From positions 5,067-69,066 of IMG/VR virus record IMGVR_UViG_3300036398_002819: a stretch of DNA of 64,000 bases; one strand, 5' to 3'. The position numbers and the translations under genes are program-made. The notes under the pieces were generated by a model. That model was not told the origin of the DNA. It did not search any database and saw nothing but the letters and a program-made list of their open reading frames with translations. This DNA is from a virus. Positions 1 through 64,000 of the stretch are shown piece by piece (the first letter of the stretch is position 1; every line of letters begins with the position of its first letter).

Positions 1-544
1 GTTCATTAGAAGATGCTAAAAGGGCAAGGAGTTTTCCACCAAGGTAATTGTAACCAAATGGTTGTACTGGAACAATATTAAATCCCATTACAAACTCATT
101 ATTGATCTTTGATAAAGGTAAAACCTCACCAAAATAATCATTTCTAGGTTTTGAATTGATCGTTGGAGATCCAAACCTAACTACACCAATAATTTTATTT
201 GTGGTGTCCTCTGTGACAATCCATTTAATAGTTCTTCCTGGAATTGCTTCCTCAATTGGATTAGATGCAGTTATATTCAAAATTTCAGCATACAACTCCT
301 GATTATACTTTGATTTCGGTTTAGAACTGGTATCAACCTCATGAATTGTAAATGACATATCATTTGGACTGATACTAAAGTCAGAAAACATTTCATCCTC
401 TGGACCGAATAATTTACCAGAAGAATTGGAGATTCTACTTTGTTTTACAAATCTAAGATAATCATCAATACGATTGAATTTAGAATAATACTCAATAAAT
501 TGATCTGCTGCCCAAATTGCATCTTTTGCGGATAATAAACTCAT
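1..544 (-). CDS. DUF4338 / DruA-like conserved phage protein (3'-truncated by window edge)
   Basis: Hand translation from ATG at 544 (ATGA overlap with upstream stop): MSLLSAKDAIWAADQFIEYYSKFNRIDDY...IPGRTIKWIVTEDTTNKIIGVVRFGSP...VPVQPFGYNYLGGKLLALLASS. The PGR..+..D......+G and P.PF...LGGKL+AL motifs resemble DUF4338. Confidence 0.6.
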   Translation of the reverse strand, partial: MSLLSAKDAIWAADQFIEYYSKFNRIDDYLRFVKQSRISNSSGKLFGPEDEMFSDFSISPNDMSFTIHEVDTSSKPKSKYNQELYAEILNITASNPIEEAIPGRTIKWIVTEDTTNKIIGVVRFGSPTINSKPRNDYFGEVLPLSKINNEFVMGFNIVPVQPFGYNYLGGKLLALLASSNE

Positions 545-1131
545 ACAACTAAAAACTGCGTTTCATATTCAATAAGTTCTTTTGGAGTTTCAATATAATT
601 GTTAGAAGATTTCATATCTTTCATATACCATTTTGCACCCTGCGCCTTTTCCAATAACTGAATATTTAAATGTTGATATTTTCTATCAGTATGAGCATAA
701 ATCTTAAAATCATTGTCCCTATTTGAAGTTAAGAATGAAAGACTTCTATTTTCTTCTGGAGTAACAATGATAGTAGTACATGCCATAATGAATAATTCAC
801 GATAAAGATCATAATCATTCAGATACTTATCAGAATTATCCATAATCATTCTACCAATAAATTGAGGAGAATAACAATGATCTTTACAAAGAGCCCATTC
901 AGGTTCTTGTTTTTTCTTCTCTACTGCTCCAACACTAATTAAACCAGAAGGAACTGAAAGAGAATGTACTGTATTATAGAATGAATGAGTGATTGCGCGA
1001 ACTGTATCCTTACAATTTCTGTTAGTAAACCACTCATCAACATTTGCTTTCAAACCATTGAAAGCAATCCTACAATAGGTTTCAACACGATACTTTTGCT
1101 TTGGTTGGAGTTTAGAAAAATTAGAATTCAT
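541..1131 (-). CDS. Hypothetical protein, possible HNH-like (beta-beta-alpha-Me) nuclease
   Basis: ORF track 541..1161; ATG at 1131 gives a smaller overlap with the upstream gene. Motif DHCYSP...IIVTPEEN resembles the DH++P...++T..EN core of His-Me nucleases. Confidence 0.4.
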   Translation of the reverse strand: MNSNFSKLQPKQKYRVETYCRIAFNGLKANVDEWFTNRNCKDTVRAITHSFYNTVHSLSVPSGLISVGAVEKKKQEPEWALCKDHCYSPQFIGRMIMDNSDKYLNDYDLYRELFIMACTTIIVTPEENRSLSFLTSNRDNDFKIYAHTDRKYQHLNIQLLEKAQGAKWYMKDMKSSNNYIETPKELIEYETQFLVV

Positions 1132-1327
1132 AATCAGGTTTGTTGTACTTAAGGTACTCAAAAAAGGTAAGTTTCATTTCTTTCTGCGTCATACCACAAT
1201 GTTTTGCGGCGGCAGGAAGAGTCATTTTAGCACGAAAGAGACCTTCATTTGCCTCTTTAACATTTTCAGGAGTTGTTTTAACTGGATTCTCCTTTAAACA
1301 TTTATAATCAATTTTATAAGGGTTCAT
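1121..1327 (-). CDS. Small conserved phage protein, possible HTH
   Basis: 68-aa ORF coupled to gp44 by ATGA overlap; MTLPAAAKHCGMTQKEMK looks like a helix-turn-helix. Confidence 0.6.
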   Translation of the reverse strand: MNPYKIDYKCLKENPVKTTPENVKEANEGLFRAKMTLPAAAKHCGMTQKEMKLTFFEYLKYNKPDYEF

Positions 1328-2268
1328 CGAAATTCACACTCGCACATAATTTCAGTAAGAGCAGCAAGAAGATTTATTTCCTGGTCAGCAACGAACGCAC
1401 ATTGGTATTGATACTTAGCAATAACAAGAACGGCAGCAGGAATAGTTGCGGGTGTAAGGCAATCATAAGCGGCGTCATAAATCCTGCGAAGTAGAACAGG
1501 AGCATCGTTGTCAAGGTTGGAGACCACCCACTTACGAACTTCTGTGAAGTTTTTGTCTTTAAGGGATTTGATAAGTTCATTTACAGATACATCGGAAAAA
1601 GTTGCAAGAATACCAGAGTCAATTTTACCACTAGTAGAGTAACGTTGAATCTCATTTAGAACTCTTCTGAAATCAGGGAAATGTTTTGATACCAATTCGA
1701 CAACGACTTTTTGATCGTACTCAATCTTTTCTGCATCCAAGATTTGTTGGAGTCTTTTGAAGAAACTTCCTGCAAGTTGGACTTTTTGTTTCCCTTTGAT
1801 TGTGAAGTCAATGACTGCACATCGGGAATGAAGAGGTTCAATAATTTTGTTCTTGTAGTTACATGTGAAGATGAATCGGCAGTTGCTATAAAATGCCTCA
1901 ATATTCGCCCGTAGTAGGAGTTGAACGTCGTTGCCTGTGTTATCTGCCTCATCGATAATGATGACTTTGTGTTTAGAAGATCCCGTAAGTGAGACGGTCG
2001 AAGCAAAGTTCTTTGCTTGGTTCCGTACAGTATCCAGGAAACGTCCCTCGTCGGATCCGTTGATGACATAATAATCTGCCCCCAATTCATTACATAGTGC
2101 TTTAGCAATAGTTGTCTTACCAATACCAGGAGGTCCTGCAAGAAGAAGATTTGGAATCTCACCCTTCTCTACAAACTCCTTGAATGTTTTTTTAGTTTCA
2201 TCAGGAAGAATACAATCCTCGATCACTTGAGGACGGTACTTCTCCACAAAAAGAAATTCACTTGCCAC
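1324..2268 (-). CDS. gp44: Clamp loader large subunit (T4 gp44)
   Basis: FVEKYRP, Walker A GPPGIGKTT, IIIDEAD Walker B, PLHSRC sensor; GTG start at 2268 preferred. Confidence 0.97.
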   Translation of the reverse strand: MASEFLFVEKYRPQVIEDCILPDETKKTFKEFVEKGEIPNLLLAGPPGIGKTTIAKALCNELGADYYVINGSDEGRFLDTVRNQAKNFASTVSLTGSSKHKVIIIDEADNTGNDVQLLLRANIEAFYSNCRFIFTCNYKNKIIEPLHSRCAVIDFTIKGKQKVQLAGSFFKRLQQILDAEKIEYDQKVVVELVSKHFPDFRRVLNEIQRYSTSGKIDSGILATFSDVSVNELIKSLKDKNFTEVRKWVVSNLDNDAPVLLRRIYDAAYDCLTPATIPAAVLVIAKYQYQCAFVADQEINLLAALTEIMCECEFR

Positions 2269-2434
2269 TTTTCTTACTCCACTCACTTTTGATATTCCAT
2301 TCTGGTCTAATATAGGAATAGTTTAGATAATCCCAAAATATACCACAATAATCTTCAAAGTCCCATTCAGAGTCAGTTCCATCATAACTCATCAGTTGTT
2401 TCCATAATCCATAACATACTCCAAAAAGTTTCAT
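2258..2434 (-). CDS. Small hypothetical protein (58 aa, not in ORF track)
   Basis: Hand translation MKLFGVCYGLWKQLMSYDGTDSEWDFEDYCGIFWDYLNYSYIRPEWNIKSEWSKKSGK*; fills the gap between the denV-like gene and gp44. Confidence 0.6.
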   Translation of the reverse strand: MKLFGVCYGLWKQLMSYDGTDSEWDFEDYCGIFWDYLNYSYIRPEWNIKSEWSKKSGK

Positions 2435-2437
2435 AAT

Positions 2438-2950
2438 TTAGACCCAATTAGGTTTGCGTTGTGGCATACGAAGATAGTTGTCAGACACCCAAGGTTTGGA
2501 TGCGATGTACCTCTTGTATGCTTCAAATGTATCAATAGTGTCGTCAAACTTCCATTCCTCAGGCATAGCACGAGCAAATGGAGTCACTTCTGTAATCTTA
2601 CCCTTTGGAAACAAATAGTATGCATCCACAAGGGTCTTATAACATGAGTGAGTTTTATTATACCGCAGACAGTATTCATCTGACAAGTTTAGTCCCCACT
2701 TAATTAACCAGTAGGCATTATGGATGCTCTCCAGTGCCCACTTGGTGCAAGGATGATTGCGGAATGCTCCTTTCTCGGTCTTGTATGGGGTTCCATCTGC
2801 CTTAGGAAGAGTACCGTACCCATGCCCCCACTTGTCAGAGGCAACAATAGAGAGCATTTGACAGCACTCTAGGGGCATCTTGACAATATGCTTGTCGGGC
2901 AGGCAAATGGCGCTCTCAGCAGGCCAGGGAGAAGTTACGAAGATGTTCAT
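2438..2950 (-). CDS. Pyrimidine-dimer DNA glycosylase / endonuclease V-like protein
   Basis: MNIFVTSPWPAESAICLPDKHIVKMPLECCQMLS and NHPCTKW, typical of the Pyr_excise (DenV-related) family in large phages. Confidence 0.8.
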   Translation of the reverse strand: MNIFVTSPWPAESAICLPDKHIVKMPLECCQMLSIVASDKWGHGYGTLPKADGTPYKTEKGAFRNHPCTKWALESIHNAYWLIKWGLNLSDEYCLRYNKTHSCYKTLVDAYYLFPKGKITEVTPFARAMPEEWKFDDTIDTFEAYKRYIASKPWVSDNYLRMPQRKPNWV

Positions 2951-3381
2951 TAGAAGCAATACTTTTGAACTACATATCTTACTTTATCGGGTTTAGTTTC
3001 CATCCAAAATGCTTCTCTTTCCATATTAACAATAGAGGAACCAAAGTTCTTTACTGAAATCTTTAAATCTTTTTCCAAATTTTCAGAAAGACTCATTATA
3101 GATGGAGAAATTCCTAATGCTTTAATTTCTCTCATATTTTGTTTACATGCCTGAGCAACATGAACAGATTCGTGAAATAAAACCATATTAAAATTGTAAT
3201 GAGGATTTGGTTTTGAAAGAATCCTATCAGTACAAAATATTATAGTTTTTGATCGATTGTCATACCAACCAAATATGTCATGTTTTTTACATATTGGTGC
3301 ATTTTCAACTGCCCGAATTTTTTTGGAGATCATGTTATAGATCTCCATTCCTTGGGGAGAAAGATAAAGAAGAAAATCCAT
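2950..3381 (-). CDS. Small zincin-like metallopeptidase
   Basis: HExxH motif VLFHESVHVAQ with a downstream MEREA third-ligand glutamate. Confidence 0.6.
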   Translation of the reverse strand: MDFLLYLSPQGMEIYNMISKKIRAVENAPICKKHDIFGWYDNRSKTIIFCTDRILSKPNPHYNFNMVLFHESVHVAQACKQNMREIKALGISPSIMSLSENLEKDLKISVKNFGSSIVNMEREAFWMETKPDKVRYVVQKYCF

Positions 3382-4046
3382 CAGTTAAAGGAAGAGTCTG
3401 GTTCCAAGGCAATATAATACTTCAGATTGTACTTGGAATTCGTGAACTGTGACAGTAATTTTTCTGACACAACCACATCATAGGATCCAGGAATGATCTT
3501 AATGTTTTCAACTTTAAAGTTGAACGTAAATTCAGAATCAGTTTCACCAACAACAATAGCATATTCATTAGAAGTGTCATTTTTCTTATCGCGTACCACC
3601 AATTTAATAACACCCGCTTCACCGATAGCAGAGAGATCAGGGAGTTGATAAACTGCTGCAGCCTTCACCAGTTTTTCCAAAGAAGTGCTATCCAACTGAA
3701 AACAAACATCTTTAGAAGGAAGATTGATCTCTTTCTCTGGAGGAGAAATAATCACATTAGGATCTGCAAAGAAATACTTTACACGTCGCTTACCTTCTTT
3801 GATACTTAGATAAGAATCTTCTTTAAAATCCAAATCAGGATCATTATGAAGACTCAGACCATTTAGAAATTGATTCAGATCATAAATGGCAAAATCACGA
3901 GGAAACTCTTCAGTAATATCTGCCTCTGCCAGAATGTTTTTTGCGACAGAAATAGTGCGAAGTTTGTTTCCTTTCTTTACAAGAATAGAGTTGTTAATAC
4001 CAGCAAAATTCTTAAGAACAGTCAAAGTGTTATCAGAGAGTTTCAT
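3381..4046 (-). CDS. gp45: DNA polymerase sliding clamp (T4 gp45)
   Basis: MKLSDNTLTVLKNFAGINNSI, FAIYDLNQFL, C-terminal YYIALE. Confidence 0.97.
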   Translation of the reverse strand: MKLSDNTLTVLKNFAGINNSILVKKGNKLRTISVAKNILAEADITEEFPRDFAIYDLNQFLNGLSLHNDPDLDFKEDSYLSIKEGKRRVKYFFADPNVIISPPEKEINLPSKDVCFQLDSTSLEKLVKAAAVYQLPDLSAIGEAGVIKLVVRDKKNDTSNEYAIVVGETDSEFTFNFKVENIKIIPGSYDVVVSEKLLSQFTNSKYNLKYYIALEPDSSFN

Positions 4047-4063
4047 AGTTTTATTTTGAAGTT

Positions 4064-4552
4064 TCACTTGTTTTCAATAAGATTAAGATGATTGATCAGG
4101 AGAATAGTGTAATGCAAAACCTTGAAAAGATCTGCACGAGGAGTTCCTTTAGTATCATATCGATCAATATATTTGGTCACATTACCAGCACAGAAACCTT
4201 CTCGACGATTATGCTTGATTTTATCTAGAGTTTGTTCTTTGCCACCTCCAGTGCGATCAACATAATGTTGTCGATAAGTACTTGCAATATATTCTTCTAG
4301 TTGCTTAAGAATTTTATCTTCGTTATATTTCCAAAAACCGTTTTTGTTTGTATCTTCAGTCATGTTCAAATTAAAAGTAATAGTATCAGGGGAAGTGTAG
4401 GGATTTTTAATCAAACCAATTCCATCATATTTCCAGTAATCTTGCGCCTCTGAAAATGAAATGGTATCAGTTCCAGATCCACCAAAAATTGTGGAAGATT
4501 GAGATGTTTTTGGGATTGAACTTTCGTAAGTGCTCTCAAAGTTTTCAGACAT
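4064..4552 (-). CDS. DUF3310-like (T7 gp1.7 nucleotide kinase-like) protein
   Basis: TYRQHY...GFCAGNVTKYIDRYDTKG...DLFKVLHY matches the HY..GF..GN..KY..R...K...DL.K...Y family pattern. Confidence 0.7.
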   Translation of the reverse strand: MSENFESTYESSIPKTSQSSTIFGGSGTDTISFSEAQDYWKYDGIGLIKNPYTSPDTITFNLNMTEDTNKNGFWKYNEDKILKQLEEYIASTYRQHYVDRTGGGKEQTLDKIKHNRREGFCAGNVTKYIDRYDTKGTPRADLFKVLHYTILLINHLNLIENK

Positions 4553-4601
4553 TTTGTTTCATAGTAAAAGGACAAAAGAGGAGGTACATTAACCTCTTTA
4601 T

Positions 4602-4630
4602 ATTCTATCAGTTTGCTTGCTGCTCGTCAA
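4602..4630 (-). promoter_or_regulatory. Sigma70-type promoter
   Basis: Minus strand TTGACG-17 nt-TAGAAT with an extended TG, overlapping the end of cobS, upstream of the DUF3310/gp45 genes. Confidence 0.65.
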
Positions 4631-5735
4631 GGTCGTAAGTTACATGCTCACCTTCAGGCATTTTGAAATCCACATCAATTTTATCGTAGAGTTCCATAAA
4701 TGCTTGCTTGGTCTCATCATCAAACCGATTAATACAAACTTGAAGTGCTTTTGCTTTATCCTTGAAGATACTATAGGCGCGGATAATATGCACCAGGCGG
4801 CGGGTACTGATGATTTCCTCAATACCACCATCATAGAACGTCTTACGGATCACATCAGACCAATCGCAAAGACGTTTGCAGAAATCGCGGTCTTCCACAC
4901 CCAAGTCCAGAGCAACCCCCTCAAGGATCTTCTGCTCAGTGGCAGGAGCAGGATAGGACTGCTCAAAGGTCACAGGGAAACGCTCAAGGAATGCCTCATT
5001 GAGCACGTTGGTGCCGATGAAGCGCCCATCATCACTACCCTTACCTTTGGTGTTGGCAGTGGCGAATACATTGAATCCAGCAGAGGGTTTTACATAACGA
5101 CCAATCTTTTTCAAGAAGACACCTTTACCTTCCAGAACAGATTGCAGACACAGAATCTTGTTGGAAGCAAGGTCAATCTCATCCAAAAGGAGAATAGCAC
5201 CACGCTCAAGTGCCTCAACCACAGGACCATTATGCCAAACAGTAGCACCATCTACAAGACGGAAACCACCGATAAGATCGTCTTCATCAGTTTCAATAGT
5301 AATGTTTACACGAATCAGTTCACGCTTAAGTTGAGCACACGCTTGCTCCACACTGAACGTTTTACCATTACCCGAAAGACCCGTAATGAATGTCGGATAA
5401 AAAAGATTGGACTGAATAATTTTTTTAATATCGTTAAAGTTACCAAACTTGACGAAGGTATCATCTTTATCGGGAATGAGGTTTTGTTCTACTACAGGAA
5501 GAACTGAAGGTGCTTGATAAGAACGCTCAATTTCTTCAACACGCTCTTGAGTCACTTCAAGATTCCAACGACCACGATCAGTTTTAAACTTCTCAAGGCG
5601 ACTAGTAACAGTGGGATAAGAAATGCCCTTAGAAGCACAATAACCACGAACATCACCAGCAGAGAACTCTGTACCAAACAGAGATTTAAGATCGGAGATG
5701 AGTTGTTCGTCAGTCACAGAAATTTTACGAGGCAT
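4608..5735 (-). CDS. cobS: CobS/MoxR-family AAA+ ATPase
   Basis: GLSGNGKT Walker A, LLLDEID Walker B, ATANTKGKG, NEAFLERF; typical cyanomyophage cobS. Confidence 0.9.
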   Translation of the reverse strand: MPRKISVTDEQLISDLKSLFGTEFSAGDVRGYCASKGISYPTVTSRLEKFKTDRGRWNLEVTQERVEEIERSYQAPSVLPVVEQNLIPDKDDTFVKFGNFNDIKKIIQSNLFYPTFITGLSGNGKTFSVEQACAQLKRELIRVNITIETDEDDLIGGFRLVDGATVWHNGPVVEALERGAILLLDEIDLASNKILCLQSVLEGKGVFLKKIGRYVKPSAGFNVFATANTKGKGSDDGRFIGTNVLNEAFLERFPVTFEQSYPAPATEQKILEGVALDLGVEDRDFCKRLCDWSDVIRKTFYDGGIEEIISTRRLVHIIRAYSIFKDKAKALQVCINRFDDETKQAFMELYDKIDVDFKMPEGEHVTYDLDEQQAN

Positions 5736-5769
5736 GATGTAGTTAGGTGGTTTTGTTTTGAACTCTCAT

Positions 5770-5827
5770 ATTATACTCACAAAAAAGGGGCAGGTAAGTG
5801 CCCCTTGTGACGGTTTGGAAAGTGGAC
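5770..5827 (-). promoter_or_regulatory. Box + terminator hairpin + TATAAT promoter cassette upstream of cobS
   Basis: Minus strand gtccactttccaaaccgtcac-aaggggca cttacc tgcccctttttt-gtgagTATAAT. Confidence 0.65.
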
Positions 5828-6856
5828 TCAACGCCCAAAATTAGGTCCAGGATTTCTATTTTTATTCTCAAGATTTTTAGCACCTTGTTGCATAACCTGA
5901 GAACGGGTTTTACCTCCTCTTTCTGCTGCTGCTCCACCACCAGCCCCATAAGTTGTCAATCTGCCACTGTCATTTGTACTTGCTGGTTTAGCAAATGGTG
6001 AAGAAACGGTTGGACCTGGTTTTGGTGTTGGTTTTGAAGATTGCATCTGTGCTGCTCTACTTGCACGAGCTTTGTCTCTTAAACCACCAAACCACTCTCC
6101 TGGTGCTTCAACGATACTCTGCTTCCACTCTTCACTCATATTTGCCATAATAGCAAGTGCTGCCTGATTAGTATCGGCATAACCTTCGGCAACCAGATAC
6201 TCAAGAATAACATCAAAGTTATCAAATTCTTCATTAGCAAGAGACTTTAATCCATGCTTCTTAACATGCTCACCTGCACGACGACCTGCTTCGTGAGTTA
6301 CTGCTGCTGCCTTTGCAACTGTTTTACCAGTTTCTCTGGCAAGTTCCATTGCTTTACGATGACGCTCCATACCAGCAAGAACTTGTCTTGCGATCGCATC
6401 ACGAATTGGTCTTTTCTTTGGTTGTTGTGCCTTTGCTTCAGTATCAGCACCTTTTGATTCTGGTTCTTTTTTCTCAGTTTCAGTTCTTTCTTGTGCTGCT
6501 TCAGATGCTTTCTTTTTTGCCGCTTTCTTTGCTGCTTCTTTTCTATCAATTTCTGCTTTTACTTCTTCATAAGACTTTCCACCAGTTCTTTTCTTCGCTG
6601 CTCTTGCTTCAGTAAGAACTGTAAGATCTTCAGAAAGACTATAAACAAATTCAACAAAATTATCAAGACCAACCTTTTCAATCAGAATATCAATACCATC
6701 TTCATTGAGTCCATAAGTGTAAAAGTATTCGGTTGCAACTTCTACAATGTCCTCATCGAAGACAGTATTATTATACTCTTCTGCTTGCTCTCTAAGATTT
6801 TCATCATAAACCGCATGATAAAGAAGTCTTAAATCGGATACTTGTTGCGTATTCAT
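5828..6856 (-). CDS. Late, probably head-internal protein
   Basis: ATG at 6856 after a TAATAAATA late promoter; charged low-complexity segments; EYLVAEGYA...AIMANMSEEWKQSIVE module shared with 9267..9848. Confidence 0.7.
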   Translation of the reverse strand: MNTQQVSDLRLLYHAVYDENLREQAEEYNNTVFDEDIVEVATEYFYTYGLNEDGIDILIEKVGLDNFVEFVYSLSEDLTVLTEARAAKKRTGGKSYEEVKAEIDRKEAAKKAAKKKASEAAQERTETEKKEPESKGADTEAKAQQPKKRPIRDAIARQVLAGMERHRKAMELARETGKTVAKAAAVTHEAGRRAGEHVKKHGLKSLANEEFDNFDVILEYLVAEGYADTNQAALAIMANMSEEWKQSIVEAPGEWFGGLRDKARASRAAQMQSSKPTPKPGPTVSSPFAKPASTNDSGRLTTYGAGGGAAAERGGKTRSQVMQQGAKNLENKNRNPGPNFGR

Positions 6857-6878
6857 TTTTTTTCTTTTTATTATAATT

Positions 6879-7025
6879 TTATTTATTATCTTTACCTTTC
6901 TTCCGCTTACCAATATCTACGACTTTATCAGGATTAACATCTACTTTTTTTTCTTTAACAACTGGTTCTGGTTTTGGTTGAAATAAGTCGGTGAATCTAC
7001 TCATTGGATAATTGATCGAATTCAT
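6879..7025 (-). CDS. Small Lys-rich hypothetical protein (41-48 aa, not in ORF track)
   Basis: (MNSINYP)MSRFTDLFQPKPEPVVKEKKVDVNPDKVVDIGKRKKGKDNK*; preceded by a GATAAATA late-promoter motif. Confidence 0.55.
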   Translation of the reverse strand: MNSINYPMSRFTDLFQPKPEPVVKEKKVDVNPDKVVDIGKRKKGKDNK

Positions 7026-7038
7026 TAAAAATTATTTA

Positions 7039-9189
7039 TCATGCGACCAACTTTATAAATTCACCCAAAATTTTCTTATTCATTTTTTTAGTTTTAAGAC
7101 TCTTAGCAAAGGCAGATTTAATCTGTGCTTTTGTAGCATCCTCTGCAACAGAGAATTCAGATTCCTGTGAAAGAGAATTTGCAGAAAGACCAAAATAAGA
7201 ATGATATCCAGACTTCTTGATGGTAAATGCCTTCTCTTTTTTCCAAGAATTCATCACTTTATCATATTCATCACCATAATATCCATAGTAACGGCGAATA
7301 AAGTATCCAGCATCACGAGACTCAAGAACACGAATACCAATAAAGTTGATGTCAGTAAACTTATCCCTCAAATTACGAAGAAGAACATCAGTAAAATCAT
7401 GATATTCCCCATCACAAGAGTAAGTCATTCCAGTCTTACGATCCCGAATAAAGGCATTTTGTCCAATATGTGCAGTTCCCATATAAGGTTCTTCTTCCCA
7501 TCGGCGTTGAACTTCATGATGATATCTAAGAAGGCATCCCTCACCATCAGTTAAAACAACACACTGAACCTTTTGAAGTTTGTTTTCTTTCTGAAATTTA
7601 GGAAGAATTTGATGCAGAGCAATCAGCGATTCATTCAAGGGAGTTCCAGAAAGAGTCAAACCTGGAGGAGTGCTGTAATAACAGTGGGAATTATAAGCAA
7701 AAGAAACTGCAAGACGAAATACATTTTTCATTTGCTCTTCAAGAGTTTTGCCATTCACTTTACTAGTAAGAAGGTTCATCAAAGAGAACCATTCACCAAC
7801 CTGAATAAGTCCATCTTTCTTTTCGTAAGAAAGTTGACGCATATTTGCTTTACCATTCTCATCATACTTCACTAAAGGATAATCAGAAGTAAAGGCATAA
7901 ACCTCAAAAGGAATAGAAACCTTTTTACAAAACCACACAAGATTAAAAAGTTGCTTGATGGTATCTTCCATCACATTTGACATAGATCCAGACCAATCAA
8001 GAATAAAAACCAGTCCATGGTTTTTGCCATCAGAAAGTGTAGTTACTTTCTTAAACAAATCTTCATTATATTTGTAGGTATGAAGTTTAGAGCAGTCGAG
8101 AACGCCAGTGCGAGAAGTTGTAGCACGAGCATAAGAATCTGCTGCCTTACGACATTCAAACTCTTTCACAAGATAGTTGACTTCCTTTTGAGCAGAACGC
8201 TTAAACTCGGCAAACTTTTTATCAACTGCAGCAAAAATATCCTCATATTTCCATCCTTGTTCCTCAACATAATTTTTCCAATATTGCTTGCAATTAGAAT
8301 GAATTTCTTCATTTGGGACAATGACTTTATTCAGGTCAAGTTGAGGCAATTCAAGATAGACATTCTCATATCCATCGTGATTGACAAGTTCTTTCAGTGC
8401 TTCTTCCAGAGAGTCCATCGTTTTGACTTCAGGTTCTTCATCCTTCTCGACACCCTCATTTGTGGGTTGTTGTTGCTGTTGAGAATTCTCATCAGAAGAA
8501 GGAGCACCATCAGAAGATTCGGACTCAGGTTGGTCGTTTTCACCCTCCTGCTGATCAGAAAAATCAGAGGCAGGTTGCTGACTCGCACCACTATCCTGAG
8601 ACTCCAGATTATCCATAGGAGTCTTGGTTTCTTCCTGTTGCTTTTGCTTACAATACTTGTAGAGTGCCTCTGCTGCAATTAGAACATCGGCAAAGGTCTC
8701 AGTATCGGCAATCAGATTGATGATTTCAGTCTCTTCACCACGCTCAATCGGCACATCAACATAGTTACCAATCTTGAACCACAGGTTTGCACGGTCAGCA
8801 AGGTTATAAGTTTCTACATTATCATCTTTGATTTGAAAGAAGTCATCATCGGCAAGTTCCTTGTAACCGTTATAGAAGGTCTTGGCGAGACCAGCATAAC
8901 GACGCTTCATCAGTTTCTCAATGCGAGCATCCTCCACCACATTCACAAACTGTGGAGGAATCTTGTGTTCCTTCAACCAATCCTCATCAGGAGTATAAAG
9001 TGCGTGACCCACCTCGTGACCCACCAGAAGGTCATAGACGGTGTTGCTTGCCTTCTCCCACATCGGCAGAGTCAGCACACGAGTATGAACATTGAAGCAG
9101 GCAGTCTCTACTTTCTTGTGCTCAACCACAAGGTCTTCGGTAGCAAGAAGTTTGGCGAGTTGAGACTTGATTTCGTGGCGGACAGTCAT
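7039..9189 (-). CDS. Metallopeptidase-like + vWA domain protein (CobT-like partner of CobS)
   Basis: N-terminal LLVGHEVGHALYT (HExxH) and NVVEDARIE; acidic linker; MIDAS motifs FILDWSGSM, GTPL, VLTDGE; start MTVRHEIK at 9189. Confidence 0.85.
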   Translation of the reverse strand: MTVRHEIKSQLAKLLATEDLVVEHKKVETACFNVHTRVLTLPMWEKASNTVYDLLVGHEVGHALYTPDEDWLKEHKIPPQFVNVVEDARIEKLMKRRYAGLAKTFYNGYKELADDDFFQIKDDNVETYNLADRANLWFKIGNYVDVPIERGEETEIINLIADTETFADVLIAAEALYKYCKQKQQEETKTPMDNLESQDSGASQQPASDFSDQQEGENDQPESESSDGAPSSDENSQQQQQPTNEGVEKDEEPEVKTMDSLEEALKELVNHDGYENVYLELPQLDLNKVIVPNEEIHSNCKQYWKNYVEEQGWKYEDIFAAVDKKFAEFKRSAQKEVNYLVKEFECRKAADSYARATTSRTGVLDCSKLHTYKYNEDLFKKVTTLSDGKNHGLVFILDWSGSMSNVMEDTIKQLFNLVWFCKKVSIPFEVYAFTSDYPLVKYDENGKANMRQLSYEKKDGLIQVGEWFSLMNLLTSKVNGKTLEEQMKNVFRLAVSFAYNSHCYYSTPPGLTLSGTPLNESLIALHQILPKFQKENKLQKVQCVVLTDGEGCLLRYHHEVQRRWEEEPYMGTAHIGQNAFIRDRKTGMTYSCDGEYHDFTDVLLRNLRDKFTDINFIGIRVLESRDAGYFIRRYYGYYGDEYDKVMNSWKKEKAFTIKKSGYHSYFGLSANSLSQESEFSVAEDATKAQIKSAFAKSLKTKKMNKKILGEFIKLVA

Positions 9190-9210
9190 AGATTTGTTGC
9201 GTATGAAGTC

Positions 9211-9266
9211 ATTATACAAAAAAAGGAGGTCTTGCGACCCCCTTGGTGGACAGTTTGAAAAGTGGA
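9211..9266 (-). promoter_or_regulatory. Second copy of box + hairpin + TATAAT cassette
   Basis: Minus strand tccacttttcaaactgtccacc-aagggggtc gcaa gacctcctttttt-gTATAAT. Confidence 0.65.
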
Positions 9267-9848
9267 TCAATTTGGGCGGCGCTTTTGCATCATAGCATCA
9301 TTTTTTTTATCACCAACACCAAGAACTGTCTTTGCAGCACCTTTTATGGTATGTCCTACAGGATCTGCAAGATTCCTTTGAAAATTTCTAGCACCCTGTT
9401 CAGGTGTTGTTCGTGGATTAGAAAGAAGTTTTCCGGCAAGTTTCGATGCTCCTACACTCAATCCCATACCTTCAATAATTGTTTGCTTCCACTCCTCACT
9501 CATAGCACCCATGATTGCTTCTGCGGATTTCTCATCAGATGCAAAACCTTCATCAAGAAGATAATCAACTAAAACTTCTTCACGAACTGAACGAGGATTA
9601 AAACCAGAAGATGATCCACTTCCACCCATCAAATGTTGGGAATAACCATAACCAGATGAACCTCTACTTGCTCTTGCTGCTTTTTCTTGCTCATATTTTT
9701 CAGCAGGAGTTAATGGTTTTTTATTTGCCTTTCTTGCCGCTGCTCTTTCTGCCTTTGCTGCATCTCTGTCAGCAATTTCTTTTTTTAATTGCTCAACAGT
9801 TTTTTTTGATTTTCTTCTTCTTGCTGGTCTTCCTTGATCTTCTACCAT
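9267..9848 (-). CDS. Late, probably head-internal protein
   Basis: TATAAATA at 9868-9875 upstream; basic segments plus DYLLDEGFA...AIMGAMSEEWKQTIIE module. Confidence 0.7.
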   Translation of the reverse strand: MVEDQGRPARRRKSKKTVEQLKKEIADRDAAKAERAAARKANKKPLTPAEKYEQEKAARASRGSSGYGYSQHLMGGSGSSSGFNPRSVREEVLVDYLLDEGFASDEKSAEAIMGAMSEEWKQTIIEGMGLSVGASKLAGKLLSNPRTTPEQGARNFQRNLADPVGHTIKGAAKTVLGVGDKKNDAMMQKRRPN

Positions 9849-9870
9849 TTTATCAAAACTTTTTAAGTAT

Positions 9871-10008
9871 TTATAAAAAAGAAGCGTCTCCGCTTTGGAG
9901 ACGCTTCTTGAGTGCTTGGCGTCGTGCCTTTGCTTGTCGGAGTGCTTGTGGTTTGAGTTTCCGCTTTTGCTCTTTTTTAGAGTGATGCTGCCAATTTGGA
10001 AGTTTCAT
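9871..10008 (-). CDS. Small basic protein (45 aa, not in ORF track)
   Basis: MKLPNWQHHSKKEQKRKLKPQALRQAKARRQALKKRLQSGDASFL*; starts 1 nt after the dehydrogenase stop. Confidence 0.7.
   Translation of the reverse strand: MKLPNWQHHSKKEQKRKLKPQALRQAKARRQALKKRLQSGDASFL
9875..9909 (-). terminator. Intrinsic terminator
   Basis: AAGAAGCGTCTCC-AAAGC-GGAGACGCTTC-TTTTTT on the minus strand. Confidence 0.85.
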
Positions 10009-10009
10009 T

Positions 10010-10798
10010 TTAGGTTACAGACCAGTCTATGACCGTGCGAATTTGTTGGTTATATGACCATACAGATTTTAGCATATCAGCGTTCACTCCGTTCGCTTCC
10101 ATCTGAACTATGAGGGAATTCAGATCTTTCGGGAAACAGGTGCCTCCAAATCCACGATCATTATCAATTCCGGGAACCTGTGCATGAGATTTACCAATTC
10201 TGCTGTCAGAAGTCACACCATCACAAACTGTTTCATAATTCATTCCAACTGCTTGACACATATCATACATCTTATTAAAGTATGCTACTTTAAAAGCAAG
10301 GAAACTATTGGCAAAATATTTAATTGCCTCACTTTCATCTGATGTAGTTATAACACTTGGAATTTCTGGAAATACAGTCTTAAAGAAATTTACAAACTGT
10401 TGACAAAGATTTTTATCTCCACCAACAACATTTCTTTCAGAATTTCTAAAATCTTCAACTGCGTTTCTAGCAGTCAAAAATTCTGGATTATGAATTACTT
10501 TATATTGTTTAGAATATTTTTTAGTTGTTCCAACAGGTACTGTTGATTTAATTATAAAAATACCATCAATAGATTTTGGAAGATTTTGAAAAAAATTATC
10601 TAAAATGGAAAGATCACACTCTCCAGTTGATTTCATAGGAGTTGGGAGGCAAACAAAAATAAATGCTTGCTTTAAAACTTCTTCCAATGTATTAAATGAT
10701 TTATTTTTATCAACATCAAAAACTTTACAAGTTACTTTGTCTCTTAAATTTTGATATACAGCATTTCCGACAAATCCGTTTCCAATAATTCCAATCAT
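10010..10798 (-). CDS. UDP-glucose/GDP-mannose dehydrogenase family protein (short form)
   Basis: Rossmann GIIGNGFVG, FVCLPTP, IKSTVPVG, HNPEFL, KYFANSFLAFK, catalytic GFGGTCFPKD. Confidence 0.9.
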   Translation of the reverse strand: MIGIIGNGFVGNAVYQNLRDKVTCKVFDVDKNKSFNTLEEVLKQAFIFVCLPTPMKSTGECDLSILDNFFQNLPKSIDGIFIIKSTVPVGTTKKYSKQYKVIHNPEFLTARNAVEDFRNSERNVVGGDKNLCQQFVNFFKTVFPEIPSVITTSDESEAIKYFANSFLAFKVAYFNKMYDMCQAVGMNYETVCDGVTSDSRIGKSHAQVPGIDNDRGFGGTCFPKDLNSLIVQMEANGVNADMLKSVWSYNQQIRTVIDWSVT

Positions 10799-12507
10799 AC
10801 GCTCATCCTACTAAATCCTTTTACTTTATCAAATTTTACCACATTTTGAAACTTATCTTCAAGTCCAGTCTTGTGAGAAATCACAAAAACATTAGCATCT
10901 TTAATCACATAACGAATAATCTTCAGGAACTCATCGGTTCCGAATCCATCAAGTGAAGAATCAAATACTTCATCCATAATTAGCAAATTAGTATTAACAG
11001 AATTTTTTAACTTAGCAACTTCTCTCCAAGTAAAAAGAAGTGATAGGTCAACTCTCATTTTCTCACCTTCCGAAAAAGATGAATATGAAAAGTTTTCATG
11101 AATTGGAGATTTAATTGTTTCATCAAATTCTTCGTTTAAATGGAAATTAATATAAAAATCCATCATTTGAAGATAACGATTCACCTGCTGATTTATGAAC
11201 GGAAGATACTTCTTGATTATCTTCGTTTTAACGCCATCATCCTTAAGTAAGGAGTAGGCAAAATCGTAATAAACGATTTGTTGTTTTTTATCTGAAAGAT
11301 CTTCGATTGTTTTTTGGAGATTTTCTTTGAATTCTTCTAGTTTCTCATGTTCAGTATTTCGGTTTTCAAGTTGTTCGGTAATTGTTTGAATTTCAGTTTC
11401 AAGATCTCGGATTTGTCTCTGGTTGAGGGAAATCCTAGTATTGTTTTGAGAAATCTCATGGTTGAGTTTCGTAATCTCCTTAGATAGAGCAATAAATTGA
11501 CGCTCTCGTTCATGTTCTATCTTTATAGTCTCTTCCAGGTCTTCATAACCTTTCTTGAGTTCCTTTGCTTTATTTTGAGCGTCTGTAATTCTATTTAACC
11601 GAAACTCTTCTTCAATTGTTTGAGTACAAGTAGGGCATACCGTATTTTCAGTAAAAAACTTATGCTCTTTCGTAATAACAGATACTTTCTGGGAGATTTT
11701 ACCTTTAAGGTTGTTTAGTTTTACTAACTTATCACCAGCACCAACAACTTCTTCCTGCTCCTTCGTATATTGAATAATACCTTCCTCGGTCTTAGCATTT
11801 TCAATCATATAAATGCCAACTTCTTTGTCTAGATTAGCAATCTTTTCTTTGTTGGCGTTTATATTGGCATTTCCACGATTCTCAAGTTCTTCAATAAAAC
11901 TTTCTTGCATACTAATTTTATCTTTAAGATTATCTCTTCTTAAATTTAAAGTTTTAATCTCTTCCTTCTCTTCTTTAATTTTTTCCTTTATGATACTTCC
12001 CATGGCAGAAAAAACACGAATGTCTAAAAGGTCTTCAATTACTTCACGACGATTTGAAGAGGTAAGTTGCATAAAGGGTACAAAATTACTACTACCCAAT
12101 ATCACAATTTGAGTAAAAGATTTATAATTTACTTTAAGAATGTTTTCTTCTAAGATTTTTTGATTAGCACGATCATCTGATTCTTTATGAAGAAGAACTC
12201 CATTTACTTCAATATCAAAAATATTTGGTTTAATTCCACGACGAACCAAATATTTTTTATTATTAACTGAGAATTCAATTTCAACTACACAATCCTTTTC
12301 ATTTACACTATTAACGAGTTGTGGTTTTGTAATTCCTCTAAAACTTTTATTAAAAAGGACGAATGTAAGGGCATCCAACATAGTTGACTTTCCTGCCCCA
12401 TTTGTACCAATTATAAGATTTGTACTACTTTTTTGAAAATCAATTTCGGTAAATTGGTTACCAGATGAGAGAAAATTTTTATATTTGATCTTATGAAATA
12501 ACAACAT
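10795..12507 (-). CDS. gp46: Recombination endonuclease ATPase subunit (T4 gp46, Rad50-like)
   Basis: GTNGAGKST, zinc hook CPTC, FSEGEK signature, LIMDEVFDSSLD. Confidence 0.97.
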   Translation of the reverse strand: MLLFHKIKYKNFLSSGNQFTEIDFQKSSTNLIIGTNGAGKSTMLDALTFVLFNKSFRGITKPQLVNSVNEKDCVVEIEFSVNNKKYLVRRGIKPNIFDIEVNGVLLHKESDDRANQKILEENILKVNYKSFTQIVILGSSNFVPFMQLTSSNRREVIEDLLDIRVFSAMGSIIKEKIKEEKEEIKTLNLRRDNLKDKISMQESFIEELENRGNANINANKEKIANLDKEVGIYMIENAKTEEGIIQYTKEQEEVVGAGDKLVKLNNLKGKISQKVSVITKEHKFFTENTVCPTCTQTIEEEFRLNRITDAQNKAKELKKGYEDLEETIKIEHERERQFIALSKEITKLNHEISQNNTRISLNQRQIRDLETEIQTITEQLENRNTEHEKLEEFKENLQKTIEDLSDKKQQIVYYDFAYSLLKDDGVKTKIIKKYLPFINQQVNRYLQMMDFYINFHLNEEFDETIKSPIHENFSYSSFSEGEKMRVDLSLLFTWREVAKLKNSVNTNLLIMDEVFDSSLDGFGTDEFLKIIRYVIKDANVFVISHKTGLEDKFQNVVKFDKVKGFSRMSV

Positions 12508-12760
12508 TTTTAGGAGGGATTACAATATCATCGGGGGTAATTATAGAATACTTGTAATTATACATTTTACAAGTTTTTATGGCGAGTTCAGCATCAACTT
12601 CAACTACATCCATCTCAGCATCTTCTTGGTCTTCTAACATTAAAGCATATCGAGTAGCATCATCTTCTTCCTCAAAAAGAAATAAAACTTTATGCCCATA
12701 CTGATCTTGGACAGCATATGCTCCATCATCTTTTCTATCTTTAAGAGTTAGAAGAAACAT
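12491..12760 (-). CDS. Conserved hypothetical protein between gp47 and gp46
   Basis: 89-aa ORF, LFLFEEEDDATRYA, tightly packed with its neighbours. Confidence 0.75.
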   Translation of the reverse strand: MFLLTLKDRKDDGAYAVQDQYGHKVLFLFEEEDDATRYALMLEDQEDAEMDVVEVDAELAIKTCKMYNYKYSIITPDDIVIPPKNVVIS

Positions 12761-12761
12761 T

Positions 12762-13802
12762 TTACTCTACTTGCGATGCTTGCTGATAAAGATCTTGAAT
12801 GATCGTTTTAATAATAGTTTTATCAAGGTTAAATTCAGAATCATCTATATAACGATTTAATACAGAAAGAGTATTTTCGTCTTCATCTATTTGAAAATCT
12901 TCATTTTCCTGAATTTCAAAGTTTTCAATAATTTTTAATTCTTGAACACCAACATTATAAAATTTATCAATAAATTTTTCAAAATCTTTTGGTTTAGATT
13001 TTTTACGAACAATTACTTTGACAATTTTGTTTTGATACTCTGTTGCATCAAATAATTGATATGGAGTATCTTCATAATAAATGTTATAAAATAATTTATA
13101 AGGATTATTAATTGGAGTGTGCTCTAATGTTTCTGTATCAAAAATATGGAAACCACGAGTGTCATTCACATCAGTCCAATACATTTCATAGGGATTTCCT
13201 AAGTAGAAGATTGTTCCATTAGTCGATCGAGTGTGATAATGTCCCGAGTAGACCCTATCGAACTTGTCAAATAATTCGCTCTCCAAACCATGTTCCATGA
13301 TGAGTTGTCGATTAACTCTAAATCCTTGACATTCAAGGTGCCCCATCGCACACTTGCAAGTCGTCTTTTCAATAAGTTTAAAAGTAAGTTCTTCATTTTC
13401 TTGATTAATCCAGGGTAAAAATAAAATATTCAATCCACCAAGATTTACTTCAGTTGGTTTACTATAAGTTTTAATATTTGAATAAGTTTGAAGAAGAAGT
13501 TCTGGAGAATTTACGTTATTAGTATTCTTAAAATATACATCATGGTTTCCTGTGACCAAATGTATGTTTATTCCCATTTCAGCAGCAGGGTCAAACACAA
13601 CCCGTTTAGACCACTCTAATGCTTTAAAATCTATAGATTTTCTATTATCAAAACAATCTCCCATATGAATAATTGTTTTGATATTCTTTTCATTTAAAGT
13701 TGGAAAGAATACATTTTTATAAAATAATTCAAAATAATCGTGAAGATGTTGGGAAGTCTTTTTTGCACCGTAATGTGTATCACAAATTAAACCCACCTTC
13801 AC
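12762..13802 (-). CDS. gp47: Recombination endonuclease nuclease subunit (T4 gp47, Mre11-like)
   Basis: Metallophosphoesterase motifs DTHYG, GDCFDNR, GNHD, GHLE, SGHYH. Confidence 0.97.
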   Translation of the reverse strand: MKVGLICDTHYGAKKTSQHLHDYFELFYKNVFFPTLNEKNIKTIIHMGDCFDNRKSIDFKALEWSKRVVFDPAAEMGINIHLVTGNHDVYFKNTNNVNSPELLLQTYSNIKTYSKPTEVNLGGLNILFLPWINQENEELTFKLIEKTTCKCAMGHLECQGFRVNRQLIMEHGLESELFDKFDRVYSGHYHTRSTNGTIFYLGNPYEMYWTDVNDTRGFHIFDTETLEHTPINNPYKLFYNIYYEDTPYQLFDATEYQNKIVKVIVRKKSKPKDFEKFIDKFYNVGVQELKIIENFEIQENEDFQIDEDENTLSVLNRYIDDSEFNLDKTIIKTIIQDLYQQASQVE

Positions 13803-14434
13803 TTTTGTTGTCTCCTACTATTTTCTTTTGCGGTTTTCATAAGATGCTCTTCGCGTGTAATAATTTGAAGATTGTTGGGATGATGCAACCCACCCTCAAA
13901 TAAGGGAATAATGTGATCTACATCATACTGCATACCAGTAGTAAAAGTCAAGTGTTGTGCTTGCTGATATATGTCCTGAATTTGACGAAGTTCTTCTTCA
14001 GTAATTTCTATCGGTATTCCTTGTTTTAATCTAGCAAATCTTCTTCTTTGTTTTTCACAATTTACTGCTTTTCCTCTTTCACTTTTAGAATATTTTCTTT
14101 TAATTGAATTTACTAACTCTCTATTATCCTCATAATATTTTTGTTTCTTTTCTTTTGTTCTATAAGAAGACATCAACTCTTTATTGTTAAGTTTTTCCAA
14201 TCCCTTTGATATAGCACAAGGGACACAGTTATAACTACTCACATATTTTTCATAACTACCACAATGTTTACAAGCAGTAGAACCAATATAAGTTTTTTTA
14301 CCTTCCTCAATTGCTTTCTCCCGAGCAGCACTTTTTTGAGTATACCCTTTTAATTTTGCCCTTTCTTTATTCTTCAATAGATTTTCCGCCATTATTTTTT
14401 TTCGTTCTTCTGGCGTGTATTTTGGTTTAGTCAT
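13799..14434 (-). mobile_element. Free-standing HNH homing endonuclease
   Basis: CKHCG...CVPC zinc finger and C-terminal YDVDHIIPL..GGLHHPNNLQII..EEH HNH motif; sits between gp55 and gp47; ATG at 14434 follows GGAG. Confidence 0.9.
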
Positions 14435-14439
14435 ATCTA

Positions 14440-14488
14440 TTTCTAACTCCAAAGTATATAATTATTTATAACATTTAGGAGTTAGAAA
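14440..14488 (-). promoter_or_regulatory. Late promoter within an RBS-sequestering hairpin
   Basis: Inverted repeat tttctaactcc (14440-14450) / ggagttagaaa (14478-14488) flanking TATAAATA (14463-14470). Confidence 0.8.
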
Positions 14489-14491
14489 AAG

Positions 14492-15007
14492 TTACTTATT
14501 TCTATATTGAATAGCATCTTTAATACTGTTGTATTCACTACTATGCCCAGAAAGCAAGCTATCGTCAACCATCATAACCTCATCAAAACCAGTCTTTTCA
14601 ATAATTTTAGATTTAATTTCTAATTGACGTTTTTCTTTACCAATTCTTCTTATAAAAGCATAATGAATAATTTGAGTAAAGTATGAAAATGGATTTGTTG
14701 ATTTTTCTGGGTCAAAGTTATGAATATACTGAACACAATTTTCTATACCATCAGAAATCATATCCTCACGGAACATATAATTTACAAAATTTGGTTTATA
14801 TGAAAGATGTGTAGCGATCTTTAAAAAACATTCTCCAATATAATTTGGAATTGGAGGTTTTCCTTCCCAATGCTTTCCCCTATCCTCTCTAGTTGGAGAT
14901 CTATTATTTCTCTTAATAAATTCTTCTTCTACTTTTTTCCTATAAACAATTAAAGACTCTAAAAATTCTTTATTGTTAACATAATGTTCTGACTTTGCTT
15001 TAGACAT
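14492..15007 (-). CDS. gp55: Late sigma factor (T4 gp55)
   Basis: HYVNNKEF, YIGECFLKIA, NYMFREDMISDGIENC, NPFSYFTQI. Confidence 0.97.
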   Translation of the reverse strand: MSKAKSEHYVNNKEFLESLIVYRKKVEEEFIKRNNRSPTREDRGKHWEGKPPIPNYIGECFLKIATHLSYKPNFVNYMFREDMISDGIENCVQYIHNFDPEKSTNPFSYFTQIIHYAFIRRIGKEKRQLEIKSKIIEKTGFDEVMMVDDSLLSGHSSEYNSIKDAIQYRNK

Positions 15008-15044
15008 AAAATTAATTTATATTCGATTTAGAAATATTATGTCT

Positions 15045-15074
15045 ATTATAGCACAGAATAAAAAACTTGACATA
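15045..15074 (-). promoter_or_regulatory. Extended -10 promoter for gp55
   Basis: Minus strand TGTGCTATAAT upstream of gp55. Confidence 0.55.
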
Positions 15075-15095
15075 AGACTCAAAACCATGTAGACT
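15067..15095 (+). promoter_or_regulatory. Antisense-oriented sigma70 promoter
   Basis: TTGACA (15067-72), 17 nt, TAGACT (15090-95) on the plus strand. Confidence 0.65.
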
Positions 15096-15122
15096 ACCTT
15101 TGTCCCGGTTGAAGATGAGGCT

Positions 15123-15530
15123 TTAGCTTTCTTTAATACCCTTAAAGATTCTTTCGAGTTTCTTTCGAGCATCTTCAACAGAAGAAAGATATCCCATTTT
15201 TGATGATGGTTTTACTTGTCCTCCAGGTTGATAAGTTTCAATGCTATTATCATCTTCGATATAATTATTGTAGATGTCAATCATTTTATTGTCTTTAGTT
15301 TCTGTCATTGTAATAATTTTATCAAGTTTTATAATAAAGAAATCATCATCCGACATTTCCATCCATGATTTAACTTTAATATATGTTCCCTGATGATTTG
15401 TAATCATTTTCATAGTGATTGGATTTTGGAGAACTAAAACTGGATCTCCATCATTTTCATCTACCATGACTAAAGACATAATCTCTTCACCAGAAACTAA
15501 TTTTATGATTGCGTAAAAATCTTCTCCCAT
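15123..15530 (-). CDS. Conserved T4-like core hypothetical (Sm-like fold) between uvsW and gp55
   Basis: IIKLVSGEEI...LQNPI...W motif and conserved position. Confidence 0.75.
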   Translation of the reverse strand: MGEDFYAIIKLVSGEEIMSLVMVDENDGDPVLVLQNPITMKMITNHQGTYIKVKSWMEMSDDDFFIIKLDKIITMTETKDNKMIDIYNNYIEDDNSIETYQPGGQVKPSSKMGYLSSVEDARKKLERIFKGIKES

Positions 15531-16993
15531 TAGTTTTTAAAAGGTATGTTTACAATGTCATAGTTGAAATTTTCTTCATTATAGACTTTAATCCTTTCGA
15601 TTAAGTGATTAAGAGTATAATTCTTTCTTGATTTATAACTGATATCATCGGCAATGTCATATAAAGTTGCTTTTGTCTTATTATTTCCTTTTCTTAGGAC
15701 TCTACCAATTGATTGGAGATTACGGATTCTAGACTTCGAAGGTGATGCAAAAATAACATTATGTAAATTCTTGATGTTAATTCCTGTACTAAACGTTCCA
15801 TAGGATGCCACAATAATCGCATTATTTTCCTTTTCAGTAATTTCTCTTACTTTCTCACGATTTTCAGTATCAACTCCACCATGCACAAAAAATACATGAC
15901 GATCATCATTAGTACTCTTATTTATTAATTCATATAAAGGTTGACCGTGACCTTCAACACGGGCAAAGAGAATCAAAGTGTTTCCTTTGAGATCAAGAGC
16001 AAGATTCTTGATAAACTTATTTCTTTTTTCGTGATTGATGATATACTGGACTTCATCTTCAAAAGTCTCAAAACGATTCGGTGGGTGTTTCAATAGAAGA
16101 ATGTTGATGTCTAATGTGGCAACGTGACCTTTCTTCATTAACTCATCAGTTTTAATAATCTTATATGAAGGACCAAATAAACCCTCTAAAACCCACTTAT
16201 GAGTTTGACTTCCATCAAGTGTTCCTGTAAATCCGAAACGATATTTACAATCAGAAAGTTTTGTCATTATAGATACTAATGACTTTGATTTAAACTGGTG
16301 TGCTTCATCTCCTACGACCACATTAAATCTTGAGAAATATTGTCGAGGAAGTTTGTAGATGGACTGCCAGGTAGTAATGATTACCTGAGAGTCTGTTTCT
16401 CTTTCTTTCCCAGCATAAATCTTGTGGCAGTATGACCCCACATCAAACCCATAATCTTCAAAATCTTTATACATCTGCTCTACAAGGGATGTCGTTGGGA
16501 CAACTACGAGAATATTTTGTCCTTTCTCAACGTAGTATCGGACAATCGAATATATCATCAATGACTTTCCAGAAGCAGTTGGAGATATCAACAACTTTCT
16601 ATTATGTCTTAAAGCGTCGTATACTCCCTCAACTTGGTAATCGCGGGGAGAGTACTTGCAAATAGAATTCATATAATCTTTTACACCTTCCTTTGAGATA
16701 TTCTCATTTATCTCAAATGGAAGACCATAATACTTATTGTTTCGAAACTCATAAGTGTAATCGTGTTGTTCACAAAATCTTATGAGTTTATCTAATAGAC
16801 CAACATATATTTCTTGCGTATTGATATTGAACAGGTGAATGTAACCATCCCACCACTTATTCTTGTAAGCAGGTGCAAACTTGGCGTTTGGTACTTCAAA
16901 TTGAAATGCGTCTCTTAATTCATAGTAGACGTGTGGTTCTGCTTCAACTTGAAGAAATACCTCATTCTTCTTTGAAATAATCAAATGTGACAT
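15530..16993 (-). CDS. uvsW: RNA-DNA/DNA helicase UvsW
   Basis: PRDYQ, SPTASGKS, GDEAH, GFTGT, QSIGRVLR. Confidence 0.97.
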   Translation of the reverse strand: MSHLIISKKNEVFLQVEAEPHVYYELRDAFQFEVPNAKFAPAYKNKWWDGYIHLFNINTQEIYVGLLDKLIRFCEQHDYTYEFRNNKYYGLPFEINENISKEGVKDYMNSICKYSPRDYQVEGVYDALRHNRKLLISPTASGKSLMIYSIVRYYVEKGQNILVVVPTTSLVEQMYKDFEDYGFDVGSYCHKIYAGKERETDSQVIITTWQSIYKLPRQYFSRFNVVVGDEAHQFKSKSLVSIMTKLSDCKYRFGFTGTLDGSQTHKWVLEGLFGPSYKIIKTDELMKKGHVATLDINILLLKHPPNRFETFEDEVQYIINHEKRNKFIKNLALDLKGNTLILFARVEGHGQPLYELINKSTNDDRHVFFVHGGVDTENREKVREITEKENNAIIVASYGTFSTGINIKNLHNVIFASPSKSRIRNLQSIGRVLRKGNNKTKATLYDIADDISYKSRKNYTLNHLIERIKVYNEENFNYDIVNIPFKN

Positions 16994-17026
16994 TCATAAC
17001 ATATCAGTTATGATTATTTATTTCTG

Positions 17027-17458
17027 TTAATTAAACCCCGCTTGGAAACGATTCCATTCAATTGCATTCTTGATTTGAAAAGTTCTATTGGAAACTGTCT
17101 TGATAATCTCCTCAAGAAACTTCAACATAATGTCATAGTATCTAATTTTAAGGTCTATTTTATTCAGTCTCTCATCAGCGTCTAGATGCCTCTGTAACGC
17201 CTCTTTGTCTCTAACTTTATATGGGAATGGTTCTTCAACATAAACCTCTGCTGGTGCCTTTCCTGTATAGTAGTTGTATCTTTCTAGTTTGACCCTACTA
17301 TAAGTTTCTCTTGCCTTTTCTCTAAGAAGAGTAATTGTATTGTATATGGTATAATATTTGGAATGAAGTTGTGGAATTTTTAAAGATTCATCGTGCAAAT
17401 TATCAGGATCAATGACAGAATCTCTCTGCCACATCTCCTGGATTTCATCAAGTGTCAT
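17027..17458 (-). CDS. uvsY: Recombination mediator UvsY
   Basis: ESLKIPQLHSKY, NRTFQIKNAIEW. Confidence 0.93.
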   Translation of the reverse strand: MTLDEIQEMWQRDSVIDPDNLHDESLKIPQLHSKYYTIYNTITLLREKARETYSRVKLERYNYYTGKAPAEVYVEEPFPYKVRDKEALQRHLDADERLNKIDLKIRYYDIMLKFLEEIIKTVSNRTFQIKNAIEWNRFQAGFN

Positions 17459-18000
17459 AAAGGTTTGTTTTGCATATTTAAGATGTTATAGATAGTATAC
17501 TTGAAAGACACCTCTGCTGTAAAGTAATTAATATCAGTATCCGTAGCAGTAAAATCCAAAGAAGTTAAAGAAACTGGAAATAAATCTTTAAATCTAACTT
17601 GAACCTTGGGATTATAGTTGCTGTTTAATATAATCAAAGTAGCATCACTAAAAAAATTCAAAGGATCTGAAACACCAGATTCCATCAATTTATCATCAAA
17701 TTGTTTAGGTGTTTCTGGAAATCCAAGTGCAGTTAACCAGTTATGAATTGTTGTATAATTAACTAGATCTTCATCAACTAAAAATCTTAATTTTAAATCT
17801 TCATACTCTAATTGATCTCCAGGAACATCTATCCTTTTTAAATAAGTTGATTGTGTCTCAGTTTGTAAAGTTATTTGAGGTATTTTTGCAGAATTGCAGA
17901 AAAATGAAACTTTTGGATACTTAGATAAGGTAAATTGAAACCCTACAGGAGATAAAAAGTTTCTATTTGATATTTGTTTAGCAAATGGAGAAGTTGCCAT
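17455..18000 (-). CDS. gp3: Tail completion / tube terminator (T4 gp3)
   Basis: NFLSPVGFQF, PGDQLEYEDL..FLVDEDLVNY, DATLIILNSN, FKDLFPVSL. Confidence 0.92.
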   Translation of the reverse strand: MATSPFAKQISNRNFLSPVGFQFTLSKYPKVSFFCNSAKIPQITLQTETQSTYLKRIDVPGDQLEYEDLKLRFLVDEDLVNYTTIHNWLTALGFPETPKQFDDKLMESGVSDPLNFFSDATLIILNSNYNPKVQVRFKDLFPVSLTSLDFTATDTDINYFTAEVSFKYTIYNILNMQNKPL

Positions 18001-18004
18001 TATT

Positions 18005-18241
18005 TTATTGAGGGGAGAACATAGTGCTTCCAACAAATCTCTTTACAAATTTATCAGAATAAGATGAATTTTGTTTTGGATTTTGTTTTTTTGGTTTTAG
18101 AGATGAAATAGGAGAAGGCCCTGCAACTCTCATAGCAGATTGAATATTTTTTTGAACCGTTGGATCACTAAGTTTATATACGCTATTTGGACTTATTGGA
18201 TCTCCAACTGCTTCATTCATGAATTGTTGAAAAGTTTTCAT
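18005..18241 (-). CDS. Small internal head protein with capsid-targeting-like N-terminus
   Basis: MKTFQQFMNE|A resembles the T4 IPIII capsid targeting sequence MKTYQEFIAE; CTAAATA late motif upstream. Confidence 0.7.
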   Translation of the reverse strand: MKTFQQFMNEAVGDPISPNSVYKLSDPTVQKNIQSAMRVAGPSPISSLKPKKQNPKQNSSYSDKFVKRFVGSTMFSPQ

Positions 18242-18268
18242 TCTTTTTATTTTTATTTTTATTTAGAT

Positions 18269-18294
18269 AAAAAAAGACCCCCTTTCGGGGGTCT
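18269..18294 (-). terminator. Intrinsic terminator after gp23
   Basis: AGACCCCC-GAAA-GGGGGTC-TTTTTTT. Confidence 0.92.
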
Positions 18295-18314
18295 GATAGA
18301 TATGGGAATCGAGA

Positions 18315-19724
18315 TCACATAAGGTTAGTAACCTTGACTCTTCTGTAGTAGGTGTTGGTGTTACGGCTAAGAGCACCTTGACCCTGAGTAATACCTTCAG
18401 CAAATGGGTTAGCAACAAGACCGTAACGGGTCTTAAAGCCAATCTTGGGCTGGAAGGTGTTCTCACCAACTGCACGTACCATCTGGAGAGGTACATATGG
18501 GCAGTAGAAAAGACCAGCATCATAAGGTGAAGAACCCTTATAACCTACAACGTAGAACTGGTTAGCAGAAACGTTTGCAGCATAAGGATCGATATAAACA
18601 CGATACTTACCTTGCAGAACACCAGCGAAGGTGTTGCCAGTGTCATCAACGTTCAGGTTAGCGTTCAGAGCAGGGGTATAATCCAGAACACCTGCCATGG
18701 TGAGTGCAGAAGCAACGTCAGCAGAGCAGAGAATCATATTACCCTTTCCTCTACGAGTTTGCTGTGCAATTGCGTTTGCATCGCGCTCGATTTGGAAGAT
18801 AAGACCCTTAAACTTCTCAACAGACCAACGACCGTTGGAGTCAACGTCGAGGTCGAAAGTACCAGAAGTAGCAACGTTTGCTTGAGCACCAGGCTTAGCA
18901 ACGTTATAGATGGTACGGATGATTTCGCGGTTGATTTCAGCAAGAATCTCAGTTGAGAGAATATTTGCTAACTCAGCCTCAGCATTCAGACCATGAATTG
19001 CCTTCAGGTCTTGTGCGAGTTCGAGTGAGTACTCAGCCTTCAGTGCGCGTGACTTAGCGGTTACGGTGACTTTCTCGATTGAGAATGCCATCTGGTTGAA
19101 ATGATCACCGCTGCCATCACCAAGGTTTTCTGCACTGTCGGTACGCATACCTTGACCTACGTTGTAGGTGGTTGCATCACCAGTTGCAGGTGCAGTACCG
19201 TCAAGAAGACCAGGATTAGTACCTTGCTGTGCAGTAGTACCCATACCAACAGTACCATTGGTGAATCCACTGGTAACATTGAATCCTGAATCTTGTCCAG
19301 AGAATGCCGAATCTACTTCGTTGTAGAATGTTTCGTTTCCACTCTGGTTGTTATAACGAGAGCGCATTGCAAAGATGAGTCCAGTAGGACCGTTCATTGG
19401 TTGAACGCCACACAGATCATAAGCGACCAGATTTGGCATTGAACGGCGGATAAGACTGATCAGAACAGGATCGAAACCTGCGGTAGGACCAGCACTGAAT
19501 CCTTGTGCGCTACCACCAAATCCAGCAGCACCAGCACTAGATGCGGTGAAGTTGGTTGGTGATTCATAAAGGAACTCGCGTGATTCGCGGAGTTCTTTTT
19601 CTTGGTTTTCGAGCAGGATAGCGGTTACAGCTCTACGATGTGAATCTTTGATTTCATCGAGTCCTGAGTAGTCCAGGATAGGTGCCCACTTCTCCTGCAA
19701 ATATTCTGCATTGAACATTTGCAT
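18315..19724 (-). CDS. gp23: Major capsid protein (T4 gp23)
   Basis: EKWAPILD, AILLENQE, GVQPMNGPTGLIFAMR, SRALKAEYSLELAQDLKAIHGL, FQPKIGFKTRYG. Confidence 0.99.
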   Translation of the reverse strand: MQMFNAEYLQEKWAPILDYSGLDEIKDSHRRAVTAILLENQEKELRESREFLYESPTNFTASSAGAAGFGGSAQGFSAGPTAGFDPVLISLIRRSMPNLVAYDLCGVQPMNGPTGLIFAMRSRYNNQSGNETFYNEVDSAFSGQDSGFNVTSGFTNGTVGMGTTAQQGTNPGLLDGTAPATGDATTYNVGQGMRTDSAENLGDGSGDHFNQMAFSIEKVTVTAKSRALKAEYSLELAQDLKAIHGLNAEAELANILSTEILAEINREIIRTIYNVAKPGAQANVATSGTFDLDVDSNGRWSVEKFKGLIFQIERDANAIAQQTRRGKGNMILCSADVASALTMAGVLDYTPALNANLNVDDTGNTFAGVLQGKYRVYIDPYAANVSANQFYVVGYKGSSPYDAGLFYCPYVPLQMVRAVGENTFQPKIGFKTRYGLVANPFAEGITQGQGALSRNTNTYYRRVKVTNLM

Positions 19725-19773
19725 TTGTTTTACCTCTTTTAAAAAATTTAGTTTGATTAATATAATTTAAAAA

Positions 19774-20907
19774 TCACTTTTTAGCGACTCTGCTAAGAGT
19801 CTGAAGATATGCTCCCATCATAGGAGATACAGATTCGGTTAAATCTGAACCATAAGAAACATCTTCAGATAAAGTTTCAGAGTCATCTCTTTGAGTACCA
19901 GCAGGTCTGGTTGGGAAATATGATTCCCTCAGAGTTACCAGTTTCTCACGATAGTTCTCTTCACTATCAAACTCAACATTTTCTGCAAGAGAAGCGAGTT
20001 TGTCCTTCTGAGAAAGTGCGAGACCCTCAGCGACATCTGCAAAGATTACATCAGCAACCGACTCAGCTAATCTTCTGTTGAGAGCAACGTTTCTTTCGAT
20101 TTGCTCGTTGAGTTTTGCTTCCATTTCATCAAGTTTATCTACCATACTCTCGATTACATCATATCTATCTTCAGGGATTGAAACATAATGATCTTCAAAA
20201 AGACCTTTCATTCCTTGAATGAAAGATTCAGTCATTTCGGTCTTAAGACCATGTTCAATAGCGAGTGCATTTTCATTAATCCACTCGTCACAAACATATT
20301 CAAGATATGTATCTAAACGCTCAGTAAGTTCGTGCTTAATAAATTGAACTTCTTCGATAAGAGCATTCTCATATGTTTCTTGAAGTTCTTCTTTAATTTC
20401 AGAAACTTTTGAACGAATAGCAGCTTCAAAAATAGTACGTGCTTTTTCTTGAAACTCTTCAGAAAGTTCTTCACCAGCAAGAAGAGCATTGACATCTTCT
20501 TCGATGTTAAACTCCTCTTCTGCAACTACACCTTCTTCTTCGTCCTCTTCTTCTACACCTTCTTCTTCGTCCTCTTCTTCTACAGATTCATCTTCAACAA
20601 TTACTTCTTCTTCATCTTCTTCAGAAATAATTTCAGATTCTTCATCTTCAGTCTCTTCTTTAACTGAAGCTGCTTTAGCGTTAACAACATTCTTTACCTG
20701 AGCAAGAGTTGTTGCAGGATCTTTGAGTTTTGCAGAATCGTCATCTGGACGATAGTTTTCTGGAGTAGGGCCACCTAAATCTTCCCATGCACCAGTTTGC
20801 CCAGGTGTTACGACACCAGAAGCATTTCCAGATTGCAATGGTTCTGCAGGTTTTGCGCCTTTGGTTACTACGTTTTCCATTTCTTGTAAATTTCTACCAA
20901 CGGACAT
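19774..20907 (-). CDS. gp22: Prohead core scaffold protein (T4 gp22)
   Basis: Acidic; LSEEFQEKARTIFEAA, YLEYVCDEWINENALAIEHGLKTE; lies between gp21 and gp23. Confidence 0.95.
   Translation of the reverse strand: MSVGRNLQEMENVVTKGAKPAEPLQSGNASGVVTPGQTGAWEDLGGPTPENYRPDDDSAKLKDPATTLAQVKNVVNAKAASVKEETEDEESEIISEEDEEEVIVEDESVEEEDEEEGVEEEDEEEGVVAEEEFNIEEDVNALLAGEELSEEFQEKARTIFEAAIRSKVSEIKEELQETYENALIEEVQFIKHELTERLDTYLEYVCDEWINENALAIEHGLKTEMTESFIQGMKGLFEDHYVSIPEDRYDVIESMVDKLDEMEAKLNEQIERNVALNRRLAESVADVIFADVAEGLALSQKDKLASLAENVEFDSEENYREKLVTLRESYFPTRPAGTQRDDSETLSEDVSYGSDLTESVSPMMGAYLQTLSRVAKK
20526..20584. repeat. 27-bp tandem repeat (2+ copies) in the gp22 acidic linker
   Basis: ctacaccttcttcttcgtcctcttctt x2, encoding VEEEDEEEG. 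Confidence 0.85.
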
Positions 20908-20939
20908 TTTTGTTTAGATATTTGTATATAATCTATATT

Positions 20940-20947
20940 TATTTATA
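20940..20947 (-). promoter_or_regulatory. T4-type late promoter (gp22/gp23)
   Basis: TATAAATA on the minus strand. Exact copies also occur at 9868, 14463, 22084, 26866 and 45440; NNTAAATA variants precede most late genes. Confidence 0.85.
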
Positions 20948-20949
20948 AA

Positions 20950-21600
20950 TTAAAGATTTGAAAGAAACTCTTGGAACAATTGTACTTTGTTCTCCTGCAA
21001 TATTCTTTCATCAACTAATGTATTAATTTTACGCTGAGTTGATTCTGCAAGTTTTTCACGAAGAATTCCTCCATCCCAAATCCACTCTTTTCCTTCCATA
21101 ATTCCCTGAACAAAAGCATCAGGAGCAGAAGGATCCGCTACAATATCAGCAGCGGTAGCGAGCATAAAATCTTCACCAACAATTTTATGACCTTCATTGG
21201 TCATCTTAAGTGAACCAACACCACGAGAAGAGACTCCTAAGCAGACACCTTCATCAATAAGTGATTTTGCAATCTTACCCATCGGAGTTTCAAGAAGTTG
21301 TGCCTTACCTCTAAAGTTTGATCCTTCTTGAGTGAGAGAAATAATCTTGTGAGAAACTCTGTCAAGGTTTACAGTTGGACCGTCTGGGTGTCCAAGTTCT
21401 CCAAGAGCACGACCTTTATTAATAAATGCCTCAGTATATCTCTGAACTTCACGAGAAAGGGTATCCATAGGATACATTCTACCATTGCGGTTGCAAATGT
21501 CTCCCTGAAGAAATACACCTTCAATATACATTTTCTTTTGAGATCCTTTTCCTTCGGTAATAAATTTTACCTTTGAAATTTCTTCTGTGATGAGTTTCAT
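20950..21600 (-). CDS. gp21: Prohead protease (T4 gp21)
   Basis: MKLITE, NRNGRMYP, ALGELGHP, GVSSRGVGS, DIVADPSAPDAFV. Confidence 0.97.
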   Translation of the reverse strand: MKLITEEISKVKFITEGKGSQKKMYIEGVFLQGDICNRNGRMYPMDTLSREVQRYTEAFINKGRALGELGHPDGPTVNLDRVSHKIISLTQEGSNFRGKAQLLETPMGKIAKSLIDEGVCLGVSSRGVGSLKMTNEGHKIVGEDFMLATAADIVADPSAPDAFVQGIMEGKEWIWDGGILREKLAESTQRKINTLVDERILQENKVQLFQEFLSNL

Positions 21601-21604
21601 TTGT

Positions 21605-21871
21605 TTAATTTGTAAATCCTACTTTTGTACCTTTAACTTTATTGCTATCAGCATATACACAATGATTTGCTGTTTTAACAATTTGTTCAACAGTTCCTCC
21701 TGGCATTGTTATTGATCCAATACCAGTTCCATTTTGAGATTCTACAACTGTTATAATATGTGAAGCAGTATCTGTGTTCACAAGACGAACAACTGTTGCA
21801 GCACTAAAACTCGTGGCTGTTCCAGTAGTAATTGGCAAATTTAATTCATCTGCTAAAATTTTGGTTGTCAT
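21605..21871 (-). CDS. Small conserved head-region protein
   Basis: 88-aa ORF between the gp67-like gene and gp21. Confidence 0.7.
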   Translation of the reverse strand: MTTKILADELNLPITTGTATSFSAATVVRLVNTDTASHIITVVESQNGTGIGSITMPGGTVEQIVKTANHCVYADSNKVKGTKVGFTN

Positions 21872-22059
21872 TCTCCTTCTTCCTGATCTTGTGTATGATC
21901 TTGATCTTCAGAATCTTCAATACCAAAAAGTGCATTTGCAACATATGGTCGAATCTGATCAATTTTTTCTGCAGATTTTGCAAAAAGTGCTGATCTAATG
22001 CTGTCAGAAATTTCTGATGGTGAAGAATCCATCGCAATCAAATCTATAATGTTATCCAT
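21868..22059 (-). CDS. Prohead core protein (gp67-like)
   Basis: Small acidic protein directly after gp20 (ISDSIRSALFAKSAEKIDQIRPYVA); TATAAATA upstream. Confidence 0.7.
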   Translation of the reverse strand: MDNIIDLIAMDSSPSEISDSIRSALFAKSAEKIDQIRPYVANALFGIEDSEDQDHTQDQEEGE

Positions 22060-22086
22060 AAATTTAATTTATTACTATAAGATTAT

Positions 22087-23739
22087 TTATATTTTACCAC
22101 CTTTCGGTTTTACAACTTCTGGTTGAGTTGGAACTTCTTCTTGAGGTACTTCTTCTGGTGAAACTGCATCTTGTGGAATTTCTTCTTCAGGAATTGGATT
22201 TCCCATTTCATCTACAGGAATATTTGGATTTGGAAGAATTCCCTTTTCAATTTCGTCTTGAATTTGTCCATCAATTTCTACAATTTCTGAATCAGTTTGT
22301 CTAAGAATTTTTTTGCGAACATACTCTGTAGAATAATATTTTCCAACGTAGGGTTCTACAGTGGTTGCTAGAGTAAGTCTATTAGTCAACAATTCTGCTT
22401 CTTTCAATTCTGCAAAATGATTGTCATATAAGAAATCATATTGAATATGATCACTCATTTTATCCCAATCTTCTGGAGTAACAATATTTTTTAAAACAAG
22501 TTGTGTGCGTAGAATATCGTTAAAGAGATTTGCAAAACGTTTTCTTAAACGACCTACGAATTTTGAAAACTTTAATTCATCACGAAGAATTTCTGAAGAT
22601 CTTCCTAAATTAAATCCATCTCCACCCCCAGCAATTCTAGATTCTGGAACACCTAATGCTCTGTAAAGTTTTTTCTGAAAATATTCAATATCAGCAAGTT
22701 CACCAAGATTTTGTCCTCCGGGAAGAGTAGTAATTTCAGTTCCTCTACCACCTTCTCTTCTGGGAAGCCAAAAATCTTCAAGCATACTCATAAACTTACG
22801 GTCATCACGAACCTCTCCAGTGTTCGCATCGTAAACTAACTTATTACGATAACGACTCATAACTTCTTTTAAATATTGCTCTGCTTTTACCTTCGGAAGA
22901 TTTCCCACATCAATATAAAAAATTCTTCTTTCTGGTGCTCTTGATAGTCTATAAATTACGAGACTATCCTCAATCATTCTAAGTTGATTGAGTGCTTTAA
23001 TCGCTTTATGAAGATATGAAAGAACGGTTCCTTTATTTCTATCTACAAGACCTGAATTACAATATGAAATAGAATCTTTAGCAATTTTTACTCCCTTTTT
23101 AGACCCACCACTAATTGTACCAGCTGGAAAGTTTGGAGTAGGAGTGTATATAAAATACTCTTCAATTTCTGGAAATTTATTTTCTTCTAATCCTTTGTTT
23201 ATAGTAACATATCCGTTATTATTTTCTCTTTTTTCTTGTCGAATATGCTTTAATTTCATTGGATCAATATATCTCAATTCCTGAATGCCATCTTCAGGTT
23301 TTTTAAGATCTATAACTTTTAAATAATAAAGTCTTCCATCAATATACCAATTTCTAAAAATTTCATGGCATTTTCTATCAAAATCCATGATCTCTTTAAT
23401 ATACTTAAATTCTTCTCTAATAATTTCTTTTAATCTATCACTAGCATCTAAATTAGTTAATTCAATTTCTACAGGAGAATCATAAAGATCACTTACAATA
23501 GCTTCATTTACAACATCTTCAATGGCACCATCACATTCTGGGTGTAGTGCCATTTCACGATATCTACGAATTAAATCATATTCAGTCCTGTATACACCTT
23601 CAATGTCTACATATTGACCATAAAATCCTGATTGAATAAAATGATCAACCCCGTCCTCATTATTAGGAGGAACGGGGGAAACTATAGACTTAGATTTTTT
23701 ATTATCATTTTCAATCGAAAAACCAAAAAGTTTCGCCAT
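22087..23739 (-). CDS. gp20: Portal protein (T4 gp20)
   Basis: YRLSRAPERRIFYIDVGNLPK, EDFWLPRREGGRGTEITTLPGGQNLG. Confidence 0.99.
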   Translation of the reverse strand: MAKLFGFSIENDNKKSKSIVSPVPPNNEDGVDHFIQSGFYGQYVDIEGVYRTEYDLIRRYREMALHPECDGAIEDVVNEAIVSDLYDSPVEIELTNLDASDRLKEIIREEFKYIKEIMDFDRKCHEIFRNWYIDGRLYYLKVIDLKKPEDGIQELRYIDPMKLKHIRQEKRENNNGYVTINKGLEENKFPEIEEYFIYTPTPNFPAGTISGGSKKGVKIAKDSISYCNSGLVDRNKGTVLSYLHKAIKALNQLRMIEDSLVIYRLSRAPERRIFYIDVGNLPKVKAEQYLKEVMSRYRNKLVYDANTGEVRDDRKFMSMLEDFWLPRREGGRGTEITTLPGGQNLGELADIEYFQKKLYRALGVPESRIAGGGDGFNLGRSSEILRDELKFSKFVGRLRKRFANLFNDILRTQLVLKNIVTPEDWDKMSDHIQYDFLYDNHFAELKEAELLTNRLTLATTVEPYVGKYYSTEYVRKKILRQTDSEIVEIDGQIQDEIEKGILPNPNIPVDEMGNPIPEEEIPQDAVSPEEVPQEEVPTQPEVVKPKGGKI

Positions 23740-23770
23740 TTTATAAACTTAAACTGCTTGTATAATTTAT

Positions 23771-24361
23771 TTAGTTAATGTTAATACCACCAGCATCAGG
23801 AGAATCTCCTTTAATTGCTTCCCACCAGAGAACTTGAAGTTCTACTTGAAATTCTTCAATACCAGATTGATCATAAGAAACTTGAATAGCATTTGTTGAT
23901 GTTGGGAACAAATCATACATGTGATAAGCTCTCAAAGATTTTCCGTTTCTATCTAACTGATAAACATAAGCATCTGATGTATACGTTGATGGATTGGTAG
24001 TTCCACTTCCATCTGAAACACGATTCATTTTATTGATCCAATTTTCAAATGCAGATCTAATAGAAAAGTCTGCATCATTTATAATTGTTATTGTCCAACT
24101 TTCAAAAGACCTATCACCAGCAACTTTTAAAGTACGACCTCTAAATGGAACATCTAAAAAAGCAATTTGAGATGCTGGAAGAGCTGCTGCCTTAACTAAA
24201 AATCTAGATTTTTCTAAAACCCCATTGGCGGCTTTTGCAATATCTGGAAAAGTAAGTACCACTTCGAAAAGGTTACTTCTTGCTCCACCTCCAGTTAACT
24301 GACTTTTGAAGTCAGTAATTTTTCTAAGAGGAGGTGGATTAAATTGATTTCTTGTTGCCAT
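23771..24361 (-). CDS. gp19: Tail tube protein (T4 gp19)
   Basis: GGARSNLFEV, VPFRGRTLKVAGDRSFESWTITIIND. Confidence 0.96.
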   Translation of the reverse strand: MATRNQFNPPPLRKITDFKSQLTGGGARSNLFEVVLTFPDIAKAANGVLEKSRFLVKAAALPASQIAFLDVPFRGRTLKVAGDRSFESWTITIINDADFSIRSAFENWINKMNRVSDGSGTTNPSTYTSDAYVYQLDRNGKSLRAYHMYDLFPTSTNAIQVSYDQSGIEEFQVELQVLWWEAIKGDSPDAGGININ

Positions 24362-24379
24362 TTTTGTTTAACCTCTAGA

Positions 24380-26830
24380 TTAGAAATTTCCGATTACTTC
24401 TTCAAAAGCAACACCTGTTCTGGTGGCAATGAAGGTCAGACCAATGAAGTTGATACTTCTTGCTGGTTTAATATAGATGTCTGCAACGAACTCGTTTGCA
24501 TCAATAATTGCTGGTGTGTTATTTGTTTCATCACAAATAACAACATAATCATAAATACCCCTCTTAGATTGAACATCTCTTAAGAATGGTTCAACAATAT
24601 TGACAAAATTAGTTCTAGTTATTTCATCATTAAATTCAAATAATTGATCCTTAGCGGCAGCAGCAATAGCATTTTCTAAGTAAATAAAGAGTCTACGAAC
24701 ATTGATTCTATCAAAGGCAGACGATTTACCGTATCCAGTCTTATCACCAAAAAGAATAATACCTGCACCTGGAGAAACAATAACTGGATTGATTCTATTT
24801 GTGTAAAGTTTATCTCTTTGTTTTCTACCTGGATTATATGCTAGTTTGACAGAGTTTAAGATTGTACCTCGGCTAGTACCACCAGGAGAATACCATGGGA
24901 AATTATTTACATCATTTCTTGCACAACAACCAGCAATATCACCATTTAATGGAACATACCTAAAAGTATTATTAAATCTATCATACATGTATTTGTATCC
25001 ACTATCAAAAACTGCGTATGAAGATGATGGTACAGGAGCATAAAAACTCACAACGTTATCTGTAATAGTATCAACGTCTCTGATGGTTGTTGCAGTTTGT
25101 GTAGAAGTATCCGTAATCGCAGATCCTCTATAGGGGGAAATGAATGCTACAGTATCCTTTCTTGCTTCTGCAACTGCTATCATCTTACTCGCCCATGCTT
25201 GGCAATCAGTTTTATCATACCCTGCAGATCCCATTAATAAGAAATCAATATCAATTTCATCTTCATTTAAAAATTCATCACATGCAGTAATTATGTCTCC
25301 CAATTCTACCTCTAGAGATCCTTCAGAAAGAATATCTGTACCACCGTCATAATTTCTACCACCAGTTAAAGGCATATCTAATGCTCCACAACAACCAAAA
25401 ATAATGTCTTGAGTATTTTGATCCCAATCATTATCTGTTGATAATTCATAATTTTCAGATTCACTAAATCCAGTAGTTACAATTCCTACAGGAGTTGAAC
25501 CTGCAAAAATGTATTGAGATGCTGTTGTTAAATATTTTCTCCAGTATGATGGACTACCGGAAGAATATAGTGCATCACTAGCTTTAGAAAGCGATAAATG
25601 CTTTTCTAAAATTGTACCGGAATTACCCGTTATTTTTCCTTCAGCATCAATAACTATAATATGAACCTCATCAAATCTAGAATTTCTTTCTGCAGCAAAT
25701 TCTGAAGTTCCTGGTCTTGGTGCTAAAGCATTCCAATTTACTCTTGTTGGAGCATTATTTTTTGTTGTTTGAATTCCGATAATACAAGTTTGTTGATCAA
25801 ACCAATCTAGTTCATTTGCATAAGATACACTTCCATAAGAAGATGTTGATCCAGTTGTGTGTATTGCTACAATTCCATTATCTGCAAAATTATATACACC
25901 TCTAAGCTGGTAATCAACAGGTCTTTCAGTTCCAGCAGCTGATACATGAGTAAGAAGTTTAACATCAACAGTGCTTGCACCTATTCCGGTAATTATTCCT
26001 TTTAAATAACCATCTAGGCGTTCTGTTGTACCTACTCCTGGAGAAAGGGTATTAATTGCTTGAGTTACTGCATAACCAACTTGAACAGGAGTGGAAACTA
26101 TTGTTGTAGAATAAGAACCAAATGAAAGTTGAACATTATCCAGTGCAACTGCATTTAATGTTGATTTATTGAGGTATACTGTTCCTACTCCTATTGATGT
26201 AACAGTAGTTCCGGATCCAATTACTCCTGAAAGTATTTTAAGAGTTTGTCCAGATGCAATTCCTGTAGTTGTAATACCAGTTATTGTTGTTGTAGTGATT
26301 CCAAGATCACCATCTGATGCAGTTGCAACTCCAACAAACGCTGTTACTGATACTCCAGTTGTGTTAAAACCAGTTAAAATTTGATCAGCACGAGCATCAA
26401 TCATGGCAACAGAAACACCATTTGCCCAAGATCCTGGATTTTGTGCCATTACAGTAACGTCTGTAAGTGGTGCATCCAAATATCCAAGTTCAGTATAATG
26501 CTCCAGACTTTTAACTTTAAGATCTGTCGCTTCACCATAAAATGCTGTTTTTAAATTCTCATCATCAGTTCTAACAATTTGCATTGTTCCACCATACGCC
26601 AAATATGATGATGCAACCATCCAATGCTCGTAATGTTTATTTACTGAATAAGGCTTTCCAAAAGTATTTAAAAGATCATTTTCATTTTCAATAAACTTTG
26701 GTTCAAGTACAGGGCCTCTGGCGAATGGTGCAACAAGTGCTCCGATAGAAGCTGATACTGGATCTATTCTTCCAATAGTTAAATCAACTTCTCTTATTAA
26801 AATTCCAGGAGATGCTAAATTTAGTGGCAT
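24380..26830 (-). CDS. gp18: Tail sheath protein (T4 gp18)
   Basis: SPGILIREVD, PWYSPGG, LFGDKT, SAFDRINVRRLF, YIKPARSINFI. Confidence 0.97.
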   Translation of the reverse strand: MPLNLASPGILIREVDLTIGRIDPVSASIGALVAPFARGPVLEPKFIENENDLLNTFGKPYSVNKHYEHWMVASSYLAYGGTMQIVRTDDENLKTAFYGEATDLKVKSLEHYTELGYLDAPLTDVTVMAQNPGSWANGVSVAMIDARADQILTGFNTTGVSVTAFVGVATASDGDLGITTTTITGITTTGIASGQTLKILSGVIGSGTTVTSIGVGTVYLNKSTLNAVALDNVQLSFGSYSTTIVSTPVQVGYAVTQAINTLSPGVGTTERLDGYLKGIITGIGASTVDVKLLTHVSAAGTERPVDYQLRGVYNFADNGIVAIHTTGSTSSYGSVSYANELDWFDQQTCIIGIQTTKNNAPTRVNWNALAPRPGTSEFAAERNSRFDEVHIIVIDAEGKITGNSGTILEKHLSLSKASDALYSSGSPSYWRKYLTTASQYIFAGSTPVGIVTTGFSESENYELSTDNDWDQNTQDIIFGCCGALDMPLTGGRNYDGGTDILSEGSLEVELGDIITACDEFLNEDEIDIDFLLMGSAGYDKTDCQAWASKMIAVAEARKDTVAFISPYRGSAITDTSTQTATTIRDVDTITDNVVSFYAPVPSSSYAVFDSGYKYMYDRFNNTFRYVPLNGDIAGCCARNDVNNFPWYSPGGTSRGTILNSVKLAYNPGRKQRDKLYTNRINPVIVSPGAGIILFGDKTGYGKSSAFDRINVRRLFIYLENAIAAAAKDQLFEFNDEITRTNFVNIVEPFLRDVQSKRGIYDYVVICDETNNTPAIIDANEFVADIYIKPARSINFIGLTFIATRTGVAFEEVIGNF

Positions 26831-26892
26831 CTTTATTCTCCGTGCTATCCAGAATTATCTAAAAATATTTATAAGTTCCTTCCTTTTAAAAA

Positions 26893-28590
26893 CTACCTAT
26901 ATTCCCACATATAAGACCTGTCCCCATATTCATCAATATTCCATACTTCCATGGCATGATTATTTTTATCTGATCCAGCCCAAATCCACCTATCACCATT
27001 ATTCTTATCGACAATCGTTTCAAATTCATCTAATCCATCTGATATAAATCCAAATGGGGACATATCCTGTTCGATTTGGTTTTTTTGTTCTTCATAAATT
27101 CTTTTGCGAACATCATTATCAGTCATTTCCTTAAAATAAGGTTGTGCGACTAACCAAGAAAAAATAACAAGACACATTGCCAAATCATCATTGCAACCTT
27201 CTTCTGCCTCAAAAGAATTATGTCTCTGTGCAAATGTTGTTAATTCTGATATGATATCATAATCAATTGTTATTAATTTATCATCTTCCATTAATGTTTT
27301 TAGATTAGAACATCCCAGTTTTTTAACTGCAGATGTCATTCTTATTCCAAGTTGAGATTTTCTACCACTAAATCCAGTTCCAACAATTTGTCCAGCACGT
27401 CCTCTCATAGCACACATGAGAACGTTATCATATTCTAAGTCAAAATGTAAGATGTTAGCAACTTGATCACCAATATCATTAACTTCAACTAATAACCAAG
27501 CATCATTATAACCTCTTGCCACTTCATTAATTATACTTGGAAATAACATTGGTTTTATTTCATTATTTCTATATTTTCCAACCACTTTATATGGAAAATT
27601 TGTAATATCAAAAACGACAAACGCTGAATAATCATTACCCATACCGCGAGCAACATCAACGGTCATCAAATAATTATGATCTTTTTTTGGATGTTCATAA
27701 ATATCCATTCCTGCATTTCTTTTTATAGGATCCTCATAAACTAAGTTCCTAAGTTTTGATGGATTAATAAGAGTATTAACCGATCCTAAGAATTCACATT
27801 CAAACTCAACTTTAAATTGTTGTTCTGAAGTGTTAGCAATCGTCTGCTCCTTCCAGGCAGCGTCTCTACCAGGTACTTCCGACCAATGAACATCTGTAGG
27901 TACATATTCATTCTTGCCCCTTTCAGCGTCATGCCACATACGGTAGAAGTGGTTCATACCTCGTGGAGTAGAAACGATAATTACTTTCGTGCTCTGTCCA
28001 GAAGAAATAGTAGGATAAACAGAGGCAAAGAAGTCATCAGCAATGTGATTCGGGATGAAAGCGAACTCGTCAAGAAAGATGACATTATAGGATCCGCCTC
28101 GGACAGCAGATGAAGAAGTAGAGTTAGATGAAATTTTGGATCCATTTTCAAGTTCTAGACTACCTTTATTCCATGATATAATACCCTGTTGCATCCACTT
28201 TGGTAGATTCTCGTAAGCAAGTTGTAATCTTCCAAGCAAGTCTCTAGCAGTAGATGCTTTGTTTGCTAAAATAGCTATATTAACATTGTCGTTAAAGACG
28301 GCATAATGTAACAAATATGAAACACAAGTAGTAGATTTACCAGTCTGGCGGGGCATCTTGCAGATATTAAATCTGTTCTTATGAAAATTGTCAATTAATT
28401 TCTCTTGAAATGGATACATCTCAAAGGGCACTAAACCATGATCAAGAGAAACAATCTTGATATAGTTTCTAGCAAAATAAACAGGATCCTCTTTGCACTT
28501 TAAGAACTCAATAACTTGATCTTCAGTGAATTGAATTTGGGTATTCGCTTTTTTTAGATTGGGGTTACCAAGATATACATTATCACTCAT
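26893..28590 (-). CDS. gp17: Terminase large subunit (T4 gp17)
   Basis: YLGNPNLK, PRQTGKSTT, FLDEFAF, VSTPRG, TVDVARG, NDDLAMC. Confidence 0.98.
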   Translation of the reverse strand: MSDNVYLGNPNLKKANTQIQFTEDQVIEFLKCKEDPVYFARNYIKIVSLDHGLVPFEMYPFQEKLIDNFHKNRFNICKMPRQTGKSTTCVSYLLHYAVFNDNVNIAILANKASTARDLLGRLQLAYENLPKWMQQGIISWNKGSLELENGSKISSNSTSSSAVRGGSYNVIFLDEFAFIPNHIADDFFASVYPTISSGQSTKVIIVSTPRGMNHFYRMWHDAERGKNEYVPTDVHWSEVPGRDAAWKEQTIANTSEQQFKVEFECEFLGSVNTLINPSKLRNLVYEDPIKRNAGMDIYEHPKKDHNYLMTVDVARGMGNDYSAFVVFDITNFPYKVVGKYRNNEIKPMLFPSIINEVARGYNDAWLLVEVNDIGDQVANILHFDLEYDNVLMCAMRGRAGQIVGTGFSGRKSQLGIRMTSAVKKLGCSNLKTLMEDDKLITIDYDIISELTTFAQRHNSFEAEEGCNDDLAMCLVIFSWLVAQPYFKEMTDNDVRKRIYEEQKNQIEQDMSPFGFISDGLDEFETIVDKNNGDRWIWAGSDKNNHAMEVWNIDEYGDRSYMWEYR

Positions 28591-28596
28591 AATAAA

Positions 28597-29910
28597 TCAC
28601 CTACTAATTTCTTCCCAGTCTAATGATGCAAAGACATCAGCACCAGCAGTATCAGATGCACATACCAGTGTCAATTCATAAGGAGTTCCAGTCAATCCAT
28701 TTCTTTCTAACTGAAACTTAAATAATGCTTCTTTTAGAATATCAACACTTGCAGAAGATTGATTTGCTGATGTAAAGAAACCAGATGCTAAAATTCTTCC
28801 ACCACTTACGGTTCCTCCATCAATTTTATATTCTACAGCACTATCTACACCTGCACTTACCCAAGTTCCGCCAGTAGTAGTTGCTGATGCTCTCAACTGC
28901 CAATTATATTGTGGACCATTTCCTGTTCCCATCAGTGATAGTGCGGTCATAATTACAATCGCATCTAATCTATTTGGAGAAGATTTGAGACGAATAGAAA
29001 TGACAGGATAATAAGTTCCAGCAGGAGTTGGTAAATCTACTGGTGCTGTAATTGGTGTTTGAACTGCTTGTTGTAATCCACGCAATTCATAACCACCCTC
29101 TGAAATCACAGAAGAACAAACTTGTTTGAGTGTGCTGGAACTAGTTGTAATTCCAGTATTAGCAATCTCATATCTCAAAGGAAGTGATGCTGTTGTAATA
29201 TAAGTTGATTGAATTAAGTTTGCGTGATGAAACGAATGAGCATGAATAAATTTTCCATCAATTATAAATCCCATTCTTACTGTGCCAAGACCTAACCACT
29301 CAATATCCATCCAAAGAATTTGTGCTTTGCTAATATCTAATGTAATACCAGAAACTCCTGTTCCATCTAATTTATCAATATTCCAATCAGATTGTGCAAC
29401 AGCATTTTCAGTTCCTATAGATAAACTTCTTTCTACAAAATAAGGTGTTGTTCCATTAATCTCAAAATACATTCCATTGTCGGCACCAAAATATCCAACT
29501 CTTTGTCTTAAGTTTGTTTTTGGTGTTGCTGGAACAAAAGTATTCAATACAAGCAAAGATTTACCCGGTTGATATGAGAATGTTTTGGTAGTTTCTCTAA
29601 TAACCGAATCACCACTTGTAGTTCCAATACCAATATTAACTAATCCTTGAGTTGTTACAAAACCAACAGTAGAACCAGTTCCTACAACCAAACTCTCCCA
29701 AAGATTATTGTCTCTATATCTGTGAGATGAATCAAATAGTGTAAGAGGATTTGATACTCTTGTTCTACCAAAAGCATCGGGATTTACACTCACCGGAAAT
29801 CTATTGATATTATCAACAATTTTTCCATCCCTTGTTGCAGCGCCAAAAATCTCAAAAAGAGATCTTTCTTGATTTAGATAATCTTGAGTTTGTATATTCC
29901 ACTGTGCCAT
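28597..29910 (-). CDS. Probable beta-rich virion protein
   Basis: 437 aa, DAFGRTRVSNPLTLFDS, YQPGKS, DIEWLGLG; located in the late cluster. Confidence 0.65.
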   Translation of the reverse strand: MAQWNIQTQDYLNQERSLFEIFGAATRDGKIVDNINRFPVSVNPDAFGRTRVSNPLTLFDSSHRYRDNNLWESLVVGTGSTVGFVTTQGLVNIGIGTTSGDSVIRETTKTFSYQPGKSLLVLNTFVPATPKTNLRQRVGYFGADNGMYFEINGTTPYFVERSLSIGTENAVAQSDWNIDKLDGTGVSGITLDISKAQILWMDIEWLGLGTVRMGFIIDGKFIHAHSFHHANLIQSTYITTASLPLRYEIANTGITTSSSTLKQVCSSVISEGGYELRGLQQAVQTPITAPVDLPTPAGTYYPVISIRLKSSPNRLDAIVIMTALSLMGTGNGPQYNWQLRASATTTGGTWVSAGVDSAVEYKIDGGTVSGGRILASGFFTSANQSSASVDILKEALFKFQLERNGLTGTPYELTLVCASDTAGADVFASLDWEEISR

Positions 29911-29912
29911 TA

Positions 29913-30221
29913 TTAGTCAGTCCAAGTTAATCTTTCTGGTTGATATCTTTGTGCGTTTTTGATTCTTGATGTATTTACCTGAGCAGGATAAACATTATGA
30001 ACGATTGCTCCAGGATACTCTCCTTGAATTTGTTCTGCAAGTTCATTCTTAGGAAGCATTTTTCCTTCTATTTCCATACGATATAATTTTCCTTCCCAAA
30101 CTACATCTGCAAAAAAAGATTCAGTTGCTTGTTCTGGTTGAGAACTCCCTACATTTAGGGTTCCATTGAAGTCTCCATTAATAGTAATACTTTCTGAAAT
30201 AAATTGTTGAAAGGATTTCAT
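29913..30221 (-). CDS. Internal head protein with capsid-targeting-like N-terminus
   Basis: MKSFQQFISE|S resembles the T4 capsid targeting sequence. Confidence 0.7.
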   Translation of the reverse strand: MKSFQQFISESITINGDFNGTLNVGSSQPEQATESFFADVVWEGKLYRMEIEGKMLPKNELAEQIQGEYPGAIVHNVYPAQVNTSRIKNAQRYQPERLTWTD

Positions 30222-30222
30222 T

Positions 30223-32013
30223 TTAGTTACAGTTCCAACGACGTAGGGCTTTGTTGATTCTTGAATCTGGATCTCTTGCAGTTTTTGCAGAGGTTAGTTT
30301 TTTCTTCATCCCAGACATACGACGACAGAATGAAGCACGGCGCTTTGCTCTTTTTCCCTTTGGTTTCTTTTCAGTTACTGCGGTTTGTAATTTTGAACCA
30401 GGATTCTCACGACGGTATGCTTTAACCGCAGCAGGACTTAATCCATCAGTTTTGTCTTGACGATTGACTTTTTGCCAATCTTCCGATAACCCAAAATCTG
30501 CTCTCCAATTAGAAAATTCTTCTTTTTTTACACAGTTTGGATATCTCTTTCCAAACATTGTCTTCATACCTTTTTTCTTATATCCATCCCAACACTTCTC
30601 ATCAAGTTGATCACCTTCTGGTTCATAATGTGATATTTGCATTTCTTTTTTAATTTTTGCTTTTGCTTTTTTAACAAATCCAGAGAATTGTGGTAGTTGA
30701 GGTTCTTCTCCAGGTTTTCTTGGAATTGGTTCTTGTCCCTTTGGATATGATTGGACTCCACCACCTAATCCAGATCCTGGTTTTAATTTGACTGATGATC
30801 CAACGCTTTCATCCACATCTTTTATTGGATATGTTTTTGCTGCTTTTCTTAATATTTCTATTTTTGTTTTTGGATCAGATGGTACACCTGCAGCATTAAC
30901 TAATCTTGAAAATTTATCATAAGGTCCTTCTAGTGGTTTTACTTGCTCTTTCATTTCACCACTATCAACATAATCTGCTGCTGAATCAAGATAATCTGCT
31001 GCCTTAGTTATCTTTGATTGAACCCAAGCTTCAATATTACCTTCACCTTTTACTTTTTTACGAAGTCTTTTTGCCGCTGAAATGATTGTAGAAATTTCAG
31101 ATCTTGCCATTGAATGTTCATGATCTTTTGATTCTGGCATATTTCCTGGATGTGGAGTATTGGGTGTGTAGTCTTTTAATTTGATTGGCATAGAATACAT
31201 GTCCCAAAACTTCTCACCATATTTACATTCTCTACGTGTCTCTTCTTTTTTACATTTTGGACAATATCTAATCATTTCTACAGATTCTCCCCAATTTGAA
31301 GCACCAACTTTACGACACTTAACTAATGCTCCAGAAGCATAAGCACTTGGCCAAACACTATATCTAGATTTAACTTTATGATAACAAGCGTCTTTACTAC
31401 CACTACCTTTTCCAGGTTTGTCTTTTCTTGCTTCGTTAAGTTCCATTGATTCTTTAATTCCTGGTTCTGCCTTAATATAGTTAGGATCTTTTTTTCCTCT
31501 AGCGAAAGTTTTAACCATTGTTGGTTCTGCTGCTCCAGACTTTGACTGTTGATTTTTATCCTTTTCCCTTTTACGACGAACAGCAGATCTAATTAAAGAT
31601 TTACCTTTTTTACCTTTTTTCTTCAATGCTTTAAGTCTTCCACTGCTAAAACACTTTGGTGTTTTAGTTTCACCAGGTTCATTTGCACATGGAGAACCAT
31701 CTGCCTGAACCCAACCAGGTTTTCCATCTTTCGATTTAGAACCTTTAAACCAATGATGAAGAGTTCCTTCAGAAACATCCTTAAATTTTTTATGTTCTTT
31801 TTTAGCAGATAATTCCATTTTTTTCAATCTTGTATAATAATCTGGAATTTCATCTAAATGTTGGAGTGCAATATCAGTAGCAAGATCCTTATCCTTTGTG
31901 TGCTCATATTCAATGGGAATACCCATTTTAAGTTGATTAGATACAAAAGAAACTTCAAGACGATGTTTCTTTGCAATCTGCTCAACTGTTTTGTGGGACT
32001 TTATTTTATGCAC
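30223..32013 (-). CDS. Modular basic head-associated protein (putative gp21-processed polyprotein)
   Basis: Chain of short basic/Cys modules (EHTKD..IALQHLDEIPDYY; DACYHKVKSRYSVWPSAYASG; CPKC; CWDGY...PNCV; RRASFCRRM...ALRRWNC) separated by [LIV]xE sites. Confidence 0.7.
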   Translation of the reverse strand: MHKIKSHKTVEQIAKKHRLEVSFVSNQLKMGIPIEYEHTKDKDLATDIALQHLDEIPDYYTRLKKMELSAKKEHKKFKDVSEGTLHHWFKGSKSKDGKPGWVQADGSPCANEPGETKTPKCFSSGRLKALKKKGKKGKSLIRSAVRRKREKDKNQQSKSGAAEPTMVKTFARGKKDPNYIKAEPGIKESMELNEARKDKPGKGSGSKDACYHKVKSRYSVWPSAYASGALVKCRKVGASNWGESVEMIRYCPKCKKEETRRECKYGEKFWDMYSMPIKLKDYTPNTPHPGNMPESKDHEHSMARSEISTIISAAKRLRKKVKGEGNIEAWVQSKITKAADYLDSAADYVDSGEMKEQVKPLEGPYDKFSRLVNAAGVPSDPKTKIEILRKAAKTYPIKDVDESVGSSVKLKPGSGLGGGVQSYPKGQEPIPRKPGEEPQLPQFSGFVKKAKAKIKKEMQISHYEPEGDQLDEKCWDGYKKKGMKTMFGKRYPNCVKKEEFSNWRADFGLSEDWQKVNRQDKTDGLSPAAVKAYRRENPGSKLQTAVTEKKPKGKRAKRRASFCRRMSGMKKKLTSAKTARDPDSRINKALRRWNCN

Positions 32014-32026
32014 ACCAATAAAAATA

Positions 32027-32467
32027 TTACTCTTTATTATTTAGAAAACCTTGTTTTAATAACTTAGACAATTCTGAAGTAGATCCAACAAATACAGCAT
32101 TATTTGTAACATTATTAGTAGTTTTTACAGACTCGTCTTCAATATCTTTTAATTTTTTTTGAAGATCTATAAGTTTATCAGTAACATCACCAACACTTTT
32201 GATAAGTTGTCCTGCTACTTCATATGCTCTTGGACTTCCACCTTCACCGGCAAGTTCCATTATTCCATTAATTGCCTCTTGACCTTTTTCAATTAATGAA
32301 TAAAGATTTGCTCTTGTGTATTCATAATCTTTTTGTATATCTACAGTAGATTGTGTGGTAGTTTTTAAATCATCACCCATAGAAACTGCCAATGGTTCTT
32401 CACAAATTTTAATTTCATTGGAAGTATTTAATGCATCATTTAATTGGTCAAAATTTTTGGAATTCAT
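32027..32467 (-). CDS. gp16: Terminase small subunit (T4 gp16)
   Basis: DYEYTRANLY, SPRAYEVAGQLI, VFVGSTSELSKLL. Confidence 0.95.
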   Translation of the reverse strand: MNSKNFDQLNDALNTSNEIKICEEPLAVSMGDDLKTTTQSTVDIQKDYEYTRANLYSLIEKGQEAINGIMELAGEGGSPRAYEVAGQLIKSVGDVTDKLIDLQKKLKDIEDESVKTTNNVTNNAVFVGSTSELSKLLKQGFLNNKE

Positions 32468-32472
32468 ATTAA

Positions 32473-33270
32473 TCAAATATCAATTTTTTGAACAGGACTA
32501 TAAAGTTTGGCATCTCCGAAAAATTCCCAATTTTCATTGAATCCAAAATCATCATCTGGTTCGGCATCAATGGGATCTGGAGTAACGGTATACCTCATTT
32601 CTCTTCTTGCACTTTGTACATCTGTAGATGTATACATATCTACTTGAACTTTGCGAATAAGTCCGCTTGTACTGTCTGAAATTGGTCCGAAAAGATAAGT
32701 TTTTGCAGTAAATTGTAAAGTATATAATAATATTCTTCTTGTTGAAAAATCACCTTCATAATCGTCTCTAAATGAAATATCATCTAAAACAATTGGTATA
32801 TCTTTTTTTTCTCCAATAGTATCAACCATATCTATTGTTACAGTAAATGCTGGTTGAAAAAATGGTAAAATTTGCTCCAAAATTTGAAGAACATCATCAT
32901 TCAATTTTGACATGATATTTAATTCAAATCCAATATTATAAGGGACTGGCATATAAACTTTTTTAATATTGTTACCATCAGATGCCTTGAAAGATTGAGT
33001 TACCCCAGATTTTCTTGTAGAATCATATTTTATAGAGTTCATTTCAAAAGACATTCTTGGTAAAGTTATTGCAACAGGTTTGTTTAAATTTGCTTGTTGC
33101 TCTAATCTGGCAAGAAATTTTTGGGTAGGTCCATAAGCTAATGGCACTCTTAAATCACTATAATCATTTCCATCACCATCTTTATGTTTTATAGTTATAT
33201 TATTAAATAAATTTCCAAAAGAAATAATTGTCTTTCTTATATTTTGGTGATAAAAATAATTTCCTAACAT
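32473..33270 (-). CDS. gp15: Tail sheath stabilizer (T4 gp15)
   Basis: YFYH..IRKTII.FG.LFN, VPLAYGP, LPRMSFE, QILEQILPFFQP. Confidence 0.96.
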   Translation of the reverse strand: MLGNYFYHQNIRKTIISFGNLFNNITIKHKDGDGNDYSDLRVPLAYGPTQKFLARLEQQANLNKPVAITLPRMSFEMNSIKYDSTRKSGVTQSFKASDGNNIKKVYMPVPYNIGFELNIMSKLNDDVLQILEQILPFFQPAFTVTIDMVDTIGEKKDIPIVLDDISFRDDYEGDFSTRRILLYTLQFTAKTYLFGPISDSTSGLIRKVQVDMYTSTDVQSARREMRYTVTPDPIDAEPDDDFGFNENWEFFGDAKLYSPVQKIDI

Positions 33271-34667
33271 TAGTAGTTACCGAATAAATTAGACTCTGAA
33301 AAATCGACGATAGAATCTGACTCTTCTTGTATTTCGTCATTTTGTTCATATTTATCATATAAATCTGGAATTTCATACTTATGCAAAGGATATCTGGCAG
33401 ATGATATCGAACCAACTATTATTTCCCCAGGAATAAAGTCTTTACTTGTTACTCCAACTTTTAATGTGTTAGTAAGTGAATCCCAAGACTTTACCCTACT
33501 CTTTGCTCCAGATTGCTCTCCAGTAACAACTTCATTGAAAATATAAGTATTGATTCCTACAAGTAATGGTGGATTTTGCATTGTTATACTGGGACTAGAA
33601 GTGTATCCAATTCCAGCATCAGAAATTAATACCCTACTAATAATTCCATTGGTATTTACAAATGCTTTAGCTTTAGCAGTAACTCCAATTCCAGGAATTG
33701 GAGCAGAAAAACTTACTAAAGGTGGGTTAACATATCCATCTCCAGGATTTGAAATAATAATACTACCAATACCTGAATATGTTTTTTCAATTATAGCTTT
33801 TGCTGTTGCTCCTATTCCTGTAGAACTTATTATAGTAACAGTTGGAGCAACTGTATATCCTGCTCCAGGATTTATTAATAAAATTTCTTTAACGGAACAA
33901 AAATTTCCTATACATGAAGTAATAGCTACAGCTTCTGCATTTACTCCTCCAACGGGAGCAGAAGATATTGCTACTGTTGGTGTGGTTTTATAATTATATC
34001 CATCATTAATAATATCTATTTTTCTAACATATCCAGAAACTGTTGAAGTTCCTACAATAGATACAGTCCCTACAGGAAATAGTTTAAGTGTTGTGATATA
34101 TCCTTGATTTTCTAATGTCTTATCAATTTCTTCAACTGTTGTATTTAAATTATCCCATCCACCAACATTATCGGAATATTCAAACAACTCACAATTCAAC
34201 TCATAAACATAATTTTTTCCCAATTGATAAAATGGTTTTTCATGCTCTACAAATTTTATTTCAAATAATCTTTTACCTAAAGGAAAATATATTAAATCAC
34301 CTTCTCTTGGACGACTTGATACTATTATTTCATCAGAATCCATATCTGATAAAAATGGAACGATAAAATCATCAAATCTCTCTTTTGATATAATTAATGT
34401 TAATTCATCCTTTAAATTCATTCCAAATTTTGATAATATATCTCCAGACCCAGTATAACCATCAAAGTTACTTACATAAGCTTCTATAGAAAAATTCTGA
34501 TTAAACTTTGAAGCGGTAACTTCCCTAAGAATTGTTTCTTTTTTAACAAATTTTTGAGGTATGTATGAAACTTCCACACCATAAATTTTTAATTGCTCAT
34601 TAATTAGTTGTTGTATCAAGTTTTGTTCAGAATCAGAACCTTGTAAAAAAAATGGATTTAGTGCCAT
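33270..34667 (-). CDS. gp14: Neck protein (T4 gp14) with inserted repeats
   Basis: EQNLIQQLINEQLKIYG, RPREGDLIYFP, FEIKFVEHEKPFYQLG; four I..xG.GY...P.V repeats. Confidence 0.93.
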   Translation of the reverse strand: MALNPFFLQGSDSEQNLIQQLINEQLKIYGVEVSYIPQKFVKKETILREVTASKFNQNFSIEAYVSNFDGYTGSGDILSKFGMNLKDELTLIISKERFDDFIVPFLSDMDSDEIIVSSRPREGDLIYFPLGKRLFEIKFVEHEKPFYQLGKNYVYELNCELFEYSDNVGGWDNLNTTVEEIDKTLENQGYITTLKLFPVGTVSIVGTSTVSGYVRKIDIINDGYNYKTTPTVAISSAPVGGVNAEAVAITSCIGNFCSVKEILLINPGAGYTVAPTVTIISSTGIGATAKAIIEKTYSGIGSIIISNPGDGYVNPPLVSFSAPIPGIGVTAKAKAFVNTNGIISRVLISDAGIGYTSSPSITMQNPPLLVGINTYIFNEVVTGEQSGAKSRVKSWDSLTNTLKVGVTSKDFIPGEIIVGSISSARYPLHKYEIPDLYDKYEQNDEIQEESDSIVDFSESNLFGNY

Positions 34668-34669
34668 AA

Positions 34670-35497
34670 TTATCCTATAAAATCATAAGGAGGTAACTCA
34701 TATTCAGATGCCATTTTTTGTTTTAAATTATCAAGTTCCCTTTGAGCATCATCATAAAGTTCTCTACCATTTAATTCAACTCCACCAGGTAATTTAACAC
34801 CTCTAAATTTAATCAAGTTTTGTCCCCACTGTCTTTTAATTAAAGATGTTAAGTATTGCTTTAAAAAACTATCATTATAAACTTTTGTGAAATCATTTGG
34901 GTCTAAAATTCTATAACAATCTATAACTAAAAAATTTCCAGCAGATTGTGCTCCCCATTCAATATCAAGATACATTCTATTTTGTCTTTTATTAAATCTT
35001 ATTTGCTTATCTGTAGTGAGTAAAAAATCAATATCTTCTAAGTATGATTTAACCATAGCATATTGTAGTAACTCAACTGAGTTAAAATAATACAAATCAT
35101 TTAGAAATAGTTGATATTTTATACTAAACATTCCACCTGATATTGAACTGGTATCAAATTTAAATACTTTTTCTATTCCAATTACTGAATCGGGAATTTG
35201 TATATAATTGGAAGTTTCGTAAAAATTAAAAGATCCAACACTAGAAGTTGCAGTACTAGTAACTATTCCAGAACCACTTGATCCTTTTGCTTTACCTCTA
35301 TCAATATCACTTTGAGTTATTTGATATTTAAGATACATTCTTTCAACACCATCAAAATGGCGCTCATGAAAATATTGTAAAGCATCATCTACTAAATCAT
35401 CTATTTGATCATCATCTACATTAATTTCTAAAACTGGAGCACCAAGTCTTCTTAAACAATAATCAATTAATTCTTGTCTTGTTGATGGTTTTGCCAT
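34670..35497 (-). CDS. gp13: Neck protein (T4 gp13)
   Basis: YCLRRLGAPVLEINV, KRQWGQNLIKF.GV.LPGG. Confidence 0.96.
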   Translation of the reverse strand: MAKPSTRQELIDYCLRRLGAPVLEINVDDDQIDDLVDDALQYFHERHFDGVERMYLKYQITQSDIDRGKAKGSSGSGIVTSTATSSVGSFNFYETSNYIQIPDSVIGIEKVFKFDTSSISGGMFSIKYQLFLNDLYYFNSVELLQYAMVKSYLEDIDFLLTTDKQIRFNKRQNRMYLDIEWGAQSAGNFLVIDCYRILDPNDFTKVYNDSFLKQYLTSLIKRQWGQNLIKFRGVKLPGGVELNGRELYDDAQRELDNLKQKMASEYELPPYDFIG

Positions 35498-35501
35498 AAT
35501 A

Positions 35502-35852
35502 CTAACTGTCTCTCGTTATACTTCTAGAAACTATTGCAAATCCTTCTGCCACTCTAGTTTTTTCTCCAGTGCTATTGTTAGTGATAATAATATCATACAA
35601 ATATCTTCCAGACTTTAAGTTATTGGTTGAATTTGGACTTAATTCAATTTTTATAACTCCAGAGGACAATGGAGAAATTGCAGTAGAAATAAAATTTACA
35701 TAAGAACTGCTCTGTGAGCTTTTTCTCAATTGAGAATTAATAGTATAATTTGTAAGATTTAAGTTAGTCCCATTATCATTAACAATAGAAAAAGTTTTAG
35801 TAAATGATGTGCCAGTATTTATTGATAAATTAACTACATATGGGGGTTTCAT
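35502..35852 (-). CDS. Small Ig-like virion structural protein
   Basis: NLTNYTINSQLRK...GVIKIELS...GRYLYDI...RVAEG pattern common in T4-like structural proteins. Confidence 0.65.
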   Translation of the reverse strand: MKPPYVVNLSINTGTSFTKTFSIVNDNGTNLNLTNYTINSQLRKSSQSSSYVNFISTAISPLSSGVIKIELSPNSTNNLKSGRYLYDIIITNNSTGEKTRVAEGFAIVSRSITRDS

Positions 35853-35886
35853 TTACTACTAAAGAAGTTGCTATAAGTTATTTATG

Positions 35887-36051
35887 TTATTCGAATAGTG
35901 ATACAACTTCTTGTTGCTTCAAGTATAATTTAAGATATAATTTTGAAAAAATTTTCAATTCATCTTCGGATAATTCATCTATAACTCTACAATGTTTTTC
36001 ATATTCAAATAATTTGTTTATGTCATTTAAACTAATGTCTTCTGGTTTCAT
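35887..36051 (-). CDS. 54-aa protein, NblA-like (not in ORF track)
   Basis: MKPEDISLNDINKLFEYEKHCRVIDELSEDELKIFSKLYLKLYLKQQEVVSLFE*; the ORF fills the gap between two genes; the NblA call is by eye only. Confidence 0.5.
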   Translation of the reverse strand: MKPEDISLNDINKLFEYEKHCRVIDELSEDELKIFSKLYLKLYLKQQEVVSLFE

Positions 36052-36247
36052 TTAATAATTCCTTTAATAAACATTTAATTTCACTAACATCATTTTTTAA
36101 ATTTTCAATTTCTTTTTTAGTATTCATTCTATTTGAAACTGCGCTTAAATATTGTTCATATTCTAAATTATTGCAATTTACTATTGCTCCAGTTTTTTCA
36201 TCGCGGTATAAATTTGAATGTCCTTGTACAGATATTAAATCTTTCAT
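36032..36247 (-). CDS. Conserved small protein with C-terminal coiled coil
   Basis: VQGHSNLYRD..TGAIVN, then EIENLKNDVSEIKCLLKELL. Confidence 0.75.
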   Translation of the reverse strand: MKDLISVQGHSNLYRDEKTGAIVNCNNLEYEQYLSAVSNRMNTKKEIENLKNDVSEIKCLLKELLNETRRH

Positions 36248-36248
36248 A

Positions 36249-39200
36249 TTATCCTAAAGCAATCGCTCTAATATCTTTTAGTCTTGGATATTTATCTTGT
36301 CTTGTACCTGACATAATTATTTTAATAGTAAATCCAATGAAAGGACCAACATTTGCTGCAGTATATTGATATTCTAAAAATTGATTATCCAAACTATCTG
36401 GAACAAATATATCAGGTAAACCATCATTCTTAGATTCATCAATTACATCCAAATATCCGTCCAAATTATTATCAGAGGTTAAATTATTATATCCTGGGAA
36501 TAAATTAAATGAAGAATTGGATTGTTCTGAACTAGGTCTTATCAATGAATATAAGACTCTAATATCTGCTGAAGAATGACGATACGCTGATAAAAATATT
36601 TTAAGAGTATTTGATGGTTGTGTCAATCTAATCACTTTAGAAATATATGTTGCTGCATGAGGATCTTCTATTATTCCATTAACTCTTCCATCAGATGCAA
36701 AATCTGATATAGGTCTATTTAATCTGCAACTATCATATTCAGTAAAAGTAGTATCTAAGAAAATTATTGGAGATAAATTATAATTTGTAGTGGACATAAC
36801 TATTGCAGTCGTCATAGATTTATTCCTTGGCATATTTCCTAGATATGTGTCGGAATTTACTTTAGATGCAATCAAACGTAAAGAGTTTAGTTTATTTGGA
36901 ACATTTAATTCTATTGGTTCATATCCCAGATCAACAAATGATTCCTCATTTCCACTAGCACTTGTTCCACTTATCGTTCTTATTAATCCTCTTACTTTAG
37001 TAGATTCTCCTGGAAGTCCTATGTCATAATGGGGAATAATAGTATCATAAACTATATTTTCTGATGCATAAACTGAATTAGATCCAACACTTGTTTCCTC
37101 ATTAAAACTTAGTAATGGATAAGTTCCATTATCCGAAGTTCTAGACTCTCCAATATTTTGATCATCAATAAGGCCACCACGATCTATTTGTATATAATAT
37201 GAATCAAGATCTATTGAATTGTCTACTATATTGTGTTTAATGTTATTAATTCTTCTTAATGAAACTCCACTCAATTCATATTTGTAGACTAATGATCCTG
37301 ACTGATGTTCTAAAGATATTGTATTATCTATTGATCTTTCTGATACTGTAATTGTACCTGATTCAGTTATTGCAGTGTATTCTAAAATCTCATTATTAAT
37401 TAAAATATATCCAGGGTATGTTGGGCTAACATTTGCACCTTCAAATGTCTTGAATTTGGATACATCTCCAGAAGGAATATTTAAAGATGAATCTGTTATT
37501 GACATTGTAGAAGTTAATCTAGCACCTGCAGTATTTGGAAAAACACCTGTGATCTGAACAACATTATTTGCAGCATACATGCCATGAGTAAAATGATCAA
37601 CTTTAAAATATGATCCATTATAAAATTCTCCACCATATTGAGAAGAAGATGTGATTGTTGCTATTGCAATCGGAGTTCTTGATCCCAAATTATTAAAGTA
37701 TTCTATTTTAGAACCAGAACCAATAGTAAATCCATTGGCCTGAGCATTTGTTAAGTATAAAGTATCAACACTATATTCATTTGCAGATGATATTGTAATT
37801 TGTGCGTCTGTACCTTTGGCGGAATTGCTTGTTCCTGTTACTGTAGATGTAACAATTCCAACAACATCACCCACAGAATATCCAGATCCTGGATTGAGGA
37901 TGGATACTGAAGATACTGATCCACTTGATCCTGCAGTTACTTGTAATTGAAGTCCAGTTCCATTTCCATTAATATTAAATGTTTGTACAGTAGAAATTCC
38001 AGAAGGATAATTATTTCCACCTGTAGTAATTGCAACATTTACAACAGAGCTTCCAGTACCCACAATATATGCATATCGATAAGTATCAATATTTTCAGAT
38101 ACTTTTCTTCCTGCTGTTAAAATACCAGTAATTGTTCCACTATCATGAATTGTATGTATGCCAACTCTTAATTTTCTGGGTAATGTTCTTATTGGATTTG
38201 ATACTAATTTTCTAATATAAGTATTATTTTTATTTAAAGTTGGATTTTGGAAATAAGCTATTCCTTCTGAAGTATTGAATTTTGCCTTGTATAATTTAAA
38301 TTTCATATCTTCATATTGATCTGCACTCCAAATAGAACCATTTTGTGATTTAAATAAACTACCTATAGCAAATTGGCGAGTGTATCTAACACTTTCTGAG
38401 TCGGGGAGATTTGCAGTATTAACTGTCTTTTCTCCCATACGAGCACACCATACCTCATATTGATCACTTTGAGGTGCTAACAATACAATAGAATATTCTT
38501 GATTTGGGGCTAAAAATATTGGATATGGAAATGTTACCTTTGTTGCAATGGATGCATCACTAGATACATTAATTTGATCTGGTCTTAAAGTAACTGAGTC
38601 TCCTATTACAACTAAACTGGGAGTATCATCTACAGGTCTTATTTGAACAGTTACTGGAGCATTATTAGAATCTTTTTTTGCAAAGAAAAGATCTATAGAA
38701 GTTAAAAACACACCATTAGCATCATCAAAGAATGAATTTAATCCTCGACCATTTCCAACTAAGAAACTTTGAGCTAAAGGGTCTGTTCTAATTTCATAAG
38801 TTATAAAGTTTCGTGTAATATTCCTTACATTTCTAGTAACATTAGTAACATTAGTAACATTAGTAGTATTTGTTATATTATTATTTGTTATATTGTTCGT
38901 GGTATTTGTAATATTATTTACGACTGGGGGAGGTAAATTTATACTAGTAATAGATTCACTTCTTGTTTCAGTCAAAGTTCTTGACATAATATTATTACTA
39001 GTTGTTAGACTAACATTAACTCTAGATATTCTAACAATATTTTGATAACTTTGTACCGAACCCTCTGCAGTATATGTAGTTTCTGCTGAAGAGACATCAG
39101 AGTTATTTAATAGTCCATTTTGATTGGTAGGACTAGAAGATAATCTAAAACTTTTAGTACCAGTTTTAAATCTAGATATTGGTGCTGGAATATTATTTGG

Positions 39201-42200
39201 ATTTTGTATGAAAAATGATCCAATCAAATCTCCATAATTGTCAGTTACTAGTCTAATGTCTTTTACAAAAGCAATAGCGTTACTTGTTGCTCCAATTATG
39301 ATTGAACCTGCCTTTATAAACCCAGAATAATCTCCTGATGCTTCTTCCGAAAGAGCAAAAGTATCTACATTTAATATTGGAGTTGAAGAACTGTATTGAG
39401 AGGGTAAAGATGTATCTCTTTGATATGGGTTTACTTGAAATGTCTGTGTAGGATTGTTGTGAGGACCAAACTTATGATTTGGTGCAGCAAGTCTAAATGT
39501 TAAAATAGGATCAGAAATATTAATATCTCTAGCAAAAACATAAACAACTTCTCCAACTCTAAAAGAACCGTCTGTACCTGGATTTAATAGATTTCTATCA
39601 CTAGTAACTTCTATTAATTTTGGTACAATATCAATTGTACTTAAACCATCAAAAAATGGATAATATCTTGTAAATGATTTTAAGTTAGAAACTGAAAACT
39701 CAACATTTCTAGATCTAATATATTCTTCTAAATTACTTTCAACAAATGCTCTCTCTGTACTACTTGACTCTGAAGAATCTGAAGATGTGAAAGATTCAGA
39801 TCTTGCAGGACGAGCATCACTTAAACTGAGACTTGTAAATGTATCAACAGAGGTGAGAGACCCAGTATTACCACCGCCACTAGTTCTTGCTCCAGAAGTA
39901 TTATCAACACGATTTAACGTTAATCTTTCAGTTGTAACTTGACTTTGCAAATTTAAAGAATTATTTTGAACAATAACTCTATCAGGAAGTTCAACAGTTC
40001 TAATCCAGGTATCTCTAGTTGGATTTAACTTAATATCTCCAACATATTGTATAACATGGAATGGATTTACGTTATTGACTCTAGTTGCCAATGATTGCTC
40101 TATCCAAGGAATTTCATCATAATCTAAAGTGACTATTCTACCTCTTTTTTTAGTACGTACATCAGTTAAAACAAAATCTGTTGATAAATCTAAAGATTCG
40201 TTAGATATTGAATCAGTTGGAATTAACAAATTTTTTAAAGTATTTCTAGATTTTAAAGGTATTAACTCATTGTTTTCCTCATCTCTTTGCGACAAAGATA
40301 ATGATAAATTTATAAATGAATCATCCTTTAAAGAGTCTGCAAAAAATCCTGTTTTAAATCTATCAATACCATCAGCATCTTTGATTTGCAATGTCTGAGT
40401 TTGCAATTCTAATAATGATAAAGAAGTTACTCTTTCCAAATTTTCTACTCTATTTTCAATTTTTCCAATATCCTTCATAGTATATCTTTTATTCTCTACC
40501 ATAGTAACTTTAGCGTCACTAGGATCGTACAAATATGGAGGTAAATTTATTGATGCAATTTCTAATAATTCATCAGAAACTAAAGGTTCTGATGGTTTTA
40601 AAGATGAAACACCTTTTTTAATTGTAAATGCACCAAGACTGTCTAAACAAATCTTATCAATTCTACCCAAATATACGTTATATGATATCAAAGATGCTTC
40701 ATTTGGTGTAATAATAACTTTTATAGAATTATCAAAATTTCTAGAAGAAAAACTAAAGGGTGATGATAAATTTCCACTAAAATATGAAACTCTTGGTCTA
40801 AAATCTAAAGTATCTGAAGATCTAATATTTAAATATCCAATTTTTGGAATATCTTTATTATAAGATTCAGAAGGATAACTTAAAATTGTGAATACATCTC
40901 CAATATCTGTTGAAGGAACATCAAAATAATCAAAAACAACTTTTAATCTTCTTGATGGTTCTGGTTGATTATTATTTCTTATTAACCTTGAATAATCGCA
41001 AAACTCATTTCTGTGTCCTTTATCAAGTTTAAATGCATAGGTAATATTTTTATATTTACCAAATGCAATTGATTCTATTGGTGCTGATATATTTGAAGAT
41101 TCAAATGTTACATCTTCTCCAATTTCAAATTTATTTGCGTTTAAGTATATAAATTCTACAGTGTTTGATGATTTTCCAACAATTCTTCCTATAGCATTAC
41201 TATTGGATCCTATTATATTTTCTCCAATTATGGAATTTGCATTAACACTATATAATGAAGAAAAATTCAAAGAATCGAAAGATGGAGATCCTTCATCTAA
41301 TGATTCATAAACAGCTAAAACATTAGTTACATCTGGATATCTTAAACATATTTCATTATCTTGAACTCTAAGACCATAATATTGATTATAAGTTAATCCA
41401 TCACCAATTGAAGAACTTGTATTTATTCCAGACTGGGGATACTTTGAAAGATTTACTTCTAAAATGTTGCTTTTTTTATAAATTTTTGTTTTACTTTGAA
41501 TACCTGTTTTTATAAAAGTTCCATTTACTAAGGCAAGAGTTTTATTTTGTATACCAGTAAATGTAATTGTAGTATAATCAATATTAAAACTTACTTGATC
41601 ATATCTTAATCTTTCTGTTGTACCATCGCTATAATGTATTGAATATTTTTCTACATCAAAGGTATCAAATTTTACTGCACCATAATTTTGAGGTAATGTA
41701 AAATCAGCAGTTGATAAACTTAGTGAATTGTTTGTTACTGTTGTATTAAGTATTGCTTGTGAACAAAAAGTTAGTTGAGATGTAGACAAGTCTACACTTT
41801 CTATATTTGTATTTGGTAATACTGAATACAAATAAGAAGAATTTTGATTGAGTATTTTTGATGTTCCACTTACAAGTCTAACTTTTACATCAGAGCTTGG
41901 CAACGCACCATCACATACTCCTTGAATTGTGGTAATACCAGCAACTGTAAATGATAATTGATTGGGAGATATACTAGTTACTACATTATATGTTTCCGTA
42001 CTAAATCCAGATATAGAATATTTTATAATTGCTCCAGTAGTAATTCCACTAACTGGTTTATTTACTGGAGTTACCAAACCAGAAGAACTTATAGTAACTT
42101 CATCTAAAGTACTAAATCCTGGTGGAACAACTGAAGAAAGTTCTGCATCTGCAATAAAATCTACGCTAGATGAAGGATCATTTTGATAAACTGATTTAAT

Positions 42201-43829
42201 ATCAGATTCTTTATATTCCTTTACATTTGCAATTGATCTTGATATTGATGTAACACCATTTATAATTAAGGATTCATTCTTTAAAAATTTTCCAGATATT
42301 TGTCTAACACTAATATCTTTGTCCGTTGATCCTGAATTTACAACATATCCAATTGCACCACTACTGCTACCAGTTACTATAGATGATGCTGGTAATTCTG
42401 ATGATGATATAGAATTATTTAATGTAAGTATTGTATAGAATTGTGGATCATAAAAATATAAATCCCACAATGAACTGGAACTAGAATATGGAGAATCTGT
42501 TAATCTAAAACAATAAACTCTAGCTTCTCCTACTTTAATTCCCTGTGGTGTAGATAAATCATTATTTCTTCTTTGATCGTAAAAAGATACTACAGAACGA
42601 TTAATTGGAGCTCCATAGACATTATTAACTCTTATAATATTTCCCATTGTAAATGGGACGACAACATTGGAAATTTTTTCTACATCTCTTGGTTTGTCTA
42701 CATCTAATATAGTAGTTCCTACTTTTGTAATATCATATCCTTTGACATATGCTTTTCCTGGGTCAATGGATATACACATTATGTCATCATTTGGTGTATT
42801 TCCTTCGTTAGTAAATTCATTACTTAAAAATAATCCATTATTTCCTAATAAATTATTTAAAGAATTATTTACTGAAACTTTAAAAGGAGTAACAGTATAA
42901 TTGCCAGATTCATCGTAAGTTCTTTCTGCAATATAGTCTTTAATTTTATTATAATCTGTTTGAGTTTGTAATTTTTTCAAAAAACCATCTTCAACTCTCA
43001 TTAATTCTATAAAATCAGTATCATTTTCATTATTAGTTAATGGTTTTTTTACTAATGTTAATTTTAAACTAAATCTATCTGCTCCAGGGGCTGCAAAATT
43101 AGTAAATCCTTTAGCGTTGTCATAAAGCGAAGAGTCTTCTTTTGCAGTTACTACAGATTCAGATACTCTAAAACCAACTCTATAAGATGGAGTGTTTGTA
43201 TAATAATCTAAAATTAAAGTTTGTTTTGATACATTAACAAAAAATCCTCTAACAAAATAAGCACCATTATCTACAGATGCTGAAGAACCAACAGCAGTAG
43301 CGTTTTCTGAAATCAAAGATGCAAATGCTACACCATCAGCAATAACTACATTATTAATTCCATATGAAATTGGTTGTGTTGATAATAAAGATTCTCCGTC
43401 ACTAAAACTAGATCTATCAAATTCAGAATTAGAGTCTAAGTATTTTACATATAATGTAATATATTCTACTTCTTCATTATTTGGAAAAACAACTTGTTTT
43501 ACTACAGCACTAACACCAGACACCTCTCCTCTAATAACTGACCCTACATACTTTTCAATATATAAGGATATATCAACACCAAAAGAAAATTGATTTAATT
43601 TAACGGCACAATAATCTTGATCATAAGAAATTCCTGATACTAATGGAGATCCTTCTTTAATATAATTACTTCCAAAAGTTTCTATTTGATTTTGTAATAT
43701 AGCCTGAACAGTGTTTAATTCTCTAGCTTGTACTGGTTTTCCTGGTTTGAATAAAACTTTATAAAAGTTTTTGTTCGCATCAAAGTCATCAAAATATGGA
43801 TTTACGTTGAGATTAGTTTTTTGTGCCAT
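36249..43829 (-). CDS. Large VrlC-like (DUF4815) virion/baseplate protein
   Basis: NVNPYFDDF...FKPG.PVQARELN..Q, APGADR, RTYDESGNY, DPLAQSF, GSLFKSQNGS.W. Confidence 0.9.
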   Translation of the reverse strand: MAQKTNLNVNPYFDDFDANKNFYKVLFKPGKPVQARELNTVQAILQNQIETFGSNYIKEGSPLVSGISYDQDYCAVKLNQFSFGVDISLYIEKYVGSVIRGEVSGVSAVVKQVVFPNNEEVEYITLYVKYLDSNSEFDRSSFSDGESLLSTQPISYGINNVVIADGVAFASLISENATAVGSSASVDNGAYFVRGFFVNVSKQTLILDYYTNTPSYRVGFRVSESVVTAKEDSSLYDNAKGFTNFAAPGADRFSLKLTLVKKPLTNNENDTDFIELMRVEDGFLKKLQTQTDYNKIKDYIAERTYDESGNYTVTPFKVSVNNSLNNLLGNNGLFLSNEFTNEGNTPNDDIMCISIDPGKAYVKGYDITKVGTTILDVDKPRDVEKISNVVVPFTMGNIIRVNNVYGAPINRSVVSFYDQRRNNDLSTPQGIKVGEARVYCFRLTDSPYSSSSSLWDLYFYDPQFYTILTLNNSISSSELPASSIVTGSSSGAIGYVVNSGSTDKDISVRQISGKFLKNESLIINGVTSISRSIANVKEYKESDIKSVYQNDPSSSVDFIADAELSSVVPPGFSTLDEVTISSSGLVTPVNKPVSGITTGAIIKYSISGFSTETYNVVTSISPNQLSFTVAGITTIQGVCDGALPSSDVKVRLVSGTSKILNQNSSYLYSVLPNTNIESVDLSTSQLTFCSQAILNTTVTNNSLSLSTADFTLPQNYGAVKFDTFDVEKYSIHYSDGTTERLRYDQVSFNIDYTTITFTGIQNKTLALVNGTFIKTGIQSKTKIYKKSNILEVNLSKYPQSGINTSSSIGDGLTYNQYYGLRVQDNEICLRYPDVTNVLAVYESLDEGSPSFDSLNFSSLYSVNANSIIGENIIGSNSNAIGRIVGKSSNTVEFIYLNANKFEIGEDVTFESSNISAPIESIAFGKYKNITYAFKLDKGHRNEFCDYSRLIRNNNQPEPSRRLKVVFDYFDVPSTDIGDVFTILSYPSESYNKDIPKIGYLNIRSSDTLDFRPRVSYFSGNLSSPFSFSSRNFDNSIKVIITPNEASLISYNVYLGRIDKICLDSLGAFTIKKGVSSLKPSEPLVSDELLEIASINLPPYLYDPSDAKVTMVENKRYTMKDIGKIENRVENLERVTSLSLLELQTQTLQIKDADGIDRFKTGFFADSLKDDSFINLSLSLSQRDEENNELIPLKSRNTLKNLLIPTDSISNESLDLSTDFVLTDVRTKKRGRIVTLDYDEIPWIEQSLATRVNNVNPFHVIQYVGDIKLNPTRDTWIRTVELPDRVIVQNNSLNLQSQVTTERLTLNRVDNTSGARTSGGGNTGSLTSVDTFTSLSLSDARPARSESFTSSDSSESSSTERAFVESNLEEYIRSRNVEFSVSNLKSFTRYYPFFDGLSTIDIVPKLIEVTSDRNLLNPGTDGSFRVGEVVYVFARDINISDPILTFRLAAPNHKFGPHNNPTQTFQVNPYQRDTSLPSQYSSSTPILNVDTFALSEEASGDYSGFIKAGSIIIGATSNAIAFVKDIRLVTDNYGDLIGSFFIQNPNNIPAPISRFKTGTKSFRLSSSPTNQNGLLNNSDVSSAETTYTAEGSVQSYQNIVRISRVNVSLTTSNNIMSRTLTETRSESITSINLPPPVVNNITNTTNNITNNNITNTTNVTNVTNVTRNVRNITRNFITYEIRTDPLAQSFLVGNGRGLNSFFDDANGVFLTSIDLFFAKKDSNNAPVTVQIRPVDDTPSLVVIGDSVTLRPDQINVSSDASIATKVTFPYPIFLAPNQEYSIVLLAPQSDQYEVWCARMGEKTVNTANLPDSESVRYTRQFAIGSLFKSQNGSIWSADQYEDMKFKLYKAKFNTSEGIAYFQNPTLNKNNTYIRKLVSNPIRTLPRKLRVGIHTIHDSGTITGILTAGRKVSENIDTYRYAYIVGTGSSVVNVAITTGGNNYPSGISTVQTFNINGNGTGLQLQVTAGSSGSVSSVSILNPGSGYSVGDVVGIVTSTVTGTSNSAKGTDAQITISSANEYSVDTLYLTNAQANGFTIGSGSKIEYFNNLGSRTPIAIATITSSSQYGGEFYNGSYFKVDHFTHGMYAANNVVQITGVFPNTAGARLTSTMSITDSSLNIPSGDVSKFKTFEGANVSPTYPGYILINNEILEYTAITESGTITVSERSIDNTISLEHQSGSLVYKYELSGVSLRRINNIKHNIVDNSIDLDSYYIQIDRGGLIDDQNIGESRTSDNGTYPLLSFNEETSVGSNSVYASENIVYDTIIPHYDIGLPGESTKVRGLIRTISGTSASGNEESFVDLGYEPIELNVPNKLNSLRLIASKVNSDTYLGNMPRNKSMTTAIVMSTTNYNLSPIIFLDTTFTEYDSCRLNRPISDFASDGRVNGIIEDPHAATYISKVIRLTQPSNTLKIFLSAYRHSSADIRVLYSLIRPSSEQSNSSFNLFPGYNNLTSDNNLDGYLDVIDESKNDGLPDIFVPDSLDNQFLEYQYTAANVGPFIGFTIKIIMSGTRQDKYPRLKDIRAIALG
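38810..38925. repeat. Asn/Thr-rich low-complexity tract including 9-bp tagtaacat x3
   Basis: Encodes VVNNITNTTNNITNNNITNTTNVTNVTNVTRNVRNITRN. Confidence 0.8.
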
Positions 43830-43831
43830 TT

Positions 43832-45421
43832 TTAAAATTCTAGAATAATTTTAATATCTTCTTTTTGTCTAGAGTTCCTTTGTATTAAAGGTCTATTGTC
43901 TAGGTAAATAATATCTCCAGATGTTTTATTTATTTCAGGATTTGCCATGCCTCCAACAATACTAACATCTAATGATATTACTTTATTTTGAAATGTTGTT
44001 GTTATTCCAGTAAAAGAAGAATCTATTGAAGCAATAAAATTAGAACTGAGCCCCTTAATATTTCCAGATCCCACACTGGTACTAAATTGTAAAGTTGCAT
44101 TACCTATTGAACTAACTCCAACATAATCTGTCTGATCATATAAACTGGGATTATAATAAAGAGAACGATCTCTAAAATATTTTAAAACATTTGTATCTTT
44201 ATCAAATGATGCAACATAAGCAACAGATTTTGACCCATCTGACAATACTTGTTCTATTTTTTCTCCAATTTGTGGGTACTGTTGATTAGTTAATATTATT
44301 TTTAAAGATCCTAAAGCAGAAAATCTATCATCAGTATATAAATCAGTCGAACTATATTCTGTAGGATTTTTTATTATTCCTATCTCACAAAATTTAGTAT
44401 CTGTGGGAAAATCTTTTACAGAATCATCAAATCTGGAATATAATAAAACTTTATCAGCTCCTAGTTCTGAATACAAATCATATCCATGACCCTTTGACGG
44501 TGGTATAATTGGAATTAGTTTTGCAGGATTTATAAGAGTATCTGATGACTGTAAAGGACCAAGATCTACCATTGCATAAGAATAACCACTTCCTCCTACA
44601 GTTACAGTTGTGTTTATAATTTCACCTTCTTCATTGGTTTCAATAAATACTCTTCCACCAGATCCATCCCCTACTATATTGACCTCTCCTGTATAATATC
44701 CAGAACCAGGATTATCAATATAAACAAATTTTATTTGATTATTATTGATAGTAGAATCGCCATTTTCTCTTACTGATACTATTTGAGGAAGAGTAGATGT
44801 AGACCAATTATTTGGTATAGGAATAAATTCGGTAGAATCAAATTTAATTATATCTCCTGGCGGAACAGTAAATAAATACTTCCAAACATAACCATCACCA
44901 CTAACTCCAGCTTTTGATGGTTCTAAATCTGTAAATAGTGGTTGATCTTGAGATTGATTTCCAGTAGAATTTATTCCAGTCGATCCATTACTTATACATA
45001 TATAAACTTGGTATTCACTGTTCATTACATAATAGTTTGAATCATATAATCTACTTCTATCTGTCACTCCAGTAGTATTTGAAACACTATAATCATGACG
45101 ATACATGTCATATTTTACACCTTGACGCCATTCTATTTTTCTAATACATCTTCTTACATTTTCCGAGACAACTCTTTTTCCATATAACATAGTATTGCCA
45201 TAATGTGGCAAATAATCAAAATTATCAGTTGGATTAGGTAAAACTGCATTTTGTGGATTTATTAAATCTGGTCCATCCCAATTTACATCTCTACCAAATC
45301 CCGGTGTATTGGGATTTGGTAGTCCAACAAAAATATAATAATAATCTTCTGCATTACTTATAGAATTGACAAAATTTGTCGTATTTATAATTCTAAATTG
45401 ATCTGTAACAAAAGCCGCCAT
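43832..45421 (-). CDS. gp8: Baseplate wedge subunit (T4 gp8)
   Basis: YDMYRHDY, YYVMNSEYQVYIC, DGYVWKYLFT, PSKGHG, SGDIIYLDNR..I.R...QKEDIKIILEF. Confidence 0.93.
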   Translation of the reverse strand: MAAFVTDQFRIINTTNFVNSISNAEDYYYIFVGLPNPNTPGFGRDVNWDGPDLINPQNAVLPNPTDNFDYLPHYGNTMLYGKRVVSENVRRCIRKIEWRQGVKYDMYRHDYSVSNTTGVTDRSRLYDSNYYVMNSEYQVYICISNGSTGINSTGNQSQDQPLFTDLEPSKAGVSGDGYVWKYLFTVPPGDIIKFDSTEFIPIPNNWSTSTLPQIVSVRENGDSTINNNQIKFVYIDNPGSGYYTGEVNIVGDGSGGRVFIETNEEGEIINTTVTVGGSGYSYAMVDLGPLQSSDTLINPAKLIPIIPPSKGHGYDLYSELGADKVLLYSRFDDSVKDFPTDTKFCEIGIIKNPTEYSSTDLYTDDRFSALGSLKIILTNQQYPQIGEKIEQVLSDGSKSVAYVASFDKDTNVLKYFRDRSLYYNPSLYDQTDYVGVSSIGNATLQFSTSVGSGNIKGLSSNFIASIDSSFTGITTTFQNKVISLDVSIVGGMANPEINKTSGDIIYLDNRPLIQRNSRQKEDIKIILEF

Positions 45422-45447
45422 TTTGATAGATTTTTTTACTATTTATA

Positions 45448-48400
45448 TTATGTTATTAAATCTTTTTTAAGAGCACCAGTATTTCTTAATCCATATCCTC
45501 TTCTTTGAATTGTTGGATATGTGGATAAACCAGAAGAAACATTATAAGAACTAATTGCTATAGATACTGGATTTGATGATCTACTAAATCCACTAATTTT
45601 TCCCCAAGAGAATTTGCCAATTTGCAATCCAGTTGTTGCAATTCCAACAATATTTGTTTCATTTGATACATTGCAACTAATTACCCTAGAAACATTGTTA
45701 AGATTTTGTATTCTATGAACATAGTAAATATTATCCAAATATTGTGTTGAAATACCTATTTTTATGTTTTCTGAACTATCAATAGAAGTAACACCACTAC
45801 CAACTTTAGTATCAAAAACATAAATTGGATAACCAGTTTGTAATCCAGTATATTGATTGTTTGAAGTTTTTATTTCAAAAGTTATTGCTAAAGAAGTTCC
45901 AATACCTGCAGTAGTTCCAATACCAATTATAGATCCAGAAAAACCTTCAAAGACGTTTGCTCCTGTTATTTTTTCTGTCATAAATTTAGGATTACTGACC
46001 AATACCTGAGGTGGATTTGTATTAGTGTAACCAAATCCAGAATTTACTACGGATGCATTTTGTAATGAACCATTATTTACATTTATAGATAAGACAGCAG
46101 TTGTACCTACACCAACTCCAATTCCATAATATGGGTTTGAAATTTTAATAGTTGGTGCTTCAGTATATCCAAATCCAGGATTTACTATTGAAAGAGATTG
46201 TATAGTACCTGCTGAAGATACTATAGCTGTTACTATACCAGATAAAATAGATTCATACGAAGGTACTATGAGAATATCTGCTTTTTCTATTGGAAATTCT
46301 TCTTCATAGTTAAAAATAGAAATGTCATCAACAAATAATTGAGTATCTGTTGATGTAAAATCTTTAATTATCTTTGAAGTTGGATAAACTTGAGGTTCTA
46401 TTGAATCTCTAGATTTTGAATATACAATATCATTTATTCTTAAGTCTTCTTTTTGTTTAATCCAGAATAAAGGTTTATAATTTTGATCATCAATGCCTTG
46501 CTCTGAATATATGTTGGTTTCCATTAAATCTGCAGATGGGAAATTAAATACTGTTCTTGTATTTTGAGTAACTGTGTTATTTAAATTGCCATTATTACTA
46601 TAAATTTGTACAGTATCACCTATTTTAATTGTTTCATTAACTTCAATTCTTCTAGAATCTTGATTTCTTGTTCCAGCATAATAATATATTTCAACTAAAT
46701 CATTTTCTTTTGGTGGAGATGTAAATCTTACTACAGAACCTCCATTGAATTCATATGAAATTTTAGGTTCTTGTAATATTCCATTTATGAAAATTACAAG
46801 TAAAGAATCAAAATCTATAAGTAGAGAATCTGGATTTTCTTGATTTTTTTGGAAACTTAAAAGTTCTCCATTATAATATAATGGATAATTTTGCCTCTTT
46901 CCATCTTGGAATCTTTTTATAGAATCTAACAAGTTAATCTCACCAAATTGCCATGAAGCAAAAGAATCATTATATATTTCTAAAACAAATAATCTAAATT
47001 CTTCAATAGGACTATTAAATCCTTTTGCAGTAACTAATCCAACGGGAGTAAATACATCTCCTCTTCTAAAATTATAACCAGGTCTAGTAATTTTAAAAGA
47101 TCTGACTTGGAATAAAGTAGTACCAATACCAACTAAGTTATTATTATCTTCAAAGTAATATCCAAAATCAAAATTTATATTTGTAAATGCTACAGAATTC
47201 AATGATGATTTGTTTAAGTATACAGTACCAATTCCTATTGATTTTATTCTTGTGCCAGTTCCAATAACACTAGGAATAATTTTAATTGTATTTCCAATTC
47301 CAAGATTACTGGTATTAATTCCGGTAATTATTGTAGATGTTATACCTATGTTTCCAGTTTTTGAGTAATTTATATTAAAGAATGTATTATTTGGATTATC
47401 TTTAGGTCCTACTTCAACATTCATTAATAGACCAATACCCGTATCAGTTGTATTACCAATACCAAGTCTAGAAACACCTTTTATTGATAGATTTTCATAA
47501 TTTGGTGTTGGTATTTTGATTATAGGATCTACATAATTTGTACCACCATTAATTATATTAAACGATAGAATTCCACCATCGTTGACTGTGGCAGTTATTT
47601 GAGCTCCACTACCAACCATAGATCCAACACCAACACTAATAGTATTTTCGGTATAAGAAATAATTGATGTAGGTATTCCAGCAATAGGATCTGTTGCTCT
47701 AGGGTATGCAATTTGATTAGTGTAATTATCAGACGAACAAGAAAATACTATAGATTCAGTATCAATGGTAATTTGATCACTTGTTGTTAAACCATGATCT
47801 TTAATTGTTAACGTTAAAATGCCTGTAGATGGACTATAAACTGCATATGAAGGGGTAAAAGAATCTCCAGAAGGATATTCTTGTACAGAATCTTGTTGAG
47901 AACTTACAAATTTATGAACATAATTTGCAGCATCATCTGATACCTCAACATTAATTTGTCCTCTGTATCCAGAACCAAATGATAATGTTTCATACCATGG
48001 ATATATTGTTCCATAACCAACATAATAACCAGAAACAGTACTAGTTCCTACTTGAATTGAGAAAGAAGTTGTTCCAACACCAACAACATTAAAAGAATAA
48101 TCGTCATTTGGGAAATATGAAACTATACCAGGATTAGATGAATAAGTAAATCCAAGTCCAACGAGTTTTACTTGATTTACTCCTCTAAGTGGATATGTAG
48201 ATGGAGTATATACATTCATTATTCCTGTTATATTATTATAGGAAATAGTTGTAAATCCTATTTTACTTCCAGTTGTTGCAATTCCAACAATTCCTGAAAT
48301 CGAACCGTTGTTATTTAAAACCGCTCTTACATTAGCACCAACAAGAGGAGCATATCCTAAACCAGAAGTTGAACCAAGAGAAACAATTATTCCACCTCTT

Positions 48401-51400
48401 GGAATTTGATTTTTGTTGACATCCGCTTCTGAAATGGTGATATTGTCCAGTTCATCTCTAATTCCACTAAAAACTACGCTACTGATACCAAGAGTTGTAT
48501 TTTCAACAATTCTAAAATTATAATTAGTAATATTTTCCGTAAGTGGTGTTTGATAAATTCCATTAATTAATACAAATCCATTACCAGCAGTTGTACCAAG
48601 TCCAACTGTAGAAATACCTTGACGTTTCAAACTAAATGTTTGGGCAATACCAGTAAACTCTTCTGAAACATCATCAAAAATAAGATTAGTACTATAATCT
48701 TGTCTTAAAAACACTCTTCCTGTAAATTTTGCCCTTGCTCTAGGTAAATTTCTTTCATCATTAGTAACTAAATCAAAAACGTTACCTCTGGGGGGTTGTG
48801 TAAAATAAATTTGATCTTCGGATATATTATATGATCCTCTATACAGGTAAACGGGTGTTCCATCTGAATGTGTTGTTGCTGATGACCCAACAAATCCCCT
48901 CTCAACTTCAACAATATTTTTATCTCCACTATAAAATAATATTGGTCCTGTATTACTTGTTCCAATACCAACATTTAAAACTTTCATGTATTCATTGTCA
49001 ATTTTAAGTAAATCAGTTGGTTTTACTGAACTTATTCCACTTAAAGTAAAGAATGTATTTGCTACTCCTATTTGCCCATTATTTCCCGAAAGATAATGAG
49101 TTACGTTTGAATAACGTATTGGATATTGTATTAAATTATTAAGAGTAATTATAGTTTTTTCATTTTTCTTTTCCATTTCAAACATGTGAGCATTACCCTC
49201 TCCCAAATTTGTAAAAACGACTCCTATACCAGATAAAGAATTTTGTTTATTAGAAGCTACTTTAAAATGATCATTATCAATCTTTATAGCATAAACTGTT
49301 GAAGGAAGTTTATTAGTAGAAATTCCATTTTCATCAACAGATGAAACTATTCCCATAGAACTTTGACCAACACCAATGTAAGTTGATTTTGGTTTGTAAA
49401 ATAGTTTTTCTCCAGTGCTAAAGAAATGATTTGGAATTGTAAAAGTTCCTGTCTGGGAATTTAAAATATTTGAATCATTTGGATTAAAAGTTTTTGCAAA
49501 AATTGGATCATCTTTATAATATAATTTGAAATTAAGTCTATTGATTGATTTGGAATTTAAACCAATATATTTTGATACACCAAGGTCTTCATAAAGAGGT
49601 TTAATGTCCAAAGGTAAAGTACTATTAATTTCATCTAAAAATGTATAAAATACTTCATTATAATATTTAATTGAAATGTTTGATCCAACAAATCTTGCTT
49701 CTGGATAAAAATTGATATCAATTGTATCTGAATTTAATTTAGCACCAAAAGTTCCTATACCAATATTGTCGTCTGATAAAATCATTGGATATTCTACAAA
49801 ATTACAATTTTGAGAATCTTGAATAAGTGCTAACTGATGTAATGAAAATGTATTACCGATACTAACATTAACAATAGATTTAATAGTAGAAAATAAATCT
49901 CTATCATAACTTACAATTGTTGATGCTGAAGAAACTACAATAGTATTAGAATCATAAATTACAGAACGTTCAGATTCATCTAACTGAAGGGAAGATTTGA
50001 ATCTATATTTTTCCGAATTACTTGTATTATTAAATGCAATTGTTTTTATACTAACAGTTATGTCAGAGTCTAAAATTTTGTTAAGACAATTTAAACTAAC
50101 AGTTCCATTAGAAACCGTCAAACCAAAAGATCCTATTGTTCCATAACTATCGGGTGCATCTTGAGAATTAAAATAATAATCAGAATAGTAAACATTTTGT
50201 ACATCATTTATTGCATATAGTTCAACATATTCAGTATCAAATGTGTTTTGATTAAAAATATGAATTTCTGAATAAAATGCACTATAATTTGATGATGATA
50301 ATGAAAGAATTGTACTAGTTGTATTTTTTGTTATGTTTAATACTTTATTTAATATATTAGAAGAACCTATTACTTTTGATGATTCTGCAGGTAATGATGT
50401 GGAAAATTCACTTTTTAAAATCTTAATTTCATAATCTATATCATAAGGATTTTCTGGTATAAATTCAATATAATAATTTCTAGATTCATCTATAGATGGA
50501 ACTATATCAACAAATTTAGTGTCTTTATTCGACAAACTATTTTTTTCGAGATAATATACTTGATCCTTTTTCTTTATTGCAATGAATTCTGTAAATTGTA
50601 ATTGATTTACATCATTAATTGAGGATGATTTTATTTGTATTCTAAATTTAGTGCAAAGTTGCCTTGGAGAAAGCACTGATATTATTTTTCTTAATGATTT
50701 TTGATCATCATCAGAACTTGAAAATTCGCCACTAATATCATCAATTTGCAAAACTCTGTTTGTATTAGATTCAAAATAATCTATTAATTTTAAATTTTTA
50801 AATTTTATTAAATTTGATTTATTATTAAAAATATTAAAGTCTTTTGTTAGATCAAAATTTTTAATAACATCAACTCTAGATTGTGAAATATAACTTGTAA
50901 TTATATCAACATAAGATTCCGTGCTTATTCCCGCAGTAACTATTCCAATAGAAGATATTTGAGTATCTGCGAAATTTTTTGTACCTATTGCATGTACTGT
51001 AGAATTTACAACTGGAGATATTTCGTTCCAAGTTTTTACACTTTTTATGGTGTATGATAAATTTTGGTAATAGTCATTATCTGGAATAAGTTGAAGATCA
51101 TTACTAGTTTGTCCAGTTTCCTTTTCCCATCCAAAAGATTTTTCATTTATTCCACTAGTAACAAAAGAAGAATTTAAATAATTTAAACTTTGAATTGTTG
51201 CTTTATAACCTTTTGAAGATCCTAAAATAACATCTCCTACAGATAATTTATATTTTCCAATATACTTTATATGATTCTTTTTAGATTTAGTTATTATTAA
51301 ATCTGTTTTTACAATACTACCATCGTCATTTACTACTGAAAGATTTTCTCCAATAGAAAAAATTGCATATTCTTGTTCGGAAGAAAATATTGGATAATTT

Positions 51401-54400
51401 GATTTTTTTACTATCGATGGGAAAGTATCATTTTGGAAGGTAACTGCAACACCTGGATTTCCATATAATTCTGGTATTTTTAGGACTAATTTGCCAGGAT
51501 TTGATCCTTGCTCATAATCAATAACTTTAAAAAATTGATATCCATGATTTCTTGAATTAAACCCTATTCCTGTTCCGGGAACATTTTCAATATTATCAAC
51601 AAAAACATCTTCATTAATTTGGAAAGGATTTTGAATAAATCCTAAAATTGGAGTTTTTATTAAACATGTCATTATTCCTCCAGAAGATGAAGTTATTCTG
51701 TCAATTATAATTCCATTAGAATTATTTACAGCTTTTATTTCAACTGGATTAGATGGTAAACCATTAAATGGAATACTAATTAAAACACTATTTACATTAG
51801 AAGTCCCTGTCTTGCCACTCATTTGAGCAACTAATAACCCACCAAAAATTTCTTTCTTTGAATCACTATCAATTACAACTAATTCTGGAGGAGAAGGATA
51901 ATTTTTTCCTCCATAAATTACATTCACTTTAGTTAAAACATTTGAATTTTCTATATCGGATCTAAATGGAGTATAAACTGCTGGCAATAAAGTACTATCA
52001 GAAGAATATTCAAATAAATTATTTTTTAATTTTATACTATTAAGAGCACCAATAGTATTGGACTCGGGAATTACATATAATCCATACCCAAATTTTGATG
52101 AAGAATTTTTATAATATGGTATATCAGAATAATTATTTCCTTTGTCAGTTATTATTACTTTACTTACTGGACCATCTGTTGTAGATGATGTCGTAGTGTA
52201 TGATATATCAGTGCAATCTTCAAATAGGTATAAATCCTTTTCTGGAGTTTTATCTAAATTAATATCAAACGTTGTGTTAGTAACATTAAAAATATTATAT
52301 TTTTTTGAATAAGAACTGTTAATAAAAGATATTTTTGATGAATTTGGTATAGTATCTATTGGATTAATATTCGCACCTTGTTTCTCTAAGGTATAATATA
52401 GTTCATTCGGTAAATTGTCATCATATTTTAAAGTATAAAATGCAGTCGTTGAAATTCCTACAGTACCTAAACCACTTAAAATGTAAGAATTATCATTCTT
52501 TTTAATAAAAGAGAATTCATTTTTAAAATCTTTGTCATAATATAATTTTAAATTATATCCTTCCAATGAAGAATCTGTTAAATCAAATATTAAGTTATCA
52601 TTTTTAGTAACTTTTATTTCAGGATATACTAAATGCAACTCTTGTGTGCCAATTCCACTAGACCCAAAATTTACAAAAACTGGTGGTTGTGAGACAGAAT
52701 CTGTATAAGTTTCCGAAAGTCTGATATTATTAGAATCAATTTTATTAACATAGTATAAATCTGTAGATAATCCACTTATTATCGAAGTTGAGATATAATA
52801 GACTGCATCACCCTCATTAAATCCATGATTAATAATATTTAATGTATCTTGTGATACATTAACATCACTTGAACTAAAATACAAAGATTTTGCTATTAGT
52901 GATTTTATTGAATCGATATATTTTAATTTAACAGGATTAGTTCCTATTCCAACAGTTTTATTTGATATTATATTAATTTCTATTAAATCATCATTTTTTA
53001 AATTATGTATAGTTGATATTGAAACAGTAGATACTAAATTTTCAACATTACATAATACTTCATTAAAAGTTGATTCTAATGAATATGTGTAAATATCAGA
53101 ACCTGCATTTGTACCAGTGTCACTTGGAAAATATAATCCATTTGTATCAGATATTCTTGCTGGATTTGTTACAATACCTATCAAATCTTTACTTTTTGAA
53201 ATAATATATACTGTTTCCTCTGATTGTCCAGCACCAAGTAAGTTAAATGGTGAACTATCAGGATTTAATTGTACTTGTATTGCAGCTGCACCAGTAACAG
53301 GTCTTTTCAATATAACTTTTTGATTTGTTTTAAACCCATGATTAGGTATATAAATTGATTGAGTAGGTATTGAAATATTTTGTGGTATTGTACCAATATA
53401 AAAAGACTTACTAGTGATCACACCAGAATAAGTTCCAATTCCTAAAGAAATTCTAGGATTAAAATATCTTGGATAATTTTCGGGTTCAGTTAATTTTGAA
53501 ATTGATTCTTGTCCAATTATAACATCTGATAAAAATGTAACTAAAGATCCTTGTGTACTAAGTCCAGCAGAAGTATTTTTAACTCTTAATGTATTTAAAT
53601 CATTAAAACAATTTAAAACAGTATAATAAACATTATAAGACTGTCCAATAATTTTTATAGAACTTCCTATTGATACTCTTGATGGTATACTTCTTACTAT
53701 AATATCAGTAACTACTCCAACATTCGTATATTGATTATTTTGAGTTAGTGTAGTAGTAAAATTCTCAAATATTATATTATGAGTCTTATTAATAGATGAA
53801 TATTCGGTGGATAAACCACTTATTTTAATTTTAGCATTATTTGGAATATCAAAATTCGGTAAATATTTGACATAAAATTGATCATTGCCATTACTGTAAA
53901 ATTTAGCATTTTCAAAGATCTTAACCTTAGATTGTATAGATTCTATTTTTTTTCCTTCGATTTCACTAACATAAGCACTTAATCCGTATCCATTTTCACT
54001 ATTGTCCTGCCCCTCAAAATATAATAAATCACCTACTTTGTATTTTTCTCCTTTATTTACAATTTTAATAGAATCTATATTTCCAGTTAATTTTGAATCA
54101 ACTTCACAAATTTGTTGCAAAGATTGGTCAAAAAATTCATAATTTGCATATAAGTCTGAGGATTTATAAGGTAAGGTATTTCTAAGTAATTTGGAATTTC
54201 TAAAGTTATAATTTTGATTAAATTGTTGTGATATATTTTCACTAATAACACTAGATCTATATTTCAATCCAATAAAATATGGAAATACACCAATGTAATT
54301 AGTATTGGAATTGAGTATAGAAGTTGCAAAGTAAGCATAAACACCATCAGGAAAATCAGGAGTTTTACAAAATCTTCCATTATATTGATCTAGATCTCCA

Positions 54401-57400
54401 TTATTCGAATAAATGTAATCATCTATAAAATATCCGAGAGGGAATAAATTAGTGCTCGGTCTATTTTCTACATTTGTTGATGAATATCCAGAAGTTAATA
54501 ATTTTACTGGAGAGGAAGAATTTGTTGGATCTGAATAACCATAAGGACCATAAATTGGATTTCCATCATAAGACCATCCTATAATTTTAGAATGTTTTGC
54601 AGAATCTTCACCAAAAATAGTTTTCAATTTATCAAAATAACCAATTACAGTATATTGTAAATTGTTTTGTTTTGTTTTATATAATAAATCTGAAGATGGA
54701 TCTCTATAATTTGATTTTTGACTACCATACTTATATGAATTATTTAAAGTTAAACTTCTAATTTTTGGATTAAGAGTGACATTTTTTCCTGTATTAACTA
54801 CTCTTATAAAAGTATCTTCTGATTTATAATTATATCCTGAAGATAAAATAATAACCTTTGATATCTTACCATTTTTTATTTCACATCTCAATCTTGCTCC
54901 AACACCAGATTTAGTGTCAATTTTTAATTCTGGTACAGAATTGTAGTTAACACCAGCGTAAGAAATAATAACACTGGTAATTTTGCCCCCAGATATAACA
55001 GGTGTTACCTCACCATTTTGCCCATCTAAAATTTTTATATCTGGTTTAGACTCTAAATTTACCGTAGTTGACCCATAATTTGAACCTTTTTCATATAGAT
55101 AGATATCACTTATTTTACCTCTTACGATGGGAGTTGCTGTTATTTCTTTTAGTTCTTGCCCATCTTGCAAGTACTTTACTGCTGCCGTTATTTTTGGATA
55201 ACTAAAGTATTGGTATCCACTACCAGTACTCTTTAATTTTTCATATTTCTTTCTTAAATAATTTGTGTTATTTGTTCCACCAACACCAATATTACACAGT
55301 CTAAAAGAATCATTATTTACTCTCAATACTTGATATTGTACGGAAGTTGAGAGTCCTGTTATTGGAGATGTTTCATATTCATAAGTTACTACTTCACCAG
55401 TAGAAAATCCATGATTTGGAAAAGAAATAGTGTTAGAGTAAGTTGATATACCAGATTGTTTTACTATTAATTTTCTATTAGTAAATCCTTCCCCACCATT
55501 TAACACTTTAACAGAATCTAATACTGTTTTTGGTTCAGTTTTGAATTTATGAATACCAAAATTTCCAATAGTTGTAAATCCTACTGTGTTTATACCTGAT
55601 CTAAAATCTGAAAGAGTCGGATAAAGTCTAACAGTTTTACTGTTAATTACTTTCACATAAAACGGAGTATTATTTCCTAAAAGATTTCCTGTACTTAAAT
55701 TACTTCCTTGATAAGGTCCTATTCCTATTTTTTCATTATTAATATTATTAATATCGTAAATAACTTTTTGTCCATCAGTAAAGTTATGATCTGTTAAAAA
55801 TGTTACAGTTTCAGAATCAATACTTAATCCACCACCTTCTTCTAGTATTCTTGCATCAAAAAATACTTCTCTGGATCTTTTTCTAATTACAGGTTCTGTG
55901 ACAAGATTTTTGCCATTACCACCAGTTACAACAATATTAATTGGTTTTTTAATATCAAATTCTTGAGGATCGATTAAAATTTCTTGAATAGATCCTTCAA
56001 GTACAGGTTGAATTTTTGCAGATCCAGAAGAAAATACAAACCTTGGTGGATTAATTACATCATAATTTTCACCAGAATTTATAATTTGAACAGACTCTAA
56101 TGGTCCATAATAAATTTTATCCTTTGATTTATAACTAAGAATTTCTACACCATTTGCAAGTATTCCAATTGTCTCTGTTCCAATATCTGTTCCAATCTCT
56201 TTTTGTTGATTCTTATTTAATTCAAATTTTTTAAAAATCTTTTGAGGATAGATTTTTTTATCATCTACTTGTTGAGAAATCAAAGTAAAACTGTGCTCAC
56301 TTTGAACTATTGAAGTATAAGACTGTGACCCAATATATACAAATTTATCTAAATCTATAGATGATTTTGAAATATATAACTTGATTTTTTTGTAATCACT
56401 AGAGACTTTAACGTAATAGTATCCTTTTTCTAGTCCCTCTATTGGATTGTTTTCATAGTTATAATAAACTCTATCACCAGTTATAATAGATAATTCAGTG
56501 TCAAATTCTAAACTAGAATATTTTTTTTCTATACCATTAAAATCTACCAAAAACTTTGGAAAATATTCAAATATATTAGCATCTATTTCATAAGATGGTA
56601 GTGAATTGGATGCTACATAAAGATTATCATCATCTTCACTGTATAAATTTGTTACATCAGAAGTAATGTCTTTATATTTTAATGGTATTAATGAACTAGA
56701 AGCAAACACAATTTTTCTTCTAATATCATACTGCTTCAAAGAATTCAAATCTAATAAATTCTTATTAAATTGTATTCTTCCAATATTAACATCAATAGAT
56801 TCTATTCTTACATTACTTAAGGACTCTACTTTGATATCAGATACTACACCAGTTGTTGTTCTTTCTAAAAATTCTACATAGTCACCCACTTTTAATGATG
56901 ATGGTTCTATTTTACTCAAAGTTGTAGCTGTATTTGAATTTCTATCAAATTGATACAATTTATATCTACAACTAGTGTTATAAATTAAACTATTTGATAA
57001 AATTTCTTTATTAGATTTGTTATTTTGTGGATTTTCAATAAAAGTTCCTAGATTTTTTACATATATACTCTCACCTTCATCAAATGGATAATTATTTTTT
57101 TGATCAGTTTGTAGTGATACTCCAGATATTACGTTAATTAAACGGAAAATAAGTTTATTATCTTCAGTTTGAATTCCACCTTGATAACCATAATATGTGT
57201 CATTGGAAACTATAATAGATTTTTTTGGTATATCGAGATCTATATAAGTTTTATTTTCTGTATAACATCCAAATAATTGATTTACGCTTTTTTCTGTGTA
57301 AAAAATTTCATTATTATTATAGTAAACACTTCCAGATTTTGGAAAATTAATAGTAGAATCTAAAGTGATAGTATTTGCATTGTCTGAAGATAATATAGAA

Positions 57401-58341
57401 TGAACTATTTTGCTAGAGGAAGTTGGAATAAATTCCCCAGAACTTTCACTATTACTTTCATCATATCCAATGAATATTAAAAATTTATAGTATATTTTAT
57501 TATTTCTTGTGAATATTTCTATATCTGAAATGGAACCAAAAGTTAAAGGATCATTTGATTTATAAATTTGATTTCCAAGTAAAAGAGAAGGATCTTTGTC
57601 TACTGACAAATTTTCAAGTAATAATTCTTTTCTTCTAATATGTTCTCCATCAGATGGTTTAATTAAAAAAGTTTCAAGATCAATAATACTTGGTTTTATT
57701 CCATATAAAGCATTAAATAGTATTCTAAAAGATTCTTTAGTTCCTTTTGTTTGATATAATGACTTACTATTTTTGAGAAAATTATTTACATTTAAATCTG
57801 CATCTAAACTTATTTTTGATAATTCCGGCAATAAAGTATACTTAATCTTACTATAAAATTCTTGTAAGAATAATACACTTAAATTTTTTACAGATGATCC
57901 TGTTAAATGGGAGGATGCCAAAGAAGAATCGAAAATTAATTCTTGGGCATATTGTTTAATCCCACTAAATCCACGAATACAATCAATAAAAGAATTTGAA
58001 GTTTTTTCTTTATATGTAATAATTTCGTCACCAATTTCAATTAATCCATAAGAATTTGGAAATCCTTTAGTACTTTCAACTTTTATAGTTGTACTATTTG
58101 AAGTTATATTTTCCGATAATATCGTTTTTCCATCAATTATATCTGGCGTTAAATTATCTAGTTTTAGATACTCGTCTATGTTATCTAAAATGTTTACAGA
58201 AGAACTTTGATATTCTTGAGAAATATAATACTGTTTTAAAAATTCAACAAATTTTGGATTTTCGTCCAATATGAATTCTGGAACTTGATTTTGAACAAGT
58301 TCTTGAATTTTTATCTTATTTTCAAACCCTGTCTGTATCAT
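45448..58341 (-). CDS. gp7: Giant baseplate wedge initiator (gp7-like), 4297 aa
   Basis: QVPEFI...FVEFLKQYY, LYQTKGTKESFRILFNALYG, DNDYYQNLSY...VHAIGTKNF; lies between gp6 and gp8; contains a YHYH-like segment. Confidence 0.85.
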   Translation of the reverse strand: MIQTGFENKIKIQELVQNQVPEFILDENPKFVEFLKQYYISQEYQSSSVNILDNIDEYLKLDNLTPDIIDGKTILSENITSNSTTIKVESTKGFPNSYGLIEIGDEIITYKEKTSNSFIDCIRGFSGIKQYAQELIFDSSLASSHLTGSSVKNLSVLFLQEFYSKIKYTLLPELSKISLDADLNVNNFLKNSKSLYQTKGTKESFRILFNALYGIKPSIIDLETFLIKPSDGEHIRRKELLLENLSVDKDPSLLLGNQIYKSNDPLTFGSISDIEIFTRNNKIYYKFLIFIGYDESNSESSGEFIPTSSSKIVHSILSSDNANTITLDSTINFPKSGSVYYNNNEIFYTEKSVNQLFGCYTENKTYIDLDIPKKSIIVSNDTYYGYQGGIQTEDNKLIFRLINVISGVSLQTDQKNNYPFDEGESIYVKNLGTFIENPQNNKSNKEILSNSLIYNTSCRYKLYQFDRNSNTATTLSKIEPSSLKVGDYVEFLERTTTGVVSDIKVESLSNVRIESIDVNIGRIQFNKNLLDLNSLKQYDIRRKIVFASSSLIPLKYKDITSDVTNLYSEDDDNLYVASNSLPSYEIDANIFEYFPKFLVDFNGIEKKYSSLEFDTELSIITGDRVYYNYENNPIEGLEKGYYYVKVSSDYKKIKLYISKSSIDLDKFVYIGSQSYTSIVQSEHSFTLISQQVDDKKIYPQKIFKKFELNKNQQKEIGTDIGTETIGILANGVEILSYKSKDKIYYGPLESVQIINSGENYDVINPPRFVFSSGSAKIQPVLEGSIQEILIDPQEFDIKKPINIVVTGGNGKNLVTEPVIRKRSREVFFDARILEEGGGLSIDSETVTFLTDHNFTDGQKVIYDINNINNEKIGIGPYQGSNLSTGNLLGNNTPFYVKVINSKTVRLYPTLSDFRSGINTVGFTTIGNFGIHKFKTEPKTVLDSVKVLNGGEGFTNRKLIVKQSGISTYSNTISFPNHGFSTGEVVTYEYETSPITGLSTSVQYQVLRVNNDSFRLCNIGVGGTNNTNYLRKKYEKLKSTGSGYQYFSYPKITAAVKYLQDGQELKEITATPIVRGKISDIYLYEKGSNYGSTTVNLESKPDIKILDGQNGEVTPVISGGKITSVIISYAGVNYNSVPELKIDTKSGVGARLRCEIKNGKISKVIILSSGYNYKSEDTFIRVVNTGKNVTLNPKIRSLTLNNSYKYGSQKSNYRDPSSDLLYKTKQNNLQYTVIGYFDKLKTIFGEDSAKHSKIIGWSYDGNPIYGPYGYSDPTNSSSPVKLLTSGYSSTNVENRPSTNLFPLGYFIDDYIYSNNGDLDQYNGRFCKTPDFPDGVYAYFATSILNSNTNYIGVFPYFIGLKYRSSVISENISQQFNQNYNFRNSKLLRNTLPYKSSDLYANYEFFDQSLQQICEVDSKLTGNIDSIKIVNKGEKYKVGDLLYFEGQDNSENGYGLSAYVSEIEGKKIESIQSKVKIFENAKFYSNGNDQFYVKYLPNFDIPNNAKIKISGLSTEYSSINKTHNIIFENFTTTLTQNNQYTNVGVVTDIIVRSIPSRVSIGSSIKIIGQSYNVYYTVLNCFNDLNTLRVKNTSAGLSTQGSLVTFLSDVIIGQESISKLTEPENYPRYFNPRISLGIGTYSGVITSKSFYIGTIPQNISIPTQSIYIPNHGFKTNQKVILKRPVTGAAAIQVQLNPDSSPFNLLGAGQSEETVYIISKSKDLIGIVTNPARISDTNGLYFPSDTGTNAGSDIYTYSLESTFNEVLCNVENLVSTVSISTIHNLKNDDLIEINIISNKTVGIGTNPVKLKYIDSIKSLIAKSLYFSSSDVNVSQDTLNIINHGFNEGDAVYYISTSIISGLSTDLYYVNKIDSNNIRLSETYTDSVSQPPVFVNFGSSGIGTQELHLVYPEIKVTKNDNLIFDLTDSSLEGYNLKLYYDKDFKNEFSFIKKNDNSYILSGLGTVGISTTAFYTLKYDDNLPNELYYTLEKQGANINPIDTIPNSSKISFINSSYSKKYNIFNVTNTTFDINLDKTPEKDLYLFEDCTDISYTTTSSTTDGPVSKVIITDKGNNYSDIPYYKNSSSKFGYGLYVIPESNTIGALNSIKLKNNLFEYSSDSTLLPAVYTPFRSDIENSNVLTKVNVIYGGKNYPSPPELVVIDSDSKKEIFGGLLVAQMSGKTGTSNVNSVLISIPFNGLPSNPVEIKAVNNSNGIIIDRITSSSGGIMTCLIKTPILGFIQNPFQINEDVFVDNIENVPGTGIGFNSRNHGYQFFKVIDYEQGSNPGKLVLKIPELYGNPGVAVTFQNDTFPSIVKKSNYPIFSSEQEYAIFSIGENLSVVNDDGSIVKTDLIITKSKKNHIKYIGKYKLSVGDVILGSSKGYKATIQSLNYLNSSFVTSGINEKSFGWEKETGQTSNDLQLIPDNDYYQNLSYTIKSVKTWNEISPVVNSTVHAIGTKNFADTQISSIGIVTAGISTESYVDIITSYISQSRVDVIKNFDLTKDFNIFNNKSNLIKFKNLKLIDYFESNTNRVLQIDDISGEFSSSDDDQKSLRKIISVLSPRQLCTKFRIQIKSSSINDVNQLQFTEFIAIKKKDQVYYLEKNSLSNKDTKFVDIVPSIDESRNYYIEFIPENPYDIDYEIKILKSEFSTSLPAESSKVIGSSNILNKVLNITKNTTSTILSLSSSNYSAFYSEIHIFNQNTFDTEYVELYAINDVQNVYYSDYYFNSQDAPDSYGTIGSFGLTVSNGTVSLNCLNKILDSDITVSIKTIAFNNTSNSEKYRFKSSLQLDESERSVIYDSNTIVVSSASTIVSYDRDLFSTIKSIVNVSIGNTFSLHQLALIQDSQNCNFVEYPMILSDDNIGIGTFGAKLNSDTIDINFYPEARFVGSNISIKYYNEVFYTFLDEINSTLPLDIKPLYEDLGVSKYIGLNSKSINRLNFKLYYKDDPIFAKTFNPNDSNILNSQTGTFTIPNHFFSTGEKLFYKPKSTYIGVGQSSMGIVSSVDENGISTNKLPSTVYAIKIDNDHFKVASNKQNSLSGIGVVFTNLGEGNAHMFEMEKKNEKTIITLNNLIQYPIRYSNVTHYLSGNNGQIGVANTFFTLSGISSVKPTDLLKIDNEYMKVLNVGIGTSNTGPILFYSGDKNIVEVERGFVGSSATTHSDGTPVYLYRGSYNISEDQIYFTQPPRGNVFDLVTNDERNLPRARAKFTGRVFLRQDYSTNLIFDDVSEEFTGIAQTFSLKRQGISTVGLGTTAGNGFVLINGIYQTPLTENITNYNFRIVENTTLGISSVVFSGIRDELDNITISEADVNKNQIPRGGIIVSLGSTSGLGYAPLVGANVRAVLNNNGSISGIVGIATTGSKIGFTTISYNNITGIMNVYTPSTYPLRGVNQVKLVGLGFTYSSNPGIVSYFPNDDYSFNVVGVGTTSFSIQVGTSTVSGYYVGYGTIYPWYETLSFGSGYRGQINVEVSDDAANYVHKFVSSQQDSVQEYPSGDSFTPSYAVYSPSTGILTLTIKDHGLTTSDQITIDTESIVFSCSSDNYTNQIAYPRATDPIAGIPTSIISYTENTISVGVGSMVGSGAQITATVNDGGILSFNIINGGTNYVDPIIKIPTPNYENLSIKGVSRLGIGNTTDTGIGLLMNVEVGPKDNPNNTFFNINYSKTGNIGITSTIITGINTSNLGIGNTIKIIPSVIGTGTRIKSIGIGTVYLNKSSLNSVAFTNINFDFGYYFEDNNNLVGIGTTLFQVRSFKITRPGYNFRRGDVFTPVGLVTAKGFNSPIEEFRLFVLEIYNDSFASWQFGEINLLDSIKRFQDGKRQNYPLYYNGELLSFQKNQENPDSLLIDFDSLLVIFINGILQEPKISYEFNGGSVVRFTSPPKENDLVEIYYYAGTRNQDSRRIEVNETIKIGDTVQIYSNNGNLNNTVTQNTRTVFNFPSADLMETNIYSEQGIDDQNYKPLFWIKQKEDLRINDIVYSKSRDSIEPQVYPTSKIIKDFTSTDTQLFVDDISIFNYEEEFPIEKADILIVPSYESILSGIVTAIVSSAGTIQSLSIVNPGFGYTEAPTIKISNPYYGIGVGVGTTAVLSINVNNGSLQNASVVNSGFGYTNTNPPQVLVSNPKFMTEKITGANVFEGFSGSIIGIGTTAGIGTSLAITFEIKTSNNQYTGLQTGYPIYVFDTKVGSGVTSIDSSENIKIGISTQYLDNIYYVHRIQNLNNVSRVISCNVSNETNIVGIATTGLQIGKFSWGKISGFSRSSNPVSIAISSYNVSSGLSTYPTIQRRGYGLRNTGALKKDLIT

Positions 58342-60242
58342 AATTCCCTTATTAATGTACCATTTGAGTAACTTGAAGCATAGTAATCATTGGAAAATAG
58401 TATTCCAGATGAACTTTCACCAGAAGAGATTACATCTCTAATCATATTTATTTTACTTTTTGAAATGTCTAAAGAAAGATAAAGATCCTTAAGAGCAATA
58501 ACATCATTTGATTCCGGATATGCCTGAATCTCTATTACACTATTTGGTAATTGAGTTTCTGTAATTTTTATATTGTTAAGTCTAATTTCTCCAGTTTCAT
58601 AATCAACTCTTCCTGCAGATTTAACAACAACTTCTGGAGAAACTAAGGAAGAGAAAGATAACTTTATTCCACTAAGAGTACCCATTTTTAGATCCTCGTC
58701 TGGAATATCTGTCAAATAAAGATACTCACTATCTGTAGAAATTTTAAATCCCGTTGATTTTATATTACCTCCTTCTTTTCTCACATGAAATTTATTTCCA
58801 TAACACAATTCATATTCTGCAAATTCATTTAATAATGCATTCAAATTTCTTCTAATAATAACTTTGGTTATGTTTGAAGTAATTGCTACATCAGAATTAT
58901 CAATGATATTCAATAATTTACTATATTTAAATCTTCCACCAAATTTATTTAAATCTAAAGAATCTGAATATGTTAAGAGTGAATTATTTACTTTTGTTTT
59001 TAATAACTCCACTCCAGAAGATCTATTAGGATTATAATAAATTGAGGAATCCAATTCAATATACAAAACTTTAATATCAACTATCTTTTGATTTATTCCT
59101 GCGATTGTATAATTTTTTAACTTTGATATAATTTGATTTTTATCAAATTGTGAAAGATATAATCCATTTTTTGGTTTTACTGATATTGTTATAGATCCAT
59201 ACTCTGGTGGATCCAATTCTTCACCTCCAACAACTGTTACTACTTCCGAATTTGGATAAATTAAAGTTTTTATAATAGATTCATAATCTGATGCTGTAAC
59301 AGCTCTATATTGAGATGAGTACAGTCTTGGAGCAAAATATTTAATAGAATCAACTGTTTCTATATTTGATCCATTTTTCGAAGACTGGTTAGTTGTAACT
59401 GTTATAGTATTAGAAGGTACTAGTAAATTATCATTAGAATCAAAGAGTAACCCAGCAAATGAAAATTCTGATGCACCATTACCATCTTTGCCGTCTGTTA
59501 CGATGTAGTCTACAGTAATTACAGAACCATTTTCTAATTTTTTACCAAATCTTCCGTCACCAAATAATAATTCATATTTTTCATCTTTTACTTCTTGAAT
59601 TAAAAATATTTCAGATTCTTCATCAATTGTTATAATATTATCTACAAGAGAATAATTTTTACCAATTCCAACATCACTTGAACCTTTGACGTGAACTTTA
59701 ATTGTACTACTATCTACAAAAGAATTTGGGAGTATAAATCTTTGATCAAGAGATGCATCTACATCAAAAGTGGTTCTTAAATATCTACCTTGATTTATCT
59801 CTATATTCGAAAATGATGCTACATTATTTTTTACTTTTGCCGTAATTGGTTCAGTTATTGAAAATACATAAGAAGAATCATCTACACTACCAACACAAAC
59901 TAATTCTGGTTGTAAGGTTATAGTGGGAGTATTTGAAGTGGTTTCAACATTAAATGAAACAACCGCTTTAGAACATTTTCTTGATCTTGGTACATATCCA
60001 ATATTTCTTGCAAGAGATACTACGTTTTCTCTTAGAGTCGCAGAATCTAAAAATACTTCATTTGCAAGTAAATTAGAATTAAAGGCACTAATATAGGTAT
60101 TATAGGCTAGAGTATCTATTAATACTGAAAAATTAGATCCTTCAAAATCAAAATCGGTAAAATTTGAATTTGCTCTAAGATAATCTTTTATAGAAGTCTT
60201 TATCTGATCGAAATCTAGATTTGTAAATTGCGTAAAAGGCAT
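58338..60242 (-). CDS. gp6: Baseplate wedge subunit (T4 gp6)
   Basis: LDFDQIK, FTDFDFEGSN, FLDSATLRENVVSLA, QYRAVTASDY. Confidence 0.96.
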   Translation of the reverse strand: MPFTQFTNLDFDQIKTSIKDYLRANSNFTDFDFEGSNFSVLIDTLAYNTYISAFNSNLLANEVFLDSATLRENVVSLARNIGYVPRSRKCSKAVVSFNVETTSNTPTITLQPELVCVGSVDDSSYVFSITEPITAKVKNNVASFSNIEINQGRYLRTTFDVDASLDQRFILPNSFVDSSTIKVHVKGSSDVGIGKNYSLVDNIITIDEESEIFLIQEVKDEKYELLFGDGRFGKKLENGSVITVDYIVTDGKDGNGASEFSFAGLLFDSNDNLLVPSNTITVTTNQSSKNGSNIETVDSIKYFAPRLYSSQYRAVTASDYESIIKTLIYPNSEVVTVVGGEELDPPEYGSITISVKPKNGLYLSQFDKNQIISKLKNYTIAGINQKIVDIKVLYIELDSSIYYNPNRSSGVELLKTKVNNSLLTYSDSLDLNKFGGRFKYSKLLNIIDNSDVAITSNITKVIIRRNLNALLNEFAEYELCYGNKFHVRKEGGNIKSTGFKISTDSEYLYLTDIPDEDLKMGTLSGIKLSFSSLVSPEVVVKSAGRVDYETGEIRLNNIKITETQLPNSVIEIQAYPESNDVIALKDLYLSLDISKSKINMIRDVISSGESSSGILFSNDYYASSYSNGTLIREL

Positions 60243-60243
60243 T

Positions 60244-60654
60244 TTATCTCGTTGCCTCTAAAATAAACGTAAATTCTTGAATTGGTACTTGTTGACCTAT
60301 GATATTAAAAATAACAGTTATTTCTAATGAATTATCATCAAAATTATCTTCAATCAATATTTGAACATTTTCAACTCTTGGTTCATACTCTAAAATAGAT
60401 GTTTTAATCTGTTCTTCAATAATTGCTAATACTGCATAATCAATATTTTCAAAGAGACTAGACCTTGCTTCAGATCCAAAATCGGGATTAAAAAATCTTT
60501 CAGTTGGTATAGTCTCTACAATATTACGTACTGAACGAATAATCGCTCTTTCATTTTTTAAAATAGGCAAATCTTTGGTTACAGGATGTGGTTCAAATGA
60601 TAAACTAATATCTTTAAATTCTCTGGATATCCTTGTAATTGAATTGGTTGCCAT
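60244..60654 (-). CDS. gp25: Baseplate wedge / sheath initiator (T4 gp25)
   Basis: FKDISLSF..HPVTKD, ERFFNPDFGS, YEPRV. Confidence 0.95.
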   Translation of the reverse strand: MATNSITRISREFKDISLSFEPHPVTKDLPILKNERAIIRSVRNIVETIPTERFFNPDFGSEARSSLFENIDYAVLAIIEEQIKTSILEYEPRVENVQILIEDNFDDNSLEITVIFNIIGQQVPIQEFTFILEATR

Positions 60655-60687
60655 TGAATATTAATTTTTTTCTTCAATTATTTATGG

Positions 60688-60939
60688 TTATTCCCAAGAA
60701 ATTCCATAATTAGGTTCTGTTCCATAATCCCAATCATCATAATCATTTGAATTGCGAATTTTTTTGTGCATTTCTGACTGCTCTTTTAGATAATGTTTGT
60801 TTTTTGGAACATCATCGTGCATAATTTCTTGAATTACCTTTGGTTTTTTGTTTAAACTACCATAATCAGTTGTTAATGATGTGGTTCCCCACATCTGATA
60901 CATGTAATTTTCGTCTCTATCAACTGGTAAATTTGACAT
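60688..60939 (-). CDS. Hypothetical protein
   Basis: 83-aa ORF with a good SD (AGGAG) upstream. Confidence 0.75.
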   Translation of the reverse strand: MSNLPVDRDENYMYQMWGTTSLTTDYGSLNKKPKVIQEIMHDDVPKNKHYLKEQSEMHKKIRNSNDYDDWDYGTEPNYGISWE

Positions 60940-61010
60940 TTTAGCTCCTGTTTTAATGAATAAAACAGAACTTTTATAAAGGAGGTTGCTATCTCCTTAT
61001 TTTTATTTAA
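60940..61010 (-). promoter_or_regulatory. Structured 5' leader (two stems, possible pseudoknot)
   Basis: AAGGAG-AUAGCAAC-CUCCUU-UAUAAAAGUU-CUGUUUUA-UUCAU-UAAAACAG-GAGCUAAAAUG. Confidence 0.5.
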
Positions 61011-61333
61011 CGATTTAGTTCTCTGATGTTATAATTGTCAGAATTTAGGTATTTTAAGAGTTCAAGAGCAATTAGACGAGGATTTCCATCACCACATGTA
61101 TAAACATCAATTGCAAGACATCTATTTTCAGGCCATGTATGACAAGAAACATGACTTTCTGCAAGTGCAATGACGATTGTACAACCCTGAGGAACAAAAC
61201 AATGAGAAAAAACATTCAAAATCGTCATTTTTGCACGATTTATACCACTAATCATGACATTTTGAAGAGCATTGCTATCATTGATTAGTGAATAATTAAC
61301 ATCATACACCTCTAAAAGAAGATGATTTCCCAT
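61007..61333 (-). CDS. speD: S-adenosylmethionine decarboxylase proenzyme (pyruvoyl, class 1b)
   Basis: MGNHLLLE, F.PQG.T, LAE|SH self-cleavage site, HTWPE, DVYTCG; an alternative TTG start lies at 61348. Confidence 0.9.
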   Translation of the reverse strand: MGNHLLLEVYDVNYSLINDSNALQNVMISGINRAKMTILNVFSHCFVPQGCTIVIALAESHVSCHTWPENRCLAIDVYTCGDGNPRLIALELLKYLNSDNYNIRELNR

Positions 61334-61378
61334 TGAGAACTGTTTCAATTCAGTATCGTGCAAAAAATTTATTTATTT

Positions 61379-62008
61379 CTATTTTAGATCAGTAATTTCA
61401 TATATGTAATGATCAGAAGTCTCCAATTTTCTTTTGTTTTCTACAGAATATATTGTCATATCAATTTCATATCCTGGATTTTTATCAATTCTGTTAAATG
61501 TCCAAGCATTGTCATACCAAATAATACGATTGTTTGGATATGCATAATAATTTCCAGTCTCAACCTTGAATAAATGAGCGCATTTGTGCTCTGGTGTCTC
61601 AGAAAAGTTTAAGTCTGGTATTCCTTTATTCTCCCAAGACCAATCGAGAGTGAACATATAAGTTCCGAGAACTTTTTTTCCATCTGGGCGAATTAATTCT
61701 GCTTGTAATCCAGAAAGACGTGATCTTTTTTGTACATCAATATATGGTGAAAAACAGTCCCAATACATAATGTCTTCAAGTGGTTCAATCAGAGCATCAG
61801 GTTTCCAGCAAAAAGCGTGAAGTGGCCTTCTGGTCCAATTCACGCCATTTTCAAGAAACGCCTCAAACAAAGGCACTCTTTTTTCGATACTTGCAACAGA
61901 ATGTACATCACATTTGGTTACTTCACCATGTCCTTTTTGATGATTGAAAAGAAACTCATTACGAATGTAACAAGACCAATCTGGAAGACTATGGTTTAAG
62001 TATGCCAT
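61379..62008 (-). CDS. Conserved phage hypothetical protein
   Basis: 209 aa, MAYLNHSLP, WDCFS, YMFTLDW, EHKCAH, GNYYAYPNNRI. Confidence 0.8.
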   Translation of the reverse strand: MAYLNHSLPDWSCYIRNEFLFNHQKGHGEVTKCDVHSVASIEKRVPLFEAFLENGVNWTRRPLHAFCWKPDALIEPLEDIMYWDCFSPYIDVQKRSRLSGLQAELIRPDGKKVLGTYMFTLDWSWENKGIPDLNFSETPEHKCAHLFKVETGNYYAYPNNRIIWYDNAWTFNRIDKNPGYEIDMTIYSVENKRKLETSDHYIYEITDLK

Positions 62009-62163
62009 TATCCTTTTCCTTGACCCCTATATTTCTTACGTGCTTTATTACGAGAAGACGCAGCGTACTTAGTACCTCCACCATCTCCTTGGCGAGACTT
62101 TTTAGGCGGCCCTGGAATATAAGAACTATTTTTATTTAAACCACCTTTTGCTTTCACTGCCAT
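62008..62163 (-). CDS. Small basic Gly/Lys/Arg-rich protein (51 aa, not in ORF track)
   Basis: MAVKAKGGLNKNSSYIPGPPKKSRQGDGGGTKYAASSRNKARKKYRGQGKG*; AGGAG upstream, TAATG coupling downstream. Confidence 0.75.
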   Translation of the reverse strand: MAVKAKGGLNKNSSYIPGPPKKSRQGDGGGTKYAASSRNKARKKYRGQGKG

Positions 62164-62168
62164 AAGAC

Positions 62169-62339
62169 TCAATCTCCTTTTACAATTTCAGTGTGTATTT
62201 CATGAGGTGCAGGAGTTCCTTTTTCATAGAACTCCTGTGCCAAATCTATCATCACATCCAAATAATCTTCTTCCGAAAGATCACAATAAATTTTACGACC
62301 ATTGCAGTAGATGTTATATTTTTCGTGATTGTTTGTCAT
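62169..62339 (-). CDS. Small hypothetical protein (56 aa)
   Basis: Likely start MTNNHEKY at 62339, just after the glycosyltransferase stop. Confidence 0.7.
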   Translation of the reverse strand: MTNNHEKYNIYCNGRKIYCDLSEEDYLDVMIDLAQEFYEKGTPAPHEIHTEIVKGD

Positions 62340-62343
62340 AAAA

Positions 62344-63102
62344 TCAAATGACTCTTGTTTTTTCGTGACCAACTCTGATACGAGGATCACACCAAATTTC
62401 AAATCCTGCTTCCTTTGCGTCCAGACAGAATGACACATCTTCTCCGCACATATCTTGCACTTCTCCAGATTCGAAAACCTGCATCTTTGGTGCAAACCAT
62501 GGATACTTCATTTCTGGATGTTCAAATACACCCTTCTTGATCATTAACCAACCAAATCCAGCATAGTCTACTGTAAATGGTTTGCGTCTTTTGGCAATGC
62601 TTTCCAGTGTCTCATGATTCATGACTCCACCATTCGATCGGAAATCATCTTCTTCCATCCAGTGTGCGACTGATGTTGTATGTCCATCTTCGGTGCAATA
62701 CCAACCACTTGCAATGTCTTTATCCATGAGGATTAATTGCCAAAATTTTTCAGTGTTGAAAATAATATCGGAATCGATCCAAATTTGCCAATCGTAATTT
62801 AGTTTACCATCCCAAGGAAGTTGATCAGGTCCTCTTAATACGTTTGCTCCAAGACATTTACATCTTGCAAAATTAACCATGGATGAATAATCTTGTGAGA
62901 TTTGAATGCTTGCTCCTGCCTGCACAAGATCGAAACAAAGTTGCACAAAGTTCTTTAAGTAAGCGTATGAAACTCCTCTTCCGGGTAAACAAAAGACAAT
63001 GGATTTTCCTTTTACCATTTCTTTTGCTAATTCATAATCCCATTCTTGTGTTGTTTGAGATGGAATTGGTGCTTTTGCTTTTACAGTAAATCCTTTAGAC
63101 AT
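62344..63102 (-). CDS. GT-A fold (GT2-like) glycosyltransferase
   Basis: VNFARC, WIDSD (DxD), GFGWLMIKKGVFE, GEDVSFC, IRVGHEK. Confidence 0.85.
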   Translation of the reverse strand: MSKGFTVKAKAPIPSQTTQEWDYELAKEMVKGKSIVFCLPGRGVSYAYLKNFVQLCFDLVQAGASIQISQDYSSMVNFARCKCLGANVLRGPDQLPWDGKLNYDWQIWIDSDIIFNTEKFWQLILMDKDIASGWYCTEDGHTTSVAHWMEEDDFRSNGGVMNHETLESIAKRRKPFTVDYAGFGWLMIKKGVFEHPEMKYPWFAPKMQVFESGEVQDMCGEDVSFCLDAKEAGFEIWCDPRIRVGHEKTRVI

Positions 63103-63125
63103 AATTGAATAATTTTTACTTCAGT

Positions 63126-63154
63126 ATCATACCAGTTATATAGCACTTTGTCAA
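63126..63154 (-). promoter_or_regulatory. Sigma70-type promoter for the glycosyltransferase
   Basis: Minus strand TTGACA-17 nt-TATGAT. Confidence 0.75.
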
Positions 63155-63342
63155 TGAGATGAATTTAGTGCAAGATCTTTTGATTTAATAACTTTTTCAT
63201 AGGAAAGATCATTTTTCTTCGAATCATCTGTGATTGAAAGAAACTCCGAGATCATTTTCCAAGTCAAATTAAATTCATCTTCAGGTAATGAATGGTAGAT
63301 GCACTTATTTCTTAAGTATATGTGATAGAGTGTTTCAGTCAT
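63151..63342 (-). CDS. Small hypothetical protein (63 aa)
   Basis: Start MTETLYHIY at 63342, overlapping the AbrB-like stop. Confidence 0.7.
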   Translation of the reverse strand: MTETLYHIYLRNKCIYHSLPEDEFNLTWKMISEFLSITDDSKKNDLSYEKVIKSKDLALNSSH

Positions 63343-63511
63343 TTTCTTTTTCTGTAAGTATAATTTCGTTTCCATCAATTGTAAACTGTATTTCAGTATC
63401 TTCATACCACGAAAGTTCATTAATAATCCATTCAGGTATTCTAATATAATATTCACCATTTATTGGATCGACTTCTAGGGGTCTAAAATTTTCTGAGGAA
63501 TTTTTTTTCAT
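63335..63511 (-). CDS. AbrB/SpoVT-like small DNA-binding protein
   Basis: YYIRIPEWIINELSWYEDTEIQFTIDGNEIILT fits the swapped-hairpin pattern +.IP..+...L.W..G..+.+.......+. Confidence 0.7.
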   Translation of the reverse strand: MKKNSSENFRPLEVDPINGEYYIRIPEWIINELSWYEDTEIQFTIDGNEIILTEKEND

Positions 63512-63571
63512 GTAGGGGAGTTCATTTTTCAATTTTATATAGGGATTTTTTGTTTTTGGTTGGTGATGTTT

Positions 63572-63650
63572 TTTTTTGAAGTAATATGCGTCTTATATTT
63601 ACTTCCGGAATTTTTTGTTTTTTGAAGTATTGTTTGCCTTATATTTACTT
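63572..63650. repeat. Two imperfect ~33-bp direct repeats
   Basis: ttttttgaagtaatatgcgtcttatatttactt / ttttttgaagtattgtttgccttatatttactt. Confidence 0.8.
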
Positions 63651-63758
63651 TTATAGATTGGCAAGGTTCCTTGGCTTATTATACGCCCCCCATGAACCCC
63701 CCGCATCCGCCATCGCGGCGGATTAGGACTGCCAAACACGCATAACGCCCCACGAATA

Positions 63759-63787
63759 GGGCGGCAGAGTATAAACAACTGCCGCCC
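63759..63787. other. GC-rich hairpin downstream of the DUF6011-like gene
   Basis: gggcggcag-11 nt-ctgccgccc; no U-tract. Confidence 0.6.
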
Positions 63788-63799
63788 ACTAATTATACC

Positions 63800-64000
63800 T
63801 TACAGACCAAACTTCTCCCTGCAGATAGGACCGATTCCCAACTCGATTGAGAGGGCATTGGTTAACTCACGCCCGCAGCATGAGCACGAACCAGTCTGCT
63901 GCCCGTAGAGTTTGGCAGCAGCGTAAGGATCAGCGGCAACGGATTGCACCTTCTGAATGAACTCTACCTCACCCAGATTTGTCTCATTGGATGTGATCCA
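63800..64000 (-). CDS. DUF6011-like zinc-finger protein (5'-truncated by window edge)
   Basis: ...ADPYAAAKLYGQQTGSCSCCGRELTNALSIELGIGPICREKFGL*. Confidence 0.75.
   Translation of the reverse strand, partial: WITSNETNLGEVEFIQKVQSVAADPYAAAKLYGQQTGSCSCCGRELTNALSIELGIGPICREKFGL

Follow-up and report, generated by a model that had tools for sequence, protein, structure and literature searches.

What kind of RNA separates speD from an 83-aa open reading frame (ORF) in a cyanophage fragment, and how could it act on the gene that follows it? The window analysed here, a stretch of 64,000 nt from the 69-kb viral contig IMGVR_UViG_3300036398_002819, is a fragment of a T4-like cyanomyovirus, and Synechococcus phages are its best DNA matches. 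An earlier note on this DNA had pointed to a short stem with its loop, an A-rich linker, a GUUC and a second stem that buries the Shine-Dalgarno (SD) sequence, and all of these elements were found on the minus strand as it had described them (Table 1). The linker UAUAAAA is followed by GUUCUG, and in the predicted fold the lower part of the second hairpin pairs AGUUC with GAGCU, occluding the SD AGGAG. The minimum free energy (MFE) fold of the leader consists of the two hairpins (-17.0 kcal/mol, z = -3.61), and none of 200 shuffled sequences folded as well.

Table 1. Features of the leader and its neighbourhood, in coordinates of the 64,000-nt window of IMGVR_UViG_3300036398_002819 (minus strand unless stated).
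Feature	Position	Strand	Remark
speD	61007-61363	-	Pfam AdoMet_dc, E 1.1e-29; upstream neighbour in the window
TAAATA word	61009-61004	-	includes the speD stop TAA at 61009-61007; looks like a T4-type late promoter
Whole motif	60998-60943	-	between speD and the 83-aa ORF
P1, 5' strand AAGGAG	60998-60993	-	covaries with the 3' strand
P1 loop, AUAGCAAC	60992-60985	-	consensus AUAG-N-AAC; only the fifth base is variable
AG and AAC of the P1 loop	within 60992-60985	-	proposed 5' strand of the pseudoknot helix P2
P1, 3' strand CUCCUU	60984-60979	-	covaries with the 5' strand
A-rich linker UAUAAAA	60978-60972	-	would be L3 of the pseudoknot; last four A invariant
GUUCU	60971-60967	-	invariant; shared strand, proposed as 3' strand of P2 or 5' side of lower P3
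Second hairpin P3, AGUUCUGUUUUA / UAAAACAGGAGCU	60972-60943	-	buries the SD
Upper P3: GUUUUA, loop UUCAU, UAAAAC	60966-60950	-	covaries
SD AGGAG (60949-60945) and CU	60949-60943	-	paired with GUUCU in the predicted ground state
AUG of the 83-aa ORF	60939-60937	-	
83-aa ORF	60688-60939	-	putative regulated gene; modular family
gp25 baseplate wedge	60244-60654	-	Pfam GPW_gp25, E 1.8e-14; constant downstream neighbour
gp6	58338-60242	-	

The motif accompanies the small gene throughout its relatives. A first protein-based scan of IMG/VR, with the window protein as query, retrieved 485 relatives. From these, 80 loci were retained, and our model R1 matches 78 of them; the other two contigs end 10 nt or less from the gene. 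With a divergent homologue as query, a second scan gave 237 relatives, 80 of them kept, with 78 full R1 matches, one match cut by the contig end, and one locus with 40 nt upstream of the gene. Among the protein-selected IMG/VR loci, all 156 with enough upstream DNA contain the motif, and every locus that lacks it is short of such DNA. A pattern scan blind to the downstream gene returned at least 120 stretches. The window and loci L001-L203 together hold 202 instances, never two in one locus.

Seven isolates also carry the motif according to R1, with scores of 41-51 bits. In S-SRM01, S-SKS1, and DSL-LC02, where both stems show compensatory changes, the same element precedes homologues of the 83-aa gene, and DSL-LC03, Syn9, S-SSM4, and ACG-2014d score 41-49 bits. 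Five records were searched whole, namely S-SRM01, S-SKS1, DSL-LC02, a 96%-complete contig and the 69-kb fragment of the window itself, and four of these are complete or near-complete genomes. Each of the five has a single strong R1 match (48-51 bits), with the next best at 17.5 bits or less. The Syn9 core retrieved 24 cyanophage records by blastn at E<=0.01, nearly all of which leave it unannotated.

Identity to the window across relatives is 0.83-0.92 for the leader vs 0.58-0.87 for the flanking coding DNA. The loop AUAG-N-AAC and AAAAGUUCU are constant in 90 of 90 unique cores, and the second set shows no exception among its 78 full matches. The fifth base of the loop is C in 75 of the unique cores, U in nine, G in four, and A in two, and about 17 bases of the core never change. 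Tails with insertions were sought in a metagenome scan that returned 110 loci, of which only L388, L416, and L434 hold the true motif. Their tail reads GUUCCU, the sole change seen in GUUCU, and P3 is shifted so that CCU pairs with AGG of the SD. About 47 metagenome contigs of L352-L461 (e.g., L382) have in common a different repeat, highly similar from contig to contig and containing GATAGCAACC...AAAAGTTTCT, which is not the cyanophage motif; one contig of this group has two tandem copies.

The search with Infernal against Rfam that the earlier note had recommended assigned the leader to no family of Rfam 15: at gathering scores there was no match in the window nor in nine diverse relatives, and at E<=10 the PreQ1, SAM-II/V, and glutamine motifs were all absent from searches with 106 nt and 351 nt of sequence, in which GP20-b (RF03003) gave the only suggestive match. 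A literature search confined to the texts of papers found no description of the motif; about 8,500 candidate RNAs are reported in PMC10690425. In four RNA-library runs, contigs of relatives (85-95% alike) bridge the end of speD, the motif and the start of the gene, without giving ends or strand. The motif is a widespread and apparently undescribed leader element of T4-like cyanophages.

Both hairpins have left a record of compensatory change. Alignment A1 comprises the 90 unique cores, and alignment A2 comprises 121 of the 125 leaders of class A, the platform class that includes the window; L096, L117, L149, and L193 were excluded beforehand for their atypical platforms. In A1, pair 5-20 of P1 is AU in 36 cores, GC in 33, and CG in 18, and pair 7-18 is GC in 48, AU in 41, and UA in one, while all 90 cores retain the closing pair G8-C17. 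In A2, pair 39-57 of upper P3 is divided between UA (61) and AU (60), pair 38-58 is GC in 116 leaders and AU in five, and the top pair, 42-54, occurs in four pair types. The covariation score was 0.219 in A1, vs 0.084 when shuffled, and 0.244 in A2, vs 0.097; in each alignment none of 500 shuffles reached the observed score, and slid registers scored far lower. RNAalifold recovers P1 and P3 unguided. For ACG-2014d a stable second hairpin is not predicted (z = +0.58). The earlier note had considered that conservation and covariation in relatives might be lacking. Instead, the motif stands at 156 of 156 usable loci and both helices covary, as the orthologous leaders show for P1 and upper P3, and this makes the fold more than chance.

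The lower, SD-occluding part of P3 behaves differently. Its pairs are formed in 88% of cases in A2, with zero compensation, and its 5' side GUUC is invariant. Therefore, something besides pairing with the SD must fix GUUCU, and the P1 loop is the candidate partner. Loop AG-AAC could form five pairs with GUUCU, leaving the fifth loop base bulged. The earlier note had proposed that GUU pairs with the loop AAC or extends the second stem; both pairings are indeed possible, but within the single sequence the loop-tail match as such does not exceed chance expectation. This complementarity (AAC/GUU, extendable to AG-AAC/GUUCU) yields a duplex of -0.7 kcal/mol, which 2799 of 5000 shuffles equalled. 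All five pairs of P2 are invariant in A1, so that covariation is silent on the pseudoknot.

More informative are loci with an extra U in the tail. A scan with the pattern GUUUCU matched 20 stretches, seven of which are real motif loci, from at least two lineages. In all seven the variable loop base N is a purine (A in four, G in three), as compared with ~12 of 118 unique cores without the insertion, and the probability of such a pattern by chance is very roughly 0.01. With insertion and purine together, the bulge becomes a sixth pair and the duplex goes from -0.7 to about -5 kcal/mol. This indel pattern supports the pseudoknot register. The tail GUUCCU of L388, L416, and L434 breaks the terminal A-U pair of P2 without compensation. 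As a test of pseudoknot geometry, linker length was compared with P1 length; the two are only weakly correlated (rho 0.22, p 0.03), a relation confounded by shared ancestry and opportunistic A-U pairs. In our judgement the pseudoknot is likely, though inferred.

How the core is connected to the ribosome-binding region differs between lineages. Among 150 unique leaders, 125 were sorted into class A, 15 into class B, and ten into class C. In class A, the SD directly follows P3 and pairs with GUUC, and over 121 sequences the predicted probability that the SD is unpaired goes up from 0.22 to 0.58 once the pseudoknot bases are blocked. In class B, the SD is placed inside the loop of P3, whose 3' strand adjoins the AUG, and blocking the same bases shifts the predicted access little, from 0.36 to 0.45. 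Class C leaders have a short hairpin after GUUCUG, and their SD region shows complementarity to the P1 3' strand together with the linker. All eight class C leaders that were folded have an MFE structure (-13.8 to -24.3 kcal/mol) without P1, in which the P1 3' strand and the linker sequester the SD; with P1 enforced, the energies are -9.7 to -16.0 kcal/mol. The SD word of this class covaries with the P1 sequence (AGAGAG, GGAGG, GGAGGG, GAGGGG). A similar long-range alternative pairing is predicted for the leader of gp98 in Syn9. At least three distinct SD-occluding platforms are thus attached to one core, and in all designs the folded core is predicted to compete with a closed ribosome site, the closed state being the more stable one.

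The constant companion of the motif is the gene downstream. All 202 instances in the window and L001-L203 precede one family of small proteins (iterated hmmsearch, same set), and a gp25 homologue lies further downstream in 189 of 190 loci. The upstream gene is variable: among 180 loci it is speD in 86, a homologue of a 209-aa ORF in 38, and another gene or none in 56. With a varying upstream gene and a constant downstream family, the adjacency to speD is incidental. The suggestion, made from this adjacency, that SAM, dcSAM or polyamines might be the ligand loses its ground, as the motif tracks the downstream gene. The 209-aa ORF itself (61379-62008, minus strand) matches PHROG 3704 'ferredoxin' (E 1.5e-51) and no Pfam family, and GenBank labels its homologues 'PurM' or methyltransferase neighbours. 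Because these labels conflict and Pfam is blank, its annotation looks unreliable.

Of 157 unique contexts, 91 have a TAAATA word whose end lies 8-12 nt ahead of the loop; by the T4 late-promoter rule, transcripts would then begin at the foot of P1. The motif contains the stop codon of the upstream ORF in some lineages, as UAG in the loop (11 contexts) or UAA in the linker (four). In DSL-LC03 a terminator-like hairpin and AATAAATA lie upstream of the motif. A (T/C)ATAAATA word, again similar to a T4-type late promoter, separates the small gene from gp25 both in the window (60655-60687, minus strand) and in the isolates L001, L002, L003, and L210, which suggests that gp25 probably has a late start of its own.

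The downstream product is modular. It combines an N module (PVDR..YM..MWGT..L.TDY) with a C1 module, IRNDEDYDDWEYGTEP, or a C2 module, DR.SRPCGG.GGFDDYVERWH. The forms found are N+C1, N+C2, C1-only, and N-only, with no module common to all members, which renders autoregulation by the product unlikely. For the 83-aa protein no Pfam family was found, PHROGs gave only a weak match, to a family of unknown function, and the Atlas gave viral hypothetical proteins only. Its AlphaFold model (pLDDT 65.8, pTM 0.25) is too poor for a fold search. S-WAM1 has a 45-aa C1-only relative (L209 1195-1332), away from gp25 and without the motif. In S-SKS1 the homologue of the small gene (L002 1562-1740) is unannotated and is matched by tblastn in two pieces, perhaps because an A run carries a frameshift or because the gene is shorter there.

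The explanation that we favour, and hold to be somewhat more probable than all others together, is that the leader works as a bistable translational switch whose ON state is the pseudoknot and whose setting depends on a ligand or a protein. An RNA of ~65 nt at the 5' end would control translation initiation of the small gene before gp25 through two mutually exclusive folds. In the OFF fold, the ground state by nearest-neighbour energies, the invariant GUUCU would be paired with the ribosome-binding region, joined in some lineages by the P1 3' strand and the linker. In the ON fold, GUUCU would instead pair with loop AG-AAC, giving an H-type pseudoknot that stacks on P1; the A-rich linker would run along P1, and the SD would be freed. 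The folded core would be read by a trans-acting factor, either a small molecule or a protein other than the product of the gene. Such a factor seems most likely given the ~17 invariant core bases, the covarying helices and the varied platforms. A conserved sensor combined with varied platforms is how riboswitches are built and is typical of the validated ones. A point against the favoured explanation is that a metabolite riboswitch would not usually be tied to a single gene family and occur once in each genome.

The compact phage ON switch of the earlier note thus stands in part. A conserved cis-acting RNA is present and has an ON-type anatomy, with GUUCU able to pair with either the loop or the SD; between a ligand, a protein and no effector at all, the sequence does not decide, and a core recognised by a protein would look identical to a riboswitch-type core. 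A narrower version, in which the leader is a new and seemingly virus-confined riboswitch class, is possible but tentative. Here a metabolite of host or phage would lock the AG-AAC:GUUCU pseudoknot in a minimal fold like that of preQ1-I, and a guanine-like or other small ligand may sit beside the invariant AU, the A-tract or the bulge. If this version were true, a late gene beside the baseplate cluster would be switched ON, and cyanophages such as Syn9 would read the metabolic state of the host late in infection.

Few regulatory RNAs of cyanophages are known, and this one is absent from Rfam 15. Of the non-coding stretches beside the baseplate genes in T4-like cyanophages it is among the most conserved, and many viruses carry it, with hosts among both marine and freshwater cyanobacteria. 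Its occurrence in hundreds of environmental contigs and also in laboratory phages (Syn9, S-SSM4) makes it directly testable. A ligand, if there is one, would make the leader a virus-borne sensor of host state, and a binding protein would add a new layer of late-gene control; either outcome would be a starting point for understanding a small protein that is widespread but has no known function. Among the cyanophage regulatory RNAs, the S-CREM1 paper names CfrI, PhotoRC-II, wcaG, manA, and the glutamine riboswitch (PMC9964418).

Several other explanations can be set against the switch. A phage or host protein could read the 8-nt loop and a single-stranded AAAAGUUCUG directly, with no pseudoknot involved, and thereby repress or activate the gene; we consider such an operator unlikely, but a serious contender. 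It would account for a stem that covaries freely between an invariant loop and an invariant 3' flank, for the single copy bound to one gene in the five searched records, and for a P2 helix that is weak and statistically unsupported in the single sequence. The operator of the T4 DNA polymerase is built in this way, as a hairpin with a specific 8-nt loop and flanking bases. However, the classic autogenous version is improbable for a product without a common module, and the purine N that goes with the extra U in seven of seven loci fits pairing and not two separate single-stranded sites. Still less probable, in our judgement, is a leader without any effector, whose hairpins tune mRNA stability or basal translation, or which works via folding kinetics or the ribosomes of the upstream ORF. 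The position of TAAATA, from which P1 may cap the late mRNA protectively, and the upstream ORFs that end inside the motif in some lineages would suit such a leader. Yet a stabilising hairpin needs neither an invariant loop nor GUUCU nor the A's across phages whose proteins are ~40% identical, and the relation to the upstream ORF is inconstant.

Cleavage of the AU-rich strand between the hairpins by host RNase E, that is, a processing or decay site, is very unlikely. Cyanophages do exploit host RNase E and the layout (hairpin, UAUAAAAG, hairpin) would suit it, but the invariant loop and the fixed GUUCU would be left unexplained. A canonical preQ1-I riboswitch is barely plausible. The leader does show four features of that family: its P1 is closed by a G-C pair, AC precedes the P1 3' strand, the first segment of the loop contains a U, and L3 is rich in A. 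Against it, the preQ1-I covariance model gave no match in 106 nt or 351 nt of sequence, neither at the gathering score nor at E<=10, and the gene downstream, of the same small family in 202 of 202 instances, is unrelated to queuosine, with QueC in none of five motif-bearing genomes. The least credible reading, to which we give almost no weight, is that P1 is a mere terminator, of speD on the minus strand or antisense on the plus strand, and that the rest is chance. A scan of the plus strand does call an intrinsic-terminator-like site at 60979-60998, where the P1 complement is followed by ATTTTTATTT, yet no gene on the plus strand reads into this site. The scan calls zero terminators on the minus strand, where P1 is trailed by UAUAAAAG, with A's in place of U's. 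The A-rich stretch before P1 is not kept in other lineages, and the motif stands behind several different upstream genes while being conserved jointly with its downstream parts. The earlier note had itself raised the doubt that the first stem might be only a terminator or a processing site, and for the terminator this pattern of conservation contradicts it.

Among known systems, the leader shares with the operators of T4 genes 32 and 43 that it is a leader structure of a T4-like phage with (here proposed) translational control, and with the gene 43 operator also the stem of free sequence, the specific 8-nt loop and the 3' flanking bases. The T4 operators, a pseudoknot for gene 32 and a hairpin with an 8-nt loop for gene 43, are autogenous and repressing. 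In contrast, the design of our leader suggests activation, its product has no constant module, and the gene is neither 32 nor 43. The kinship with the gene 32 operator that had been proposed for this locus is not borne out, since neither the gene, which here encodes an 83-aa protein of variable modules, nor the layout agrees. The glutamine-II or Downstream-peptide motif (RF01704) occurs in cyanobacteria and cyanophages before small ORFs and is an ON switch that depends on a pseudoknot. Unlike it, the leader has different conserved bases and found no Rfam match at E<=10.

GP20-b (RF03003) resembles the leader in being a phage cis-regulatory candidate before a gene of a late structural module. 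Its 3' hairpin and tail (GGuG-AagGCaAC-CaCC-UAAAAAAG) are similar to P1, loop, and linker. However, its first hairpin (model positions 8-27) is unmatched in the leader, whereas true members align end to end, and its tail continues as GC(c)UA vs GUUCUG. The leader scores 13.0 bits against a cut-off of 36.2 (E 1.3-4.5) and its relatives 12.5-13.6 bits. Membership was rejected on account of the insignificant score, the absent 5' hairpin and the different gene context. No GP20-b above the cut-off was found in five cyanophage genomes, and a second weak match in the window (19158-19203) lies in coding DNA and was dismissed as chance. The pattern GCAACCNCCTAAAAAAG matched 41 stretches, most of which look by eye like other, apparently coding, sequence; the three run against Rfam, L228, L240, and L244, are true GP20-b. 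In other phages (e.g., L228), a PF06810 scaffold gene lies downstream of true GP20-b RNAs (48 bits), in contrast to the gene behind our leader, which has no Pfam family. In the three true GP20-b (L228 5413-5474, L240, and L244), the loop GGC might pair with the tail GCC in a small pseudoknot; AAC would then stay unpaired ahead of the P1 3' strand, which recalls preQ1-I type II. The main text of Weinberg 2017 does not mention GP20-b.

Somewhat similar in its way of working is the preQ1-I riboswitch (RF00522). According to PMC11625349, its hallmarks include an H-type pseudoknot with a G-C floor, in which L1 has a U, L3 is A-rich, and the P1 3' strand is preceded by AC or UC, whose C recognises the ligand. 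The earlier note had invoked this architecture, and taken as membership the likeness fails, as there is neither an Rfam match at E<=10 nor a queuosine gene downstream. The anatomy differs as well. The loop of the leader is shorter, with 8 nt, and the proposed P2 uses AAC, so that a G of the RNA itself would occupy the place of the ligand. The invariant AAC followed by C-N-C-C is accordingly a likeness in sequence only, in which the would-be specificity C pairs with that G in the best register. The SD is not part of the tail but lies ~20 nt downstream in a separate hairpin, and the pseudoknot should turn translation ON, not OFF. What the two have in common is a short P1 with an invariant G-C closing pair and an A-rich L3, placed where it would control translation, and the leader is a candidate for a similarly tiny H-type pseudoknot. 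The leader is not a member of preQ1-I, but it would work somewhat like a fold of that class.
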